Origin: a virus | Taxonomy: Duplodnaviria > Heunggongvirae > Uroviricota > Caudoviricetes | Length of the DNA: 6,295 nucleotides | Virus record (IMG/VR): IMGVR_UViG_3300029249_000134 | Span: 1 to 6,295 of that record | Reading direction: 5' to 3' (one strand) | Shown: positions 1-6,295 of the stretch, piece by piece | How positions within the stretch are numbered: position 1 is the stretch's first letter | How the letters are laid out: the number at the start of each line of letters is the position of its first letter | Notes under the pieces: model-generated | Databases searched by the model: none | Told to the model about the DNA's origin: nothing | What the model saw: the letters and a program-made list of their open reading frames with translations, nothing else | Made by a program: the position numbers and the translations under genes

Positions 1-1685
1 ACCAGTTGCTGCGCCTCTGTCTGCGAAAAAATCTCCGGATCATCAGGAAAACGGATGGCATACGACGTGGCTTCATCCGCAGGCGTGGGATCGGCTTTCA
101 TACGGGCATAGAGAATTTCTTTTGCGGTGTCCGTTCCCACTTCACACAGATACACGCCCCGCTGATTGCGGGTTTTTGGCATGGTGATCACCGGCTTGCC
201 ATAGACAGATGCGCCTTTTACCGGCAGCACCCGGAAAACACCGTGTTTTTTTGATCTCTGATAAACAATTTCACCATCGATCCCCCCGGTGTCCCAGCAG
301 ACACGGGAAATAGTCATTTCGGTGCCATCCGCATGGCGGTATTTTTTGTTGATCGCCGCATCCACACGTAACAGCGTCTCTTCCTCATCAGGACGCCCCA
401 TAATGATGATTTTATCCACCAGAAAGGCTTCCTCTCCCAGAGCCCATCCCCAGACATACATCTCAAAACGGTTTCGCTGCGAGTCAATGCCCGCCGTCAG
501 ATAAACCACCCGGGCAGGCACCGCCGCCGTGTAACGCACCACCTTATCCATCAGTACCTGGTGATCGAGTTTTTCGCCCACGGCCTCTTCCCAGGTCTCG
601 CCCAGCGTGGTGTTCACAAAGGTTTTCAGGCCGTTGGGATCTTTCAGTGCATCCAGCCAGTCATAGACAATCTGTACCCAGGTGGTGAACGGACTGTACG
701 CCGTCCAGATATGGAACGTGATGGAGCGCGGCGGCGGAATTTCATCACCCCGGGCGCTGAAAAACGTCAGACCGTCACGGGTCCACATGCCCGTGTTTTC
801 ACAGATCCACCGCCCGTTACTCTGGTCAAGCTCAGACTGATGGATCACACAGCCATGATGCTCACAAAGGTAGAAAACACTTTCTGGCTTATTCTTCTCC
901 CACTTAAGACCGAAAGGCGAGGCATCATCGCCAAATTTCAGATACTGCTCCTCCCCACAGTGCGGACAGGGCACATAAAAACGCATGAAGTGTGCCGACT
1001 CGTTAGCGGCTTTTTCGATCTGGCAGGTGCCTTTGATTTTAGGCGTCGAGCCGCGAATGGATTTTGGCCACACCGACCCCTCAATACGCTTATCCCCCAG
1101 CAGGGTTGGCGAGCCCTCTTTTTCGACATCCGGCTCGAACGAGGAAAGTTCGTCATAGCAGACCACGTCCACGGATTTTTCACGGTAGTTTTTGGCGGCA
1201 GCGCCGCCCAGGCACCAGAAACCGACGCCCGATGAAAAGCGTTTCAGCGTGAGAGTATTGTCACGATGTTTACGACCCAGCCATGGGGAAAGGTCTTTCA
1301 GGCATGGCACGTTCCGAATCGTCGCCTCCACGTGAGACTTCATAAAATCTTCAGCGGCAGAATCCGTGGGCTGAAAAAGCAGACTGTTTCGGGATTTATG
1401 CTCAATAAAATACCCGACCACCCCCAGCAACATCTTTGTATAGCCAACACGGGCAGATTTAATCAGGTTAACCGTGCGAACCTGGTCGTTACCCATACAG
1501 TTCATAATGGCGATCTGGAATGGCAGCGTTTTCCATTCTCCCTCACCATATGAAGATTCTTTAGGCAGATAATAATTTTGATCAGCCCATTCAACTGCCG
1601 TCATTGGTACAACCCTGACCAGAGGCTGCAGCGCAACCGAAACGGCAGCCATCATATTATTCAGTTGTTGCTCTGATATATTCAT
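1..1685 (-). CDS. A: Terminase large subunit (lambda gpA-like), partial; C-terminal ~80 residues lie beyond the window start
   Basis: Manual minus-strand translation from ATG at 1685 gives MNISEQQLNNMMAAVSVALQPLVRVVPMTAVEWADQNYYLPKESSYGEGEWKTLPFQIAIMN..., then ...KRFSSGVGFWCLGGAAAKNYREKSVDVVCYDELSSFEPD... and ...YVPCPHCGEEQYLKFGD..., ending at the window edge with ...AIRFPDDPEIFSQTEAQQL. Frame is open across all 1685 nt and matches remembered lambda gpA (MNIS start, AVEWAD, C-terminal FPNNPDIFDLTEAQQL). Start overlaps the Nu1-like gene by 29 nt, as in lambda. Not in the ORF track because it has no in-window stop. Confidence 0.93.
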   Translation of the reverse strand, partial: MNISEQQLNNMMAAVSVALQPLVRVVPMTAVEWADQNYYLPKESSYGEGEWKTLPFQIAIMNCMGNDQVRTVNLIKSARVGYTKMLLGVVGYFIEHKSRNSLLFQPTDSAAEDFMKSHVEATIRNVPCLKDLSPWLGRKHRDNTLTLKRFSSGVGFWCLGGAAAKNYREKSVDVVCYDELSSFEPDVEKEGSPTLLGDKRIEGSVWPKSIRGSTPKIKGTCQIEKAANESAHFMRFYVPCPHCGEEQYLKFGDDASPFGLKWEKNKPESVFYLCEHHGCVIHQSELDQSNGRWICENTGMWTRDGLTFFSARGDEIPPPRSITFHIWTAYSPFTTWVQIVYDWLDALKDPNGLKTFVNTTLGETWEEAVGEKLDHQVLMDKVVRYTAAVPARVVYLTAGIDSQRNRFEMYVWGWALGEEAFLVDKIIIMGRPDEEETLLRVDAAINKKYRHADGTEMTISRVCWDTGGIDGEIVYQRSKKHGVFRVLPVKGASVYGKPVITMPKTRNQRGVYLCEVGTDTAKEILYARMKADPTPADEATSYAIRFPDDPEIFSQTEAQQL

Positions 1686-2166
1686 CGAGTAAATCCGGTA
1701 ATTTATCCCCTGCCCGCGCACACTGATTTGCCCCCTTCGCAATAAGGGTTTTCAGATGGTCAAGATGGCGCGGTGTTAAATCAGGAAACTGTCGCTGCAT
1801 GGATAAAGGGATGGAATCAAGCGTACTGGATAACGCCATTGCCAGCTTACTGAGGGCAAAAATACAGAACCCGGTGTCAATAAGTTTTCCTTTTGACACC
1901 TCATTTTTTAACTGCTGTGTAACAGCCTGTTCTGCTGTCAGTTCCCATCTGGCAATAAGCAATTTCTCCTCATAGTCGTCTTCGCTATCGCCATCAGGCA
2001 CATCGTTTTTACTTCTCCTCAGATACGATATGTAAAAATCGCGCCAGGCATCCAGATCCAGTTGCCCTCGCTTATTCGATATCGGGGCACCCGGCAATTT
2101 CTGCAATCTGCGAAGCTGGCGATCGGTCAGACTTAAATGCCTGGCAACTTCAGTCTGCGTAGCCAC
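1657..2166 (-). CDS. nu1: Terminase small subunit (Nu1-like); N-terminal DNA-binding domain diverged from lambda, C-terminal half lambda-like
   Basis: 169-aa ORF from the track. C-terminal half (…DTGFCIFALSKLAMALSSTLDSIPLSMQRQFPDLTPRHLDHLK…LPDLLDEYI) aligns by eye with lambda Nu1 (…ETAFCTFVLSRIAGEIASILDGLPLSVQRRFPELENRHVDFLK…IPGLLSEYI). N-terminus (TQTEVARHLSLTDRQLRRLQ) is HTH-like but unlike lambda. GTG start at 2166 with a TGA in frame immediately upstream and GAGG 6 nt upstream. Confidence 0.88.
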   Translation of the reverse strand: MATQTEVARHLSLTDRQLRRLQKLPGAPISNKRGQLDLDAWRDFYISYLRRSKNDVPDGDSEDDYEEKLLIARWELTAEQAVTQQLKNEVSKGKLIDTGFCIFALSKLAMALSSTLDSIPLSMQRQFPDLTPRHLDHLKTLIAKGANQCARAGDKLPDLLDEYIRATTE

Positions 2167-2213
2167 TCCTCACCTCGCAAAAACTCTCACCTCACAATCA
2201 CAACAAAACCGGT

Positions 2214-2225
2214 CATGTCCGGTTT
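2214..2225 (-). repeat. cosB R1-like element (putative small-terminase binding site), motif AAACCGGACATG on the phage strand; sits inside a 7-6-7 palindrome 2206-2225
   Basis: Plus strand catgtccggttt; one of three copies of the same ~11-12 bp motif between the Nu1-like start and cosN. Function inferred by analogy to lambda R1. Confidence 0.55.
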
Positions 2226-2243
2226 ACATGTCTGTTTTTTGTT

Positions 2244-2255
2244 CATGTCCGGTTC
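2244..2255 (-). repeat. cosB R2-like element, same orientation as the R1-like copy
   Basis: Plus strand catgtccggttc, 30 bp from the R1-like copy. Confidence 0.55.
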
Positions 2256-2300
2256 ACAGAAGACCTGTTTTTATATTTTTCATATAGTTAACTTGAAGAG

Positions 2301-2312
2301 AAACCGGACATG
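2301..2312 (+). repeat. cosB R3-like element, inverted relative to R1/R2-like copies and closest to cosN
   Basis: Plus strand aaaccggacatg. Separated from the R2-like copy by an A/T-tract spacer (2256-2300, tttttatatttttcatatag) where lambda has the IHF site I1. The inverted R3 / spacer / R2 / R1 layout mirrors lambda cosB. Confidence 0.55.
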
Positions 2313-2349
2313 GATCCCGGAAAATTTTCATAAATAGCGAAAACCCGCG

Positions 2350-2361
2350 AGGTCGCCGCCC
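2350..2361. other. cosN cohesive-end site (12-nt overhang GGGCGGCGACCT on the minus strand), within a 45-bp block (2317-2361) identical to the lambda left end
   Basis: Reverse complement of 2317-2361 is GGGCGGCGACCTCGCGGGTTTTCGCTATTTATGAAAATTTTCCGG, matching the lambda genome start from memory. The adjacent 2362-2370 (reverse complement ccggttacg) resembles the lambda right-end terminus. Lies ~185 bp upstream of the Nu1-like start, as in lambda. Confidence 0.85.
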
Positions 2362-2396
2362 CGTAACCGGTCGGATCGCCGGAAAGGACCCACGAA

Positions 2397-2413
2397 ATGA
2401 TAATGATTATCAT
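2397..2413. promoter_or_regulatory. Perfect 8-1-8 palindrome ATGATAATgATTATCAT (Fur-box-like operator candidate) abutting a TATATA -10-like hexamer (2415-2420)
   Basis: Read directly. 2399-2413 GATAATGATTATCAT matches 14 of the first 15 positions of the Fur consensus GATAATGATAATCATTATC. Lies ~36 bp beyond cosN and ~150 bp upstream of the plus-strand ORF at 2568. Confidence 0.3.
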
Positions 2414-2567
2414 CTATATAAGGTTTATCACAACATGTGTGTACGCCATCAAACCACGAGAAATAATCAATTATGACGCAGGTATCGTATTAATTGATCT
2501 GCGTCAAATTAACGTAAAAGCAACTTCAGATAATACAAATCAGCAACACTGAATATGGGGAAACATT

Positions 2568-2753
2568 ATGTCATCAAAGAACAGAACCCGCAGAACAACA
2601 ACCCGCAACATCCGATTTCCAAACCAGATGATTGAACAAATTAACATCGCTCTTGATCTGAAAGGTTCAGGAAACTTTTCAGCGTGGGTTATTGAAGCCT
2701 GCAGAAGAAGGCTGTCAACAGAGAGTTCGGGTATGAATTACATAATTAAGTAA
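2568..2753 (+). CDS. Small (61 aa) basic protein, ribbon-helix-helix-like putative DNA-binding protein
   Basis: ATG at 2568 preceded by GGGGAAA with 7-nt spacing. Sequence MSSKNRTRRTTTRNIRFPNQMIEQINIALDLKGSGNFSAWVIEACRRRL has a basic N-terminal tail, a short strand (RNIRFP) and two helices, consistent with an Arc/MetJ/CopG-type fold. Opposite strand to the Nu1-like gene. Positionally reminiscent of ylcI/ynfO next to nohD/nohA in E. coli K-12 cryptic prophages, but the sequence match is not verified. Confidence 0.6.
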   Translation: MSSKNRTRRTTTRNIRFPNQMIEQINIALDLKGSGNFSAWVIEACRRRLSTESSGMNYIIK

Positions 2754-3382
2754 CATGGTGTTCACAGAACACGCAGTTACCGGACACATCAGTTTTCCAT
2801 TCGCTCCCCGGCAGTACAGGCTTCCCCTCTGACGGGATAGCCTGAAAAAATAACACAGAAAATTATTTGTTATAATTAATATAACTTACTCAAAAAAAAG
2901 CGACGAGAAAATCAGCATCAACGAACAATAAGCGCCAATACGTGATAACAAATGGCAGCCATATTTATCTGCAGTATAAGCAATGGACAGGATAACCACA
3001 CCAGAAACCGTCAGCATAAAATCCATTTGAACTTCCCCGGACAAAATCGACTCATCTAAAGATTTACAGCTCTTTTTATTATCAATATGTTAAAAGTAAA
3101 ATAAACAGATGTTCAATAACACGAATACAAAAACGTGCTGAAATTCAATGAATCCATTTCTGTGTCATCAATTAATAGTGATAAACATCCGGCTTCTTCC
3201 ACCATCGCACCGGACATGCGACTATGAGGGGACAACGCCGCGCTCCGTTAACGCGGTAAACCCCGGTGTGTATCGTTTTTGATTATCCCCGCACACTCGC
3301 ACAGAGGAGTCTCCCGGTCGGGCTGCGGTCTCTGTTAATGCGGGAATACGGCGACAATACCGCGCATGGATAATAAGGTCGC

Positions 3383-3607
3383 TCAACACACTGGCTGTAA
3401 TGCAGCGGATACCATGCGGCATTTAGCGGTATTCATCGTACACTCAACGGTTAGCTCTTCATTCGTGGCATTCACCTGAAAGGTCCGGGAGTGTAATTGC
3501 ATACATTTACCACTGAACGAACCTTCAACAAGAACACGACCACGCTGCAAAATACGGAACAGAATTGTTCCCTGAAGAGGCTTTACGGTTACCTGTAATT
3601 TCTTCAT
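3383..3607 (-). CDS. Hypothetical 74-aa protein with four Cys, directly downstream of Rz/Rz1, at the position where lambda has bor on the opposite strand
   Basis: ATG at 3607 with GGAGA 4 nt upstream, 23 bp after the Rz stop. Product MKKLQVTVKPLQGTILFRILQRGRVLVEGSFSGKCMQLHSRTFQVNATNEELTVECTMNTAKCRMVSAALQPVC has no signal peptide or TM segment and is not Bor-like. The track's longer version starts at a TTG (3625). Confidence 0.5.
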   Translation of the reverse strand: MKKLQVTVKPLQGTILFRILQRGRVLVEGSFSGKCMQLHSRTFQVNATNEELTVECTMNTAKCRMVSAALQPVC

Positions 3608-3630
3608 GCATTCTCCGGATAACAAAAATA

Positions 3631-4104
3631 CTAGTTAATACACTGAGTGCGGATATATTCCTGCGCCCCTCCCACCTGCTTCTGCATTGTCATCAACCGT
3701 TCTCTGAGGATGAAATAATCCCGTTCAGCGGTGTCTGCCAGTCGGGGGCCGGTTGCATTATCCACGCCGGAGGTGGTGGGGGCTTCACGCACGGAGCCTG
3801 GACAGGTGGCGTTGATCCGCAGGCGCTTACGACCAGCGGCAACGTCAGCGCGAAGAGTTTCATTTTCAGCTCTCGCATCGGCTAATTCCCTCGAGTATTT
3901 TGCATCGAGCGCAGCAACATCGCGCTGGCGCACCTGCATATCAGTAATGGTTGCGTTCGCCAGCTTCAGTTCACTGGCTTTGTTATCGCGCTGCGCTTTG
4001 TAGGTAATCGCGTTATCACGGTAATGGTCTGTTGCCATCCACAGCGCACCACAGGCCACCAGCAGAATAACGATAAACGCGGAAAGCATTCGGTTTATGT
4101 TCAC
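3631..4104 (-). CDS. Rz: i-spanin Rz
   Basis: Product contains [69 protein letters not shown]…[23 protein letters not shown], near-identical in blocks to remembered lambda Rz, with an N-terminal TM segment. GTG start at 4104 overlaps the upstream ORF stop (GTGA); alternative ATG at 4089. Confidence 0.9.
3693..3878 (-). CDS. Rz1: o-spanin Rz1, lipoprotein embedded in the +1 frame of Rz
   Basis: Product [61 protein letters not shown] has a lipobox (VVSA-C) and the proline-rich core shared with lambda Rz1 ([27 protein letters not shown]). Lies entirely within Rz in another frame. Confidence 0.88.
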
Positions 4105-4232
4105 CCCAGCAACCCCGACGAAGACAACATCATCCAGGCCATGGAAAGAAAAAGAGCAACCAGCATTAGTGAAAATGAAATGCCGACAATTACACAGAGG
4201 ATCTTCGCCAGCGTTATGAGTTTGTCTGACAT
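4101..4232 (-). CDS. Candidate small single-pass membrane peptide (43 aa) between endolysin and Rz; function unknown
   Basis: ATG at 4232 preceded by AGGGAGGA with 6-nt spacer. Product [43 protein letters not shown] is almost entirely one hydrophobic helix. Its TGA overlaps the Rz GTG start (GTGA), suggesting translational coupling. No homolog recognised. Confidence 0.45.
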
Positions 4233-4246
4233 GCTTAATCCTCCCT

Positions 4247-4429
4247 TCACGATTTCAACGCAATGACCAGTTTTGCCAGCCCATACAGCATCGGGGACAC
4301 AGCAACACCGACCGCCACCCACTTAATGGCAAAAGCCAGTGCTCTGCTGATGTCATCAGTTACAGGCGCTTTCAGTTCAAGGCCGTTTTTCATGGTCAAC
4401 CTCAACAGAATTCGTTTATACTTCGCCAT
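4247..4429 (-). CDS. Candidate small membrane protein (60 aa, amphipathic N-terminus and C-terminal TM) between endolysin and Rz; function unknown
   Basis: ATG at 4429 preceded by AAGGGAGAAC. Product [60 protein letters not shown]. Stop at 4247 is 14 bp before the next ORF's ATG, with that ORF's SD in between. The track's longer version starts at a GTG (4462) inside the hairpin flank; the ATG with SD is preferred. Confidence 0.45.
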
Positions 4430-4462
4430 GTTCTCCCTTGCCTTACTCAAGGTCAGAAACAC

Positions 4463-4502
4463 AAAACCCCGCTTGGTGCCAACAAACGGGGTTTTTACTT
4501 TT
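4463..4502. terminator. Candidate bidirectional intrinsic terminator: perfect 9-bp stem AAAACCCCG / CGGGGTTTT with 15-nt loop and U-rich tails on both strands
   Basis: Stem arms 4463-4471 and 4487-4495 are perfectly complementary (5 GC pairs). Plus strand continues TTTTTACTTTTATT; minus strand continues TTTTGTGTTTCT. Lies 91 bp after the endolysin stop and just upstream of the 60-aa ORF. Confidence 0.45.
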
Positions 4503-4585
4503 ATTCACTTACGTTTCGCCAGTTCGCAGGATTTCGTGTTATCCGCCCGCGTGGCCATGCCTTATTTTTCAGCAAAATATTCTGC

Positions 4586-5119
4586 TTATCTGTCGATACC
4601 CCAGCACGCCAGCGCGCTCTCCTGGTCACGACGGGATACCTGACCGTAACAGTTGTTTGAACGAATACGGCAGTCTCTGCCACCGTCCTTAATCCACCAG
4701 CGAATCGCCTCACAGGCACCTTTTCGATCGCCTGCATTAATTCGTTTATAAAACGTCGACGGGAAGCACTTACCGGGGCCAATGTTGTACGGACAGAATG
4801 ACGCGATCCCCGCTTTCTGGGGTTCGGTCAGCGGCACTTTGATGTTTTTCTCCACCCATGCCAGCGCCTTGTCACGTTCGATGGCATTAACCCGGTCGCA
4901 TTTTTCCTTTGACAGCTTCATGCCAGGAATAACAGGCTTACCATCCACCAGAATGGCACCACGGCAGATGGTCCAGATCCCCGCACCATCACGGTATGCC
5001 ATGGTGTGGTTACCTTCCTTTTCATCCAGAAACTGGTCGAGGATTTCAGGCGCAGAAGCACCTGCACCAATCAGCGCCAGAACGGCAGCCGACAGGCCGT
5101 ATTTTATTTTTTCGTTCAT
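4586..5119 (-). CDS. R: SAR endolysin (T4-lysozyme-type muramidase with N-terminal signal-anchor-release domain), phage 21 R-like
   Basis: 177-aa product has a weakly hydrophobic Gly/Ala-rich N-terminal segment (YGLSAAVLALIGAGASAP) followed by the catalytic triad spacing E-x8-D-x5-T (EGNHTMAYRDGAGIWT), as in T4 lysozyme and R21. No SD upstream of the ATG at 5119; a 6-bp hairpin (5121-5143) abuts the start. Confidence 0.92.
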   Translation of the reverse strand: MNEKIKYGLSAAVLALIGAGASAPEILDQFLDEKEGNHTMAYRDGAGIWTICRGAILVDGKPVIPGMKLSKEKCDRVNAIERDKALAWVEKNIKVPLTEPQKAGIASFCPYNIGPGKCFPSTFYKRINAGDRKGACEAIRWWIKDGGRDCRIRSNNCYGQVSRRDQESALACWGIDR

Positions 5120-5236
5120 GGGGATTTATCGATTTCTAATCCCTTGATATGTTAGGTATATAATCCAACACTCATGGTCGCTCTCATAAACATATCCCTT
5201 GAGACGCAGCAGATTACAACAAATGAAGCCATATAA

Positions 5237-5551
5237 ATGAACAGTAAAGAAAGTTTGCGCAGAAGATTTTTACAACTAATGACAGAAAACGTTAAATCAG
5301 AGTTACTTCTTCTGATGGCAGATAATAACGAAGCAACAAGCAGCATTCTTGCAGACCCTTACGGTAAGATCTCACATAAAACGCTGGATATTATTACCAC
5401 AACATTAACACCGCTGATGCTTCAACGGCTGAAACATAATATCAACGCATGGGTTAATGAAGAATTAAGTCCTCCCTGCTTATGGGATTCTCGTTACGCA
5501 TGTCAGCAAAAAATGCGAATTTTCAACTTACTATCACCAAAGCTCAGGTAG
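5237..5551 (+). CDS. Hypothetical 104-aa protein encoded opposite to the lysis genes inside an AT-rich insert between holin and endolysin (candidate moron)
   Basis: Track ORF MNSKESLRRRFLQLMTENVKSELLLLMADNNEATSSILADPYGKISHKTLDIITTTLTPLMLQRLKHNINAWVNEELSPPCLWDSRYACQQKMRIFNLLSPKLR. Protein-like composition but weak RBS. Consensus TATAAT at 5159-5164 upstream; 8-bp hairpin 5557-5586 right after the stop. Position and size resemble ydfR between essQ and rrrQ in K-12 Qin, but that is from memory and unverified. Confidence 0.45.
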   Translation: MNSKESLRRRFLQLMTENVKSELLLLMADNNEATSSILADPYGKISHKTLDIITTTLTPLMLQRLKHNINAWVNEELSPPCLWDSRYACQQKMRIFNLLSPKLR

Positions 5552-5556
5552 CCATA

Positions 5557-5586
5557 AAATCCTGCCCTTCATGGCATACAGGATTT
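5557..5586. terminator. Hairpin (8-bp stem AAATCCTG / CAGGATTT, 14-nt loop) immediately 3' of the 5237-5551 ORF; weak terminator candidate
   Basis: Arms 5557-5564 and 5579-5586 are perfectly complementary; tails are only weakly U-rich on either strand. Confidence 0.25.
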
Positions 5587-5806
5587 CAATGGAATCACAA
5601 TGACCAACTCTTGCACAGCTGTATCCCTGACTCCCCGACAACTCAGATTTTCAGTATCTGCTGCTATCTAAAGAGAAAGCGCACAAATGCAAGGGTCTTT
5701 CATCACGTCCTGTTATTGATTGCCTGTGACCTTTTCTCACCTCATGGAACGTTTTTTCAGTTAGAAATATTCATTTTACAACCAGTTCGTATTGTTTATT
5801 CATCGA

Positions 5807-6022
5807 CTACTCTCCCCGCGCCACCTTACGACGGTCCTCTCTGATTTTGAAATACAGGTTAGTCAGATACGTCAGCAGGCCAAACAGCAGACTCCCCAGC
5901 ACACCTATCGCCACCCACTGGGACGGAGAGACTTTGTCCAGCAGCTGCAGTAACCAGTATCCCGTCCCCACCGCTGACGTGGTGTATGACACACCCGTTG
6001 TGATTTTTTCCATCTGGTACAT
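5807..6022 (-). CDS. S: Class II holin / pinholin, phage 21 S-like, with dual-start motif (Met1 and Met4)
   Basis: 71-aa product [71 protein letters not shown] has two TM segments and a basic C-terminus, closely resembling remembered S21. GGGAGA lies 6 nt upstream of the ATG at 6022; second ATG at 6013. Pinholins characteristically pair with SAR endolysins. Confidence 0.9.
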
Positions 6023-6097
6023 ACCCCGTCTCCCGCAATCCGGAAGCTCACAACAACAGGAGGGGCATCAGCTCACACCGACAGCCCCTGCGTATGG

Positions 6098-6295
6098 TTA
6101 CATCATCATTTCGCCGCCAGGCTGAGGCTCACTGCTACCGTCAGGCTGAGACACAACGCCATCTGAAACAGCACTGTCACCCGCGCCGTCTTCAGGCTCA
6201 GGAGCAGCCGGTCCCCCCAGCAGCTCATCCAGAATGGCATCCACTTCAGCATCAAGACGCGCCTCAAGATTCTGGCGGAGTTGCTGTTTCAGTGC
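6098..6295 (-). CDS. 3' end of an upstream gene (N-terminus beyond window); C-terminal 65 residues are acidic, Pro/Gly/Ser-rich and end in MMM
   Basis: Manual minus-strand translation from the window edge is open for 65 codons: ALKQQLRQNLEARLDAEVDAILDELLGGPAAPEPEDGAGDSAVSDGVVSQPDGSSEPQPGGEMMM then TAA (6100-6098). Codon usage is enterobacterial-like. Identity unknown; does not look like a Q antiterminator C-terminus. Confidence 0.5.
   Translation of the reverse strand, partial: ALKQQLRQNLEARLDAEVDAILDELLGGPAAPEPEDGAGDSAVSDGVVSQPDGSSEPQPGGEMMM

What the first reader, a model, noticed from the sequence alone, without database searches (positions are those of the whole stretch)
2205..2368. cos site with lambda-identical cosN but a distinct cosB repeat set, matched by a diverged Nu1 DNA-binding domain
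A 45-bp block including the 12-nt cohesive end is identical to the lambda left end, but the region where lambda has R3-I1-R2-R1 instead carries three copies of a different motif (AAACCGGACATG) in the same architecture: one inverted copy next to cosN, an A/T-tract spacer, then two copies in the other orientation. The Nu1-like protein keeps a lambda-like C-terminal half (which contacts gpA) but has an unrelated N-terminal HTH region. This is the pattern known for lambda versus phage 21 packaging specificity (shared cosN, different cosB and small-subunit specificity), so this prophage probably has phage 21-type or a further distinct specificity. The R1-like copy lies in a 7-6-7 palindrome (AAACCGG-tcatgt-CCGGTTT), which could bind a dimer.
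Basis: partly seen in the sequence, partly recalled or inferred. Interest (0 to 1): 0.55.

Follow-up and report, generated by a model that had tools for sequence, protein, structure and literature searches.

The report
Lambda-like cos with new cosB type
This is the DNA-packaging start site (cos) of a lambda-like E. coli prophage: it keeps lambda's cutting site but has its own set of small-terminase binding repeats (core TCCGGTT), matched by a diverged small-terminase DNA-binding domain, so it most likely has a packaging specificity different from lambda, 21 and N15.

Summary
On the minus strand the window carries the lambda cohesive end (12 nt, 2361..2350) inside a 52-bp run identical to lambda, then repeats of CATGTCCGGTT(T). 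They lie where lambda has R3, R2 and R1, with an IHF-like site between the first two, 196 bp before a 169-aa small terminase (TerS).

The repeats are not chance: 6 matches against 0.5 expected. R3 is invariant in 51 distinct relatives. The R3/IHF/R2 positions are fixed in 8 enteric relatives.

All 50 distinct TerS N-terminal types found, from E. coli to Pseudomonas and Aeromonas, have TCCGGT at the R3 place. TerS residue 20 co-varies perfectly with the base 5' of TCCGG (Arg with G, otherwise T). Four hold-out predictions were all correct.

It is not phage 21-type. The recognition helix and the critical base pairs 56 and 59 differ from lambda, 21 and N15.

The conserved R1 copy points the same way as R2, unlike lambda.

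The element is common: 1139 of 5426 complete E. coli genomes. I rate it a new member of a known kind, of moderate interest. Binding and specificity are inferred, not tested.

The parts
2385..2391 (-). cosQ-like heptamer GGGTCCT, 30 to 24 bp upstream of the left-end base
   Evidence: Part of a GGGTCCTTTC block identical in lambda, phage 21 and the window, and present in nearly all relatives. That cosQ is a conserved 7-bp site comes from PMC4669245. Its exact lambda coordinates are from my memory.
2317..2368 (-). 52-bp block identical to lambda (p-7 to p45). It holds cosN and the spacer between cosN and R3.
   Evidence: Ungapped comparison with the lambda junction.
2350..2361 (-). cosN cohesive-end sequence GGGCGGCGACCT. 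The predicted 12-nt 5' overhang starts at 2361.
   Evidence: Identical to lambda and phage 21. Nicking itself was not tested.
2301..2312 (-). R3: CATGTCCGGTTT at p50-61, with the core TCCGG at p54-58. This is the predicted primary TerS binding site.
   Evidence: Exact motif copy. 100% invariant in 51 distinct upstream sequences. Same place in 8 enteric relatives. TCCGGT is at this place in all 50 TerS N-terminal types.
2278..2290 (-). I1: IHF-like site TAACTATATGAAA at p72-84, inside a 73% A+T spacer
   Evidence: 2 mismatches to YAANNNNTTGATW, the same quality as lambda I1 and within 2 bp of its place (p74). Relatives have 0-1 mismatch at p72-73. Composition. The IHF consensus is from general knowledge.
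2244..2255 (+). R2: reads CATGTCCGGTTC on the plus strand, so it is inverted relative to R3 (p107-118)
   Evidence: 1 mismatch. Fixed at p108 in 8 enteric relatives. 97.5% conserved.
2227..2238 (+). Degenerate copy CATGTCTGTTTT, probably not functional
   Evidence: 2 mismatches. Least conserved element, 83%. Absent from relatives.
2214..2225 (+). R1 (R1a): exact copy CATGTCCGGTTT on the plus strand, in the same orientation as R2 (p137-148)
   Evidence: Exact copy. Conserved at p138 in PhiR12 and in the Enterobacter kobei relative. A copy in the same orientation lies at p151 in a Klebsiella relative.
2206..2217 (-). R1b: CATGACCGGTTT in the R3 orientation (1 mismatch, in the T of TCCGG). It overlaps R1a to form the 7-6-7 palindrome at 2206-2225.
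   Evidence: It degenerates in relatives: 2 mismatches in the L182 group and in E. kobei.
1657..2166 (-). Small terminase (TerS), 169 aa, GTG start at p196. Residues 1-55 form a winged HTH domain; the C-terminal half is Nu1-like.
1..1685 (-). Large terminase (TerL, gpA-like), N-terminal 561 codons. It runs off the window.
   Evidence: 67% identical to lambda gpA over 561 aa. The start was placed by analogy with the PhiR12 annotation.

Best explanation
Window 2205-2391 (minus strand) is the cos site of a lambda-like prophage.

The large terminase is 67% identical to lambda gpA. It would nick the lambda-identical cosN to give the 12-nt end GGGCGGCGACCT. It would be positioned there by the small terminase bound to cosB.

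cosB here consists of R boxes with the core (C/G)ATG-TCCGG-TT(T/C):
- R3 at p50-61.
- An IHF site at p72-84.
- An inverted R2 at p107-118.
- R1 at p137-148, with an overlapping weaker inverted copy.

By analogy with lambda, IHF bends the A+T-rich spacer. A dimer of the TerS winged-HTH domains can then dock on the inverted R3 and R2 boxes, about 56 bp apart. That anchors TerL about 47 bp away at cosN.

The TerS recognition helix (residues 15-22, RQLRRLQK) differs from those of lambda, 21 and N15. The R boxes differ from theirs at the base pairs known to set specificity. This phage should therefore package its own DNA and that of prophages with the same cosB, but not lambda, 21 or N15 DNA, and the reverse should also hold.

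Within the family, residue 20 of the helix appears to read the base just 5' of TCCGG: Arg with G, and Asn, Asp, Thr, Ser or Glu with T. That would define sub-specificities.

Shown here: the sequence anatomy, conservation, positional constancy, co-variation, and the fold and homology of the domain. Inferred: binding, bending, cutting, and the specificity itself.
For: - Motif cluster far above chance: 6 matches against 0.52 expected, and 0 of 200 shuffles reach 6.
- lambda-identical cosN and spacer, and a cosQ block shared with lambda and 21.
- In 8 enteric relatives with 60-99% identical TerS, R3 sits at p50-51 and R2 at p108-109; 7 of the 8 also have the IHF-like site at p72-73 (E. kobei has it at p83-84). 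This holds although the spacers diverge.
- R3 is invariant in 51 distinct upstream sequences, while neighbouring spacers vary.
- All 50 distinct TerS N-terminal types, from enterics to Pseudomonas and Aeromonas phages, carry TCCGGT at the R3 place.
- The boxes within one phage change in concert. For example, a Klebsiella relative has CATTTCCGG, GATTTCCGG and CACTTCCGG.
- Residue 20 = Arg goes with G in 8 types. Residue 20 = N/D/T/S/E goes with T in 42 types. There is no exception at R3 or R2.
- 4 of 4 hold-out predictions were correct.
- A neighbour-joining tree suggests at least 3 independent switches.
- Residue 20 lies in predicted helix 15-22 of a winged HTH domain (pLDDT 82).
- The domain aligns to the same phrog_57 positions as the lambda and 21 domains.
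- Plaque-forming PhiR12 phages carry this TerS at 99.4% identity and this cos at 96.7%.
- The lambda model (R3-I1-R2-R1, IHF bend, dimer across the bend, critical bp 54-59) is taken from PMC9026076 and PMC4669245.
Against:
- The co-variation counts are not phylogenetically independent. The tree rests on 56 residues and is weakly resolved.
- If the R boxes are aligned with those of lambda and 21, the variable G/T base corresponds to their bp 56. Genetics assigns bp 56 to lambda residue 24 (window 23), not to the residue that co-varies here (window 20 = lambda 21). The contact geometry is therefore uncertain.
- The conserved R1 copy has the R2 orientation, unlike lambda, and many relatives lack R1. 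Its role is unclear.
- The IHF site in the window has 2 mismatches.
- Foldseek E-values for the small domain are not significant on their own.
- Whether this particular prophage is still active cannot be seen from a 6.3-kb window.
Confidence: 0.8

Rival explanations
1. The site has phage 21 packaging specificity. The repeats would be 21-type R boxes and the TerS a 21 gp1 orthologue.
For: - cosN and cosQ are shared with 21.
- The left half of the box (ATGTC) resembles 21's R boxes (CGTGTCGG, CATGTCGG).
- 21 gp1 has Arg at the helix position equivalent to window Arg20.
Against: - The N-terminal domains have no BLASTP similarity; only residues 64-166 align, at 40% identity.
- The recognition helices differ at 5 of 8 positions.
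- In register from cosN, bp 56 and 59 are C and T here, against G and G in 21.
- The box core is displaced by 3 bp, more than the 1-2 bp that lambda tolerates (PMC4669245).
Confidence: 0.03
2. The repeats are binding sites for some other protein, or chance repeats, and not small-terminase sites. One candidate is the divergently encoded YlcI/YnfO DUF3950 protein, or a late-gene regulator.
For: - No direct binding data exist.
- A small DUF3950 gene lies about 200 bp away.
- In distant relatives the box lies 20-28 nt before the TerS start codon, where a translational or transcriptional operator could also sit.
Against: - The motif follows the TerS N-terminal domain across genera where the upstream neighbours are unrelated.
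- It co-varies with a residue of the TerS recognition helix.
- It occupies the position, orientation and spacing of lambda's R3, I1 and R2.
- Chance is excluded.
Confidence: 0.05
3. The 2206-2225 palindrome is mainly an RNA hairpin or weak intrinsic terminator in the leader of the terminase operon, not a protein site.
For: The simple scan lists a 7-bp stem with a 6-nt loop followed by TGTTGTGATT on the minus strand.
Against: - Folding energy of the region is ordinary: z = -0.56, and 52 of 200 shuffles fold at least as well.
- The T tract is poor.
- One arm is an exact R-box copy conserved at p138 in relatives, while the other arm degenerates.
- The scan lists a similar 'terminator' over R3 itself.
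Confidence: 0.07

Closest known systems
Phage lambda cos (cosQ-cosN-cosB with R3-I1-R2-R1) and terminase gpNu1/gpA
   Same: - Identical cohesive end, and a 52-bp block identical to lambda around it.
- The same cosQ block.
- R3 starts at p50 in both, followed by an IHF-like site and an inverted R2 about 56-61 bp from R3.
- The TerS gene starts at p196 here and p191 in lambda.
- TerL is 67% identical and the TerS C-terminal half 46% identical.
- The TerS N-terminal domain has the same winged-HTH fold.

   Different: - R box CATGTCCGGTT against CGTTTCCGTT.
- bp 56/59 are C/T against T/C.
- The box core lies 3 bp nearer cosN.
- Recognition helix RQLRRLQK against RTIQNWQE.
- The N-terminal domains are not alignable by BLAST.
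- The conserved R1 has the R2 orientation.
Phage 21 cos and gp1/gp2 (the classical second specificity; M81255)
   Same: - Same cosN and cosQ.
- Tripartite cosB with an IHF site.
- R boxes share the ATGTC left half.
- Arg at the equivalent helix position.

   Different: - 21 boxes are C(G/A)TGTCGG(T/A/G), with bp 56/59 = G/G.
- The gp1 N-terminal domain is not BLAST-similar.
- The C-terminal half is 40% identical.

Phage N15 / Monarch group (simple against complex cosB with one shared specificity; PMC4669245)
   Same: The same split is seen in this family. Enteric members have the complex R3-I1-R2(-R1) layout. Distant members (Pseudomonas LPPA33, Aeromonas phiARM81ld, E. coli 705R4) have a single R site just before terS.
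   Different: - N15 R3 is GAGGTTGTTGTT (PMC4669245).
- The N15 TerS N-terminal domain is not similar; tblastn aligns only residues 59-164.
- The simple sites here are tandem TTCCGGTTCCGGTT.
Rpp proteins and cosB of E. coli PICIs (PMC6739421, PMC9026076)
   Same: - lambda-like cosQ and cosN combined with a different R3-position site read by a Nu1-like winged HTH.
   Different: - This element encodes a full TerS with the TerL-binding half, plus TerL, so it is a phage and not a satellite.
- It has an IHF site and an R2.

Membership tests
lambda-like cos site | 12-base 5' cohesive-end sequence with strong identity to lambda's | tested here: met
   GGGCGGCGACCT at 2361..2350, 12 of 12 identical. 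Actual nicking is not testable here.
lambda-like cos site | Conserved cosQ heptamer about 30 bp upstream of cosN | tested here: met
   GGGTCCT at 2391..2385 is identical in lambda and 21.
lambda-like cos site | R3 site at about bp 48-65 from the left end | tested here: met
   CATGTCCGGTTT at p50-61. It is invariant in 51 relatives.
lambda-like cos site (complex cosB) | IHF site between R3 and R2 | tested here: met
   TAACTATATGAAA at p72-84, 2 mismatches, as for lambda I1. Relatives have 0-1 mismatch at the same place. IHF binding itself was not tested.
lambda-like cos site (complex cosB) | R2 inverted relative to R3 | tested here: met
   2244-2255 lies on the opposite strand from R3. It is fixed at p108 in 8 relatives.
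lambda-like cos site (complex cosB) | R1 oriented like R3, opposite to R2 (PMC9026076) | tested here: inconclusive
   The exact and conserved copy at 2214-2225 has the R2 orientation. An overlapping 1-mismatch copy at 2206-2217 has the R3 orientation but degenerates in relatives.
lambda-like cos site | Terminase binds cosB and nicks cosN; the site supports packaging | not testable with these tools
   There is only indirect support. The PhiR12 phage records, whose listed hosts are laboratory strains, carry the same cos and TerS.
Nu1-type small terminase (PF07471 / phrog_57) | C-terminal oligomerisation and TerL-binding half homologous to Nu1 | tested here: met
   PF07471, 1e-18, residues 49-150. 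46% identity to lambda over residues 73-164.
Nu1-type small terminase (PF07471 / phrog_57) | [quoted passage not shown] | tested here: met
   - phrog_57 positions 12-71, E 3e-10; lambda and 21 match the same positions.
- Model pLDDT 82 with helices at 4-10, 15-22 and 38-54.
- The Pfam profile and a PDB sequence search miss this domain.
Phage 21 packaging specificity | gp1-type recognition helix, and R boxes with G at bp 56 and G at bp 59 | tested here: not met
   Helix RQLRRLQK against RTIERWQS. bp 56/59 are C/T. No BLAST similarity in the N-terminal domain.
Lambda packaging specificity | Nu1 recognition helix (Gln20, Glu24), and R boxes with T at bp 56 and C at bp 59 | tested here: not met
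   Helix and boxes both differ. The defining base pairs and residues come from PMC4669245.
N15/Monarch packaging specificity | R3 GAGGTTGTTGTT at bp 48-59 and the N15-type helix | tested here: not met
   The window has GGATCCATGTCC at p46-57 and R3 CATGTCCGGTTT at p50-61. N15 TerS aligns only over residues 59-164.

The most novel reading that the evidence does not exclude
This is an uncharacterised packaging-specificity class of the lambda-like cos phages, and the one most common in E. coli prophages (STEC O157:H7, UPEC CFT073). Its DNA recognition follows a simple rule that can be read from sequence: TerS residue 20 Arg reads G, and Asn/Asp/Thr reads T, next to the TCCGG core. If so, one could predict from genome sequence alone which co-resident prophages, defective prophages or satellites can package each other's DNA. 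The lambda, 21 and present R boxes would then be variants of one ancestral box read by one ancestral winged HTH.
Probability: 0.35. Interest if true: 0.6.

Novelty: new member of a known kind. Interest (0 to 1): 0.4.

Why it matters
Packaging specificity decides which DNA in a cell ends up in phage heads.

E. coli pathogens carry several lambda-like prophages at once. At least 80% of this cos region is present in 1139 of 5426 complete E. coli genomes, with up to several copies per genome. Prophages that share this cosB can package, mobilise or interfere with one another. That bears on the spread of virulence genes from "defective" prophages and on satellite (PICI) hijacking. CFT073, the PICI model host, carries exactly this TerS.

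The family also offers a natural data set for how a small-terminase winged HTH reads DNA. It comprises 50 domain variants with their cognate sites. It shows one clean residue-base co-variation and a transition between complex and simple cosB layouts.

None of this changes the known mechanism. It adds a specificity class and a testable recognition rule.

Tried and rejected
- A genome-contig scan with the TerS alignment gave only one distant locus, from an Azospirillum MAG. It was not used.
- The first viral-contig scan returned 80 near-identical loci. These served for conservation but not for diversity. Two further scans, each led by a divergent member, gave the diversity.
- NCBIfam has no model for this protein.
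- A full-text search for the motif strings found only unrelated primers.
- A search for the PhiR12 phages found no paper, and one literature query timed out.
- Three Feiss-lab Virology papers could not be checked: PMC5006951 and PMC4461450 are not held, and the 2017 cosN survey was not sought. They are the papers most likely to have catalogued other cosB classes, so prior description cannot be excluded.
- The terminator or hairpin reading of the palindrome was tested and found weak.
- I looked for co-variation at TerS residue 17 by eye and saw none that was convincing.
- Murialdo and Feiss mention a 'TerS-21 encoded by CFT073 prophage 4'. I could not establish whether that is the CFT073 prophage found here.

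Full report
**What is in the window**

Genes of a lambdoid late region run on the minus strand:
- a class II holin (6022-5807);
- a lysozyme (5119-4586);
- Rz and Rz1 (4104-3631, 3878-3693);
- a divergent YlcI/YnfO DUF3950 gene (2568-2753, plus strand);
- a non-coding stretch;
- a 169-aa small terminase (TerS, 2166-1657, GTG start);
- a large terminase that runs off the window (from 1685 down).

The cos query (2150-2420) is 100% identical to a prophage of E. coli CFSAN004176. At least 80% of it is present in 1139 of 5426 complete E. coli genomes, including O157:H7 strains and CFT073. Among 50,697 phage records only the PhiR12 series carries this TerS (99.4%) and this cos (96.7%).

**Checking the observation**

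- GGGCGGCGACCT is at p1-12.
- The uninterrupted identity with lambda is 52 bp (p-7 to p45). With phage 21 it is only 24 bp.
- A GGGTCCTTTC block at the cosQ position is shared with lambda and 21.
- The motif AAACCGGACATG occurs six times in the window at up to 2 mismatches, five of them between 2206 and 2312. Chance gives 0.52, and no shuffle out of 200 reached six.

Read in the TerS direction, the layout is:

| Element | Sequence | Position |
|---|---|---|
| R3 | CATGTCCGGTTT | p50-61 |
| IHF-like site, in a 73% A+T spacer | TAACTATATGAAA | p72-84 |
| R2, inverted | | p107-118 |
| Degenerate copy | | p124-135 |
| Exact copy, R2 orientation (R1a) | | p137-148 |
| Overlapping 1-mismatch copy, R3 orientation (R1b) | | p145-156 |
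| TerS start codon | GTG | p196 |

Lambda has R3 at p50-65 and Nu1 at p191.

**Is the repeat set a real cosB?**

I collected relatives of the TerS and the DNA upstream of their genes.

Eight enteric relatives have TerS 60-99% identical to the window's. In all eight R3 starts at p50-51 and the inverted R2 at p108-109. Seven of the eight have an IHF consensus match at p72-73, with 0-2 mismatches. An R1 at p138 or p151 is present in some but not all. The spacers have diverged and the cohesive-end sequences themselves vary.

Among 51 distinct upstream sequences of the window's own type, R3 is the only element with every column invariant. The degenerate copy and the short spacers are the most variable.

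More distant members come from Pseudomonas, Aeromonas phiARM81ld, E. coli 705R4 and metagenomic viruses. They have a single site, usually the tandem TTCCGGTTCCGGTT, 20-28 nt before the start codon. The same contrast between complex and simple layouts is known for Monarch and N15 (PMC4669245).

In all 50 distinct N-terminal types, TCCGGT sits at the R3 place.

**Co-variation**

The boxes within one phage change together. The base just 5' of TCCGG tracks TerS residue 20.
- It is G in every box of the 8 types with Arg20. These include one type (L156) that sits among the non-enteric members.
- It is T in the 42 types with Asn, Asp, Thr, Ser or Glu at residue 20.
- I then predicted the base for four proteins whose loci I had not yet seen: P0014 and P0031 (Asn), P0027 (Asp) and P0038 (Arg). 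All four predictions were right.
- A neighbour-joining tree of the 56-residue domain places an Asn/T member inside the enteric Arg/G group. That makes at least three switches. The tree is weakly resolved, so the raw Fisher value of 2e-9 overstates the evidence.

This pattern is hard to explain unless TerS reads these boxes.

**The TerS domain**

BLASTP aligns only the C-terminal half with lambda Nu1 (46%) and 21 gp1 (40%). Pfam's Nu1 model and a PDB sequence search also miss the N-terminus. The domain is nevertheless not unrelated.
- The first 60 residues match phrog_57 at profile positions 12-71 (E 3e-10). The lambda and 21 domains match positions 11-69 of the same profile.
- An AlphaFold model of residues 1-60 (pLDDT 82) has helices 4-10, 15-22 and 38-54 with a loop or wing between them.
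- In the alignment the hydrophobic positions match. Window R16, L18, L21 and Q22 align with lambda R17, I19, W22 and Q23.
- Residue 20 therefore lies in the recognition helix. It sits between the two lambda/21 positions (20 and 24) that genetics ties to specificity (PMC4669245).

**Which specificity?**

In lambda and 21, bp 56 and 59 of R3 decide discrimination. They are T/C in lambda and G/G in 21 (PMC4669245; checked). The window has C/T at those positions. The N15 R3, GAGGTTGTTGTT, is different again. The recognition helix RQLRRLQK differs from RTIQNWQE (lambda) and RTIERWQS (21). Phage 21-type specificity is therefore excluded as far as sequence can tell, and a further distinct specificity is the best reading.

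The boxes are still recognisably related:
- window: CATGTCCGGTT
- phage 21: CGTGTCGGT
- lambda: CGTTTCCGTT

The window box is placed 3 bp nearer cosN. That offset exceeds the 1-2 bp that lambda tolerates (PMC4669245). The variable G/T base of this family corresponds to bp 56 of the lambda/21 box. In those phages bp 56 is assigned to residue 24 rather than 21, so the exact contact remains open.

**Mechanism proposed**

Most of this is inferred from lambda (PMC9026076).
1. IHF bends the spacer.
2. A TerS dimer docks on the inverted R3 and R2 boxes.
3. The Nu1-like C-terminal half holds TerL, which is 67% identical to gpA.
4. TerL nicks the lambda-identical cosN.

R1 is accessory. It is absent from many relatives. 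Its conserved copy has the R2 orientation, which departs from the lambda rule that R1 matches R3.

**Rivals considered**
- Phage 21 specificity: excluded above.
- Another protein's site: contradicted by the co-variation with TerS and by persistence of the motif where neighbouring genes differ.
- A hairpin or terminator at the palindrome: the fold is ordinary, z = -0.56.

**Novelty and limits**

I found no description of this box or TerS class in the searchable literature. Three relevant Virology papers were not available to check (two are not held; the third was not sought). The mechanism is the known one; what is added is a specificity class and a candidate recognition rule. Nothing here shows binding, cutting or discrimination directly.

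Noticed in passing
window 2568-2753 (+): A 61-aa YlcI/YnfO (DUF3950) gene lies divergently about 200 bp from cosQ. It keeps this place in the CFSAN004176 and CFT073 prophages. By eye its sequence looks like a ribbon-helix-helix DNA binder. Its function next to cos is unknown.
   Followed up: partly
L003/L260 (lambda) p40-47; window 2317-2322: Lambda itself has TTCCGGTT inside the conserved cosN-R3 spacer. That is a core match to the R box of this TerS family, 13 bp nearer cosN than R3. The window has TTCCGG there. The CCGG is not conserved in other relatives, so this is probably coincidental.
   Followed up: partly
L015, L016, L017, L018, L099-L178 (20-40 nt before the terS start): Distant members of the TerS family have a 'simple' cosB. 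It is usually the tandem TTCCGGTTCCGGTT, and one member has three units. There is no IHF site and no R2. This parallels the N15 against Monarch contrast.
   Followed up: partly
window 2288-2413 (-) and 2137-2337 (+); L001 4077-4199: The open reading frames lying across cos are almost certainly spurious. The minus-strand one is annotated 'hypothetical protein' in the PhiR12_1 record.
   Followed up: no
L266 (E. coli CFT073, NZ_CP158446.1 3039045-3039554): CFT073 is the host of the model satellite EcCICFT073. It carries a prophage with exactly this TerS (WP_000235436.1) and a 95.6% identical cos. Whether the satellite's Rpp protein can redirect this TerS is not known to me.
   Followed up: no
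phage collection against E. coli genomes: This cos and TerS type is in about a fifth of complete E. coli genomes. Among 50,697 phage records it appears only in the PhiR12 series. It is thus common as a prophage and rare among isolated phages.
   Followed up: no
window 2401-2419 (minus strand, 40-58 bp upstream of the cohesive end): A second block, TAGATGATAATCATTATCA, is identical to lambda just upstream of cosQ and contains an imperfect inverted repeat. I did not look into whether it has a role.
   Followed up: no
L263 (P0038 locus), about 60 nt before terS: The third box of this relative reads TCATCCGGTAA. It is the only box seen in which the base 5' of TCCGG is neither G nor T. It is probably a decaying R1.
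   Followed up: no

What the first reader, a model, noticed from the sequence alone, without database searches (positions are those of the whole stretch)
2397..2420. Fur-box-like perfect palindrome overlapping a -10-like hexamer just beyond cosN
ATGATAATgATTATCAT is a perfect 8-1-8 palindrome built from GATAAT-type hexamers and is followed directly by TATATA. This operator-over-promoter layout is typical of Fur-repressed promoters, and an iron-regulated promoter near the packaging site would be unusual. It could drive the plus-strand small ORF at 2568 or an unannotated small RNA. Alternatively it may be a cosQ-proximal architectural site (IHF-like) or the operator of another regulator.
Basis: partly seen in the sequence, partly recalled or inferred. 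Interest (0 to 1): 0.45.

Follow-up and report, generated by a model that had tools for sequence, protein, structure and literature searches.

The report
Host Fur box beside phage cosQ
The palindrome is a genuine binding site for the host iron sensor Fur, matching a site already shown to bind Fur in E. coli K-12 cryptic prophages, and it sits next to the DNA-packaging signal cosQ in most lambda-like phages, including lambda itself, for a reason still unknown.

Summary
ATGATAATgATTATCAT at 2397-2413 is a perfect 8-1-8 palindrome, 6 bp from cosQ (2385-2391) and 36-50 nt from the cohesive end (2350-2361). It matches the Fur 7-1-7 motif exactly and scores 25.5 bits on a matrix I built from 12 validated K-12 Fur sites (their range 18.4-27.9; 0 of 5 million random positions reach it).

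It is the orthologue of the nohA (Qin) and nohB (DLP12) Fur sites. The nohA site was selected in vivo and gel-shifted by Fur; the nohB site is a prediction. A diverged copy in a CFT073 prophage lies under a Fur ChIP-exo peak, and genes on both sides rise in a fur deletion. Fur binding is therefore essentially established by homology.

The "operator over a TATATA promoter driving ylcI or a small RNA" reading is not supported. TATATA lies in a lineage-specific 7-bp insertion, no promoter scores above chance, and no terminator or RNA family is present. The box travels with cosQ, not with ylcI: 24 of 33 independent lambda-type cos contexts have it 3-8 bp from cosQ, next to unrelated genes, and its arms diverge more slowly than the adjacent spacer. 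This linkage, present in phage lambda at 48452-48466, was not described in the literature I could search. What the site regulates in this prophage is unresolved.

The parts
2396..2414 (.). Fur box. 19-bp site AATGATAATGATTATCATC; core 7-1-7 at 2398-2412; full 8-1-8 palindrome at 2397-2413.
   Evidence: Exact 7-1-7 match. 25.5 bits on an independent matrix. Orthologous to the Fur-binding nohA site and the predicted nohB site.
2402..2420 (.). Weak second Fur register shifted by +6 (7.5 bits). It overlaps the TATATA hexamer at 2415-2420, which lies in a lineage-specific 7-bp insertion.
   Evidence: Matrix scan. Chen et al. report a +6 overlapping site at nohA. The insertion is seen in alignment A1.
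2385..2391 (-). cosQ (GGGTCCT on the minus strand), the packaging-termination signal, 6 bp from the box.
   Evidence: Same position as lambda 48473-48479. The 7-bp definition of cosQ is from Wieczorek & Feiss 2001, recalled from memory; the paper is not held.
2350..2361 (-). cosN cohesive-end 12-mer (GGGCGGCGACCT on the minus strand). The right chromosome end would be at about 2362.
   Evidence: alignment with lambda, Qin and DLP12.
2214..2312 (-). cosB region with three R-type repeats CATGTCCGGTT (2214-2224, 2244-2254, and inverted at 2302-2312).
1657..2166 (-). Terminase small subunit (Nu1 family). Its GTG start is 239 bp from the box centre.
   Evidence: Pfam Phage_Nu1, E = 1e-18. RefSeq annotation of the 99.8%-identical locus.
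1..1685 (-). Terminase large subunit, N-terminal part, cut by the window edge.
   Evidence: Annotation of L156 mapped onto the window; 561-aa open frame.
2568..2753 (+). YlcI/YnfO-family (DUF3950) ORF of 61 aa. Its start is 163 bp from the box centre and it is transcribed away from cos.
   Evidence: Pfam DUF3950, E = 9e-19. RefSeq annotation.

Best explanation
The palindrome is a high-affinity operator for the host iron sensor Fur (Fur-Fe2+). It is orthologous to the nohA and nohB Fur sites of the E. coli K-12 cryptic prophages Qin and DLP12. It belongs to a conserved Fur box that flanks cosQ in most lambda-type cos regions.

In iron-replete cells Fur dimers occupy the 7-1-7 repeat, with a weaker register 6 bp away. 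This covers the AT-rich box, whose arms contain -10-like hexamers (GATAAT, TATCAT) in both directions. The result is that weak sigma-70 transcription starting at the cos-proximal DNA of the resident prophage is held down: leftward into ylcI and other right-end cargo, and rightward across cos into the terminase and head genes. When iron is scarce Fur leaves and this transcription rises.

Shown: the sequence match, the orthology, Fur binding of orthologues in vitro and in vivo, derepression on both sides in CFT073, and purifying selection on the box. Inferred: that Fur binds this exact copy, and that repression rather than another output is the consequence in this prophage. I put Fur binding at about 0.9 and the repressor-of-prophage-transcription output at about 0.5.
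For: Sequence:
- Exact match to TGATAATnATTATCA.
- 25.5 bits on a matrix built from 12 experimentally supported K-12 sites, excluding nohA and nohB. Their leave-one-out range is 18.4-27.9, and 0 of 5 million random positions reach 25.5.

Orthology:
- The window aligns through cosN, cosQ and the box with Qin and DLP12.
- Chen et al.'s coordinates for the nohA site (1634624, -233) and nohB site (579824) fall exactly on the palindrome centres.

Binding:
- The nohA oligo is gel-shifted by 150 nM Fur, and the fragment was selected in vivo (PMC2189734).
- A ChIP-seq summit at 1634625 lies on the site (PMC3688515).
- CFT073 ChIP-exo peak P53 (1424699-1424711, iron-replete) lies on the cos-adjacent box GTGATAATTATTCTCG.

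Output: in CFT073 the flanking genes C_RS26755 (+2.95), C_RS07340 (+2.33) and C_RS07370 (+2.13 log2) rise in the fur deletion.

Selection:
- 24 of 33 independent contexts carry the box.
- 30 of 46 contexts score at least 15 bits next to cosQ, against 1 of 1304 control windows.
- The arms diverge at 0.165, the spacer at 0.336 and the upstream flank at 0.70, while the centre base is free at 0.515.
- 124 of 148 strong hits in 1.33 Mb of lambdoid loci lie at cosQ.
Against: - No promoter is detectable above chance in either direction, and no conserved -35 accompanies the box across contexts (7.73 against 7.65 +/- 0.14 for shuffled flanks).
- In K-12 the flanking genes are not derepressed in fur deletions. 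In MG1655 nohA, ydfO and ybcV are unchanged or silent. In W3110 ynfO, ydfO, ylcI, ybcW and ybcV go down.
- MG1655 and W3110 ChIP-exo lists have no peak at Qin or DLP12.
- The CFT073 derepression could be indirect. C_RS07370 is the fifth gene of the head operon, and a fur deletion can trigger SOS and prophage induction.
- In several contexts there is no leftward gene at all. A long rightward ORF ends at the box, so a cargo-promoter role cannot explain the conservation.
- The constant 3-8 bp spacing to cosQ is not needed for an operator.
Confidence: 0.5

Rival explanations
1. The Fur box is an accessory sub-site of the lambda-type cos itself. Fur bound 3-8 bp upstream of cosQ acts on DNA handling rather than transcription. 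For example, it could be a protein speed bump that slows the translocating terminase just before cosQ and so improves packaging termination. Or it could be a protein cap on the right chromosome end, which sits 36-50 nt away and, from memory, enters the cell first.
For: - The box travels with cosQ, not with any gene: 24 of 33 independent contexts, always 3-8 bp from cosQ.
- It is under purifying selection while the upstream DNA is unrelated and the cosQ-cosN spacer drifts.
- It is present where no leftward gene exists.
- No conserved promoter accompanies it.
- It is essentially the only strong Fur site in these phages.
- From memory of Feiss-lab work, slow-translocating terminase or portal mutants suppress cosQ defects, so kinetics at cosQ matter.
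Against: - 8 of 33 contexts lack the box yet have intact cosQ and cosN.
- fur is not among the 57 host genes needed for lambda plaque formation (PMC2900299).
- From memory, saturation mutagenesis defined cosQ as only 7 bp.
- The variable 3-8 bp spacing argues against a precise protein-protein geometry.
- There is no direct evidence of any packaging phenotype.
Confidence: 0.15
2. Fur binds, but nothing useful follows. The site is a regulatory dead end or decoy that persists because it is physically welded to the essential cosQ-cosN module and is exchanged together with it.
For: - K-12 fur deletions show no derepression of the flanking genes.
- No ChIP-exo peak is listed in MG1655 or W3110.
- A quarter of contexts have lost the box without losing cos.
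- Fur is known to bind many sites without a transcriptional effect, for example the intragenic sites that shift in Chen et al..
Against: - The arms diverge half as fast as the neighbouring spacer while the centre base varies freely.
- 18 contexts have at most 1 mismatch where about 4 are expected at the spacer's rate, and these sit on 15 different spacer haplotypes.
- Mismatch counts are bimodal (0-3 or 6-9, none at 4-5), which means the box is either kept or replaced, not decaying.
Confidence: 0.15
3. Fur acts positively here. By occupying the AT-rich box it counteracts H-NS silencing of the prophage right-end region, as described for ftnA. In that case ylcI and its neighbours would be expressed when iron is plentiful and silenced without Fur.
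For: - In W3110 ynfO (-5.1), ydfO (-2.05, p = 2e-5), ylcI (-3.9), ybcW (-5.3) and ybcV (-3.7, p = 8e-5) all fall in the fur deletion.
- borD falls about 2-fold in both MG1655 and W3110.
- ylcI is transcribed in most MG1655 RNA-seq samples.
Against: - Read counts are very low.
- The whole DLP12 region, including appY, falls in W3110, which suggests an indirect, region-wide or growth-state effect.
- MG1655 shows no such change for ydfO or ybcV.
- CFT073 shows the opposite sign.
- H-NS occupancy was not examined.
Confidence: 0.08
4. The palindrome is the operator of another dimeric regulator (for example the adjacent DUF3950/YlcI protein, which looks like a ribbon-helix-helix protein), or an IHF-type architectural site, and only resembles a Fur box.
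For: The site is palindromic and lies upstream of ylcI. YlcI has an RHH-like sequence pattern (my reading; Pfam reports only DUF3950).
Against: - The box is conserved in many contexts that have no ylcI.
- Its consensus across phages equals the consensus of chromosomal Fur sites, AATGATAATCATTATCATT.
- Fur binding of the orthologues is experimental.
- There is no IHF core motif within hundreds of bp.
- Other inverted repeats in the ylcI leader (2466-2506) are better candidates for a YlcI operator.
Confidence: 0.03

Closest known systems
Fur sites upstream of nohA (Qin) and nohB/nohD (DLP12) in E. coli K-12 (Vassinova & Kozyrev 2000; Chen et al. 2007, PMC2189734)
   Same: Orthologous DNA with the same position relative to cosQ, cosN, the Nu1 homologue and ylcI/ynfO. 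The 7-1-7 core is the same. Every base of the window's 19-mer occurs in one or the other K-12 copy.
   Different: - The window combines Qin's centre G with DLP12's flanking A, giving an 8-1-8 palindrome.
- A 7-bp insertion follows the box.
- cosB and the terminase small subunit are of a different specificity type.
- The prophage here looks intact rather than cryptic.
- The K-12 literature files the site under nohA and does not mention cos.
CFT073 prophage Fur ChIP-exo peak P53 with Fur-repressed flanking genes (Fur pan-regulon study, PMC10164565)
   Same: A Fur box 5 bp from cosQ of a lambda-type cos. It is occupied in vivo when iron is replete.
   Different: The box has 2 mismatches (20.7 bits). 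The neighbour is an unrelated small secreted-protein gene instead of ylcI. Expression data exist there but not for this window's prophage.
cosQ of phage lambda (7-bp packaging-termination site, lambda 48473-48479)
   Same: It is the immediate neighbour. The box shares cosQ's phylogenetic distribution to a large extent and sits at a near-constant distance from it.
   Different: cosQ is invariant and essential. The box is absent from about a quarter of contexts, has no known packaging role, and is recognised by a host protein.
Fur control of prophage cargo such as the stx1 promoter of Stx1 phages (from memory: Calderwood & Mekalanos 1987)
   Same: Host Fur reads iron status and controls a gene carried by a lambdoid prophage.
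   Different: The stx1 operator overlaps a defined cargo promoter inside the late region. Here no promoter is defined, and the site is tied to the packaging signal rather than to a particular cargo gene.
Fur-H-NS antagonism at ftnA (from memory: Nandal et al. 2010)
   Same: This could explain the decrease of ylcI, ynfO and neighbours in the W3110 fur deletion.
   Different: ftnA has several upstream Fur sites and documented H-NS binding. Neither was shown here.

Membership tests
Fur box (E. coli Fur-Fe2+ operator) | Inverted 7-1-7 repeat TGATAATnATTATCA | tested here: met
   Exact match at 2398-2412. Matches with up to 2 mismatches are expected 0.04 times per window.
Fur box (E. coli Fur-Fe2+ operator) | High score on a weight matrix built from experimentally verified Fur sites | tested here: met
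   25.5 bits against 18.4-27.9 for 12 true sites scored leave-one-out. 0 of 5,000,000 random positions reach it. The next best site in the window scores 7.5 bits.
Fur box (E. coli Fur-Fe2+ operator) | Match to the classical 19-bp consensus GATAATGATAATCATTATC | tested here: inconclusive
   More than 3 mismatches in the window (15/19 by eye). The consensus of the phage boxes matches 17/19.
Fur box (E. coli Fur-Fe2+ operator) | Direct binding of Fur (gel shift, footprint or ChIP) | not testable with these tools
   Shown for orthologues only: nohA gel shift and in vivo selection, and the CFT073 ChIP-exo peak on the box. MG1655 and W3110 ChIP-exo lists have no peak at these sites.
Fur box (E. coli Fur-Fe2+ operator) | Overlaps the -35/-10 of a promoter whose activity it controls | tested here: inconclusive
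   There is one sigma-70-like match (TTGTGA-16-GATAAT, minus strand, 2433-2406), but shuffles give 1.6 matches on average. No -35 is conserved across contexts.
Fur box (E. coli Fur-Fe2+ operator) | Iron- or Fur-dependent expression of adjacent genes | not testable with these tools
   The literature is mixed: derepression in CFT073, no change in MG1655, and a decrease in W3110.
Sub-site of the lambda-type cos (like cosQ, cosN, cosB) | Fixed position relative to cosN and cosQ across related phages | tested here: met
   The box ends 3-8 bp from cosQ in every context that has it.
Sub-site of the lambda-type cos (like cosQ, cosN, cosB) | Present in all functional cos sites of the group | tested here: not met
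   8 of 33 independent contexts lack it, and 1 is mixed.
Sub-site of the lambda-type cos (like cosQ, cosN, cosB) | Required for or contributing to packaging | not testable with these tools
   Indirect evidence against an essential role: fur is not a lambda host-dependency gene. The cosQ papers could not be read.
IHF binding site | Core consensus WATCAANNNNTTR | tested here: not met
   The only matches in the window are at 3080 and 5137.
Small RNA gene | Own promoter plus terminator, a known RNA family, or significant structure | tested here: not met
   No Rfam match with E below 0.6. No plus-strand terminator in 2150-2900. Leader fold z = -0.62.

The most novel reading that the evidence does not exclude
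The Fur box is a functional fourth sub-site of lambda-type cos. Through it the host iron sensor Fur would take part in phage DNA handling, either by slowing terminase just before cosQ to aid packaging termination, or by binding the leading (right) chromosome end after injection. This would couple virion production or infection success to host iron status. The evidence that it travels with cosQ, is under selection and has no conserved promoter does not exclude this reading.
Probability: 0.13. Interest if true: 0.78.

Novelty: new member of a known kind. Interest (0 to 1): 0.42.

Why it matters
For this window, the result removes the mystery. The palindrome is a copy of a known Fur site from the K-12 prophages, not a new regulatory invention, and the TATATA promoter idea should be dropped.

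The wider point is that phage lambda itself, and about three quarters of lambda-type cos regions, keep a consensus Fur box a few base pairs from cosQ whatever gene lies beside it. This does not appear in the literature I could search. It poses a cheap, directly testable question for two mature fields: why does a phage preserve a host iron-sensor site at its packaging signal?

The answer could be iron-responsive expression of prophage cargo or terminase genes. It could also be a host-factor contribution to packaging or DNA entry. A practical consequence is that Fur-regulon annotations assigning this site to "nohA" are probably mislabelling a cos-associated element.

Tried and rejected
- Generic palindrome significance was rejected as evidence: 17% of shuffles give an 8-arm palindrome.
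- Full-text searches for Fur with ynfO or ylcI gave mostly noise.
- The cosQ papers (Wieczorek & Feiss 2001; Cue & Feiss 1993) and the Kosturko 1989 IHF footprint paper are not held. The cosQ definition and IHF maps are therefore cited from memory only.
- Supplements of Beauchene 2015 and of the iModulon knowledge base are not held.
- Sakai Fur ChIP-exo peaks in prophages Sp3 and Sp10 turned out to lie inside tape-measure genes, not at cos.
- A conserved -35 for a rightward (terminase-directed) promoter was tested and rejected.
- The only promoter-like hit in the window is within chance.
- A small RNA was rejected.
- An IHF site was rejected.
- A YlcI homologue with a solved structure was not found by sequence. 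The RHH guess for YlcI remains my reading only.
- I tried to use cos sites lacking a downstream terminase as natural satellite controls. The terminator-type cos loci (L042, L152) lack the large terminase subunit nearby but have confusing gene content (capsid genes upstream, partial portal downstream), so I drew no conclusion.
- Fur titration by replicating phage DNA was considered. I judged it unlikely on copy-number grounds: roughly 100-200 sites against thousands of Fur dimers. This estimate is from memory and was not computed.

Full report
**What the window is.** The window is the joined cos region of a lambdoid prophage, read in reverse. It is 99.8% identical to a locus in E. coli 2013C-4465.
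- The minus strand carries the terminase large subunit (1-1685, cut by the window edge) and a Nu1-family small subunit (1657-2166; Pfam E = 1e-18).
- These are preceded by cosB with three CATGTCCGGTT repeats (2214-2312), the cohesive-end 12-mer (2350-2361) and cosQ (2385-2391).
- Beyond cosQ lie the palindrome, a DUF3950 YlcI/YnfO-family ORF on the plus strand (2568-2753), and a lysis cassette on the minus strand.

**The observation.** ATGATAATgATTATCAT at 2397-2413 is a perfect 8-1-8 palindrome. TATATA follows after one base, at 2415-2420.
- As a generic palindrome it is not remarkable: 17% of shuffles contain one as long.
- As a match to a motif defined beforehand it is remarkable. It matches the Fur 7-1-7 unit TGATAATnATTATCA exactly, and matches with up to 2 mismatches are expected only 0.04 times per window.
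- I built a symmetrised 19-bp matrix from 12 experimentally supported K-12 Fur sites: yoeA, gpmA, ryhB, sodA, fecI, fepD-entS, entC, fhuF, fadD, cirA, fhuA and exbB. Centre coordinates came from Chen et al. 2007 Table 4, and nohA and nohB were left out.
- Site 2396-2414 scores 25.5 bits on this matrix. The true sites score 18.4-27.9 when left out in turn. The next best position in the window scores 7.5 bits, and it is the +6 overlapping register. None of 5 million random positions reaches 25.5; the random maximum is 19.9.

**It is a known site.** Chen et al. 2007 (PMC2189734) list Fur-site clusters at nohA and nohB.
- The nohA site scores 22.3 bits at coordinate 1634624, 233 bp upstream of nohA. 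It was gel-shifted by 150 nM Fur, and it lies on one of the fragments selected for Fur binding in vivo by Vassinova & Kozyrev 2000.
- The nohB site scores 25.3 bits at coordinate 579824. It is a prediction only.
- I fetched both K-12 regions and aligned them with the window. The published coordinates fall exactly on the centres of the homologous palindromes in Qin (GTGATAATGATTATCATC) and DLP12 (ATGATAATAATTATCAT).
- A ChIP-seq summit at 1634625 in Myers et al. 2013, obtained with FNR antibody and classed by the authors as a Fur-repressed locus, also sits on the site.

**CFT073 evidence.** In the Fur pan-regulon study (PMC10164565), CFT073 peak P53 (1424699-1424711, iron-replete) lies on GTGATAATTATTCTCG, 5 bp from the cosQ of another lambdoid prophage. 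The flanking genes are in that strain's Fur regulon and rise in the fur deletion: C_RS26755 +2.95, C_RS07340 +2.33 and C_RS07370 +2.13 log2. Fur binding to this element is therefore established for orthologues in vitro and in vivo, and I put it at about 0.9 for this copy.

**What does not hold up.**
- The TATATA hexamer lies in a 7-bp insertion that lambda, Qin and DLP12 lack, and it has no usable -35.
- The only sigma-70-like match in 2150-2900 is on the minus strand (TTGTGA-16-GATAAT, 2433-2406). One match is fewer than the 1.6 expected from shuffles.
- No Rfam family matches, there is no plus-strand terminator, and the 157-nt leader folds no better than shuffles (z = -0.62). A small RNA is therefore unsupported.
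- There is no IHF core motif nearby.

**The box travels with cosQ, not with ylcI.** I scanned one genome per species, and the viral contig collection, for cosQ(GGGTCCTTTCC)-N17-cosN(CGGGGCGGCG). This gave about 150 cos sites.
- Clustering the DNA upstream of the box by 9-mer content gives 33 independent contexts. Of these, 24 have a match with at most 3 mismatches ending 3-8 bp from cosQ, 8 have none and 1 is mixed. A looser ungapped clustering gave 33 of 46.
- In control DNA from the same loci, such matches occur at 2.5e-4 per position.
- With the independent matrix, 30 of 46 contexts score at least 15 bits next to cosQ, against 1 of 1304 control windows.
- In 1.33 Mb of these loci, 124 of 148 hits of at least 15 bits lie within 60 bp of cosQ.
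- The consensus of the phage boxes contains AATGATAATCATTATCATT, which is identical to the consensus of the chromosomal Fur matrix.
- The neighbouring genes differ between contexts:
  - ylcI, leftward, in the lambda, DLP12 and window type.
  - An unrelated small secreted-protein gene in the CFT073 type.
  - Long rightward ORFs, some tail-tip- or fn3-like, whose stop codon lies 14-62 bp from cosQ in Kluyvera, Buttiauxella, Klebsiella and other contexts.
- The phage lambda reference has the perfect box at 48452-48466, 6 bp from cosQ (48473-48479). Nothing is annotated there.

**Selection.** Among box-bearing contexts, the 14 specified positions differ pairwise at 0.165. The cosQ-cosN spacer differs at 0.336, the flank further upstream at 0.70, and the unspecified centre base at 0.515.
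- At the spacer's rate about 4 contexts should have at most 1 mismatch. Eighteen do, and they sit on 15 different spacer haplotypes.
- Mismatch counts are bimodal (0-3 or 6-9), so the box is either kept or replaced outright.
- This is the signature of a dimer-recognised operator under purifying selection. The caveats are that contexts are not fully independent and that the spacer may itself be partly constrained.

**What it does.** This is the weak part.
- For a repressor-operator role: there is derepression on both sides in CFT073, and the box supplies -10-like hexamers in both directions.
- Against it:
  - No -35 is conserved across contexts (7.73 against 7.65 +/- 0.14 for shuffled flanks).
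  - In MG1655 the fur deletion leaves nohA, ydfO and ybcV unchanged. In W3110 ynfO, ydfO, ylcI, ybcW and ybcV fall rather than rise.
  - MG1655 and W3110 ChIP-exo lists have no peak at these sites, possibly because of repeat mapping.
  - C_RS07370 is the head protease, five genes downstream of cos, so its rise in CFT073 may reflect SOS-driven induction in the fur mutant.
- ylcI is at least transcribed in MG1655.
- A packaging-linked role would explain the tie to cosQ. However, the box is absent from a quarter of contexts, and fur is not among the 57 host genes needed for lambda plaques (PMC2900299). From memory, cosQ was defined as only 7 bp; I could not read those papers.
- I therefore commit to the following: a genuine Fur operator that most likely damps cos-proximal prophage transcription when iron is replete (about 0.5). 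The rivals are a cos-accessory role (0.15), a bound but functionless hitchhiker (0.15), anti-H-NS activation (0.08) and another regulator (0.03).

**Novelty.** The site is an orthologue of a published Fur site, so for this window it is a new member of a known kind. A search for Fur box or Fur binding site together with cos site, cohesive end or lambdoid found no paper that links them. The systematic cosQ linkage, including in lambda itself, therefore appears undescribed in the library available to me. That library omits most subscription journals.

Noticed in passing
L155 (NC_001416.1), lambda 48109-48303, complement strand: The phage lambda RefSeq record has an unannotated 64-aa YlcI/DUF3950-like ORF (MSTKNRTRRTTTRNIRFPNQMIEQINIALEQKGSGNFSAWVIEACRRRL...) between lambdap79 and the right end.
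   Followed up: partly
window 2214-2224, 2244-2254, 2302-2312: cosB carries three CATGTCCGGTT repeats, two direct and one inverted. They are unlike lambda's R sequences, so this phage shares cosQ, cosN and the Fur box with lambda but probably has a different packaging-initiation specificity.
   Followed up: partly
window 2466-2506: There are interleaved inverted repeats (ATCAATTATGACG / CGTATTAATTGAT and TGACGCAG / CTGCGTCA) in the ylcI leader, which is highly conserved between the window, Qin and DLP12. They may be an operator for the YlcI protein or a leader hairpin. The whole-leader fold is not significant (z = -0.62).
   Followed up: partly
L042 4120-4165; the same in L044, L137, L152 (10 loci in all): One family of lambda-type cos sites has a rightward intrinsic terminator (GGCCGGAGAAATCCGGCTTTTTTT) abutting cosQ, in the slot where other phages have the Fur box. 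L042 and L152 have no large terminase gene within 3 kb downstream, and their gene content is odd (capsid genes before cos, partial portal after).
   Followed up: partly
L155 position 540 (lambda about 46839-46857) and L002 position 481 (DLP12): A 14.7-bit Fur-like site, ATTGTTAATATTTATTAAT, lies about 90 bp upstream of bor/borD. In published RNA-seq, borD is about 2-fold lower in fur deletions of MG1655 (p = 5e-21) and W3110.
   Followed up: no
L168 4655-4981 (CFT073 C_RS07335); L050 and L093, about 0.5 kb from cosQ: Genes for TonB-family C-terminal-domain proteins sit in the right-end cargo region close to cos in several of these prophages. This is iron-uptake-related cargo near the Fur box, but it is transcribed toward cos and has no strong Fur site of its own.
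   Followed up: partly
K-12 DLP12 and Qin regions (L001, L002), published RNA-seq: In the W3110 fur deletion, the whole right-end region of DLP12 and Qin falls: ynfO, ydfO, ylcI, ybcW, ybcV, nohD, and also appY (-4.1 log2). In MG1655 these genes are silent in both strains. A strain-specific, region-wide effect is unexplained.
   Followed up: no
L169 and L170 (O157:H7 Sakai prophages Sp3 and Sp10): Published Fur ChIP-exo peaks P27 and P60 in Sakai fall inside tail tape-measure genes, not at cos. No peak was found listed at any Sakai cos, despite its many lambdoid prophages.
   Followed up: partly
window 2397-2552, plus strand: A 51-aa ORF (MIMIIIYIRF...) starts inside the palindrome. In lambda the corresponding frame stops after about 20 codons, so it is almost certainly not a gene.
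   Followed up: yes
L004, L006, L007, L014, L015, L018, L021, L023, L027: Several 'genomes' of unrelated taxa (Shewanella, Oceanobacillus, Chromatiales, Raphidiopsis and others) contain sequence identical to lambda cos on short, low-coverage contigs. This is most likely lambda spike-in or vector contamination in public assemblies.
   Followed up: no

What the first reader, a model, noticed from the sequence alone, without database searches (positions are those of the whole stretch)
2474..2753. Small ribbon-helix-helix-like gene next to cos, preceded by an 8-bp inverted repeat operator candidate
The 61-aa plus-strand ORF has a good RBS and RHH-like features. About 60-90 bp upstream lies a perfect inverted repeat TGACGCAG-17 nt-CTGCGTCA (2474-2506), a plausible autoregulatory operator. 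The gene is divergent from the packaging genes. It could be a moron regulator, an orphan antitoxin-like repressor, or a packaging/cos accessory factor. Small DUF-type proteins sit next to Nu1 homologs in K-12 cryptic prophages and remain functionally undefined.
Basis: partly seen in the sequence, partly recalled or inferred. Interest (0 to 1): 0.5.

Follow-up and report, generated by a model that had tools for sequence, protein, structure and literature searches.

The report
YlcI/YnfO ribbon-helix-helix gene beside cos
The small gene next to the phage DNA-packaging site is a known but uncharacterised prophage protein (YlcI/YnfO, also present unannotated in phage lambda) that looks like a small DNA-binding regulator, and the repeat in front of it lies in a strongly conserved block that is probably its own control site.

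Summary
ORF 2568-2753 (+) and the perfect repeat TGACGCAG-17-CTGCGTCA (2474-2506) are both there, 113-156 bp from cosN (2350-2361).

The ORF is not new. It is a YlcI/YnfO (DUF3950, PF13132) protein, identical to RefSeq WP_001329960.1. Relatives occur in 4174 of 5426 complete E. coli genomes. Phage lambda has a copy at 48109-48303 (complement) that NC_001416 does not annotate. No function has been published.

A ribbon-helix-helix fold is supported by the AlphaFold2 model, by fold matches that are all ribbon-helix-helix proteins (scores weak), and by a weak profile match to P22 Arc. The protein is under strong purifying selection (dN/dS 0.05 against lambda).

The repeat is part of two interleaved 8-bp dyads, in the most conserved non-coding block of the locus. 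However, the 8/8 symmetry is polymorphic: lambda has 7/8. Stx-phage copies lack the block entirely.

Distant homologues sit in phage satellites (PICI and capsid-forming PICI). Their promoters carry three 12-bp operator-like units that co-vary with N-terminal residues 12 and 14.

Best reading: an autoregulated small repressor, not a cos factor or an antitoxin. The window gene itself is ordinary. The satellite lead is the interesting part.

The parts
2568..2753 (+). 61-aa ORF plus stop codon: a YlcI/YnfO (DUF3950) protein. Predicted ribbon-helix-helix layout: basic N-terminal arm (residues 1-13), beta-strand around N14-I15-R16-F17, helix A 19-32, helix B 37-54, variable tail from about residue 50.
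2557..2562 (+). Shine-Dalgarno-like GGGGAA, 5 nt before the ATG.
   Evidence: Read directly from the sequence. Partly variable among relatives.
2529..2534 (+). Best -10-like hexamer, GATAAT (GACAAT in lambda, Qin and DLP12). There is no convincing -35. This is inferred, not shown.
   Evidence: Manual reading. The consensus scan found no + strand promoter here. It sits at -39..-34 from the ATG, comparable to the TATAGT/TATGGT boxes at about -34 in satellite homologues.
2474..2506 (.). Inverted repeat B/B': TGACGCAG (2474-2481), 17 nt, CTGCGTCA (2499-2506).
   Evidence: Exact match. The right arm is CTGCATCA in most relatives.
2466..2498 (.). Second inverted repeat A/A', interleaved with the first: ATCAATTA (2466-2473), 17 nt, TAATTGAT (2491-2498). 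Together the order is A-B-9 nt-A'-B'.
   Evidence: Invariant in 32 of 33 distinct lambda-type loci.
2446..2528 (.). Conserved non-coding block (-122 to -40 from the ATG) holding both dyads and CGTCAA (2502-2507).
   Evidence: Column variability is 3/41 in 2466-2506 and 4/22 in 2507-2528, against 20/50 at third codon positions. GTCAA starts at -65, against a mode of -64 in satellite homologues.
2350..2361 (-). cosN cohesive-end sequence GGGCGGCGACCT. Context only; it is not part of the gene module.

Best explanation
The ORF encodes a small dimeric ribbon-helix-helix DNA-binding protein of the YlcI/YnfO (DUF3950) family. It is transcribed from its own weak promoter, opposite to the phage late operon, in the gap between the lysis genes and cos. 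That is the same slot lambda uses for bor, a gene outside the late programme.

The basic N-terminal arm and the beta-strand (T12, N14, R16) are expected to read DNA bases. The most likely target is the conserved block 2446-2528 just upstream of its own gene, which contains the two interleaved dyads. Binding there would shut off its own promoter (autorepression).

Shown: family membership, purifying selection, constraint on the upstream block, and operator/N-terminus co-variation in satellite homologues.
Inferred: the fold-based DNA binding of this particular protein, the promoter position, and that the dyads are its site.

It is not needed for cos recognition. In this window it has no toxin partner.
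For: - Family: PF13132, NF041551 and phrog_949.
- Fold: the AlphaFold2 model has an extended N-terminus plus helices 19-32 and 37-54, mean pLDDT 71.
- Profile match to Arc: hhalign E = 4.9e-4, in the register N14/R16/F17/P18 = Arc N11/R13/W14/P15.
- Satellite members hit the PHROG 'Arc-like repressor' families at about 2e-4.
- Selection: dS 0.89 and dN 0.045 against lambda.
- Upstream block: far more conserved than synonymous sites.
- The block is unique in the lambda genome, so the gene's own promoter is the only candidate target there.
- In 27 satellite loci, two 12-bp GTG-N6-CAC units lie 22-29 bp apart (23 bp in most), with a third near the -10 box.
- Differences between those units track residues 12 and 14 (r = 0.69; 0 of 5000 permutations reached it). 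They do not track residues 15-30 or 15-end (r = 0.07 and -0.05), the neighbouring Ash-like protein (r = 0.02), or AlpA more than weakly (r = 0.21, n = 10).
- The GTCAA anchor lies at the same distance from the ATG in the window and in the satellites.
- ylcI is transcribed in K-12: a ybcW-ylcI excludon is seen in at least 50% of RNA-seq samples (PMC12288877).
Against: - There is no binding data, and no transcription start site is known.
- The consensus scan finds no + strand promoter.
- The B/B' repeat is 7/8 in most relatives, with no compensatory change.
- The dyad arms are 25 bp apart centre to centre. That differs from the 23-bp direct palindromic units of the satellites, and the window has no GTG-N6-CAC unit.
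- Stx-phage homologues with identical T12/R13/N14 have only 41 unrelated bp upstream and no copy of either half-site nearby.
- Co-variation in satellites could partly reflect close physical linkage of the operators and codons 1-14.
Confidence: 0.5

Rival explanations
1. The conserved dyad block is a cis element for something other than this protein. Candidates are a host factor site (the repeated AATCAATTA resembles the ATCAA core of IHF sites), or a hairpin in the late transcript that reads through this region on the minus strand. The gene would then simply lie next to it.
For: - The block is constrained, but its symmetry does not co-vary.
- In the window the region folds better than shuffles on both strands (z = -2.7 and -3.6).
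- The G-to-A change seen in lambda would keep a G-U pair on the minus-strand RNA.
- Stx-phage copies of the gene do without the block.
Against: - In lambda the same region folds no better than shuffles (z = -0.7 and -0.3).
- Rfam finds nothing here.
- Neither AATCAATTA copy completes the IHF consensus WATCAANNNNTTR (sequence reading; consensus from memory).
- The block lies outside cosQ-cosN-cosB.
- It sits where satellite homologues have protein-matched operators.
Confidence: 0.17
2. Gatekeeper. The protein bound at its site, together with convergent transcription from its promoter, blocks leaky read-through from the lysis genes across cos into the terminase genes of the prophage. In satellites the equivalent would be blocking read-through from the alpA module into the replication and packaging operon.
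For: In both contexts the gene is the lone antisense gene inside a long operon, placed just before the packaging or replication genes. Satellite operators flank a TTGACG -35-like box that faces the downstream operon.
Against: This is purely positional inference. Lambda already has tR' to stop late transcription in lysogens (established knowledge). No leftward promoter is evident in the lambda-type block. About 23% of complete E. coli genomes gave no match to this gene region, although whether those genomes carry lambdoid prophages was not checked.
Confidence: 0.1
3. Orphan antitoxin. The protein is the ribbon-helix-helix antitoxin of a two-gene module whose partner (DUF1398: YdfO, YbcV, lambdap78) has been lost in this window.
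For: In lambda, Qin, DLP12-like prophages and phage Chlobot a DUF1398 gene follows on the same strand. Fused DUF3950-DUF1398 products exist in the database (P0296). The C-terminal tail changes together with the downstream module.
Against: - DUF1398 is not a known toxin, and no paper found reports toxicity.
- In lambda and DLP12 an opposite-strand gene separates the pair.
- In the satellite loci examined no DUF1398 gene was recorded near the DUF3950 gene.
- The window protein has only a 12-residue tail and no co-oriented neighbour.
- The P0296-type fusions could be read-through or sequencing artefacts.
Confidence: 0.08
4. Packaging or cos accessory factor that helps terminase recognise or terminate at cos.
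For: The gene is adjacent to cos in lambda-type phages. A few satellite variants fuse DUF3950 to a terminase-small-subunit-like helix-turn-helix domain (PF03592; P0193, P0222, P0223, P0226).
Against: - The gene keeps its place in Stx phages with an unrelated HNH/TerS packaging module.
- In satellites it lies between alpA and the primase gene, kilobases from the packaging genes.
- It is transcribed against the late operon.
- It lies outside the cosQ-cosN-cosB region that is sufficient for lambda packaging (established knowledge).
- It survives in K-12 cryptic prophages that no longer package.
Confidence: 0.04

Closest known systems
YlcI (DLP12) and YnfO (Qin) of E. coli K-12; Pfam DUF3950 / NCBIfam NF041551
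   Same: Same family. The first 50 residues are 88-92% identical. Same position between the lysis genes and the Nu1-type gene (nohD, nohA), same divergent orientation, same conserved upstream block.
   Different: The C-terminal tail (STESSGMNYIIK) and everything downstream differ. K-12 and lambda copies are followed by a DUF1398 gene, and this window is not. In this window the B/B' repeat is 8/8 rather than 7/8.
Arc and Mnt repressors of phage P22 (Arc family, PF03869)
   Different: There is no significant sequence-family membership: hhalign probability is 32% and no member hits PF03869. The candidate dyads here are 25 bp apart and interleaved, unlike the compact 21-bp Arc operator. The genomic slot is different (immI in P22, the lysis-cos gap here).
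Ribbon-helix-helix antitoxins and plasmid regulators (CopG, VapB, MazE9, HicB C-terminal domain)
   Different: No adjacent toxin and no toxin-binding C-terminal extension in this window.
Stl/Rpr master repressors of Gram-positive PICI satellites
   Same: This compares the satellite homologues, not the window gene. They are divergently placed regulators next to the replication/packaging operon, with operator repeats in the intergenic region. PMC6092414 states that a global repressor in Gram-negative PICIs is unclear.
   Different: Unrelated in sequence and far smaller. Any repressor role is untested. Gram-negative PICIs are known to be switched on by AlpA (PMC6092414).

Membership tests
YlcI/YnfO family (Pfam PF13132 DUF3950; NCBIfam NF041551) | Scores above the curated cut-offs of the family models | tested here: met
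   PF13132: 67.5 bits against 25. NF041551: 35.2 bits against 30. phrog_949: E = 9e-32.
YlcI/YnfO family (Pfam PF13132 DUF3950; NCBIfam NF041551) | Conserved core IRF ... NFS(A)WV..AC in a protein of roughly 50-80 aa | tested here: met
   I15, R16, F17, F37, W40, V41 and C45 are invariant, and N36, S38 and A44 nearly invariant, in a 65-sequence alignment. The window protein has all of them and is 61 aa long.
YlcI/YnfO family (Pfam PF13132 DUF3950; NCBIfam NF041551) | Annotated as such in reference genomes at the same locus | tested here: met
   A 100% DNA match in E. coli 266917_2 is annotated 'YlcI/YnfO family protein', WP_001329960.1.
Ribbon-helix-helix (Arc/MetJ-type) DNA-binding proteins | Beta-strand, helix, helix topology of about 45 residues | tested here: inconclusive
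Ribbon-helix-helix (Arc/MetJ-type) DNA-binding proteins | Detectable sequence-profile relationship to a bona fide family member | tested here: inconclusive
   hhalign against an Arc alignment: E = 4.9e-4, probability 32%, over the strand plus helix A only. Satellite members hit PHROG 'Arc-like repressor' families at about 2e-4. Pfam RHH_1 hits only 1 of 65 members, at E = 0.24. No relative is found in PDB by sequence.
Ribbon-helix-helix (Arc/MetJ-type) DNA-binding proteins | Dimerisation through an antiparallel two-stranded sheet | not testable with these tools
   Only monomer prediction was available.
Ribbon-helix-helix (Arc/MetJ-type) DNA-binding proteins | Sequence-specific DNA binding by alternate beta-strand residues and the N-terminal arm | tested here: inconclusive
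   The evidence is indirect. In 27 satellite loci the operator-unit sequence co-varies with residues 12 and 14 (which align to Arc Q9 and N11) and with residues 6 and 11. It does not co-vary with the rest of the protein or with neighbouring genes. This could not be tested for the window protein, because its N-terminus and its upstream block are both nearly invariant.
Type II toxin-antitoxin antitoxin | Co-transcribed adjacent toxin gene | tested here: not met
   Within 600 bp after the stop codon, the ORFs with any annotation or family support are on the opposite strand. The few short co-oriented ORFs (30-44 aa) start 200 bp or more downstream and have no support. Relatives have DUF1398 downstream, but it is not a known toxin.
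Type II toxin-antitoxin antitoxin | C-terminal toxin-neutralising extension | tested here: not met
   Only about 12 low-confidence residues follow helix B.
cos / terminase accessory element | Lies within, and co-varies with, the packaging module | tested here: not met
   The same gene sits next to an unrelated HNH/TerS module in phage YYZ-2008. In satellites it is far from the packaging genes. It lies 207 bp outside cosN.
Phage 'moron' (independently transcribed insert in a late operon) | Opposite orientation to the late operon, with its own promoter and terminator | tested here: inconclusive
   The orientation criterion is met. Only a -10-like box is found, with no scan-level promoter or + strand terminator.

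The most novel reading that the evidence does not exclude
DUF3950 proteins are operator-specific ribbon-helix-helix repressors. In Gram-negative PICI and capsid-forming PICI satellites they would be the so-far-unidentified resident repressor. They would sit on three co-evolving 12-bp operators at the junction between the alpA module and the replication/packaging operon. Lambdoid helper phages, including lambda, would carry a paralogue of the same switch protein next to cos. That paralogue could gate read-through into the terminase genes or interact with satellite copies.
Probability: 0.25. Interest if true: 0.65.

Novelty: new member of a known kind. Interest (0 to 1): 0.35.

Why it matters
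For this window the result is mostly clarifying. The gene is a catalogued family of unknown function, present in about three quarters of E. coli genomes (up to 12 copies each) and in phage lambda, where the reference annotation omits it.

Assigning it a ribbon-helix-helix DNA-binding role, with a defined candidate operator, turns a y-gene (ylcI, ynfO) into a directly testable regulator.

The wider value lies in the satellite homologues. Their operator-like repeats change in step with residues 12 and 14 of the protein. That gives a concrete candidate for the repressor that published work says is still unclear in Gram-negative PICIs. It also gives a natural recognition-code data set for this fold.

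Tried and rejected
- Rfam scan of the window (E up to 1): only three sub-threshold chance hits, and nothing on the repeat.
- Sigma-70 and terminator scan of 2160-3400: no + strand promoter, and no + strand terminator after the ORF.
- RNA folding of the repeat region: better than shuffles in the window but not in lambda, so a conserved RNA structure was rejected.
- An H-type pseudoknot from the A-B-A'-B' order: rejected on steric grounds, because two 8-bp stems would have zero-length crossing loops (inference).
- PDB sequence search with a family profile: no relatives.
- hhalign of the family against single Arc and Mnt sequences: too weak to use. It improved only with an Arc alignment.
- Search for the half-sites near the Stx-phage (YYZ-2008) copy: none found.
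- Search for extra copies of the block in the lambda genome: none within 2 mismatches.
- The apparent module boundary at 2465 in locus L100 turned out to be an IS3-family insertion, so it is not evidence for a functional boundary.
- The lambda ribosome-profiling paper (Liu et al. 2013) is not in the held library.
- The afdb50 fold library was not available.
- Literature searches for ynfO, ylcI, DUF3950 and DUF1398 found no functional study.
- GTG-N6-CAC units of the satellite type were looked for in the window's upstream region: none found (sequence reading).

Full report
**Setting.** The window is a lambdoid E. coli prophage segment, read in the reverse of the lambda map.
- Terminase large subunit: about 1-1680, minus strand.
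- Nu1-type small subunit: 1657-2166, minus strand.
- Spanin Rz with embedded Rz1: 3631-4104 and 3693-3878, minus strand.
- Lysozyme: 4586-5119, minus strand.
- P21-type holin: 5807-6022, minus strand.

The lambda cohesive-end sequence GGGCGGCGACCT is at 2350-2361. Between it and Nu1 lie three to four copies of CATGTCCGGTT, most likely the terminase-binding repeats of cosB. The finding therefore sits on the right-end side of cos, in the gap between the lysis genes and cos.

**Checking the observation.** The ORF (2568-2753, +, 61 aa) and the repeat TGACGCAG-17-CTGCGTCA (2474-2506) are exactly as described.
- A single perfect 8-bp inverted repeat is not rare. In shuffles of the 401-bp intergenic region, 16-17% contain at least one and 5% contain at least two.
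- There is a second perfect repeat, ATCAATTA-17-TAATTGAT (2466-2498). It interleaves with the first, so the block reads A-B-9 nt-A'-B'.
- I compared 33 distinct lambda-type loci: lambda, Qin, DLP12-like prophages and many IMG/VR prophages. Block 2466-2506 varies at 3 of 41 columns. Positions 2507-2528 vary at 4 of 22, positions 2529-2567 at 10 of 39, and third codon positions of the gene at 20 of 50.

The block is therefore under stronger constraint than synonymous sites. The right arm is CTGCATCA (7/8) in lambda, Qin, DLP12-like prophages and most other loci, even in some that encode the identical protein, and the left arm never compensates.

**What the gene is.** It is a YlcI/YnfO family protein.
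- Pfam DUF3950: 67.5 bits against a cut-off of 25. NCBIfam NF041551: 35.2 against 30. phrog_949, function unknown.
- A 100% DNA match in E. coli 266917_2 is annotated WP_001329960.1, 'YlcI/YnfO family protein'.
- The 401-bp region matches in 4174 of 5426 complete E. coli genomes, with up to 12 places per genome.
- In K-12 the copies are ynfO (next to nohA in Qin) and ylcI (next to nohD in DLP12).
- Phage lambda has an intact 64-aa copy at 48109-48303 (complement), 199 bp from the right end. NC_001416 does not annotate it, although some newer lambda-like records do.

Against lambda, the first 50 codons show 18 synonymous and 5 non-synonymous differences (dS 0.89, dN 0.045, dN/dS 0.05). The protein is clearly selected.

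Similarity to K-12 and lambda ends near codon 50, and the C-terminal tail and everything downstream are different modules. In lambda, Qin, DLP12-like prophages and phage Chlobot a DUF1398 gene (lambdap78, ydfO, ybcV) follows on the same strand. In this window it does not.

The literature held here gives no function for YlcI, YnfO, DUF3950 or DUF1398. One RNA-seq survey lists a ybcW-ylcI convergent excludon, which shows that ylcI is transcribed in K-12 (PMC12288877).

**Fold.** An AlphaFold2 model built on a 65-sequence alignment has mean pLDDT 71. It shows an extended N-terminus followed by helices 19-32 and 37-54.
- Foldseek returns four non-significant hits: NikR, the MukBEF-MatP-DNA complex, a TCP domain and a transcription factor-DNA complex. 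From my own knowledge these are of the same fold.
- A profile comparison with an Arc alignment gives E = 4.9e-4 (probability 32%) over the strand and helix A. The register is N14-I15-R16-F17-P18 against Arc N11-L12-R13-W14-P15.
- In Arc, Q9, N11 and R13 contact the bases (established knowledge). The equivalents here are T12, N14 and R16.
- Satellite members of the family also hit PHROG 'Arc-like repressor' families at about 2e-4.
- There are no relatives in PDB by sequence.

I take the ribbon-helix-helix fold as likely (about 0.8) but not proven.

**Evidence from distant relatives.** The family is small: 106 clusters at 50% identity among 1.84 billion proteins. Many of those are frameshifted copies of lambda control DNA. 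The true diversity lies in other Enterobacterales, plus one Pasteurellaceae and one Gilliamella locus.

There the gene sits in phage satellites. The layout is integrase, AlpA, one or two genes, then the DUF3950 gene on the opposite strand, then small ORFs, a primase/D5 helicase and, in many cases, capsid, protease and portal genes. This is the layout of PICI and capsid-forming PICI elements (bioRxiv 10.1101/2022.09.08.507074).

In 27 such loci the roughly 180-bp region before the gene has a fixed architecture:
- Two 12-bp units of the form GTG-N6-CAC, 22-29 bp apart (23 bp in most loci).
- The second unit abuts a conserved ACGTCAA, which reads TTGACG on the other strand.
- An A/T-rich spacer of about 24 nt follows, then a TATAGT/TATGGT box.
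- A third copy of the unit lies just after that box.

The six central bases of the unit differ between loci but agree within each locus. Their differences track residues 12 and 14 of the protein (r = 0.69; 0 of 5000 permutations reached it), and also residues 6 and 11. They do not track:
- residues 15-30 (r = 0.07) or residues 15 to the end (r = -0.05);
- the adjacent Ash-like gene product (r = 0.02, 23 loci);
- AlpA, more than weakly (r = 0.21, 10 loci).

This is the pattern expected if the N-terminal arm and strand of DUF3950 read those units. The caveat is that the operators and codons 1-14 are physically close, so linkage could contribute. However, codons 15-30 are just as close and show no correlation.

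**Back to the window.** GTCAA starts at -65 from the ATG, against a mode of -64 in the satellites. A -10-like GATAAT lies at -39..-34, against about -34 in the satellites. The two dyads occupy the place of satellite units O1 and O2.

In the lambda-type branch both the N-terminus (MS[ST]KNRTRRTTTRNIRF) and the block are nearly invariant. That is consistent with a matched pair, but it makes co-variation untestable. The block is unique in the lambda genome, so the gene's own promoter is the only evident target.

Against this reading:
- There are no GTG-N6-CAC units here, and the arm spacing is 25 bp.
- The promoter is weak by consensus.
- Stx-type phages with an HNH/TerS packaging module carry the gene with only 41 unrelated bp upstream and no half-sites nearby.

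**Verdict on mechanism.** The most likely reading (0.5 overall) is a small ribbon-helix-helix regulator. It would be transcribed against the late operon from its own promoter and would repress that promoter by binding the conserved dyad block.

Rivals:
- The block serves another factor or an RNA role (0.17).
- A read-through gate in front of the terminase genes (0.10).
- An orphan antitoxin of a DUF1398 module (0.08).
- A cos accessory factor (0.04). This is contradicted by the gene's persistence next to unrelated packaging modules and by its location in satellites.

**Novelty.** The gene is a catalogued family member, and the exact protein is already in RefSeq. As a kind of system it is a small phage ribbon-helix-helix regulator, so I file it as a new member of a known kind with modest interest.

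The more novel lead is outside the window. PMC6092414 states that a global repressor in Gram-negative PICIs is unclear. The satellite DUF3950 genes, with three co-evolving operators at the junction of the alpA and replication modules, are a concrete candidate.

Noticed in passing
L003 2710-2904 (-) = lambda NC_001416 48109-48303 (complement): Phage lambda carries an intact 64-aa YlcI/YnfO homologue 199 bp from its right end. The reference record NC_001416 does not annotate it. Its neighbour lambdap78, labelled 'head protein', is a DUF1398 (YdfO/YbcV) protein.
   Followed up: yes
L011-L043, L058, L065 and many about 3.5-kb ENA contigs: Copies of this lambda region that are 90% identical at protein level appear in assemblies labelled Streptomyces, Pseudomonas, Cohnella, Flavobacterium, Staphylococcus, a spider and others. 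Many are 3.5-kb or 48.5-kb contigs. These look like lambda control-DNA contamination (the 3.5-kb size fits a sequencing spike-in), and they create many frameshifted 'family members' in protein databases.
   Followed up: partly
L048-L095, about -120 to -25 before the DUF3950 start: Satellite (PICI and capsid-forming PICI) homologues have three 12-bp GTG-N6-CAC units around their promoter. The central bases of the units co-vary with protein residues 12 and 14, which makes the protein a candidate resident repressor of Gram-negative PICIs.
   Followed up: partly
L008 4714-5103; proteins P0193, P0222, P0223, P0226: Some satellites encode a 127-129-aa fusion of DUF3950 with a terminase-small-subunit-like helix-turn-helix domain (PF03592; phrog_641 at E = 1.6e-17).
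   Followed up: partly
window 2207-2312: CATGTCCGGTT occurs three times exactly (2214, 2244 and, inverted, 2302), plus a 1-mismatch copy at 2207. Chance would give 0.14 copies. These are probably the terminase (Nu1) binding repeats of cosB. The Nu1 here matches the Pfam model only over residues 49-150, so its N-terminal DNA-binding part differs from lambda's.
   Followed up: partly
window 3160-3180: CTGTGTCATCAATTAATAGTG repeats 11 bases (ATCAATTAATA) of the A' arm region, next to a 1-mismatch copy of the B' arm. It could be a distant second site or chance: about 9 such 11-mer pairs are expected somewhere in the window.
   Followed up: no
window 2886-3044 (-): A small hydrophobic ORF (46-52 aa, MLTVSGVVILSIAYTADKYGCHLL...) is annotated only as hypothetical (WP_000347013.1). 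It has no Pfam or PHROG match. It could be a membrane peptide.
   Followed up: no
window 5237-5551 (+): A second gene antisense to the late operon (104 aa, phrog_1853, function unknown) lies between the holin and the lysozyme. It is annotated as hypothetical in RefSeq.
   Followed up: no
window 4463-4495: A GC-rich hairpin, AAAACCCCG-15 nt-CGGGGTTTT, flanked by A and T runs, lies between the lysozyme gene and the small ORFs upstream of Rz. It looks like a two-way terminator inside the lysis cassette. A sub-threshold Rfam rimP-leader hit overlaps it.
   Followed up: no
L100 2514-2900: In one IMG/VR prophage an IS3-family transposase fragment is inserted exactly at the left edge of the dyad block (equivalent to window 2465). 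The block and a 100% identical gene remain intact.
   Followed up: partly

What the first reader, a model, noticed from the sequence alone, without database searches (positions are those of the whole stretch)
2850..3180. Very AT-rich ~330 bp island between the RHH-like gene and the 74-aa ORF, with a candidate 46-aa hydrophobic minus-strand ORF
This stretch is far more AT-rich than the flanking coding DNA and holds no ORF above the track threshold. Manual reading finds a minus-strand ORF (ATG at 3026, stop at 2886-2888) preceded by GGGGAAG with a 5-nt spacer, encoding MDFMLTVSGVVILSIAYTADKYGCHLLSRIGAYCSLMLIFSSLFFE: two hydrophobic segments, reminiscent of small membrane toxins or regulators. 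A consensus TATAAT (2871-2876) and other promoter-like hexamers occur nearby. Candidates are a small-protein gene, a small-RNA locus or an H-NS-silenced moron control region.
Basis: partly seen in the sequence, partly recalled or inferred. Interest (0 to 1): 0.42.

Follow-up and report, generated by a model that had tools for sequence, protein, structure and literature searches.

The report
Small membrane-protein gene in a prophage insert
The AT-rich stretch is a roughly 430-bp extra cassette found in some E. coli lambda-like prophages that carries a real, selectively maintained gene for a 45-46-residue two-helix membrane protein of unknown role; this is an ordinary kind of prophage accessory gene, already annotated as "hypothetical protein".

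Summary
Window 2850-3180 has 32% GC, the lowest of any 331-nt stretch, and the minus-strand ORF 3026->2886 with its GGGGAAG Shine-Dalgarno is as described. The ORF is RefSeq WP_000347013.1 (hypothetical protein). It lies in a ~430-bp cassette (2754-3180) between the stop codon of ylcI (DUF3950) and a conserved late-strand element; lambda and phage 569R3 lack the cassette. It occurs in 734 of 5,426 complete E. coli genomes, always in this context, and in no other species representative. Four lineages (down to 74% aa identity) keep the frame: 15 synonymous vs 14 non-synonymous events (neutral 8.5 +/- 2.4; P=0.007). AlphaFold gives a two-helix hairpin (pLDDT 85.5) with positive charges in the loop. 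A 34-nt AT-rich core upstream (3073-3106) is 32/34 invariant and holds -10-like and IHF-like motifs. Best reading: a moron-type small inner-membrane protein gene, function unknown; a type I toxin or lysis accessory is not excluded. In passing: the adjacent GC block (3187-3360, minus) is a covariation-supported structured RNA found across lambdoid phages and absent from Rfam.

The parts
2754..3180 (.). AT-rich insertion cassette (moron-like island) between the ylcI stop codon and the conserved late-strand RNA element
   Evidence: Alignment A2: absent in phage 569R3 and replaced by unrelated ~240-bp AT-rich DNA in Stx2_EH1846. In lambda the ylcI-like stop codon abuts the GC block. Window 3181-3192 ATAAACATCCGG matches lambda TAAACATCCCGG. 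GC is 0.32.
2886..3026 (-). smORF: 46-aa two-helix hydrophobic protein MDFMLTVSGVVILSIAYTADKYGCHLLSRIGAYCSLMLIFSSLFFE (RefSeq WP_000347013.1); the 45-aa allele is WP_000347012.1
   Evidence: ORF and annotation; integrity and purifying selection; helices 2-21 and 25-44, pLDDT 85.5.
3032..3038 (-). Shine-Dalgarno-like GGGGAAG, 5 nt before the ATG
   Evidence: A G-rich tract is kept in all lineages: GAGGAAG in EDL933, GGGGAAT in L146, GGGGAAC in SHP24, and weakened to GGGTTAC in L148.
2889..2896 (-). T8 homopolymer encoding the C-terminal FF; the T9 allele moves the stop and gives the 45-aa form ending ...SSLFF
   Evidence: the 45-aa allele is seen in O103:H2, O55:H7 and SHP24. Both run lengths meet a stop within one codon.
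3073..3106 (-). Conserved AT-rich core upstream of the smORF (candidate promoter or operator). It contains the -10-like GATAAT (3083-3078, minus strand) and overlaps a plus-strand TTTACA-17-TATGTT (3063-3091).
   Evidence: 32 of 34 columns are invariant in four lineages, against 0.57 for non-coding island columns overall. Permutation P<5e-5 against all non-coding columns and 0.011 against upstream columns only. Promoter-like matches come, and none reaches more than 9 of 12.
3080..3092 (+). IHF-consensus match TATCAATATGTTA (WATCAANNNNTTR) inside the conserved core, preceded by a T/A tract
   Evidence: one of two matches in the window, where 0.34 are expected. One lineage (L148) has ATCGA. Binding was not tested.
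2868..2876 (+). Extended -10-like TGtTATAAT pointing antisense into the 3' end of the smORF; specific to one clade
   Evidence: It is removed by a 10-bp deletion in L146 and absent in SHP24 and L148.
2758..2772 (-). Weak hairpin GTGTTCTGTGAACAC plus a T-containing tail between the convergent ylcI and smORF; the only terminator-like site downstream of the smORF
   Evidence: 6-bp stem with 3 G-C pairs. It is not conserved in SHP24 or L148.
2568..2753 (+). ylcI/ynfO (DUF3950) gene, convergent left-hand neighbour that always accompanies the island
   Evidence: Pfam PF13132 E=9e-19; NCBIfam NF041551; present next to the smORF in 140 of 146 loci, the remainder being truncated contigs.
3187..3360 (-). 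Right-hand neighbour: conserved structured RNA element on the late-transcript strand. It is not part of the cassette but defines its boundary.
   Evidence: See Noticed in passing.

Best explanation
The island is a moron-type accessory cassette of E. coli lambdoid prophages. Its cargo is a genuine protein-coding gene for a 45-46-residue protein that forms a helical hairpin in the inner membrane. Inferred topology: the loop carrying K21, H25 and R29 faces the cytoplasm and both termini face the periplasm. The gene lies on the same strand as the late operon (holin, endolysin, Rz, then cos and terminase), with no terminator-like site between Rz and the ORF. It must therefore be transcribed as part of the Q-antiterminated late transcript during lytic growth (inferred from lambda biology). 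The strongly conserved AT-rich core 50-80 nt upstream, which carries a -10-like GATAAT and an IHF-consensus site, most likely gives it an additional promoter or operator of its own, so that it can also be made in the lysogen (inferred). Once made, the peptide most likely acts as other bacterial and phage microproteins of this size do: by sitting in the membrane and binding or perturbing a larger membrane protein. That could serve host-surface or entry modulation such as superinfection exclusion, or fine-tuning of the envelope during lysis, rather than any enzymatic role. Shown here: the insertion, the ORF, its conservation and selection, the predicted hairpin and the conserved upstream core. 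Inferred: expression route, topology and membrane target.
For: Insertion between conserved flanks that are adjacent in lambda and 569R3. Distinct composition. Present in 734 of 5,426 complete E. coli genomes, at 95% identity or more in all but one, inside prophages whose Rz (median 88% identity) and terminase types differ. PGAP calls the ORF. It is the only one of six frames open in both clades. All 145 complete copies are in frame, and the one start-codon variant is ATG->GTG, still a start. Pairwise dN/dS is 0.10-0.45. Tree-aware count: 15 synonymous vs 14 non-synonymous events against a neutral expectation of 8.5 +/- 2.4 (P=0.007; jointly with no stop 0.003). Within the main clade the common polymorphisms are synonymous and the non-synonymous ones are rare. 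Replacements are mostly I/V, S/A, L/V, M/I. The ORF is 80% invariant against 44% for its 3' flank. AlphaFold gives helices 2-21 and 25-44, pLDDT 85.5; GRAVY is 1.11 and charges occur only at the ends and in the loop. The upstream core is 32/34 invariant. No terminator-like site lies between 3027 and 3382 on the minus strand.
Against: There is no expression evidence of any kind. The ORF is absent from the supplements of the Sakai Ribo-seq small-gene study, no paper mentions the accessions or the peptide, and the EDL933 TSS tables could not be mapped. The selection signal rests on four lineages and 29 events. For the single window-SHP24 pair alone it is not significant (P about 0.13). No promoter candidate scores above 9 of 12, and none was found by the standard scan on the ORF's own strand. 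No canonical terminator follows the ORF. L148 has a weakened Shine-Dalgarno. A few database entries are frameshifted (P0010 from O55:H7 DEC5B, P0008, P0004). Nothing points to a particular membrane target. The family has no relatives outside E. coli prophages, so function cannot be transferred by homology.
Confidence: 0.55

Rival explanations
1. The smORF is the toxin of a type I toxin-antitoxin-like module. A small hydrophobic peptide would damage the inner membrane when made, and would be held in check by an antisense or divergently transcribed small RNA from the island. Such a module would serve prophage maintenance or abortive infection.
For: Size and hydrophobicity fit. The main clade has a perfect extended -10 (TGtTATAAT, 2868-2876, + strand) reading antisense into the ORF's 3' end. 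A plus-strand TTTACA-17-TATGTT sits in the conserved core and is divergent from the ORF. The cassette is AT-rich and horizontally mobile.
Against: The antisense extended -10 is lost in three of four lineages. The mRNA region folds no better than shuffles (z=-0.43), unlike the structured toxin mRNAs of hok, tisB or zorO. There is no hit to any Pfam or NCBIfam toxin family at E<=1, no PADLOC hit and no Rfam antitoxin RNA. Known E. coli type I toxins have one transmembrane helix, not a hairpin (own knowledge). The 9-nt repeat that could pair a divergent RNA with the start region is at chance level and is not conserved.
Confidence: 0.15
2. The smORF is a late-expressed lysis accessory. It would be made only from the late transcript, insert into the inner membrane and tune the timing or completeness of holin, SAR-endolysin or spanin action.
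For: It has the same strand and transcription unit as the holin, endolysin and Rz, and lies about 600 nt downstream of Rz with no intervening terminator-like site. It is a membrane hairpin. Some phage lysis regulators are small membrane proteins (own knowledge).
Against: The cassette travels with ylcI and the cos side, not with the lysis genes. Rz next to it varies from 69 to 100% identity and the cassette appears beside different lysis cassettes. Most lambdoid phages with the same lysis genes lack it: only 2 of 398 phage records carrying the neighbouring GC block have it. It has no holin-like charged C-terminal tail and no PHROG lysis-family hit. The conserved AT-rich core upstream is hard to explain if expression came only from read-through.
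Confidence: 0.12
3. The ORF is not translated. The island would be a non-coding AT-rich spacer or regulatory region (H-NS or IHF bound, or an RNA locus), with the open frame preserved by recent common ancestry and sequence constraint at the DNA or RNA level.
For: Most copies are 95% identical or more, so intactness in them is uninformative. The single-pair test is not significant. The most conserved part of the island is non-coding. There is an IHF-consensus site. AT-rich DNA readily yields hydrophobic ORFs (own knowledge). No expression data exist.
Against: Substitutions are biased toward synonymous changes in this frame specifically, which DNA- or RNA-level constraint does not predict. The start-codon change preserves a start. 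The homopolymer length change lands on a stop within one codon. The Shine-Dalgarno tract is retained at the right spacing in most lineages. There is no RNA family or fold signal.
Confidence: 0.12

Closest known systems
Phage morons in the Rz-to-cos slot (lambda bor; DLP12 borD, ybcV, ybcW)
   Same: The genomic slot is the same: between the spanin genes and ylcI/cos. In K-12 DLP12 the order is rzpD, borD, ybcV, ybcW, ylcI, nohD. In lambda bor sits between Rz and the GC block. Cargo is variable and optional, and its composition differs from the neighbouring genes.
   Different: The proteins are unrelated: Bor is a lipoprotein, YbcV is DUF1398 and YbcW is soluble. bor and ybcV are on the opposite strand. 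This cassette sits on the other side of the conserved RNA element, directly against the ylcI stop codon. No experimentally shown promoter or terminator exists for it.
Type I toxins of E. coli (Hok/Gef, Ldr, TisB, ShoB, Ibs, ZorO, DinQ)
   Same: A peptide shorter than 60 residues, very hydrophobic, encoded on horizontally acquired AT-rich DNA, with promoter-like hexamers on the opposite strand.
   Different: There is no sequence similarity. It has two helices rather than one. There is no conserved antisense promoter and no structured mRNA leader. Toxicity is untested.
Small inner-membrane regulatory proteins of E. coli (AcrZ, MgtS, MgrB, CydX and the like; own knowledge)
   Same: The size range is 30-50 residues, they are membrane-embedded, and they act by binding larger membrane proteins. 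They are usually missed or labelled hypothetical.
   Different: Those are chromosomal, single-helix and conserved across enterobacteria. This one is a prophage-borne hairpin restricted to E. coli.
Phage membrane proteins that block superinfection (T4 Imm, HK97 gp15, P22 SieA; own knowledge)
   Same: Phage-encoded inner-membrane proteins carried as accessory genes; Imm also has two transmembrane segments.
   Different: All are larger (80 residues or more) and unrelated in sequence. There is no evidence here for an exclusion phenotype.

Membership tests
Phage moron (Juhala/Hendrix sense) | Extra DNA lying between two features that are adjacent in related phages | tested here: met
   In lambda and 569R3 the ylcI stop codon abuts the GC block. 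The window has 427 bp in between, and Stx2_EH1846 has a different filler.
Phage moron (Juhala/Hendrix sense) | Nucleotide composition different from the surrounding genes | tested here: met
   GC is 0.32 against 0.485 for the window, the lowest 331-nt stretch.
Phage moron (Juhala/Hendrix sense) | Own promoter upstream of the cargo gene | tested here: inconclusive
   A conserved AT-rich core (32/34 invariant) carries a -10-like GATAAT, but the best hexamer pairs score only 8-9 of 12. No transcription start data were usable.
Phage moron (Juhala/Hendrix sense) | Own terminator downstream | tested here: inconclusive
   There is only a weak 6-bp hairpin at 2772-2758, and it is not conserved in the second clade.
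Phage moron (Juhala/Hendrix sense) | Expressed from the repressed prophage | not testable with these tools
   This needs RNA-seq or a reporter in a lysogen.
Type I toxin-antitoxin system | Small (<60 aa) hydrophobic membrane peptide | tested here: met
   46 aa, GRAVY 1.11, two predicted helices.
Type I toxin-antitoxin system | Cis-encoded antisense (or divergent) antitoxin RNA with a conserved promoter | tested here: not met
   The antisense TGtTATAAT is lost in 3 of 4 lineages. The divergent plus-strand TTTACA-17-TATGTT is conserved but points away from the ORF, with no conserved complementarity to its leader. No Rfam antitoxin RNA matches.
Type I toxin-antitoxin system | Sequence membership in a known toxin family | tested here: not met
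   No Pfam, NCBIfam, PHROG or PADLOC hit at E<=1. The exhaustive HMMER search finds only its own family.
Type I toxin-antitoxin system | Highly structured toxin mRNA or leader that limits translation | tested here: not met
   The MFE of 3075-2754 (minus strand) gives z=-0.43 against shuffles.
Type I toxin-antitoxin system | Toxicity on overexpression, neutralised by the RNA | not testable with these tools
   This needs an experiment.
Holin / antiholin | Transmembrane domain(s) followed by a charged hydrophilic C-terminal tail | tested here: not met
   The sequence ends ...LIFSSLFFE. The only charges are D2, D20, K21, H25, R29 and E46.
Holin / antiholin | Encoded at the head of the lysis cassette next to the endolysin | tested here: not met
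   The cassette already has a class II holin (5807-6022) and a lysozyme (4586-5119). The smORF lies beyond Rz.
Described small-RNA families (Rfam 15, including AgvB, AsxR, DicF, Sok, STnc100) | Match to a covariance model | tested here: not met
   Nothing near gathering score was found. Only matches to eukaryotic families at E>0.5 appeared, even when the island was searched alone.

The most novel reading that the evidence does not exclude
The 46-residue hairpin founds a previously unrecognised, E. coli-prophage-restricted family of membrane-active microproteins with a defence-type role. It could be a two-helix type I-like toxin or abortive-infection effector, or a superinfection-exclusion factor made in the lysogen from an IHF-dependent promoter in the conserved AT-rich core.
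Probability: 0.2. Interest if true: 0.55.

Novelty: new member of a known kind. Interest (0 to 1): 0.3.

Why it matters
About one in seven complete E. coli genomes carries this gene, sometimes in two or three prophages. Carriers include O157:H7, O55:H7, O103, O111, O145 and extraintestinal lineages such as S88, CE10 and APEC O18. Even so, it has no name, no family and no literature. Showing that it evolves as a protein moves it from a possible annotation artefact to a testable small membrane protein. If it turns out to affect phage entry, lysis or membrane integrity, it would add a widespread lysogenic-conversion or defence factor. By itself, though, a small hydrophobic accessory gene in a known variable slot of lambdoid phages is what specialists expect to find. 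The adjacent conserved RNA element, noticed in passing, is the less expected object.

Tried and rejected
1. Homology searches for the peptide gave nothing beyond its own E. coli family or generic helical hairpins: Pfam, PHROGs, NCBIfam, PADLOC, the 5.8-billion-protein word search with two queries, exhaustive HMMER against 1.84 billion representatives and Foldseek against the PDB.
2. GTDB species representatives held no relative.
3. Literature searches were unproductive. The Sakai Ribo-seq small-gene supplements had no match. The EDL933 TSS tables hold coordinates only, in another assembly, and are truncated, so they were unusable. Accession and peptide string searches found no papers. The Pas, AgvB and AsxR prophage sRNAs map to the Q/pR'/holin side, not here.
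4. sRNA idea: Rfam was searched at permissive thresholds and the mRNA region was folded. Neither gave a signal.
5. Mobile-element idea: there are no tandem repeats, and the 12-nt inverted repeat 2850-2861/3157-3168 is at chance level and not conserved in SHP24.
6. A 'slot dedicated to small membrane proteins' was rejected. The alternative filler in Stx2_EH1846 has only a 25-aa non-hydrophobic ORF.
7. The 9-nt repeat AATCCATTT (3020-3028 and 3151-3159), considered as a possible antisense pairing site, is not conserved.
8. Single-sequence folding of the GC block was not significant. Its structure emerged only from comparative analysis.

Full report
**Setting.** The window is the late region of a lambda-like prophage of E. 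coli, read against the direction of late transcription.
- The minus strand carries the large terminase (1-1690), a Nu1-type small terminase (1657-2166), Rz (3631-4104), a lysozyme with a hydrophobic N-terminus (4586-5119) and a class II holin (5807-6022).
- AGGTCGCCGCCC at 2350-2361 is the reverse complement of lambda's 12-nt cohesive end (own knowledge).

**Observation.**
- Window 2850-3180 has 32.0% GC against 48.5% overall. Only 0.3% of 331-nt windows are as low, and all of those overlap this spot.
- The minus-strand ORF runs from ATG 3026 to TAA 2886-2888 and encodes the stated 46 residues. It is preceded by GGGGAAG (3038-3032) and a 5-nt spacer.
- TATAAT at 2871-2876 (+) is real and forms an extended -10 (TGtTATAAT).

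**What the island is.** Alignment with related loci shows that ylcI on the left and a GC-rich block on the right (from about 3186) are shared by many lambdoid phages, while the DNA between them varies.
- Here the intervening DNA is about 430 bp and carries the ORF.
- Stx2_EH1846 has an unrelated 240-bp filler, and phage 569R3 has essentially nothing.
- In lambda the ylcI-like stop codon directly abuts the block. The window still carries ATAAACATCCGG at 3181-3192, matching lambda's TAA-ACATCCCGG, so the cassette spans about 2754-3180.
- No terminal repeats or other transposon hallmarks were found.
- In K-12 DLP12 the wider Rz-to-ylcI interval holds borD, ybcV and ybcW, so this is a known variable-cargo zone.

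**Distribution.**
- The island occurs in 734 of 5,426 complete E. coli genomes, with 1-3 copies each. It is 95% identical or more in all but one; the exception is strain SHP24 at 79%.
- It is found in 95 IMG/VR contigs and 60 metagenome contigs, but in only two records of the phage collection and in none of 185,579 GTDB species representatives.
- Across 146 fetched loci it always keeps the same neighbours on both sides (3' flank and ylcI; upstream block and GC block). The adjacent Rz (median 88% identity, minimum 69%), the 74-aa ORF (present in 38 loci) and the terminase type all vary.
- It therefore behaves as a module linked to ylcI and the cos side that recombines among different prophage backbones.

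**Is the ORF a gene?** PGAP annotates it as WP_000347013.1 (46 aa) or WP_000347012.1 (45 aa).
- All 145 complete copies in the fetched loci keep the frame.
- The variants are a T8/T9 run at the very C-terminus that switches ...FFE* to ...FF*, an ATG-to-GTG start in seven loci (still a start codon) and a single stop-loss.
- Rare frameshifted entries exist in the protein database: P0010 from O55:H7 DEC5B, P0008 and P0004.
- Four diverged lineages were recovered: window type, L146, SHP24 and L148, down to 74% amino-acid identity.
- This is the only one of six frames open in both clades, and pairwise dN/dS is 0.10-0.45.
- A parsimony count on the four-taxon tree gives 15 synonymous and 14 non-synonymous events. 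Simulations with the same mutation spectrum expect 8.5 +/- 2.4 synonymous events (P=0.007; jointly with no stop appearing, P=0.003).
- Replacements are mostly conservative (I/V, S/A, L/V, M/I).
- Within the main clade the frequent polymorphisms are synonymous (C34C, G9G) and the non-synonymous ones are rare (T18I in three loci, R29C and Y33D as singletons).
- Across the four lineages the ORF is 80% invariant, against 44% for its 3' flank and 56% for its 5' leader.
- The single window-SHP24 comparison is not significant on its own (P about 0.13), so the case rests on the combined data.
- I put the probability that this is a translated, selected gene at about 0.8.

**The product.**
- AlphaFold with the small family alignment predicts two helices (2-21 and 25-44) joined by a tight K-Y-G turn, with mean pLDDT 85.5.
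- GRAVY is 1.11. The only charged residues are D2, D20, K21, H25, R29 and E46.
- By the positive-inside rule the loop would be cytoplasmic and both ends periplasmic (inference).
- The invariant positions cluster in the turn (ADKYG), the start of helix 2 (LLSRIGAYC) and the C-terminus (LIFSSLFF).
- There is no similarity to any Pfam, PHROG, NCBIfam or PADLOC model or to anything outside its own family among 1.84 billion representatives. Foldseek returns only generic hairpins.

**Expression signals.**
- The ORF is on the late-operon strand, and no terminator-like site lies between Rz and the ORF. By analogy with lambda's single Q-antiterminated late transcript, it will be transcribed late in lytic growth (inference).
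- A 34-nt AT-rich core 50-80 nt upstream of the ATG (3073-3106) is 32/34 invariant across the four lineages. This is far above the island's non-coding background (permutation P<5e-5; P=0.011 against upstream columns only).
- The core contains a -10-like GATAAT on the ORF's strand, a TTTACA-17-TATGTT on the other strand and a perfect IHF-consensus match, TATCAATATGTTA. No hexamer pair scores above 9 of 12, so the promoter assignment is inference.
- The mRNA region has no unusual fold (z=-0.43), and no Rfam family matches even when the island is searched alone.
- No usable experimental data were found.

**Interpretation.**
- The best-supported reading is a moron-type accessory gene for a small inner-membrane hairpin protein, expressed from the late transcript and probably also from its own regulated promoter. 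It would act by membrane insertion and interaction with a larger membrane component. Its biological role is unknown.
- A type I toxin reading shares size and hydrophobicity but fails the tests for a conserved antisense promoter, family membership and structured mRNA.
- A lysis-accessory reading fits the strand and position. It does not fit the cassette's linkage to ylcI/cos rather than to the lysis genes, nor its absence from most phages with the same lysis cassette.
- A purely non-coding reading is contradicted by the frame-specific substitution pattern.

**Comparison and novelty.** This is a new, unnamed member of a familiar kind: small hydrophobic accessory proteins in variable slots of lambdoid prophages. 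It is widespread in pathogenic and commensal E. coli but is not surprising in kind.

**By-product.** The GC-rich block that bounds the island (window 3187-3360, minus strand) is worth separate attention.
- It occurs in 398 phage records, including lambda, 933W-like phages (directly upstream of terS) and a Salmonella phage.
- A MAFFT alignment of 33 diverse copies supports a 55-pair, 10-helix structure on the late-transcript strand. 96.9% of cells are paired, against 34-58% when partners are slid. Thirteen pairs have compensatory changes against 4.0 +/- 1.7 in shuffles (0 of 500).
- On the opposite strand the same substitutions give C-A mismatches.
- Indels of 10, 2 and 1 nt argue against coding.
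- It matches no Rfam family.

Noticed in passing
window 3187-3360, minus strand (late-transcript sense); also L150 469-653 (lambda), L151 898-1082 (P13374), L152 96-280 (SPN3UB): The GC-rich block right of the island is a conserved structured RNA candidate of about 174 nt. It occurs in 398 phage records, always downstream of the lysis genes and upstream of cos or terS. On 33 diverse copies (A8) a 55-pair, 10-helix structure, including a possible pseudoknot or alternative 3' hairpin at 3215-3187, has 96.9% of cells paired (slid controls 34-58%) and 13 compensatory pairs against 4.0 +/- 1.7 in shuffles (0 of 500). It is strand-specific (G-U on this strand, C-A on the other), its indels are not multiples of three, and it has no Rfam match. 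Function is unknown, and it is probably more novel than the finding itself.
   Followed up: partly
window 3222-3422, minus strand: A 66-aa ORF overlapping the RNA element hits PHROG 6954, 'Rz-like spanin' (E=5.5e-13), and some phage records annotate a hypothetical protein or spanin here. Given the non-triplet indels and the covariation, these are probably spurious ORF calls over a structured RNA.
   Followed up: partly
window 3383-3607, minus strand: The 74-aa ORF between Rz and the RNA element is optional cargo. It is present in only 38 of 146 island-bearing loci and absent in SHP24. It matches only positions 100-172 of the 291-position PHROG 2571, so it may be a fragment or a single domain of a larger protein family.
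   Followed up: no
window 2350-2361: AGGTCGCCGCCC is the reverse complement of the lambda 12-nt cohesive end GGGCGGCGACCT, placing cosN about 190 nt upstream of the Nu1-like gene, as in lambda (read; the identity of the lambda cos sequence is from my own knowledge).
   Followed up: no
window 2889-2896, minus strand: A T8 homopolymer encodes the last two Phe codons of the smORF. T8 and T9 alleles both occur in nature and give 46-aa (...FFE) and 45-aa (...FF) products, because stop codons lie in both frames. This site tolerates slippage and is possibly phase-variable, with minimal consequence.
   Followed up: partly
window about 5100-5800 (ORF 5237-5551, + strand): A second AT-rich stretch (GC 0.34-0.42) lies between the lysozyme and the holin. 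It carries an opposite-strand ORF that RefSeq annotates as a hypothetical protein (L001 5880-6152, equal to window 5279-5551). It looks like another moron-type insertion inside the lysis cassette.
   Followed up: no
window 3080-3092, + strand: TATCAATATGTTA is a perfect match to the IHF consensus WATCAANNNNTTR, with a 5' T/A tract, inside the most conserved part of the island. It is one of two matches in the window, where 0.34 are expected. One lineage (L148) has ATCGA.
   Followed up: partly
ylcI 3' end, window about 2718-2753: The C-terminal roughly 10 codons of ylcI differ between island-bearing and island-free phages. The cassette junction may therefore lie inside the end of ylcI, giving YlcI a cassette-specific tail.
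   Followed up: no

What the first reader, a model, noticed from the sequence alone, without database searches (positions are those of the whole stretch)
3383..3607. Cys-containing 74-aa ORF replaces bor at the end of the lysis operon
In lambda the gene after Rz/Rz1 is bor, on the opposite strand. Here a minus-strand 74-aa ORF with a good SD follows Rz by 23 bp and is therefore probably co-transcribed with the lysis genes at late times. The product has four cysteines (one in a GKC context) and no membrane or signal features. A small late-expressed cytoplasmic protein at this position is uncharacterised territory.
Basis: partly seen in the sequence, partly recalled or inferred. Interest (0 to 1): 0.45.

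Follow-up and report, generated by a model that had tools for sequence, protein, structure and literature searches.

The report
Uncharacterised small phage gene replacing bor
The 74-codon reading frame after the prophage's lysis genes is a real, conserved gene for a small all-beta protein of unknown function that sits where phage lambda carries bor; it belongs to a family of mobile passenger genes found at several junctions of phage late operons, so it is interesting but not extraordinary.

Summary
A minus-strand ORF (ATG 3607, stop 3385-3383, 74 aa) starts 23 nt after the Rz stop, behind a GGAG Shine-Dalgarno. It has four Cys and no signal or membrane segment. Lambda and DLP12 homology on both sides (Rz; a ~100-nt element beyond bor) shows it fills the bor slot. 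It is a real gene: intact in 90/90 fetched loci and under purifying selection (dN/dS 0.2-0.5, like Rz). About 22% of complete E. coli genomes carry at least 80% of the 501-nt segment around it. It matches phrog_2571 (unknown function) and nothing in Pfam, NCBIfam, PADLOC or PDB. AlphaFold gives a confident six-strand beta-sandwich with only generic fold matches. The cysteines are not conserved family-wide. The family is not lysis-specific. In other Enterobacterales phages it lies between Q and holin, after the lysis genes, or inside tail clusters, always on the late-operon strand. It has low GC and is usually followed by a conserved partner gene (phrog_4280), which in three contexts is followed by a terminator. 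The window's lineage lacks the partner. Best reading: a late-transcribed, moron-like cargo gene encoding a binding module. Its target is unknown. Moderate-to-low interest; new member of a known kind.

The parts
3383..3607 (-). 74-aa protein-coding gene, a phrog_2571 family member and stand-alone beta-sandwich domain; stop codon included
   Evidence: ORF listing and sequence; phrog_2571 E=1.8e-27, profile positions 100-172 of 291; intact in 90/90 loci; dN/dS 0.2-0.5; AlphaFold2 mean pLDDT 84.7, pTM 0.68, six strands; PGAP annotates it as a hypothetical protein in NZ_CP106929.1
3612..3616 (-). Shine-Dalgarno GGAGA, with GGAG ending 5 nt before the ATG
   Evidence: Read directly from the sequence
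3631..4104 (-). Rz i-spanin gene, with Rz1 o-spanin embedded at 3693-3878; proximal boundary of the slot; its stop is 23 nt before the ORF's ATG
   Evidence: PF03245 E=1.3e-48 and PF06085 E=1e-21; 83.7% identical to lambda Rz over window 4026-3653
3245..3365 (-). Conserved non-coding, hairpin-forming element that forms the distal boundary of the bor slot; homology to some relatives extends to 3188-3368
   Evidence: Homologous to lambda 46885-46981, to DLP12 between borD and ybcV, and to sequence beyond iss on a plasmid; present in 398 phage records in one orientation; RNAalifold hairpin with 2 compensatory pairs and many G-U changes
2350..2361 (-). cosN cohesive-end sequence GGGCGGCGACCT; shows the ORF is about 1 kb upstream of cos on the late-transcript strand
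   Evidence: Exact 12-mer, directly after the end of the alignment to the lambda right end, window 2702-2362

Best explanation
The ORF is a genuine gene for a small soluble (cytoplasmic) all-beta protein. It is a stand-alone copy of the central domain of the phrog_2571 family. It is passenger ('moron-like') cargo that fills the slot between Rz/Rz1 and a conserved non-coding element, the slot where lambda, DLP12 and ColV-type plasmids carry bor/iss. Unlike bor, it points in the direction of the late operon and has no promoter of its own. It is therefore most likely made only late in lytic growth, from the Q-antiterminated pR' transcript that runs through S, R, Rz and on across cos. The protein is too small and too featureless to be an enzyme. 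It most likely works by binding something, a protein or possibly a glycan. Its target is probably a host or general cellular component, not the phage's own lysis or virion machinery, because the family travels between phages with unrelated holins, endolysins, terminases and tails. Shown: gene reality, slot identity, family membership, fold class, variable genomic position, cassette structure. Inferred: late-only expression, binding mode, host-directed role.
Confidence: 0.55

Rival explanations
1. Lysis accessory: the protein regulates or assists the holin, endolysin or spanin system it is co-transcribed with, for example by tuning lysis timing or spanin activation.
Against: It has no membrane segment, signal peptide or lipobox, whereas holins and spanins act in the membrane and periplasm. 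Family members also lie upstream of the holin or inside tail clusters, far from lysis genes. It accompanies unrelated lysis systems: P21 pinholin with SAR lysozyme, Phage_holin_8 with an M15 peptidase, and Phage_holin_3_3 with DUF2570. Many lambdoid phages with the same Rz lack it, and 398 phage records have the flanking element against 26 with the ORF. The XepA match is one of about 1,800 generic sandwich hits.
Confidence: 0.12
2. Virion accessory: a small beta-sandwich that decorates or helps assemble the tail or head, comparable to the Ig/FN3-like domains displayed on phage particles.
Against: There is no sequence relationship to gpJ (hhalign probability 0.2%). The family occurs with several unrelated morphogenesis modules: lambda-type Nu1/GpA/portal_2, HK97-type TerL/S78 protease/capsid, and Terminase_2 types. 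That is hard to reconcile with a specific docking site on a virion. In L101 and L103 the cassette lies in a tail-cluster slot like that of the non-structural moron HK97 gene 15, between a chaperone-position gene (DUF6246) and the tape measure, though other genes intervene.
Confidence: 0.13
3. Lysogenic-conversion or defence moron: expressed from the repressed prophage like bor, giving the lysogen a benefit such as superinfection exclusion, or acting as half of a two-gene toxin-antitoxin-like or abortive-infection module.
For: It sits in classic moron slots: the bor slot, a tail-cluster slot like that of HK97 gene 15, and the stx-like slot after Q. It has low GC relative to its flanks. In relatives, three cassette contexts end with an intrinsic terminator after the partner gene. 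The layout is two small genes. It is widespread in prophages.
Against: No sigma-70-like promoter was found upstream in four independent contexts, and there is no room for one in the 23-nt gap. Its orientation always matches the late operon, whereas bor is opposite. PADLOC gives no hit and Pfam finds no toxin or antitoxin domain. There is no envelope targeting for exclusion at the surface. The partner is dispensable: it is absent from the window clade and is a nonsense pseudogene in L088.
Confidence: 0.15
4. Non-functional remnant: the solo ORF in this lineage is a leftover of a two-gene cassette, or of the 286-aa full-length phrog_2571 protein, and no longer does anything.
For: The partner gene has been lost from this clade. 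The ORF corresponds to only the central domain of the 286-aa form. dN/dS is relaxed, about 0.47 clade-wide and 3.5 in one pair.
Against: The frame is intact in 90/90 loci, which carry 23 distinct DNA alleles. dN/dS is clearly below 1 in deep comparisons, including those among solo copies (window against L002: 0.35). The start codon and SD are retained. Stand-alone proteins of 72-81 aa are the commonest form of the family across genera.
Confidence: 0.05

Closest known systems
phrog_2571 (PHROGs v4, function unknown)
   Same: Direct HMM match, E=1.8e-27. Distant members from Yersinia, Salmonella, Providencia and a metagenome contig hit the same profile region. The full-length 286-aa form in phage PhiR46_1 lies in the same post-Rz, pre-Nu1 slot.
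   Different: The window protein covers only profile positions 100-172 of 291. It is a stand-alone central domain, without the N-terminal (~100 aa) and C-terminal (~115 aa) parts of the long form.
lambda bor / DLP12 borD / plasmid iss (outer-membrane lipoprotein moron)
   Same: It occupies the same genomic slot, between Rz/Rz1 and the same conserved ~100-nt element. It is small, has lower GC than its flanks and is optional among related phages.
   Different: There is no sequence relationship (hhalign probability 0.15%). The strand is opposite to bor's. It has no signal peptide or lipobox and no own promoter was detected. Expression in the lysogen is therefore not expected.
HK97 gene 15 type morons (Juhala/Hendrix; reviewed in PMC3594210)
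   Same: It is extra DNA at junctions between late-operon modules. Relatives sit in a tail-cluster slot like that of HK97 gene 15, between a chaperone-position gene and the tape measure. GC deviates from the flanks. Three relatives' cassettes end in a terminator.
   Different: No own promoter was found. HK97 gp15 is an inner-membrane protein, whereas this protein has no membrane segment. The window copy has no terminator.
mEp237 gp60-gp61 (cultured lambdoid coliphage, both hypothetical)
   Same: gp60 is a family member placed directly after the Rz-like spanin, on the same strand and near the right genome end. This shows that the arrangement exists in a cultured phage.
   Different: mEp237 keeps the partner gene: gp61 is 67% identical to the Salmonella partner. 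gp60 is 81 aa and has a 9-residue insertion after the first strand.
Small sugar-binding beta-sandwiches (LecB/PA-IIL lectin, CBM6/35/36) and the gpJ FNIII-like domain
   Different: E-values are not significant (>=0.2). There is no sequence similarity. It has no signal peptide, so it would not meet glycans until lysis.

Membership tests
phrog_2571 | Significant match to the family HMM | tested here: met
   E=1.8e-27, residues 1-73 against profile positions 100-172 of 291. hhalign of the family alignment against the 286-aa full-length member gives probability 98%.
phrog_2571 | Full-length architecture (~286 aa: N-terminal region, central beta domain, C-terminal region) | tested here: not met
   The window protein is 74 aa, the central domain only. 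Stand-alone forms of 72-81 aa are nevertheless the commonest in the wider family.
Moron (as defined in PMC3594210) | Extra DNA that is absent from otherwise related phages | tested here: met
   Lambda, DLP12 and E. coli G749 share both flanks but carry bor, bor or no such gene in between. 26 phage records have the ORF against 398 with the flanking element.
Moron (as defined in PMC3594210) | GC content different from the surrounding genes | tested here: met
   ORF 45.3% GC (GC3 44%) against Rz 54.6%, R 53.2% and holin 54.2% (GC3 57-69%).
Moron (as defined in PMC3594210) | Own terminator | tested here: not met
   No terminator-like hairpin lies after the ORF in the window. The only minus-strand hits in 2700-4200 are inside the ORF (3571-3556) and at 2772-2758. 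Relatives' two-gene cassettes do end in one.
Moron (as defined in PMC3594210) | Own promoter | tested here: inconclusive
   There is no sigma-70-like site on the ORF's strand in 2700-4200 and the gap to Rz is only 23 nt. None was found upstream in L083, L095 or L103. The scan is a crude consensus search.
Moron (as defined in PMC3594210) | Expression from the repressed prophage | not testable with these tools
   This needs RNA-seq, Ribo-seq or proteomics of lysogens.
Bor/Iss lipoproteins | Sequence homology, and a signal peptide with a lipobox | tested here: not met
   hhalign against BorD gives probability 0.15%. There is no hydrophobic N-terminus and no lipobox Cys.
   hhalign probability 0.13%.
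Phage lysis proteins (holin, antiholin, spanin) | Membrane segment or lipoprotein signal, and constant linkage to lysis genes | tested here: not met
   The highest 19-residue hydropathy mean is 0.63. Family members lie away from lysis genes.
Known anti-phage defence or toxin-antitoxin proteins | Match to a defence or toxin/antitoxin model | tested here: not met
   PADLOC: no hit for the ORF or for distant members. Pfam and NCBIfam: none. The partner gene has only sub-threshold DUF hits.
gpJ FNIII-like or carbohydrate-binding beta-sandwich domains | Significant structural or sequence similarity | tested here: inconclusive

The most novel reading that the evidence does not exclude
phrog_2571 and its conserved partner phrog_4280, followed by a terminator in three of the contexts examined, form a previously undescribed mobile two-gene cassette. 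It hops between the classic cargo slots of temperate Enterobacterales phages (after Q, after the spanins, within the tail operon) and is expressed late. Its fast-evolving first gene would be a binding protein that neutralises a variable host or rival-phage factor, such as a defence sensor, during the last stage of infection or on behalf of the progeny. The window would carry a solo version that still works without the partner.
Probability: 0.15. Interest if true: 0.6.

Novelty: new member of a known kind. Interest (0 to 1): 0.3.

Why it matters
About a fifth of complete E. coli genomes, including O157:H7 and other Shiga-toxin strains, carry at least 80% of the 501-nt segment that holds this gene, next to the genes that release toxin and phage. 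Nobody has studied it. If it acts on a host factor late in infection, it could affect prophage induction outcome, phage yield or competition between the many lambdoid prophages in such strains. The work also shows that the 'bor slot' is a defined exchange site, bounded by Rz and a conserved structured element, and that one small-protein family uses several classic cargo slots. That gives a concrete and easily testable entry point: delete gp60/gp61 in the cultured phage mEp237. As it stands, it is one of many small hypothetical phage genes.

Tried and rejected
1. Chance ORF or non-coding conservation. This was prompted by 88.6% DNA identity against 74% protein identity in Stx2c phages. It was rejected after codon analysis.
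2. Diversifying selection. One pair (window against O55:H7 L089) has 21 nonsynonymous and 2 synonymous differences (omega 3.5). This is not significant alone (my own binomial estimate is about 0.08), and the clade-wide event count gives omega 0.47, the same as Rz.
3. Cysteines as a functional motif (metal site or disulfide). They are not conserved in the wider family.
4. Homology to YbcW, Bor or lambda gpJ. All three were rejected by hhalign.
5. Known RNA in the region. Rfam gave no relevant hit.
6. Defence-system membership. PADLOC gave none.
7. PDB sequence searches with three profiles and the 286-aa form gave nothing significant.
8. Foldseek against BFVD and PDB gave nothing significant. 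The AFDB50 library was unavailable.
9. The genome-contig scan found no relative by tblastn.
10. tblastn of the tail-cluster member P0072 against sequenced phages gave no match.
11. Literature searches by locus tag, PHROG number, WP accession, mEp237 gene names and lysis-cassette terms found nothing on this family.
12. The long TTG start at 3625 (80 aa) was rejected. All homologues start at the conserved ATG (MKK...), and in relatives the ATG overlaps the Rz stop.

Full report
**Observation**

The window is a lambdoid prophage late region read on the minus strand. It contains, in order:
- a P21-type holin (6022-5807, PF04971);
- a SAR-type lysozyme (5119-4586, PF00959);
- two small hydrophobic ORFs;
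- Rz (4104-3631, PF03245) with embedded Rz1 (3878-3693, PF06085);
- the ORF in question (3607-3383);
- a YlcI/DUF3950 gene on the opposite strand (2568-2753);
- a Nu1-like small terminase (2166-1657).

It is 74 aa. Its ATG lies 23 nt after the Rz stop, and GGAG ends 5 nt before the ATG. Its Cys are at 35, 56, 63 and 74. It has no hydrophobic segment, and its pI is 9.7.

**Is it a real gene?**

I had one concern: Stx2c phages are 88.6% identical in DNA over this stretch but only 74% identical in protein. That is what neutral drift would give. Codon analysis removed the concern.
- All 90 homologous loci fetched have an intact frame with the same ATG, in 23 distinct DNA alleles.
- Deep pairs give dN/dS of 0.2-0.45, with about twice as many third-position changes as first- or second-position changes.
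- An event count over all E. coli-clade alleles gives 0.47. That is the same as Rz (0.51) and significantly looser than the endolysin (0.11; Fisher p = 8e-7).
- One pair, window against the O55:H7 CB9615 allele, has 21 nonsynonymous and 2 synonymous differences, while its neighbours have ordinary ratios. This is not significant alone and is not seen clade-wide. I record it as unexplained.
- The 501-nt segment 3200-3700 is 100% identical to the E. coli MFDS1001074 chromosome. At least 80% of it is present in 1,178 of 5,426 complete E. coli genomes.
- PGAP and several Stx-phage records annotate the ORF as 'hypothetical protein'.

**Does it replace bor?**

Yes, in the positional sense.
- Window 4026-3653 aligns to lambda Rz at 84% identity.
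- Window 3349-3251 aligns to lambda 46885-46981 at 80% identity.
- Window 2702-2362 aligns to the lambda right end at 87% identity.
- The exact cohesive-end 12-mer GGGCGGCGACCT follows at 2361-2350.
- DLP12 shows the same pattern, with the ~100-nt anchor lying between borD and ybcV.
- On a plasmid that carries iss, the anchor lies just beyond iss.
- A prophage with neither gene has Rz and then the anchor.

That bor lies at 46459-46752 in lambda, on the opposite strand, is from my own knowledge. The record used here does not annotate it. The DLP12 and plasmid annotations do show the opposite-strand arrangement.

**Transcription**

The scan of 2700-4200 found no terminator between Rz and the ORF and no sigma-70-like promoter on this strand. 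In Stx2_EH1846 and O55:H7 CB9615 the ORF's ATG overlaps the Rz stop by 4 nt. By established knowledge of lambda, the Q-modified pR' transcript runs through S, R and Rz and on across cos. The ORF should therefore be a late gene. This is inference, not measurement.

**What the protein is**
- Pfam, NCBIfam and PADLOC give nothing.
- PHROGs gives phrog_2571 (function unknown), E = 1.8e-27, matching only profile positions 100-172 of 291.
- The explanation came from phage PhiR46_1. A 286-aa protein in the same post-Rz, pre-Nu1 slot matches the whole profile (E = 6.7e-164) and contains the domain at residues 101-169. The window ORF is therefore a stand-alone central domain.
- An exhaustive profile search of 1.8 billion representatives found only 45 proteins, mostly 70-81 aa.
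- With the word-indexed search, these come from E. coli, Salmonella, Yersinia, Providencia, Citrobacter and Scandinavium. All are named hypothetical.
- Family-wide conserved positions are M1, V6, an F.V.Q.G turn, ED..SGK and Y.VDA.
- The GKC cysteine is A/T/S/V in distant members and C56 is usually His. The cysteines are therefore incidental.
- AlphaFold2 with a 16-sequence alignment gives a confident model: pLDDT 84.7, pTM 0.68, six strands and one short helix.
- Foldseek against PDB and BFVD gives nothing significant.
- hhalign rules out a sequence-level relationship to gpJ, YbcW or Bor.

**Genomic behaviour of the family**

This was the most informative result. The gene is always on the late-operon strand, but its position varies.
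- After the last lysis gene and before the terminase: E. coli, Salmonella L083, Yersinia L095 and the cultured phage mEp237.
- Between Q and the holin, the stx-like position: Salmonella L097 and Providencia L099.
- Inside tail clusters: after the chaperone-position DUF6246 gene and upstream of the tape measure in Citrobacter L101 and a metagenome contig, and between gpI-like and J-like genes in phage SaltyDalty.

The accompanying lysis, packaging and tail modules are unrelated between these phages. The L101 and L103 position resembles the slot of the original moron, HK97 gene 15 (PMC3594210).

The ORF's GC is 45%, against 53-55% for the flanking lysis genes. The same dip is seen in six other contexts.

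**The partner gene**
- In ten loci covering six distinct contexts the gene is followed, 40-95 nt downstream, by a second small gene, phrog_4280 (~70 aa, MFV..GLKADPDN.GWVLGW.VVR..PWHL.GVYAT...). One further locus, L088, carries it as a pseudogene.
- In three contexts an intrinsic terminator follows the partner.
- Between independent insertion sites only the partner is still detectable at the DNA level (66-73%). In the two tail-cluster loci, homology runs from the ATG of gene 1 to about 10-15 nt before the partner's stop codon.
- The window and all its close relatives lack the partner. In E. coli L088 it carries a W16-stop mutation. The first gene therefore persists alone.

**Interpretation**

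The ORF is a late-transcribed, moron-like cargo gene in the bor slot. It encodes a small binding-type domain. Three points argue against a dedicated lysis or virion role and for a host-directed or otherwise general target:
- it is not tied to lysis genes;
- it has no envelope targeting;
- it travels between phages with unrelated structural and lysis modules.

That last step is inference, and the rivals keep appreciable probability. It fails the strict moron definition on promoter and terminator, so I describe it as working like cargo, not as a classical moron.

**Novelty**

The gene is already annotated and clustered, but it has not been characterised anywhere I could search. The cassette behaviour and the defined slot boundaries appear not to have been described. 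They are extensions of well-known phage mosaicism, not a new kind of system.

Noticed in passing
window 3365..3245 (minus strand); homology to some relatives extends to 3188-3368: A conserved non-coding element lies directly downstream of the ORF. It is homologous to lambda 46885-46981, to DLP12 between borD and ybcV, and to sequence beyond iss on a plasmid. It occurs in 398 phage records, always in the late-transcript orientation, and in thousands of places in E. coli genomes. RNAalifold predicts a long hairpin with 2 compensatory pairs (for example CCCGCA/TGCGGG against lambda CCCGGA/TCCGGG) and many G-U changes that would be A-C on the other strand. It has no Rfam family, and the single-sequence z-score is not significant. 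It could be a late-mRNA processing or stability element, or a recombination anchor for cargo exchange.
   Followed up: partly
L083 4265-4471, L095 4341-4559, L097 4319-4534, L101 4294-4515, L103 4294-4512, L107 3306-3527: A conserved partner gene, phrog_4280 (~70 aa, function unknown), directly follows phrog_2571 family members in Salmonella, Yersinia, Citrobacter, a metagenome contig and phage mEp237 (gp61). It evolves much more slowly than the first gene. It has a weak, non-significant profile hit to the DamX SPOR domain (E = 0.08). It is absent from the window.
   Followed up: partly
L088 4266-4475: In one E. coli prophage the partner gene carries a W16-to-stop nonsense mutation, while the upstream phrog_2571 gene is intact. 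This suggests that the partner is dispensable in E. coli.
   Followed up: yes
window 2350-2361 (minus strand): The exact lambda cohesive-end sequence GGGCGGCGACCT lies 184 nt upstream of the Nu1-like terminase start. It follows directly after the end of the alignment to the lambda right end, so this is the cos site.
   Followed up: yes
window 4462-4247 and 4322-4101 (minus strand): Two small ORFs with hydrophobic tails (phrog_1115 and phrog_4906, both of unknown function) lie between the endolysin and Rz. Related Stx phages carry a P22-type antirepressor gene at this position.
   Followed up: no
window 5237-5551 (plus strand): A 104-aa ORF (phrog_1853, function unknown) lies on the opposite strand, between the holin and the endolysin, in a low-GC (39%) segment. 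PGAP annotates a hypothetical protein there. Relatives instead have a same-strand DUF1327 gene at this position.
   Followed up: no
window 2754-3187, including ORF 2886-3044 (minus strand): An AT-rich stretch (36% GC) lies between the conserved element and the YlcI-like gene. It contains a small hydrophobic ORF that PGAP annotates as a 46-aa hypothetical protein and that has no PHROG match.
   Followed up: no
window 3383-3607 against L089 4001-4225: There are 21 nonsynonymous and 2 synonymous differences between this allele and the O55:H7 CB9615 allele (dN/dS 3.5; ORF dS 0.04 against about 0.21 in the flanking R and Rz). This is not significant alone and is not seen in the clade-wide count.
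   Followed up: yes
L109 2674-3534 (phage PhiR46_1): A 286-aa full-length phrog_2571 protein contains the domain at residues 101-169, with uncharacterised N- and C-terminal regions. It lies in the same post-Rz, pre-Nu1 slot and is preceded by a gene similar to nucleoside 2-deoxyribosyltransferase.
   Followed up: partly

Follow-up and report, generated by a model that had tools for sequence, protein, structure and literature searches.

Of the small inner-membrane proteins that phages express late, most of those with a known function take part in lysis. A lysis-accessory protein that is not a holin is the releasin gp25 of phage Mu, which is 99 amino acids (aa) long, has an N-out/C-in topology with a 73-aa anionic cytoplasmic domain, and is encoded a few genes downstream of the SAR endolysin (PMC9239132). 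The window (the whole 6,295-nt stretch of phage DNA analysed here) carries two open reading frames, ORF1 and ORF2, whose products are likewise small, predicted to be membrane-anchored, and encoded downstream of a SAR endolysin. They differ from gp25 in that the ORF1 product is a basic 60-aa protein predicted to lie N-in and the ORF2 product is a bare helix, and in that the module they form also occurs alongside soluble endolysins. Pfam found the releasin domain DUF2730 in neither ORF1 nor ORF2. We also compared ORF1 with the dual-start antiholins (S21-71/S21-68 and lambda S107/S105). Translation of ORF1 could begin at Met1 or at Met13; a Met1 start would contribute four more basic residues, and the start region is unusually conserved at the nucleotide level. 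However, ORF1 has a single helix and hardly any charged tail at its C-terminus, and its dual start is one that we infer. No Pfam holin family matched ORF1 or ORF2, which are both separate genes; PF04971 was found only in the 71-aa ORF at 6022..5810.

The hokW-sokW locus of Sp5 similarly places a small hydrophobic inner-membrane peptide in a lambdoid/Stx prophage, and HokW is able to assist Stx-phage release (PMC8621323). ORF1 and ORF2 are small and hydrophobic in the manner of type I toxins (maximum Kyte-Doolittle values of 1.88 and 2.89), but no promoter of their own was found on the minus strand. They also differ from hokW-sokW in lacking Hok homology and a mok-like frame, and an antisense RNA at this locus is hypothetical. 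HokW is made before R, whereas the ORF1/ORF2 module should be co-transcribed with R. Lambdoid morons (bor, lom, ant) resemble the module in their insertion between neighbours, lower GC, mosaic distribution and flanking terminator. A classical moron in the sense of Hendrix and Juhala has its promoter upstream and its terminator downstream, whereas the module has a terminator upstream and no promoter was found for it; translation of its ORFs is also coupled to that of the next late gene.

Separated spanins have been listed for phiP27, with a lipoprotein as the o-spanin, paired with a 64-aa i-spanin call (Kongari et al. 2018). That i-spanin call looks doubtful because it overlaps an ORF of 90 aa, itself plausible, that runs in the opposite direction. 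In phiP27-like cassettes, an ORF2-type or ORF1-family peptide gene directly ahead of this lipoprotein gene occupies the usual position of an i-spanin gene. Unlike i-spanins, ORF1 and ORF2 have no periplasmic coiled-coil domain and fewer than 10 residues beyond the helix, and, unlike in phiP27, the window peptides coexist with a complete Rz/Rz1 pair. The i-spanin family PF03245 matched the 157-aa Rz and neither of the two ORFs.

The interval between R and Rz

The lysis cassette of the window lies on the minus strand. It comprises an S21-family class II holin (71 aa, 5807..6022; PF04971, N-terminus MYQMEK), a 933W-type lysozyme R (177 aa, 4586..5119; PF00959) with a weakly hydrophobic SAR-like segment at its N-terminus, the i-spanin Rz (157 aa, 3631..4104; PF03245) and the o-spanin Rz1 embedded in Rz (3693-3878; PF06085). 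The earlier note had described a hairpin, two ORFs with Shine-Dalgarno (SD) sequences and a GTGA overlap between R and Rz, and we located all of them where it had placed them. The GC content of the module is 0.478, compared to 0.535 for R and 0.548 for Rz.

The hairpin (4463..4495, minus strand) lies ahead of ORF1 and was flagged as terminator-like by a sequence scan. Its minus-strand sequence from 4495 to 4463 is AAAACCCCGTTTG-TTGGCAC-CAAGCGGGGTTTT, with a 7-nt loop. The nine perfect GC-rich pairs reported earlier are present as the outer part of a 13-bp stem, which runs on through one G-U pair and three more pairs. After the hairpin, the minus strand reads GTGTTTCTGA and the plus strand TTTTTACTTTTATT, and its flanks are a conserved A-tract (4496-4500) and a U-rich tract (4453-4462). 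The hairpin looks bidirectional; the better U-tract is the plus-strand one. Across 14 hairpin variants pairing was kept at 95%. Stem position 6 covaries, and one stem position takes U-G, U-A, A-U, G-C and G-U. A near-invariant stretch runs from the hairpin through ORF1 codon 18. When cassettes with differing upstream DNA were compared, homology began at AAAAGNAAAACCCCG, exactly at the hairpin, and different downstream units share it. The hairpin is the conserved left boundary of a portable module and no separate oddity. The spacer that separates the hairpin from the R stop (4503..4585, minus strand) is common to 933W and Salmonella cassettes; it is absent from GH108/M15 cassettes and therefore lies outside the core module. 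A small SD-sequestering hairpin upstream of ORF1 was rejected because it is not conserved in loci L220 and L224. Rfam gave nothing credible across the window (three sub-threshold matches, E ~0.7).

ORF1 (4247..4429, minus strand) has its ATG at 4429 and its stop at 4249-4247 and encodes 60 aa. Its SD, AAGGGAGAA (4431..4439, minus strand), lies one base ahead of the ATG. In the product, a long, moderately hydrophobic helix comes after a basic N-terminal segment, and the net charge is +7. AlphaFold2 predicted two helices, the long C-terminal one at residues 23-59 (pLDDT about 88); the model offered nothing worth a fold search. The maximum Kyte-Doolittle value of 1.88 is weakly hydrophobic and resembles those of SAR and pinholin segments. 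About 2-3 residues follow the helix, and the charge distribution predicts an N-in orientation. Invariant residues include F33-A-I-K-W37 and Y49-G50. An internal ATG, Met13 (MKNG..., 4391..4403, minus strand), is nearly invariant and has GAGG 6 nt upstream, and many ORF1 homologues are annotated as starting there. We infer that Met13 is possibly a second ORF1 start, with a 48-aa product.

ORF2 (4101..4232, minus strand) has its ATG at 4232 and its stop at 4103-4101 and encodes 43 aa. Its SD, AGGGAGGA (4239..4246, minus strand), directly follows the ORF1 stop codon and, like that of ORF1, is a strong one. The product is a single strongly hydrophobic helix at residues 11-29 (maximum Kyte-Doolittle 2.89), with Lys4 and Lys10 ahead of the helix and 7-8 residues beyond it, and is predicted N-in from its charge distribution. 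Hydropathy and AlphaFold2 agree with the C-terminal helix of ORF1 and the single hydrophobic helix of ORF2 that had been proposed, and both products are predicted single-helix membrane peptides. The ORF2 TGA overlaps the Rz GTG (4104-4102) in a GTGA stop/start joint (4101..4104, minus strand), which chains ORF2 translation to Rz as the earlier note had stated. The Rz GTG-AAC lines up with the ATG-AAC at which other Rz genes start; PGAP instead places the Rz start at an ATG 15 nt downstream of the GTG. Upstream of the GTG there is only a G-run. In related loci the GTGA joint also connects ORF2 to other small ORFs.

PGAP annotates both genes, and their RefSeq entries are hypothetical proteins (WP_001151823.1 for ORF1 and WP_001280932.1 for ORF2). 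ORF1 falls in PHROG 1115/4493/3246 and ORF2 in PHROG 4906, all without functional annotation there. ORF1 residues 1-60 matched profile positions 8-67 of 67 in PHROG 1115 (2.6e-42), and ORF2 residues 1-43 matched positions 7-49 of 49 in PHROG 4906 (2.1e-23). The matches are full-length, and the window ORFs are ordinary family members. The families have no Pfam or NCBIfam model: ORF1 matched nothing in either database, and ORF2 gave a sub-threshold DUF3930 match in Pfam and no match in NCBIfam. PADLOC returned no matches for the two ORFs. An ORF1 profile search of 1.84 billion representatives returned just 21 clusters, none of known function, and no relative emerged when species-representative genomes were scanned with the ORF1 alignment. 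A literature search found no paper discussing ORF1 or ORF2; in the supplement of an EHEC translatome, the ORF2 homologue EDL933_1392 appears only as an entry in a list of short annotated proteins. PHROG and RefSeq already list both families, and filing there names the peptides and does not explain them.

For ORF1, pN/pS was 0.28 in frame, compared to 0.39 in the antisense frame with the same wobble position and 0.83-3.5 in the four remaining, non-equivalent frames. For ORF2, pN/pS was 0.30-0.51 in frame and 0.6-1.35 in shifted frames. Third codon positions accounted for 13 of the 20 polymorphic ORF1 sites. Codons 21-60 of ORF1 had a pN/pS of 0.22, which was upheld between E. coli and Salmonella, and pS was six-fold lower in codons 1-20 (0.067) than in codons 21-60 (0.41). 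These data show that ORF1 and ORF2 are real protein-coding genes under purifying selection in the annotated frame. The earlier view of the ORFs as genuine, apparently translated genes is borne out by the equal sizes of family members, the in-frame purifying selection, and the existence of plaque-forming carriers. The same evidence led us to reject the idea that they are pieces, N-terminal or other, of a disrupted larger gene, since full-length families match them in size and the 71-90-aa 'proteins' in databases are gene-caller read-throughs from the ORF2 +1 frame into a truncated ORF1. Some prophage copies are frameshifted (L141/L143, P0063, P0104).

A consensus scan from 3300 to 6295 found no promoter-like sites on the minus strand; this is a simple search that a weak or non-sigma-70 promoter could escape. 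The hairpin and the ORF1 ATG are separated by only 33 nt. Because no promoter was found from R to ORF1 and a terminator precedes ORF1, the peptides would be made from Q-antiterminated late transcripts only. For the same reasons expression in the prophage state, as for superinfection exclusion or a lysogenic toxin, is unlikely. The scan found one promoter-like site, on the plus strand, compared to 3.8 expected from shuffled sequence. This weak antisense site (TGGTCA-18-TATACT, 4393..4422, plus strand, 9/12 matches) lies within codons 3-13 of ORF1. Speculatively, RNA made from this site would span the SD and start codon of ORF1 and terminate at the hairpin.

Distribution and portability of the module

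At least 80% of the 571-bp R-to-Rz query was found in 989 of 5426 complete E. coli genomes (about 18%). Phage records contained ORF2 in 276 cases and ORF1 in 14, and module carriers include two plaque-forming phages, PhiR5_2 and PhiR12_x, that were propagated on K-12 and E. coli C. An Rz scan of species-representative genomes returned mostly lambda-contaminated unrelated assemblies and left about a dozen usable loci. The cassette was borne by many E. coli and Salmonella prophages, Shiga-toxin phages among them, just upstream of genes for outer-membrane (OM) disruption. ORF2 homologues sit ahead of Rz in 933W and most Stx phages; the one in the 933W ant-Rz gap is unannotated.

The module was observed with an S21 holin and lysozyme (the window), holin_2_3 and lysozyme, holin_3_1 and GH19, and holin_8/holin_3_7 with GH108 or M15. 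Lambda-S-type holins paired with soluble endolysins also occur in module-bearing cassettes, and the holin starts at these loci include a dual start (MKSMDK), a single start (IHQMEK) and MYQMEK. Within lysis cassettes, the gene next downstream of the module always belongs to the OM step, being either Rz/Rz1 or a phiP27-type lipoprotein. At three loci (L218, L224 and L230) the peptide gene lies directly ahead of the lipoprotein phrog_7528. In Salmonella the last peptide gene ends 10-20 nt before Rz with any holin/endolysin class, and ORF1 is retained without ORF2 and with its own leader ORF. Chains of 2-4 mini-ORFs run to Rz through GTGA, ATGA or TGATATG overlaps, and peptide number and order vary among loci, with partial duplications. 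The hairpin, ORF1 and ORF2 move as one portable module between lysis cassettes that are unrelated in other respects.

Rz comes immediately after R in lambda, in 21/DLP12-type loci and in L201, which has the same 177-aa R. This agrees with the contrast to lambda and phage 21 drawn in the earlier note, and the module is supported as an insertion relative to both. Its absence from close relatives means that it is dispensable for basic lysis. The antirepressor gene ant also occupies the R-Rz junction, so position alone may mean a permissive insertion site and not a lysis role. Recurrence behind varied endolysins could reflect a holin-endolysin block swapped around a fixed core, and not selection for position. 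Distant ORF1-family members, again with the hairpin ahead, lie among tail and head genes (L168, L227, L228).

Candidate functions of the peptides

ORF1 and ORF2 are very probably real, portable, late-expressed membrane-peptide genes. As to what they do, we tentatively favour the reading that these dispensable inner-membrane peptides would be accessory lysis modulators that act independently of holin and endolysin class. The module would belong to a small superfamily, found in enterobacterial temperate phages, of very short inner-membrane peptides with a single helix, whose genes are placed between the endolysin gene and the OM-disruption genes. The peptides would be made alongside holin, endolysin and spanin from the late transcript, each ORF using a strong ribosome-binding site of its own, and the GTGA overlap would pass ribosomes from ORF2 to Rz, standing in for the direct R-Rz adjacency of insert-free phages. 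They would enter the cytoplasmic membrane late in infection and may tune the timing or efficiency of lysis, which is the weakest step of the proposal. They would not be lysogenic-conversion factors.

It had been suggested earlier that the peptides act as an antiholin on S21-type pinholins or, in the manner of a releasin, on the SAR endolysin. In the window and in Stx phages they are indeed found together with an S21-family holin and a SAR endolysin of the 933W type; the weak hydrophobic segment of ORF1 (1.88) is also akin to SAR and pinholin segments. However, the module also occurs behind unrelated soluble GH19, GH108 and M15 endolysins with canonical holins, which argues against a pinholin- or SAR-specific role. 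It is found with S21-type holins with or without the dual-start motif, and because module loci show all three holin start types we rejected the idea that ORF1 and ORF2 replace a missing dual-start antiholin. The same R elsewhere has Rz directly after it. As a releasin, ORF1 would have the wrong topology, being strongly basic and predicted N-in, and DUF2730 is missing from both peptides. Neither form of the suggestion was supported, and a specific regulator of pinholin or SAR endolysin is very improbable. If the peptides served the spanin step, they could regulate or assist the i-spanin/o-spanin complex from the inner membrane, or pair with the phiP27-type lipoprotein as minimal i-spanin-like proteins. 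Wherever a lysis cassette carries these genes, the last of them adjoins or overlaps the OM-step gene at its start, Rz is preceded by ORF2 homologues in 933W and most Stx phages, and the phrog_7528-type lipoprotein is listed as the phiP27 o-spanin (Kongari et al.). Against this, both peptides lack a periplasmic domain, and with only 7-8 (ORF2) or about 3 (ORF1) periplasmic residues direct bridging to the o-spanin is implausible. Relatives of Rz function without the peptides in lambda, phage 21 and L201, distant family members lie away from spanins, and the start/stop coupling may reflect the mere need of any surviving insertion to keep Rz translated. We regard such spanin partners as unlikely. 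It is likewise doubtful that ORF1, ORF2 and their A-/D-type relatives form a new class of lysis factors at the spanin-dependent step, which would be partners or gatekeepers of OM-disruption proteins, held at a fixed ratio by stop/start coupling and with output perhaps set by the dual start and/or an antisense RNA.

The ORFs might also persist because they feed ribosomes to a weakly initiated Rz, or might spread by recombination, with peptides of little or no function. The GTG start of Rz with a mere G-run upstream and the mini-ORF chains that overlap stepwise up to Rz are consistent with a relay, and the variable number and order of peptides, the partial duplications, and a hairpin common to different downstream units, as expected for a recombination joint, are consistent with a passenger. 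A pure relay would, however, leave peptide sequence unconserved, whereas ORF1 is under amino-acid-level selection between E. coli and Salmonella (codons 21-60, pN/pS 0.22), F33-A-I-K-W37 and Y49-G50 are invariant, and Salmonella keeps ORF1 without ORF2 and with a separate leader ORF. We therefore doubt that the peptides are passive. Control of the translation of a membrane-damaging peptide by a plus-strand RNA from inside ORF1, similar to a type I toxin-antitoxin system with hokW-sokW in Sp5 as precedent, is quite unlikely. The site at 4393-4422 is positioned for a roughly 75-nt transcript ending at the hairpin, where the plus strand has the better U-tract and the A-tract upstream is conserved; the distant homologue L227 has TATAAT as its -10 element, and the stretch from hairpin to ATG is almost invariant. 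Yet the promoter matches at 9/12, fewer sites were found than in shuffled sequence (1 vs 3.8), the -35 element is weak and misplaced in L228, and a Y4C change in 20 loci harms the -10 element. No Rfam family matched, the toxin mRNA would have no promoter of its own, and the six-fold lower pS of ORF1 codons 1-20 may equally stem from Met1/Met13 dual-start signals or recent recombination. The membrane-acting moron of the earlier note, whose peptides would protect or alter the host of the resident prophage through superinfection exclusion or as a membrane toxin, fared better in part. The module is a portable, lower-GC unit inserted between genes that are adjacent in relatives, classic morons lie nearby (ant in the same slot, bor after Rz in 933W), and family members occur at tail and head junctions. 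But no promoter was found in the 33 nt between terminator and ORF1, the upstream terminator would stop read-through in a lysogen, PADLOC was without matches, and translation of the ORFs is tied to that of the late gene Rz. We consider lysogenic conversion an improbable role.

In 933W and most of the Shiga-toxin phages sequenced, an ORF2-type gene, often unannotated, immediately precedes Rz, and this gap in reference annotation is worth fixing. Even if the peptides are marginal, the hairpin-bounded module illustrates the reshuffling of lambdoid lysis cassettes. If the peptides affect lysis timing or efficiency, phage yield and Shiga toxin release would be altered, and a lysis pathway usually deemed complete with holin, endolysin and spanin would have an extra component. 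OM disruption is currently thought to be unregulated after wall degradation. If the peptides are partners or gatekeepers of the OM-disruption proteins, Stx and other lambdoid phages would keep this step under control.

Two coupled small genes in the lysis cassette

The window covers the late region of a lambdoid prophage, with all relevant genes on the minus strand. An S21-family holin (6022..5810; PF04971) and a 177-aa lysozyme R of the 933W type (5119..4589; PF00959) precede Rz (4104..3634; PF03245), Rz1 embedded in Rz (3878..3696; PF06085), a 74-aa ORF matching the middle of PHROG 2571, of unknown function (3386-3607), and the terminase small and large subunit genes. A comparative study predicted 933W-type R to be a SAR endolysin, and the 933W enzyme was among the SAR endolysins used in the Mu releasin study (PMC9239132). 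In the window, a ~690-bp insert (5120-5806, GC 0.39) separates holin from endolysin and encodes a plus-strand ORF at 5237-5551 (104 aa if read from its first ATG, 90 aa as called by PGAP; WP_122995794.1; PHROG 1853, unknown function). Only 4 nt lie between holin stop and R start in PhiR5_2 and similar relatives.

Reading the minus strand between R and Rz bore out the hairpin, the two ORFs led by Shine-Dalgarno (SD) sequences and the GTGA overlap with Rz described in the earlier note. An 83-nt spacer leads from the R stop (4586) to the hairpin (4495..4463; AAAACCCCGTTTG/TTGGCAC/CAAGCGGGGTTTT, then GTGTTTCTGA). The hairpin was flagged by a terminator scan, and its plus-strand tail, TTTTTACTTTTATT, matches or exceeds the minus-strand tail in quality. 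ORF1 (60 aa; ATG at 4429, stop at 4249-4247) is led by the SD AAGGGAGAA at 4439-4431, and ORF2 (43 aa; ATG at 4232, stop at 4103-4101) by AGGGAGGA at 4246-4239. The TGA of ORF2 overlaps a GTG at 4104-4102, and PGAP starts Rz at an ATG 15 nt downstream of this codon. Because Rz genes of relatives begin with an ATG-AAC that lines up with GTG-AAC at 4104, we regard the GTG as a credible Rz start.

In an identical stretch of E. coli MFDS1001074, PGAP calls both ORFs as hypothetical proteins (ORF1, WP_001151823.1; ORF2, WP_001280932.1). ORF1 matched PHROG 1115 (2.6e-42), 4493 and 3246, and ORF2 matched PHROG 4906 (2.1e-23), all of unknown function; neither had a match in Pfam, NCBIfam or PADLOC. 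In 52 viral-contig haplotypes, 20 ORF1 sites varied, 13 of them at third codon positions. The synonymous-biased substitution proposed as a check in the earlier note was found in both genes. For ORF1, in-frame pN/pS was 0.28 over nine diverged loci from E. coli, E. marmotae and Salmonella, compared to 0.83 and 2.3 in the shifted sense frames and 0.39 to 3.5 in antisense. The ORF2 value was 0.30 when only close relatives were compared and 0.51 in a set of 18 variants, a few of them frameshifted, against 0.6-1.35 in shifted frames. ORF1 and ORF2 are thus real genes, catalogued but uncharacterised: databases know both, biology does not.

In a minority of prophage copies, the C-terminal half of ORF2 (L141, L143) or ORF1 (P0063, P0104) is replaced through a frameshift, consistent with decay in cryptic prophages or weak constraint. 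We also considered whether the ORFs are fragments of a larger disrupted gene. Database 'proteins' of 71-90 aa with the ORF1 C-terminus are gene-caller artefacts in which the +1 frame of ORF2 is read into a truncated ORF1, and this idea was therefore rejected.

A portable module in a variable slot

Alignment of the window with loci carrying unrelated holins and endolysins showed similarity starting at AAAAGNAAAACCCCG and running from the hairpin through ORF1 and, in E. coli, ORF2; upstream DNA was unrelated. The backgrounds comprised holin_2_3 with lysozyme (Salmonella L166), an S21-type holin with lysozyme and a P22-type antirepressor (L170), lambda-S-type holin_3_1 with a soluble GH19 endolysin (L171), and holin_8 and holin_3_7 with soluble GH108 or M15 endolysins (L218-L226). 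As judged from these alignments, the hairpin is the left edge of a portable module. Among 14 hairpin variants, 95% of cells were paired, stem position 6 occurred as U-G, U-A, A-U, G-C and G-U, and the covariation score was reached by no shuffle. The A-tract and U-tract were both conserved. GC content was 0.478 in the module versus 0.535 in R and 0.548 in Rz. The 74-aa ORF is also kept downstream of the module in GH108/M15-type cassettes (L218, 3195-3419), and the conserved core therefore reaches past ORF1-ORF2.

Related cassettes fill the R-Rz slot with a variable array of mini-peptides. ORF1-ORF2, as in the window, was the commonest form among fetched loci; others were ORF1-ORF2-ORF1'-D, A-ORF2-ORF1'-D, ant-A-ORF2-ORF1'-D, ant-ORF2 (933W and most Stx phages), A alone (L172) and an empty slot (L201, with the same R as the window). 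ORF1' is a 40-aa truncated ORF1 whose GTG start overlaps the ORF2 stop, D is a 28-33-aa peptide matching the ORF1 PHROGs, and A belongs to PHROG 6632. Neighbouring slot ORFs are linked through GTGA, ATGA or TGATATG overlaps. A profile search with ORF1 recovered only 21 clusters among 1.84 billion representatives; the distant relatives keep an N-terminal motif of 21 protein letters. Several of them end in IRWW, as do D and A, so these peptides form one small superfamily.

Partial tandem duplication was seen at L051 (2068-2646) and L003 (2877-3371), where full ORF1 is accompanied by ORF1' and D, so that as many as four coupled mini-ORFs precede Rz. Salmonella L166, L170 and L171 lack ORF2 and carry a 25-nt insertion after the conserved SD just upstream of ORF1; it creates an 8-codon leader ORF (ATG TGT AGG GAG GTG TGT TCC CTG TGA) whose stop overlaps the GTG start of ORF1. 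Distant ORF1-family units beyond lysis cassettes (L228, 230-740; L168, 2900-3260) are flanked by GC-rich terminator-like hairpins, and L228 has two in tandem, each ending in IRWW, immediately ahead of a portal-like gene. This suggests a general unit of hairpin plus mini-peptide that inserts at late-operon junctions. Rz was also recovered from short contigs, always at 69% identity, in dozens of 'genomes' of unrelated taxa (L173-L198 and others; Bacillus relatives, Flavobacteria, Actinobacteria, MAGs), which almost certainly reflects contamination of the assemblies by phage lambda control DNA.

Of 5426 complete E. coli genomes, 989 covered at least 80% of the query spanning R end to Rz start (571 bp), and the region was present in phages PhiR5_2 and PhiR12_1 to _5, propagated on K-12 or E. 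coli C. Sequenced phage records contained ORF2 276 times and ORF1 14 times, with ORF2 often unannotated. In the 933W reference genome, the seemingly 'empty' 153 nt that separate ant from Rz are filled by an ORF2 homologue, which the updated EDL933 genome lists as EDL933_1392. The gap (NC_000924, ~27420-27569; L231, 1821-1970) codes for the full-length homologue (MMGWLMISDKLITLVKSLCVLVGISFLVMLVAIFFSTAWRVLTLSGLVG), the start region of which overlaps the ant stop; the match region is likewise annotated as 'none' in many other Stx-phage records.

Candidate roles of the peptides

ORF1 carries a net charge of +7 and has a segment of moderate hydrophobicity (KD 1.88); AlphaFold2 places a confident helix at residues 23-59, and F33-A-I-K-W37, S45 and Y49-G50 are invariant. 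ORF2 has a strongly hydrophobic helix (residues 11-29, KD 2.89); Lys4 and Lys10 lie on its N-terminal side, and seven residues follow it. The positive-inside rule predicts that both peptides are N-in and either single-pass or membrane-embedded.

We are highly confident that these are real, portable, late-expressed membrane-peptide genes. A scan found no promoter between R and ORF1, the hairpin lies only 33 nt from the ORF1 ATG and the terminator sits upstream; we therefore infer expression solely from antiterminated late transcripts, which argues against a role in lysogenic conversion. Our tentative preference is that ORF1 and ORF2 would be made late in infection as accessory inner-membrane peptides and would act at the lysis stage, whatever the holin and endolysin class. 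Of the moron proposed earlier, portability and low GC stand; the missing promoter and the upstream terminator leave a moron expressed from the prophage improbable.

The leading idea of the earlier note, a pinholin antiholin or SAR-endolysin releasin, is very improbable. The module is not tied to pinholins or SAR endolysins, because canonical holins and cytoplasmic endolysins (soluble GH19, GH108 and M15) also accompany it. S21-type carriers include all three start types, with holin N-termini MKSMDK (the classical dual start), MYQMEK and IHQMEK (single start). The window holin (start at 6013-6022) has the MYQMEK form, whose two Met codons enclose no basic residue; IHQMEK has lost the first Met. 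Unlike Mu releasin, the module has no DUF2730, and its charge and predicted topology are opposite.

In every lysis-cassette occurrence the next gene serves the outer-membrane step, either Rz/Rz1 or a 60-aa lipoprotein (PHROG 7528), the phiP27 o-spanin in the list of Kongari et al. A partnership in the spanin step is unlikely, and a translational relay or selfish passenger is equally so. Some cassettes hold ant in the same slot, and distant family members, again with a GC-rich hairpin in front of each, are found behind a tail-fibre gene (L168), within a group of tail genes (L227, where the unit is ATGA-coupled to an A-type peptide) or ahead of a portal-like gene (L228); both observations count against a strict lysis role. 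The module is dispensable, since close relatives lack it (L201). In phiP27-type cassettes (L229, 2670-3183; L224, 2840-3022; L230, 2326-2683) the lipoprotein replaces Rz/Rz1. Kongari et al. (2018) describe it as a separated o-spanin, paired in phiP27 with a 64-aa 'i-spanin'. That i-spanin call looks doubtful: the gene overlaps a plausible 90-aa opposite-strand ORF. Related prophages instead have an ORF2-type or ORF1-family peptide directly 5' of the lipoprotein.

DNA from the hairpin to ORF1 codon 18 is nearly invariant between E. coli and Salmonella, and synonymous divergence in ORF1 was 0.067 for codons 1-20 versus 0.41 for codons 21-60. This fits a pair of start signals, at Met1 and at Met13, which is nearly invariant and has GAGG 6 nt upstream; it also fits recent recombination, or a plus-strand antisense promoter (TGGTCA-18-TATACT, 4393-4422; -10 element TATAAT in L227). 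A transcript from that promoter would span the start of ORF1 and stop at the bidirectional hairpin. The match to a promoter is weak and no better than chance, so antisense RNA is a lead only, and an antisense-gated toxic peptide is a rather poor prospect.

The arrangement belongs with the accessory small membrane genes or morons of lysis cassettes and is novel in its particulars: hairpin-bounded portability, prevalence in Stx phages and a constant place upstream of spanin genes. ORF1 and ORF2 are a well-defined, testable target in medically relevant phages.

What the first reader, a model, noticed from the sequence alone, without database searches (positions are those of the whole stretch)
5120..5806. 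AT-rich ~690 bp insert splitting holin from endolysin, with an oppositely oriented 104-aa ORF flanked by promoter-like and hairpin elements
Pinholin and SAR endolysin are normally adjacent and co-translated. Here they are separated by a markedly AT-rich block carrying a plus-strand 104-aa ORF (5237-5551), a consensus TATAAT (5159-5164) upstream and an 8-bp hairpin (5557-5586) just downstream: the promoter-gene-terminator layout of a moron. The endolysin start (5119) has no SD and is abutted by a 6-bp hairpin GGGATT/AATCCC (5121-5143), so endolysin translation may be decoupled from the holin or structurally regulated. An antisense gene inside a late lysis operon could also be convergently transcribed in the lysogen and interfere with lysis-gene expression.
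Basis: partly seen in the sequence, partly recalled or inferred. Interest (0 to 1): 0.68.

Follow-up and report, generated by a model that had tools for sequence, protein, structure and literature searches.

The report
Antisense accessory gene inside phage lysis cassette
Between the holin and endolysin genes of this E. coli prophage sit a real, conserved small gene of unknown function that reads against the lysis operon and the decayed stump of a second gene; this layout recurs in Shiga-toxin phages and is a moderately interesting accessory ("moron") gene, not a new kind of system.

Summary
A 687-bp block (5120-5806, 39% GC against 53-54% in the flanks) separates an S21-type holin from its SAR endolysin and carries a plus-strand 104-aa ORF.

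- **The ORF ("B") is a genuine gene.** It belongs to PHROG 1853, has full-length homologues down to 34-53% identity, dN/dS of 0.14-0.39, and a confident five-helix model. It matches no known family, fold or defence model. It is not DUF1327/YdfR.
- **The rest of the block (5552-5806) is a pseudogene.** It is the remnant of a co-oriented late gene ("A", YdfR/DUF1327 N-terminus plus a C-domain). Intact A and B form a conserved convergent pair in Stx2 phage 86, Stx2_12E129 and more distant phages.
- **B is optional.** It is precisely absent from O55:H7 prophages and phage Stx2_95.
- **Hairpins.** Neither is conserved. The downstream one lacks a U-tract. The one at the endolysin start is no better than chance.
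- **Endolysin start.** The missing SD also occurs in cassettes without B.
- **Relatives' leader.** B's Stx-phage relatives sit behind a structured leader shared by at least 28 unrelated antisense cargo genes.

B's function is unknown.

The parts
4586..5119 (-). SAR-type endolysin R (177 aa); context gene downstream in the late operon
   Evidence: PF00959, E 1.1e-23. Annotated as lysozyme in RefSeq relatives.
5120..5158 (.). Conserved block between the R start and the B leader. On the minus strand it is R's SD-less, AU-rich 5' leader. On the plus strand it holds a promoter-like pair: -35 TTTATC (5125-5130), 17-nt spacer, TG-extended -10 TATGTT (5148-5153). It lacks 10 bp (ATATTTATCA) that relatives carry.
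   Evidence: Conserved in all six diverged loci, including the Stx2 phages where B is only 53% identical. PWM score 9.2, and only 6 placements score this high or higher in the whole window on both strands. The hairpin is not significant.
5157..5166 (+). TATATAATCC, containing the -10-like TATAAT (5159-5164), 72 nt before the B start. No good -35.
   Evidence: It is the longest invariant run (10 nt; the next is 4 nt) in an alignment of 9 distinct upstream regions where only 34% of columns are invariant. It is absent from the Stx2-phage-86-type leaders. It was not called by the consensus scan.
5223..5240 (+). 5-codon upstream ORF (MKPYK*) whose TGA overlaps the B start codon (AUGA). Its second codon doubles as a weak SD-like GAAG.
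   Evidence: Present as M[KR]x[YQ]K* in 8 of 9 distinct relatives, and fused in frame in the ninth. Significance unknown.
5237..5551 (+). Gene B: a 104-aa cytoplasmic all-alpha protein of unknown function, antisense to the late operon. RefSeq annotates a shorter 90-aa form (5279-5551, WP_000138558.1; ECs_1097 in Sakai Sp4).
   Evidence: PHROG 1853, E 3.5e-47. Full-length homologues at 64-79% identity, and 53% in Stx2 phages. dN/dS 0.14-0.39 with excess third-position changes. AF2 pLDDT 87, five helices. The N-terminal 14 residues and the start are conserved.
5557..5586 (.). 8-bp inverted repeat with a 14-nt loop, specific to this lineage. Not a canonical terminator.
   Evidence: dG -12.6 (plus strand) and -15.8 (minus strand) kcal/mol, z -2.5 and -3.1. 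No U-tract, and not called by the scan. Not conserved in relatives. It lies in the former C-terminal codons (...YAMKGRI) of gene A.
5558..5730 (-). Pseudogene remnant of the C-terminal domain of late gene A (PHROG 1085 family), with in-frame stops and a large internal deletion
   Evidence: tblastn with the Stx2_12E129 A protein: residues 143-186 match 5730..5599 at 36% identity with stops, E 6e-6. The terminal ...LKGRI motif matches 5581..5558. Homology to intact-A loci breaks at 5553 and resumes at 5799.
5771..5803 (-). Relic start of gene A: a 10-codon ORF, MNKQYELVVK*, beginning 3 nt after the holin stop
   Evidence: It matches the DUF1327/YdfR N-terminus (K-12 YdfR MTQDYELVVK; Stx2-86 gp05 MKKKYELVVKGI). 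It occupies the position that R holds in 933W.
5807..6022 (-). S21-type (class II) holin. Its last codons contain the SD-like GGGGAGAG (5810-5817), which serves whichever gene follows.
   Evidence: PF04971, E 1.5e-32. The 3'-end alignment with 933W, Qin, Stx2-86 and 12E129 is.

Best explanation
The 687-bp block is the residue of a two-gene accessory module lodged in the lysis cassette of a lambdoid (Stx-phage-like) prophage.

**Layout.** Gene A ran with the late operon directly behind the holin. It is now a pseudogene stump. Gene B (5237-5551) is intact and reads against the late operon. It converges on A and diverges from the endolysin.

**How it most likely works.**
- B is transcribed from its own sigma-70-type promoter in the 117-bp R-B spacer. 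The -10 is TATAAT at 5159-5164, possibly helped by TATGTT at 5148-5153. The start would be near 5171, independent of the Q-dependent late promoter.
- B makes a small soluble five-helix protein whose target is unknown.
- With no intrinsic terminator, B's transcript probably runs on, antisense, into the A stump and the holin 3' end.
- The late mRNA crosses the block as about 690 nt of spacer, untranslated apart from the 10-codon relic ORF. The holin-embedded SD now drives only that relic ORF.
- The endolysin initiates independently on its own SD-less, AU-rich leader.

**Shown:** B's coding status and selection, the A remnant, B's optional presence, the conserved -10, the absence of a terminator, and the displaced SD.

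**Inferred:** promoter activity, timing of expression (I favour lysogen or constitutive expression, as for bor), read-through, and any effect on lysis genes.
For: **B is a gene.**
- PHROG 1853 and homologues.
- dN/dS 0.14-0.39.
- A confident fold.

**A remnant.**

**A-B is a conserved convergent pair.**
- Between S and R in Stx2 phage 86 gp05/gp06, Stx2_12E129, and loci L005, L006, L070-L076.
- Upstream of three different holin families in more distant phages.
- B is antisense to flanking late genes wherever any were detected among the ~70 loci examined.

**B is optional.**
- A precise 409-bp absence in O55:H7 DEC5B, at a GATT(T)ATC microhomology.
- S-A-R without B in phage Stx2_95.

**Low GC.**

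**Promoter.**
- Invariant TATATAATCC.
- PWM hits.
- B must have its own promoter because it opposes the late operon.

**Moron character.**
- The Stx-phage-type B genes sit behind a conserved leader. The same leader precedes at least 28 unrelated small cargo ORF families, each placed antisense between late genes, in 120 viral contigs examined.
- That leader includes a helix with covariation.

**B persists where neighbours decay.**
- In the window lineage, 674 of 5426 complete E. coli genomes carry B.
- A is frameshifted in L004.
- L007-L010 are degraded remnants with a truncated endolysin.
Against: - There are no expression data. No paper mentions ECs1097.
- The consensus promoter scan finds nothing, and the -35 is poor.
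- The window's leader lacks the widespread hairpin leader, so the link to that cassette class is by descent of the gene only.
- B is itself frameshifted or truncated in some lineages (P0011-P0013, L075, L076), so selection on it is not universal.
- 622 of the 674 genomes carry a near-identical allele, so abundance reflects clonal STEC spread as much as selection.
- No function could be assigned by Pfam, NCBIfam, PADLOC, PDB sequence search or fold search.
Confidence: 0.6

Rival explanations
1. The important product is the antisense RNA, not the protein. Transcription from the B promoter in the lysogen runs into the holin and the late mRNA. It silences leaky lysis-gene expression or excludes superinfecting relatives. 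The ORF would be secondary.
For: - B opposes the late operon wherever flanking late genes were detected among the ~70 loci examined.
- No terminator separates B from the convergent late gene.
- Precedent: STnc6030, a >700-nt antisense RNA inside the late genes of Salmonella prophage BTP1. It is expressed in lysogeny and excludes BTP1 (PMC7067206).
Against: - Amino-acid-level conservation with saturated synonymous sites (dS 0.5 to above 2, dN/dS 0.14-0.39) shows the protein is under selection. An antisense role could only be additional.
- The region antisense to B is non-coding spacer in the late mRNA, so pairing there has no obvious target unless read-through reaches the holin.
Confidence: 0.2
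2. A and B are a functional pair. For example, B could antagonise or act as immunity against the late protein A, a lysis-associated or RNase E/RNA-binding YdfR-type factor. In this window B would be a leftover whose partner has died.
For: - B is found only next to A or an A remnant, across divergence down to about 34% identity and in three cassette contexts.
- Their 3' ends abut or overlap.
- K-12 YdfR co-purifies with the RNase E N-terminal half and with RNA (PMC13232886).
Against: - A occurs without B, and B persists intact without A in several independent lineages.
- The conserved partner region is A's C-domain, not DUF1327.
- The same slot between a YdfR-like gene and R holds other, unrelated cargo genes (L102, L114, L178). 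Adjacency may therefore reflect an insertion hotspot rather than partnership.
- There are no PADLOC hits.
Confidence: 0.15
3. The block is mainly a cis-regulatory spacer that tunes endolysin translation through the hairpin at the R start and the loss of coupling to the holin.
For: - R lacks an SD, and the GGGATT/AATCCC arm ends 1 nt before the AUG.
- The holin-embedded SD is now used by a relic ORF.
Against: - The hairpin is no better than shuffled sequence, and it is not structured in relatives.
- The same SD-less 23-nt leader precedes R where B is absent.
- Minus-strand ORFs ending near the R start are not conserved.
Confidence: 0.05

Closest known systems
Stx2-converting phage 86 gp05/gp06 (NC_008464) and the Stx2_12E129 equivalents
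   Same: The cassette order is holin, then A, then antisense 104-aa B, then endolysin. B is 53% identical over the same length. The 45-nt block next to the R start is the same.
   Different: There A is intact (268 or 213 aa). B also has a good SD and the hairpin-type leader instead of the TATAAT leader. Both proteins are annotated only as hypothetical or YdfR family.
Lambda bor and lom; 933W bor (classical morons expressed from the prophage)
   Same: Each is a small accessory gene set against or within the late region, with its own promoter and atypical composition, and is dispensable for lytic growth. 933W bor lies antisense just after Rz.
   Different: bor sits at the end of the lysis cassette, not between S and R, and it has a known product (an outer-membrane lipoprotein). 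B is cytoplasmic, has no terminator, and its expression is unproven.
K-12 Qin essQ-ydfR-rrrQ
   Same: An extra gene sits between an S21-type holin and the endolysin. The window's relic ORF MNKQYELVVK* is homologous to the YdfR start and sits in the same place.
   Different: ydfR is co-oriented and translationally coupled (overlapping stop and start), and it is a DUF1327 protein. Qin has no antisense gene. B shows no similarity to YdfR.
STnc6030 antisense RNA of Salmonella prophage BTP1 (PMC7067206)
   Same: A transcript made antisense within a prophage's late genes.
   Different: STnc6030 is non-coding and is experimentally shown to be expressed in lysogeny and to exclude superinfection. B is protein-coding and untested.

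Membership tests
Moron (Hendrix/Juhala sense) | Present or absent between genes that are adjacent in related phages | tested here: met
   S-R are adjacent in 933W. S-A-R occurs without B in O55:H7 and Stx2_95, with a precise 409-bp difference.
Moron (Hendrix/Juhala sense) | Own promoter upstream | tested here: inconclusive
   The invariant TATATAATCC and a TG-extended TATGTT support a promoter. The -35 is poor, the consensus scan found nothing, and no TSS data exist.
Moron (Hendrix/Juhala sense) | Own factor-independent terminator downstream | tested here: not met
   The hairpin has no U-tract and is neither called nor conserved. In relatives the convergent genes abut or overlap.
Moron (Hendrix/Juhala sense) | Base composition unlike the neighbours | tested here: met
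   38-39% GC against 53-54%.
Moron (Hendrix/Juhala sense) | Expressed from the repressed prophage | not testable with these tools
   No transcript data are available here, and no literature covers ECs1097.
DUF1327 / YdfR family (PF07041) | Match of the 104-aa product to the family model | tested here: not met
   No Pfam hit at E 0.01 for B and none among 14 family members at E 1. No BLASTP alignment to K-12 YdfR. K-12 YdfR itself scores 1.1e-53.
DUF1327 / YdfR family (PF07041) | Match of the neighbouring remnant (5771-5803) to the family N-terminus | tested here: inconclusive
   7/10 and 9/12 identities to the YdfR and gp05 N-termini, at the syntenic position. The segment is too short for an HMM score.
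PHROG 1853 | Profile match over the full protein | tested here: met
   E 3.5e-47, residues 1-102 aligned to profile positions 57-158 of 159. The family has no known function.
Hairpin-leader antisense cargo cassettes (undescribed; seen in relatives) | Leader CAGCCCGYCAGTG-loop-CACTGGCG ... GGATGGCTGA ... SD, about 47-51 nt before the start | tested here: not met
   No match in the window. It is present before B in the L011, L012, L017, L020 and L078 loci.
Known anti-phage defence or toxin-antitoxin proteins (PADLOC-DB) | HMM match of B or A | tested here: not met
   No hits at E 0.1.

The most novel reading that the evidence does not exclude
B is one cargo of a widespread, apparently undescribed class of antisense accessory cassettes in enterobacterial temperate phages. 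These are small, fast-evolving genes dropped against the late operon, often at the lysis cassette, and in many cases behind a conserved structured 5' leader. B would act in the lysogen, for example in exclusion of or defence against related phages, or as a safety brake on lysis genes. In the window lineage the leader has been swapped for a simple TATAAT promoter and the partner gene has been lost.
Probability: 0.3. Interest if true: 0.7.

Novelty: new member of a known kind. Interest (0 to 1): 0.42.

Why it matters
- **For lysis biology.** S21/R21-type cassettes in Stx and Stx-like phages are not always the tight S-R unit of the textbook. R can be displaced about 0.7 kb and translated on its own SD-less leader. 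The holin-embedded SD can be left driving a relic peptide.
- **For STEC genomics.** The ORF (ECs_1097 in Sakai Sp4, next to the LEE regulator pchA) is carried by about 12% of complete E. coli genomes, mostly STEC. It is annotated 14 codons too short and has never been studied.
- **For accessory genes.** If it is expressed in the lysogen it joins bor and lom as a lysogenic-conversion candidate. The related hairpin leader, with its many unknown cargo genes, would be a convenient handle for finding such genes systematically.

Tried and rejected
1. **DUF1327/YdfR identity of the ORF.** Rejected.
3. **Intrinsic terminator after the ORF.** Rejected.
4. **Regulatory hairpin at the R start.** Not significant.
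5. **A minus-strand upstream ORF coupling translation into R.** A 64-aa ORF ends 32 nt before R, but it has no homologues and is not conserved in 12E129.
6. **The 120-aa plus-strand ORF 5482-5844.** No family hits, and it overlaps the remnant and the holin. Treated as spurious.
7. **Independent mobility of B into non-phage islands (L007-L010).** Rejected. Those loci retain 114-426 bp of the endolysin 5' end, so they are decayed prophages.
8. **Rfam search.** No credible family in the window, and none for the relatives' leader.
9. **Searching species-representative genomes for B.** No relatives found.
10. **nhmmer homology of the window to the general hairpin leader.** None. The resemblance of 5120-5158 to that leader's promoter region (27 of 46 positions, by eye) is only suggestive.
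11. **Literature.** Nothing on ECs1097 or its neighbours.

Full report
**What is in the sequence.** The window is the late region of an E. coli lambdoid prophage, with the late genes on the minus strand.

| Gene | Coordinates | Evidence |
|---|---|---|
| Holin | 5807-6022 | PF04971, E 1.5e-32 |
| Endolysin | 4586-5119 | PF00959, E 1.1e-23 |
| Rz / Rz1 | 3631-4104 / 3693-3878 |; Rz also PF03245, |
| Nu1-type small terminase | 1657-2166 | annotated terminase small subunit in relatives |

- The gap 5120-5806 is 687 bp and 39.2% GC, against 53-54% for the two flanking genes.
- In phage 933W the same holin and endolysin are 4 nt apart, so the block is an insertion relative to the classical cassette.

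**The ORF is a real gene, here called B.**
- It matches PHROG 1853 (E 3.5e-47) but no Pfam or NCBIfam family.
- Full-length homologues at 64-79% identity keep the same start and length.
- Stx2-converting phage 86 and Stx2_12E129 encode 104-aa versions at 53% identity.
- Nei-Gojobori dN/dS over 13 pairs with finite dS is 0.14-0.39. Synonymous sites are near saturation and third positions change most.
- AlphaFold2 gives a five-helix model with pLDDT 87 and pTM 0.78.
- A profile search of 1.84 billion representative proteins finds only 21 relatives. PADLOC finds nothing.
- B is not YdfR: there is no alignment at all.
- RefSeq annotates B as a 90-aa hypothetical protein starting at 5279 (WP_000138558.1; ECs_1097 in Sakai prophage Sp4). 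The conserved N-terminus and the 104-aa annotation in the Stx2 phages favour the start at 5237.
- B occurs in 674 of 5426 complete E. coli genomes, usually once per genome. 622 of them carry it at 99% identity or more, many of them named STEC serotypes (O157:H7, O111, O121, O103).

**The rest of the block is a dead gene, here called A.**
- Homology to loci with a longer insert stops at 5553 and resumes at 5799. Those loci carry a 213-268-aa gene there on the late strand.
- The window keeps only fragments of it:
  - a 10-codon ORF MNKQYELVVK* (5803..5771), starting 3 nt after the holin stop and matching the YdfR/DUF1327 N-terminus;
  - a stop-ridden stretch (5730..5599) matching the C-domain, E 6e-6;
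  - the terminal ...KGRI motif (5581..5558).
- The downstream hairpin lies inside A's former last codons.

**A and B form a conserved convergent pair, and B is optional.** Wherever flanking late genes were detected among the roughly 70 loci examined, B opposes them, and an A C-domain or its remnant lies at B's 3' end. The arrangements seen are:

| Arrangement | Where |
|---|---|
| S-R | 933W |
| S-ydfR-R | K-12 Qin |
| S-A-R | Stx2_95; O55:H7 |
| S-A-B-R | phage 86, 12E129, L005, L006, L070-L076 |
| S-deltaA-B-R | the window, Sakai Sp4 |
| A-B-S-R, with three different holin families | L016-L020, L078 |

- In O55:H7 DEC5B exactly 409 bp are missing: B and its leader. The junction lies at a GATT(T)ATC microhomology, and the last 10 nt of B are retained, which looks like a deletion.
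- B survives intact where A is frameshifted (L004) and in decayed prophage stumps that keep only a piece of the endolysin (L007-L010).
- B is itself broken in a few lineages.

**Signals around B.**
- Across nine distinct upstream regions only 34% of columns are invariant. The next longest run is 4 nt.
- The -35 is poor, and the consensus scan reports no promoter.
- Eleven bp upstream lies a second candidate promoter: TTTATC, 17 nt, then a TG-extended TATGTT. It sits inside a 45-nt block conserved even in the Stx2 phages.
- A 5-codon uORF whose stop overlaps the B start is conserved. Its meaning is unknown.
- The downstream hairpin is real (z -2.5) but has a 14-nt loop and no U-tract, and it is not conserved.
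- In intact relatives B and A abut or overlap, so a terminator is not part of the design.
- B must have its own promoter, because it opposes the late operon. Its activity and timing are inferred, not shown.

**Endolysin translation.**
- The holin's last codons contain GGGGAGAG, which serves whatever gene follows: R in 933W, ydfR in Qin, A in phage 86. Here it serves only the relic ORF.
- R starts on an AU-rich leader without an SD.
- The same 23 nt precede R in cassettes that lack B, so this is a property of the S-A-R cassette type, not of the insert.
- The GGGATT/AATCCC hairpin is no better than shuffled sequence, and it is unstructured in relatives.

**A wider pattern in relatives, not in the window.**
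- The Stx2-86-type and more distant B genes lack TATAAT. They carry instead a conserved leader: CAGCCCGYCAGTG-loop-CACTGGCG, then GGATGGCTGATTACCTC, an SD, and the start codon about 47-51 nt after the hairpin.
- This leader is not specific to B.
  - In those contigs the leader precedes at least 28 unrelated small cargo families, all of unknown function.
  - The cargo lies on the opposite strand to the flanking late genes (endolysin, holins, gpL-like proteins, a 195-205-aa family, tape-measure-sized proteins).
- The same YdfR-to-R slot holds other cargos (L102, L114, L178).
- The AGAGG/CCUCU helix shows compensatory changes: 5 of 6 pairs, 15 cells, 0 of 500 shuffles. The 5' CAGCC could pair with the loop GGCUG.
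- There is no Rfam match.
- Credible genome hits are all Enterobacteriaceae.
- The leader occurs in 167 of 5426 E. coli genomes, unannotated.
- The window itself has no copy. Its TATAAT-type leader is found essentially only before B.
- This pattern supports reading B as a moron-type cargo gene, but only by descent.

**Verdict.** The block holds a genuine but uncharacterised antisense accessory gene with a conserved -10 element, next to the stump of its usual late-strand partner. It has no terminator and no regulatory hairpin, and it is not DUF1327. The function of B is unknown. I commit to an independently transcribed, probably lysogen-expressed protein (confidence about 0.6 for the model as a whole). 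An added antisense-RNA effect, with STnc6030 as precedent (PMC7067206), and a functional A-B partnership are the main rivals. YdfR binding to RNase E and RNA (PMC13232886) is the only functional lead for the A side.

Noticed in passing
Relatives: L011 4391-4417, L012 3895-3919, L017 1333-1361, L020 3925-3951, L078 3422-3448; L079-L198: A conserved leader of about 150 nt precedes at least 28 unrelated small cargo ORF families. Each cargo is set antisense between phage late genes, in 120 viral contigs examined. The leader consists of a promoter-like region, the hairpin CAGCCCGYCAGTG..CACTGGCG, a second helix AGAGG/CCUCU with covariation, and an SD. It has no Rfam family. Genome hits outside Enterobacteriaceae look like chance. 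It looks like an undescribed cassette or RNA motif.
   Followed up: partly
window 5223-5240: A 5-codon uORF (MKPYK*) whose stop overlaps the B start codon (AUGA) is conserved in 8 of 9 distinct relatives and fused in frame in the ninth. It may indicate translational coupling, or it may simply be an SD-like GAG/GAAG.
   Followed up: partly
window 5120-5130 compared with relatives (alignment A3): The window lineage lacks 10 bp (ATATTTATCA), one copy of a short direct repeat, immediately upstream of the endolysin start. This moves the GGGATT/AATCCC repeat to 1 nt from the AUG.
   Followed up: partly
[not shown]
   Followed up: no
L013 (Sakai Sp4) 22131-29827: In Sakai the pchA-Rz-R-B-holin segment lies between IS629 and ISEc8 and is inverted relative to Q and the terminase genes. 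There the lysis genes oppose late transcription and B runs with it.
   Followed up: no
window 4101-4322 and 4247-4462 (minus strand): Two small ORFs between the endolysin and Rz match PHROGs of unknown function (phrog_4906 and phrog_1115). Small hypothetical proteins are annotated in the same endolysin-Rz interval in relatives. They are further uncharacterised passengers in the lysis cassette.
   Followed up: no
window 2568-2753 (+): A YlcI/YnfO (DUF3950) gene is another small plus-strand gene set against the late operon, between the small terminase and the lysis genes. It has no copy of either leader type.
   Followed up: partly
window 6023-6295: The region upstream of the holin diverges from most relatives after 6016. 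A 2026 preprint places the prophage sRNAs PasA, PasC and PasD next to such holin-lysozyme operons. No Rfam hit was found here.
   Followed up: no
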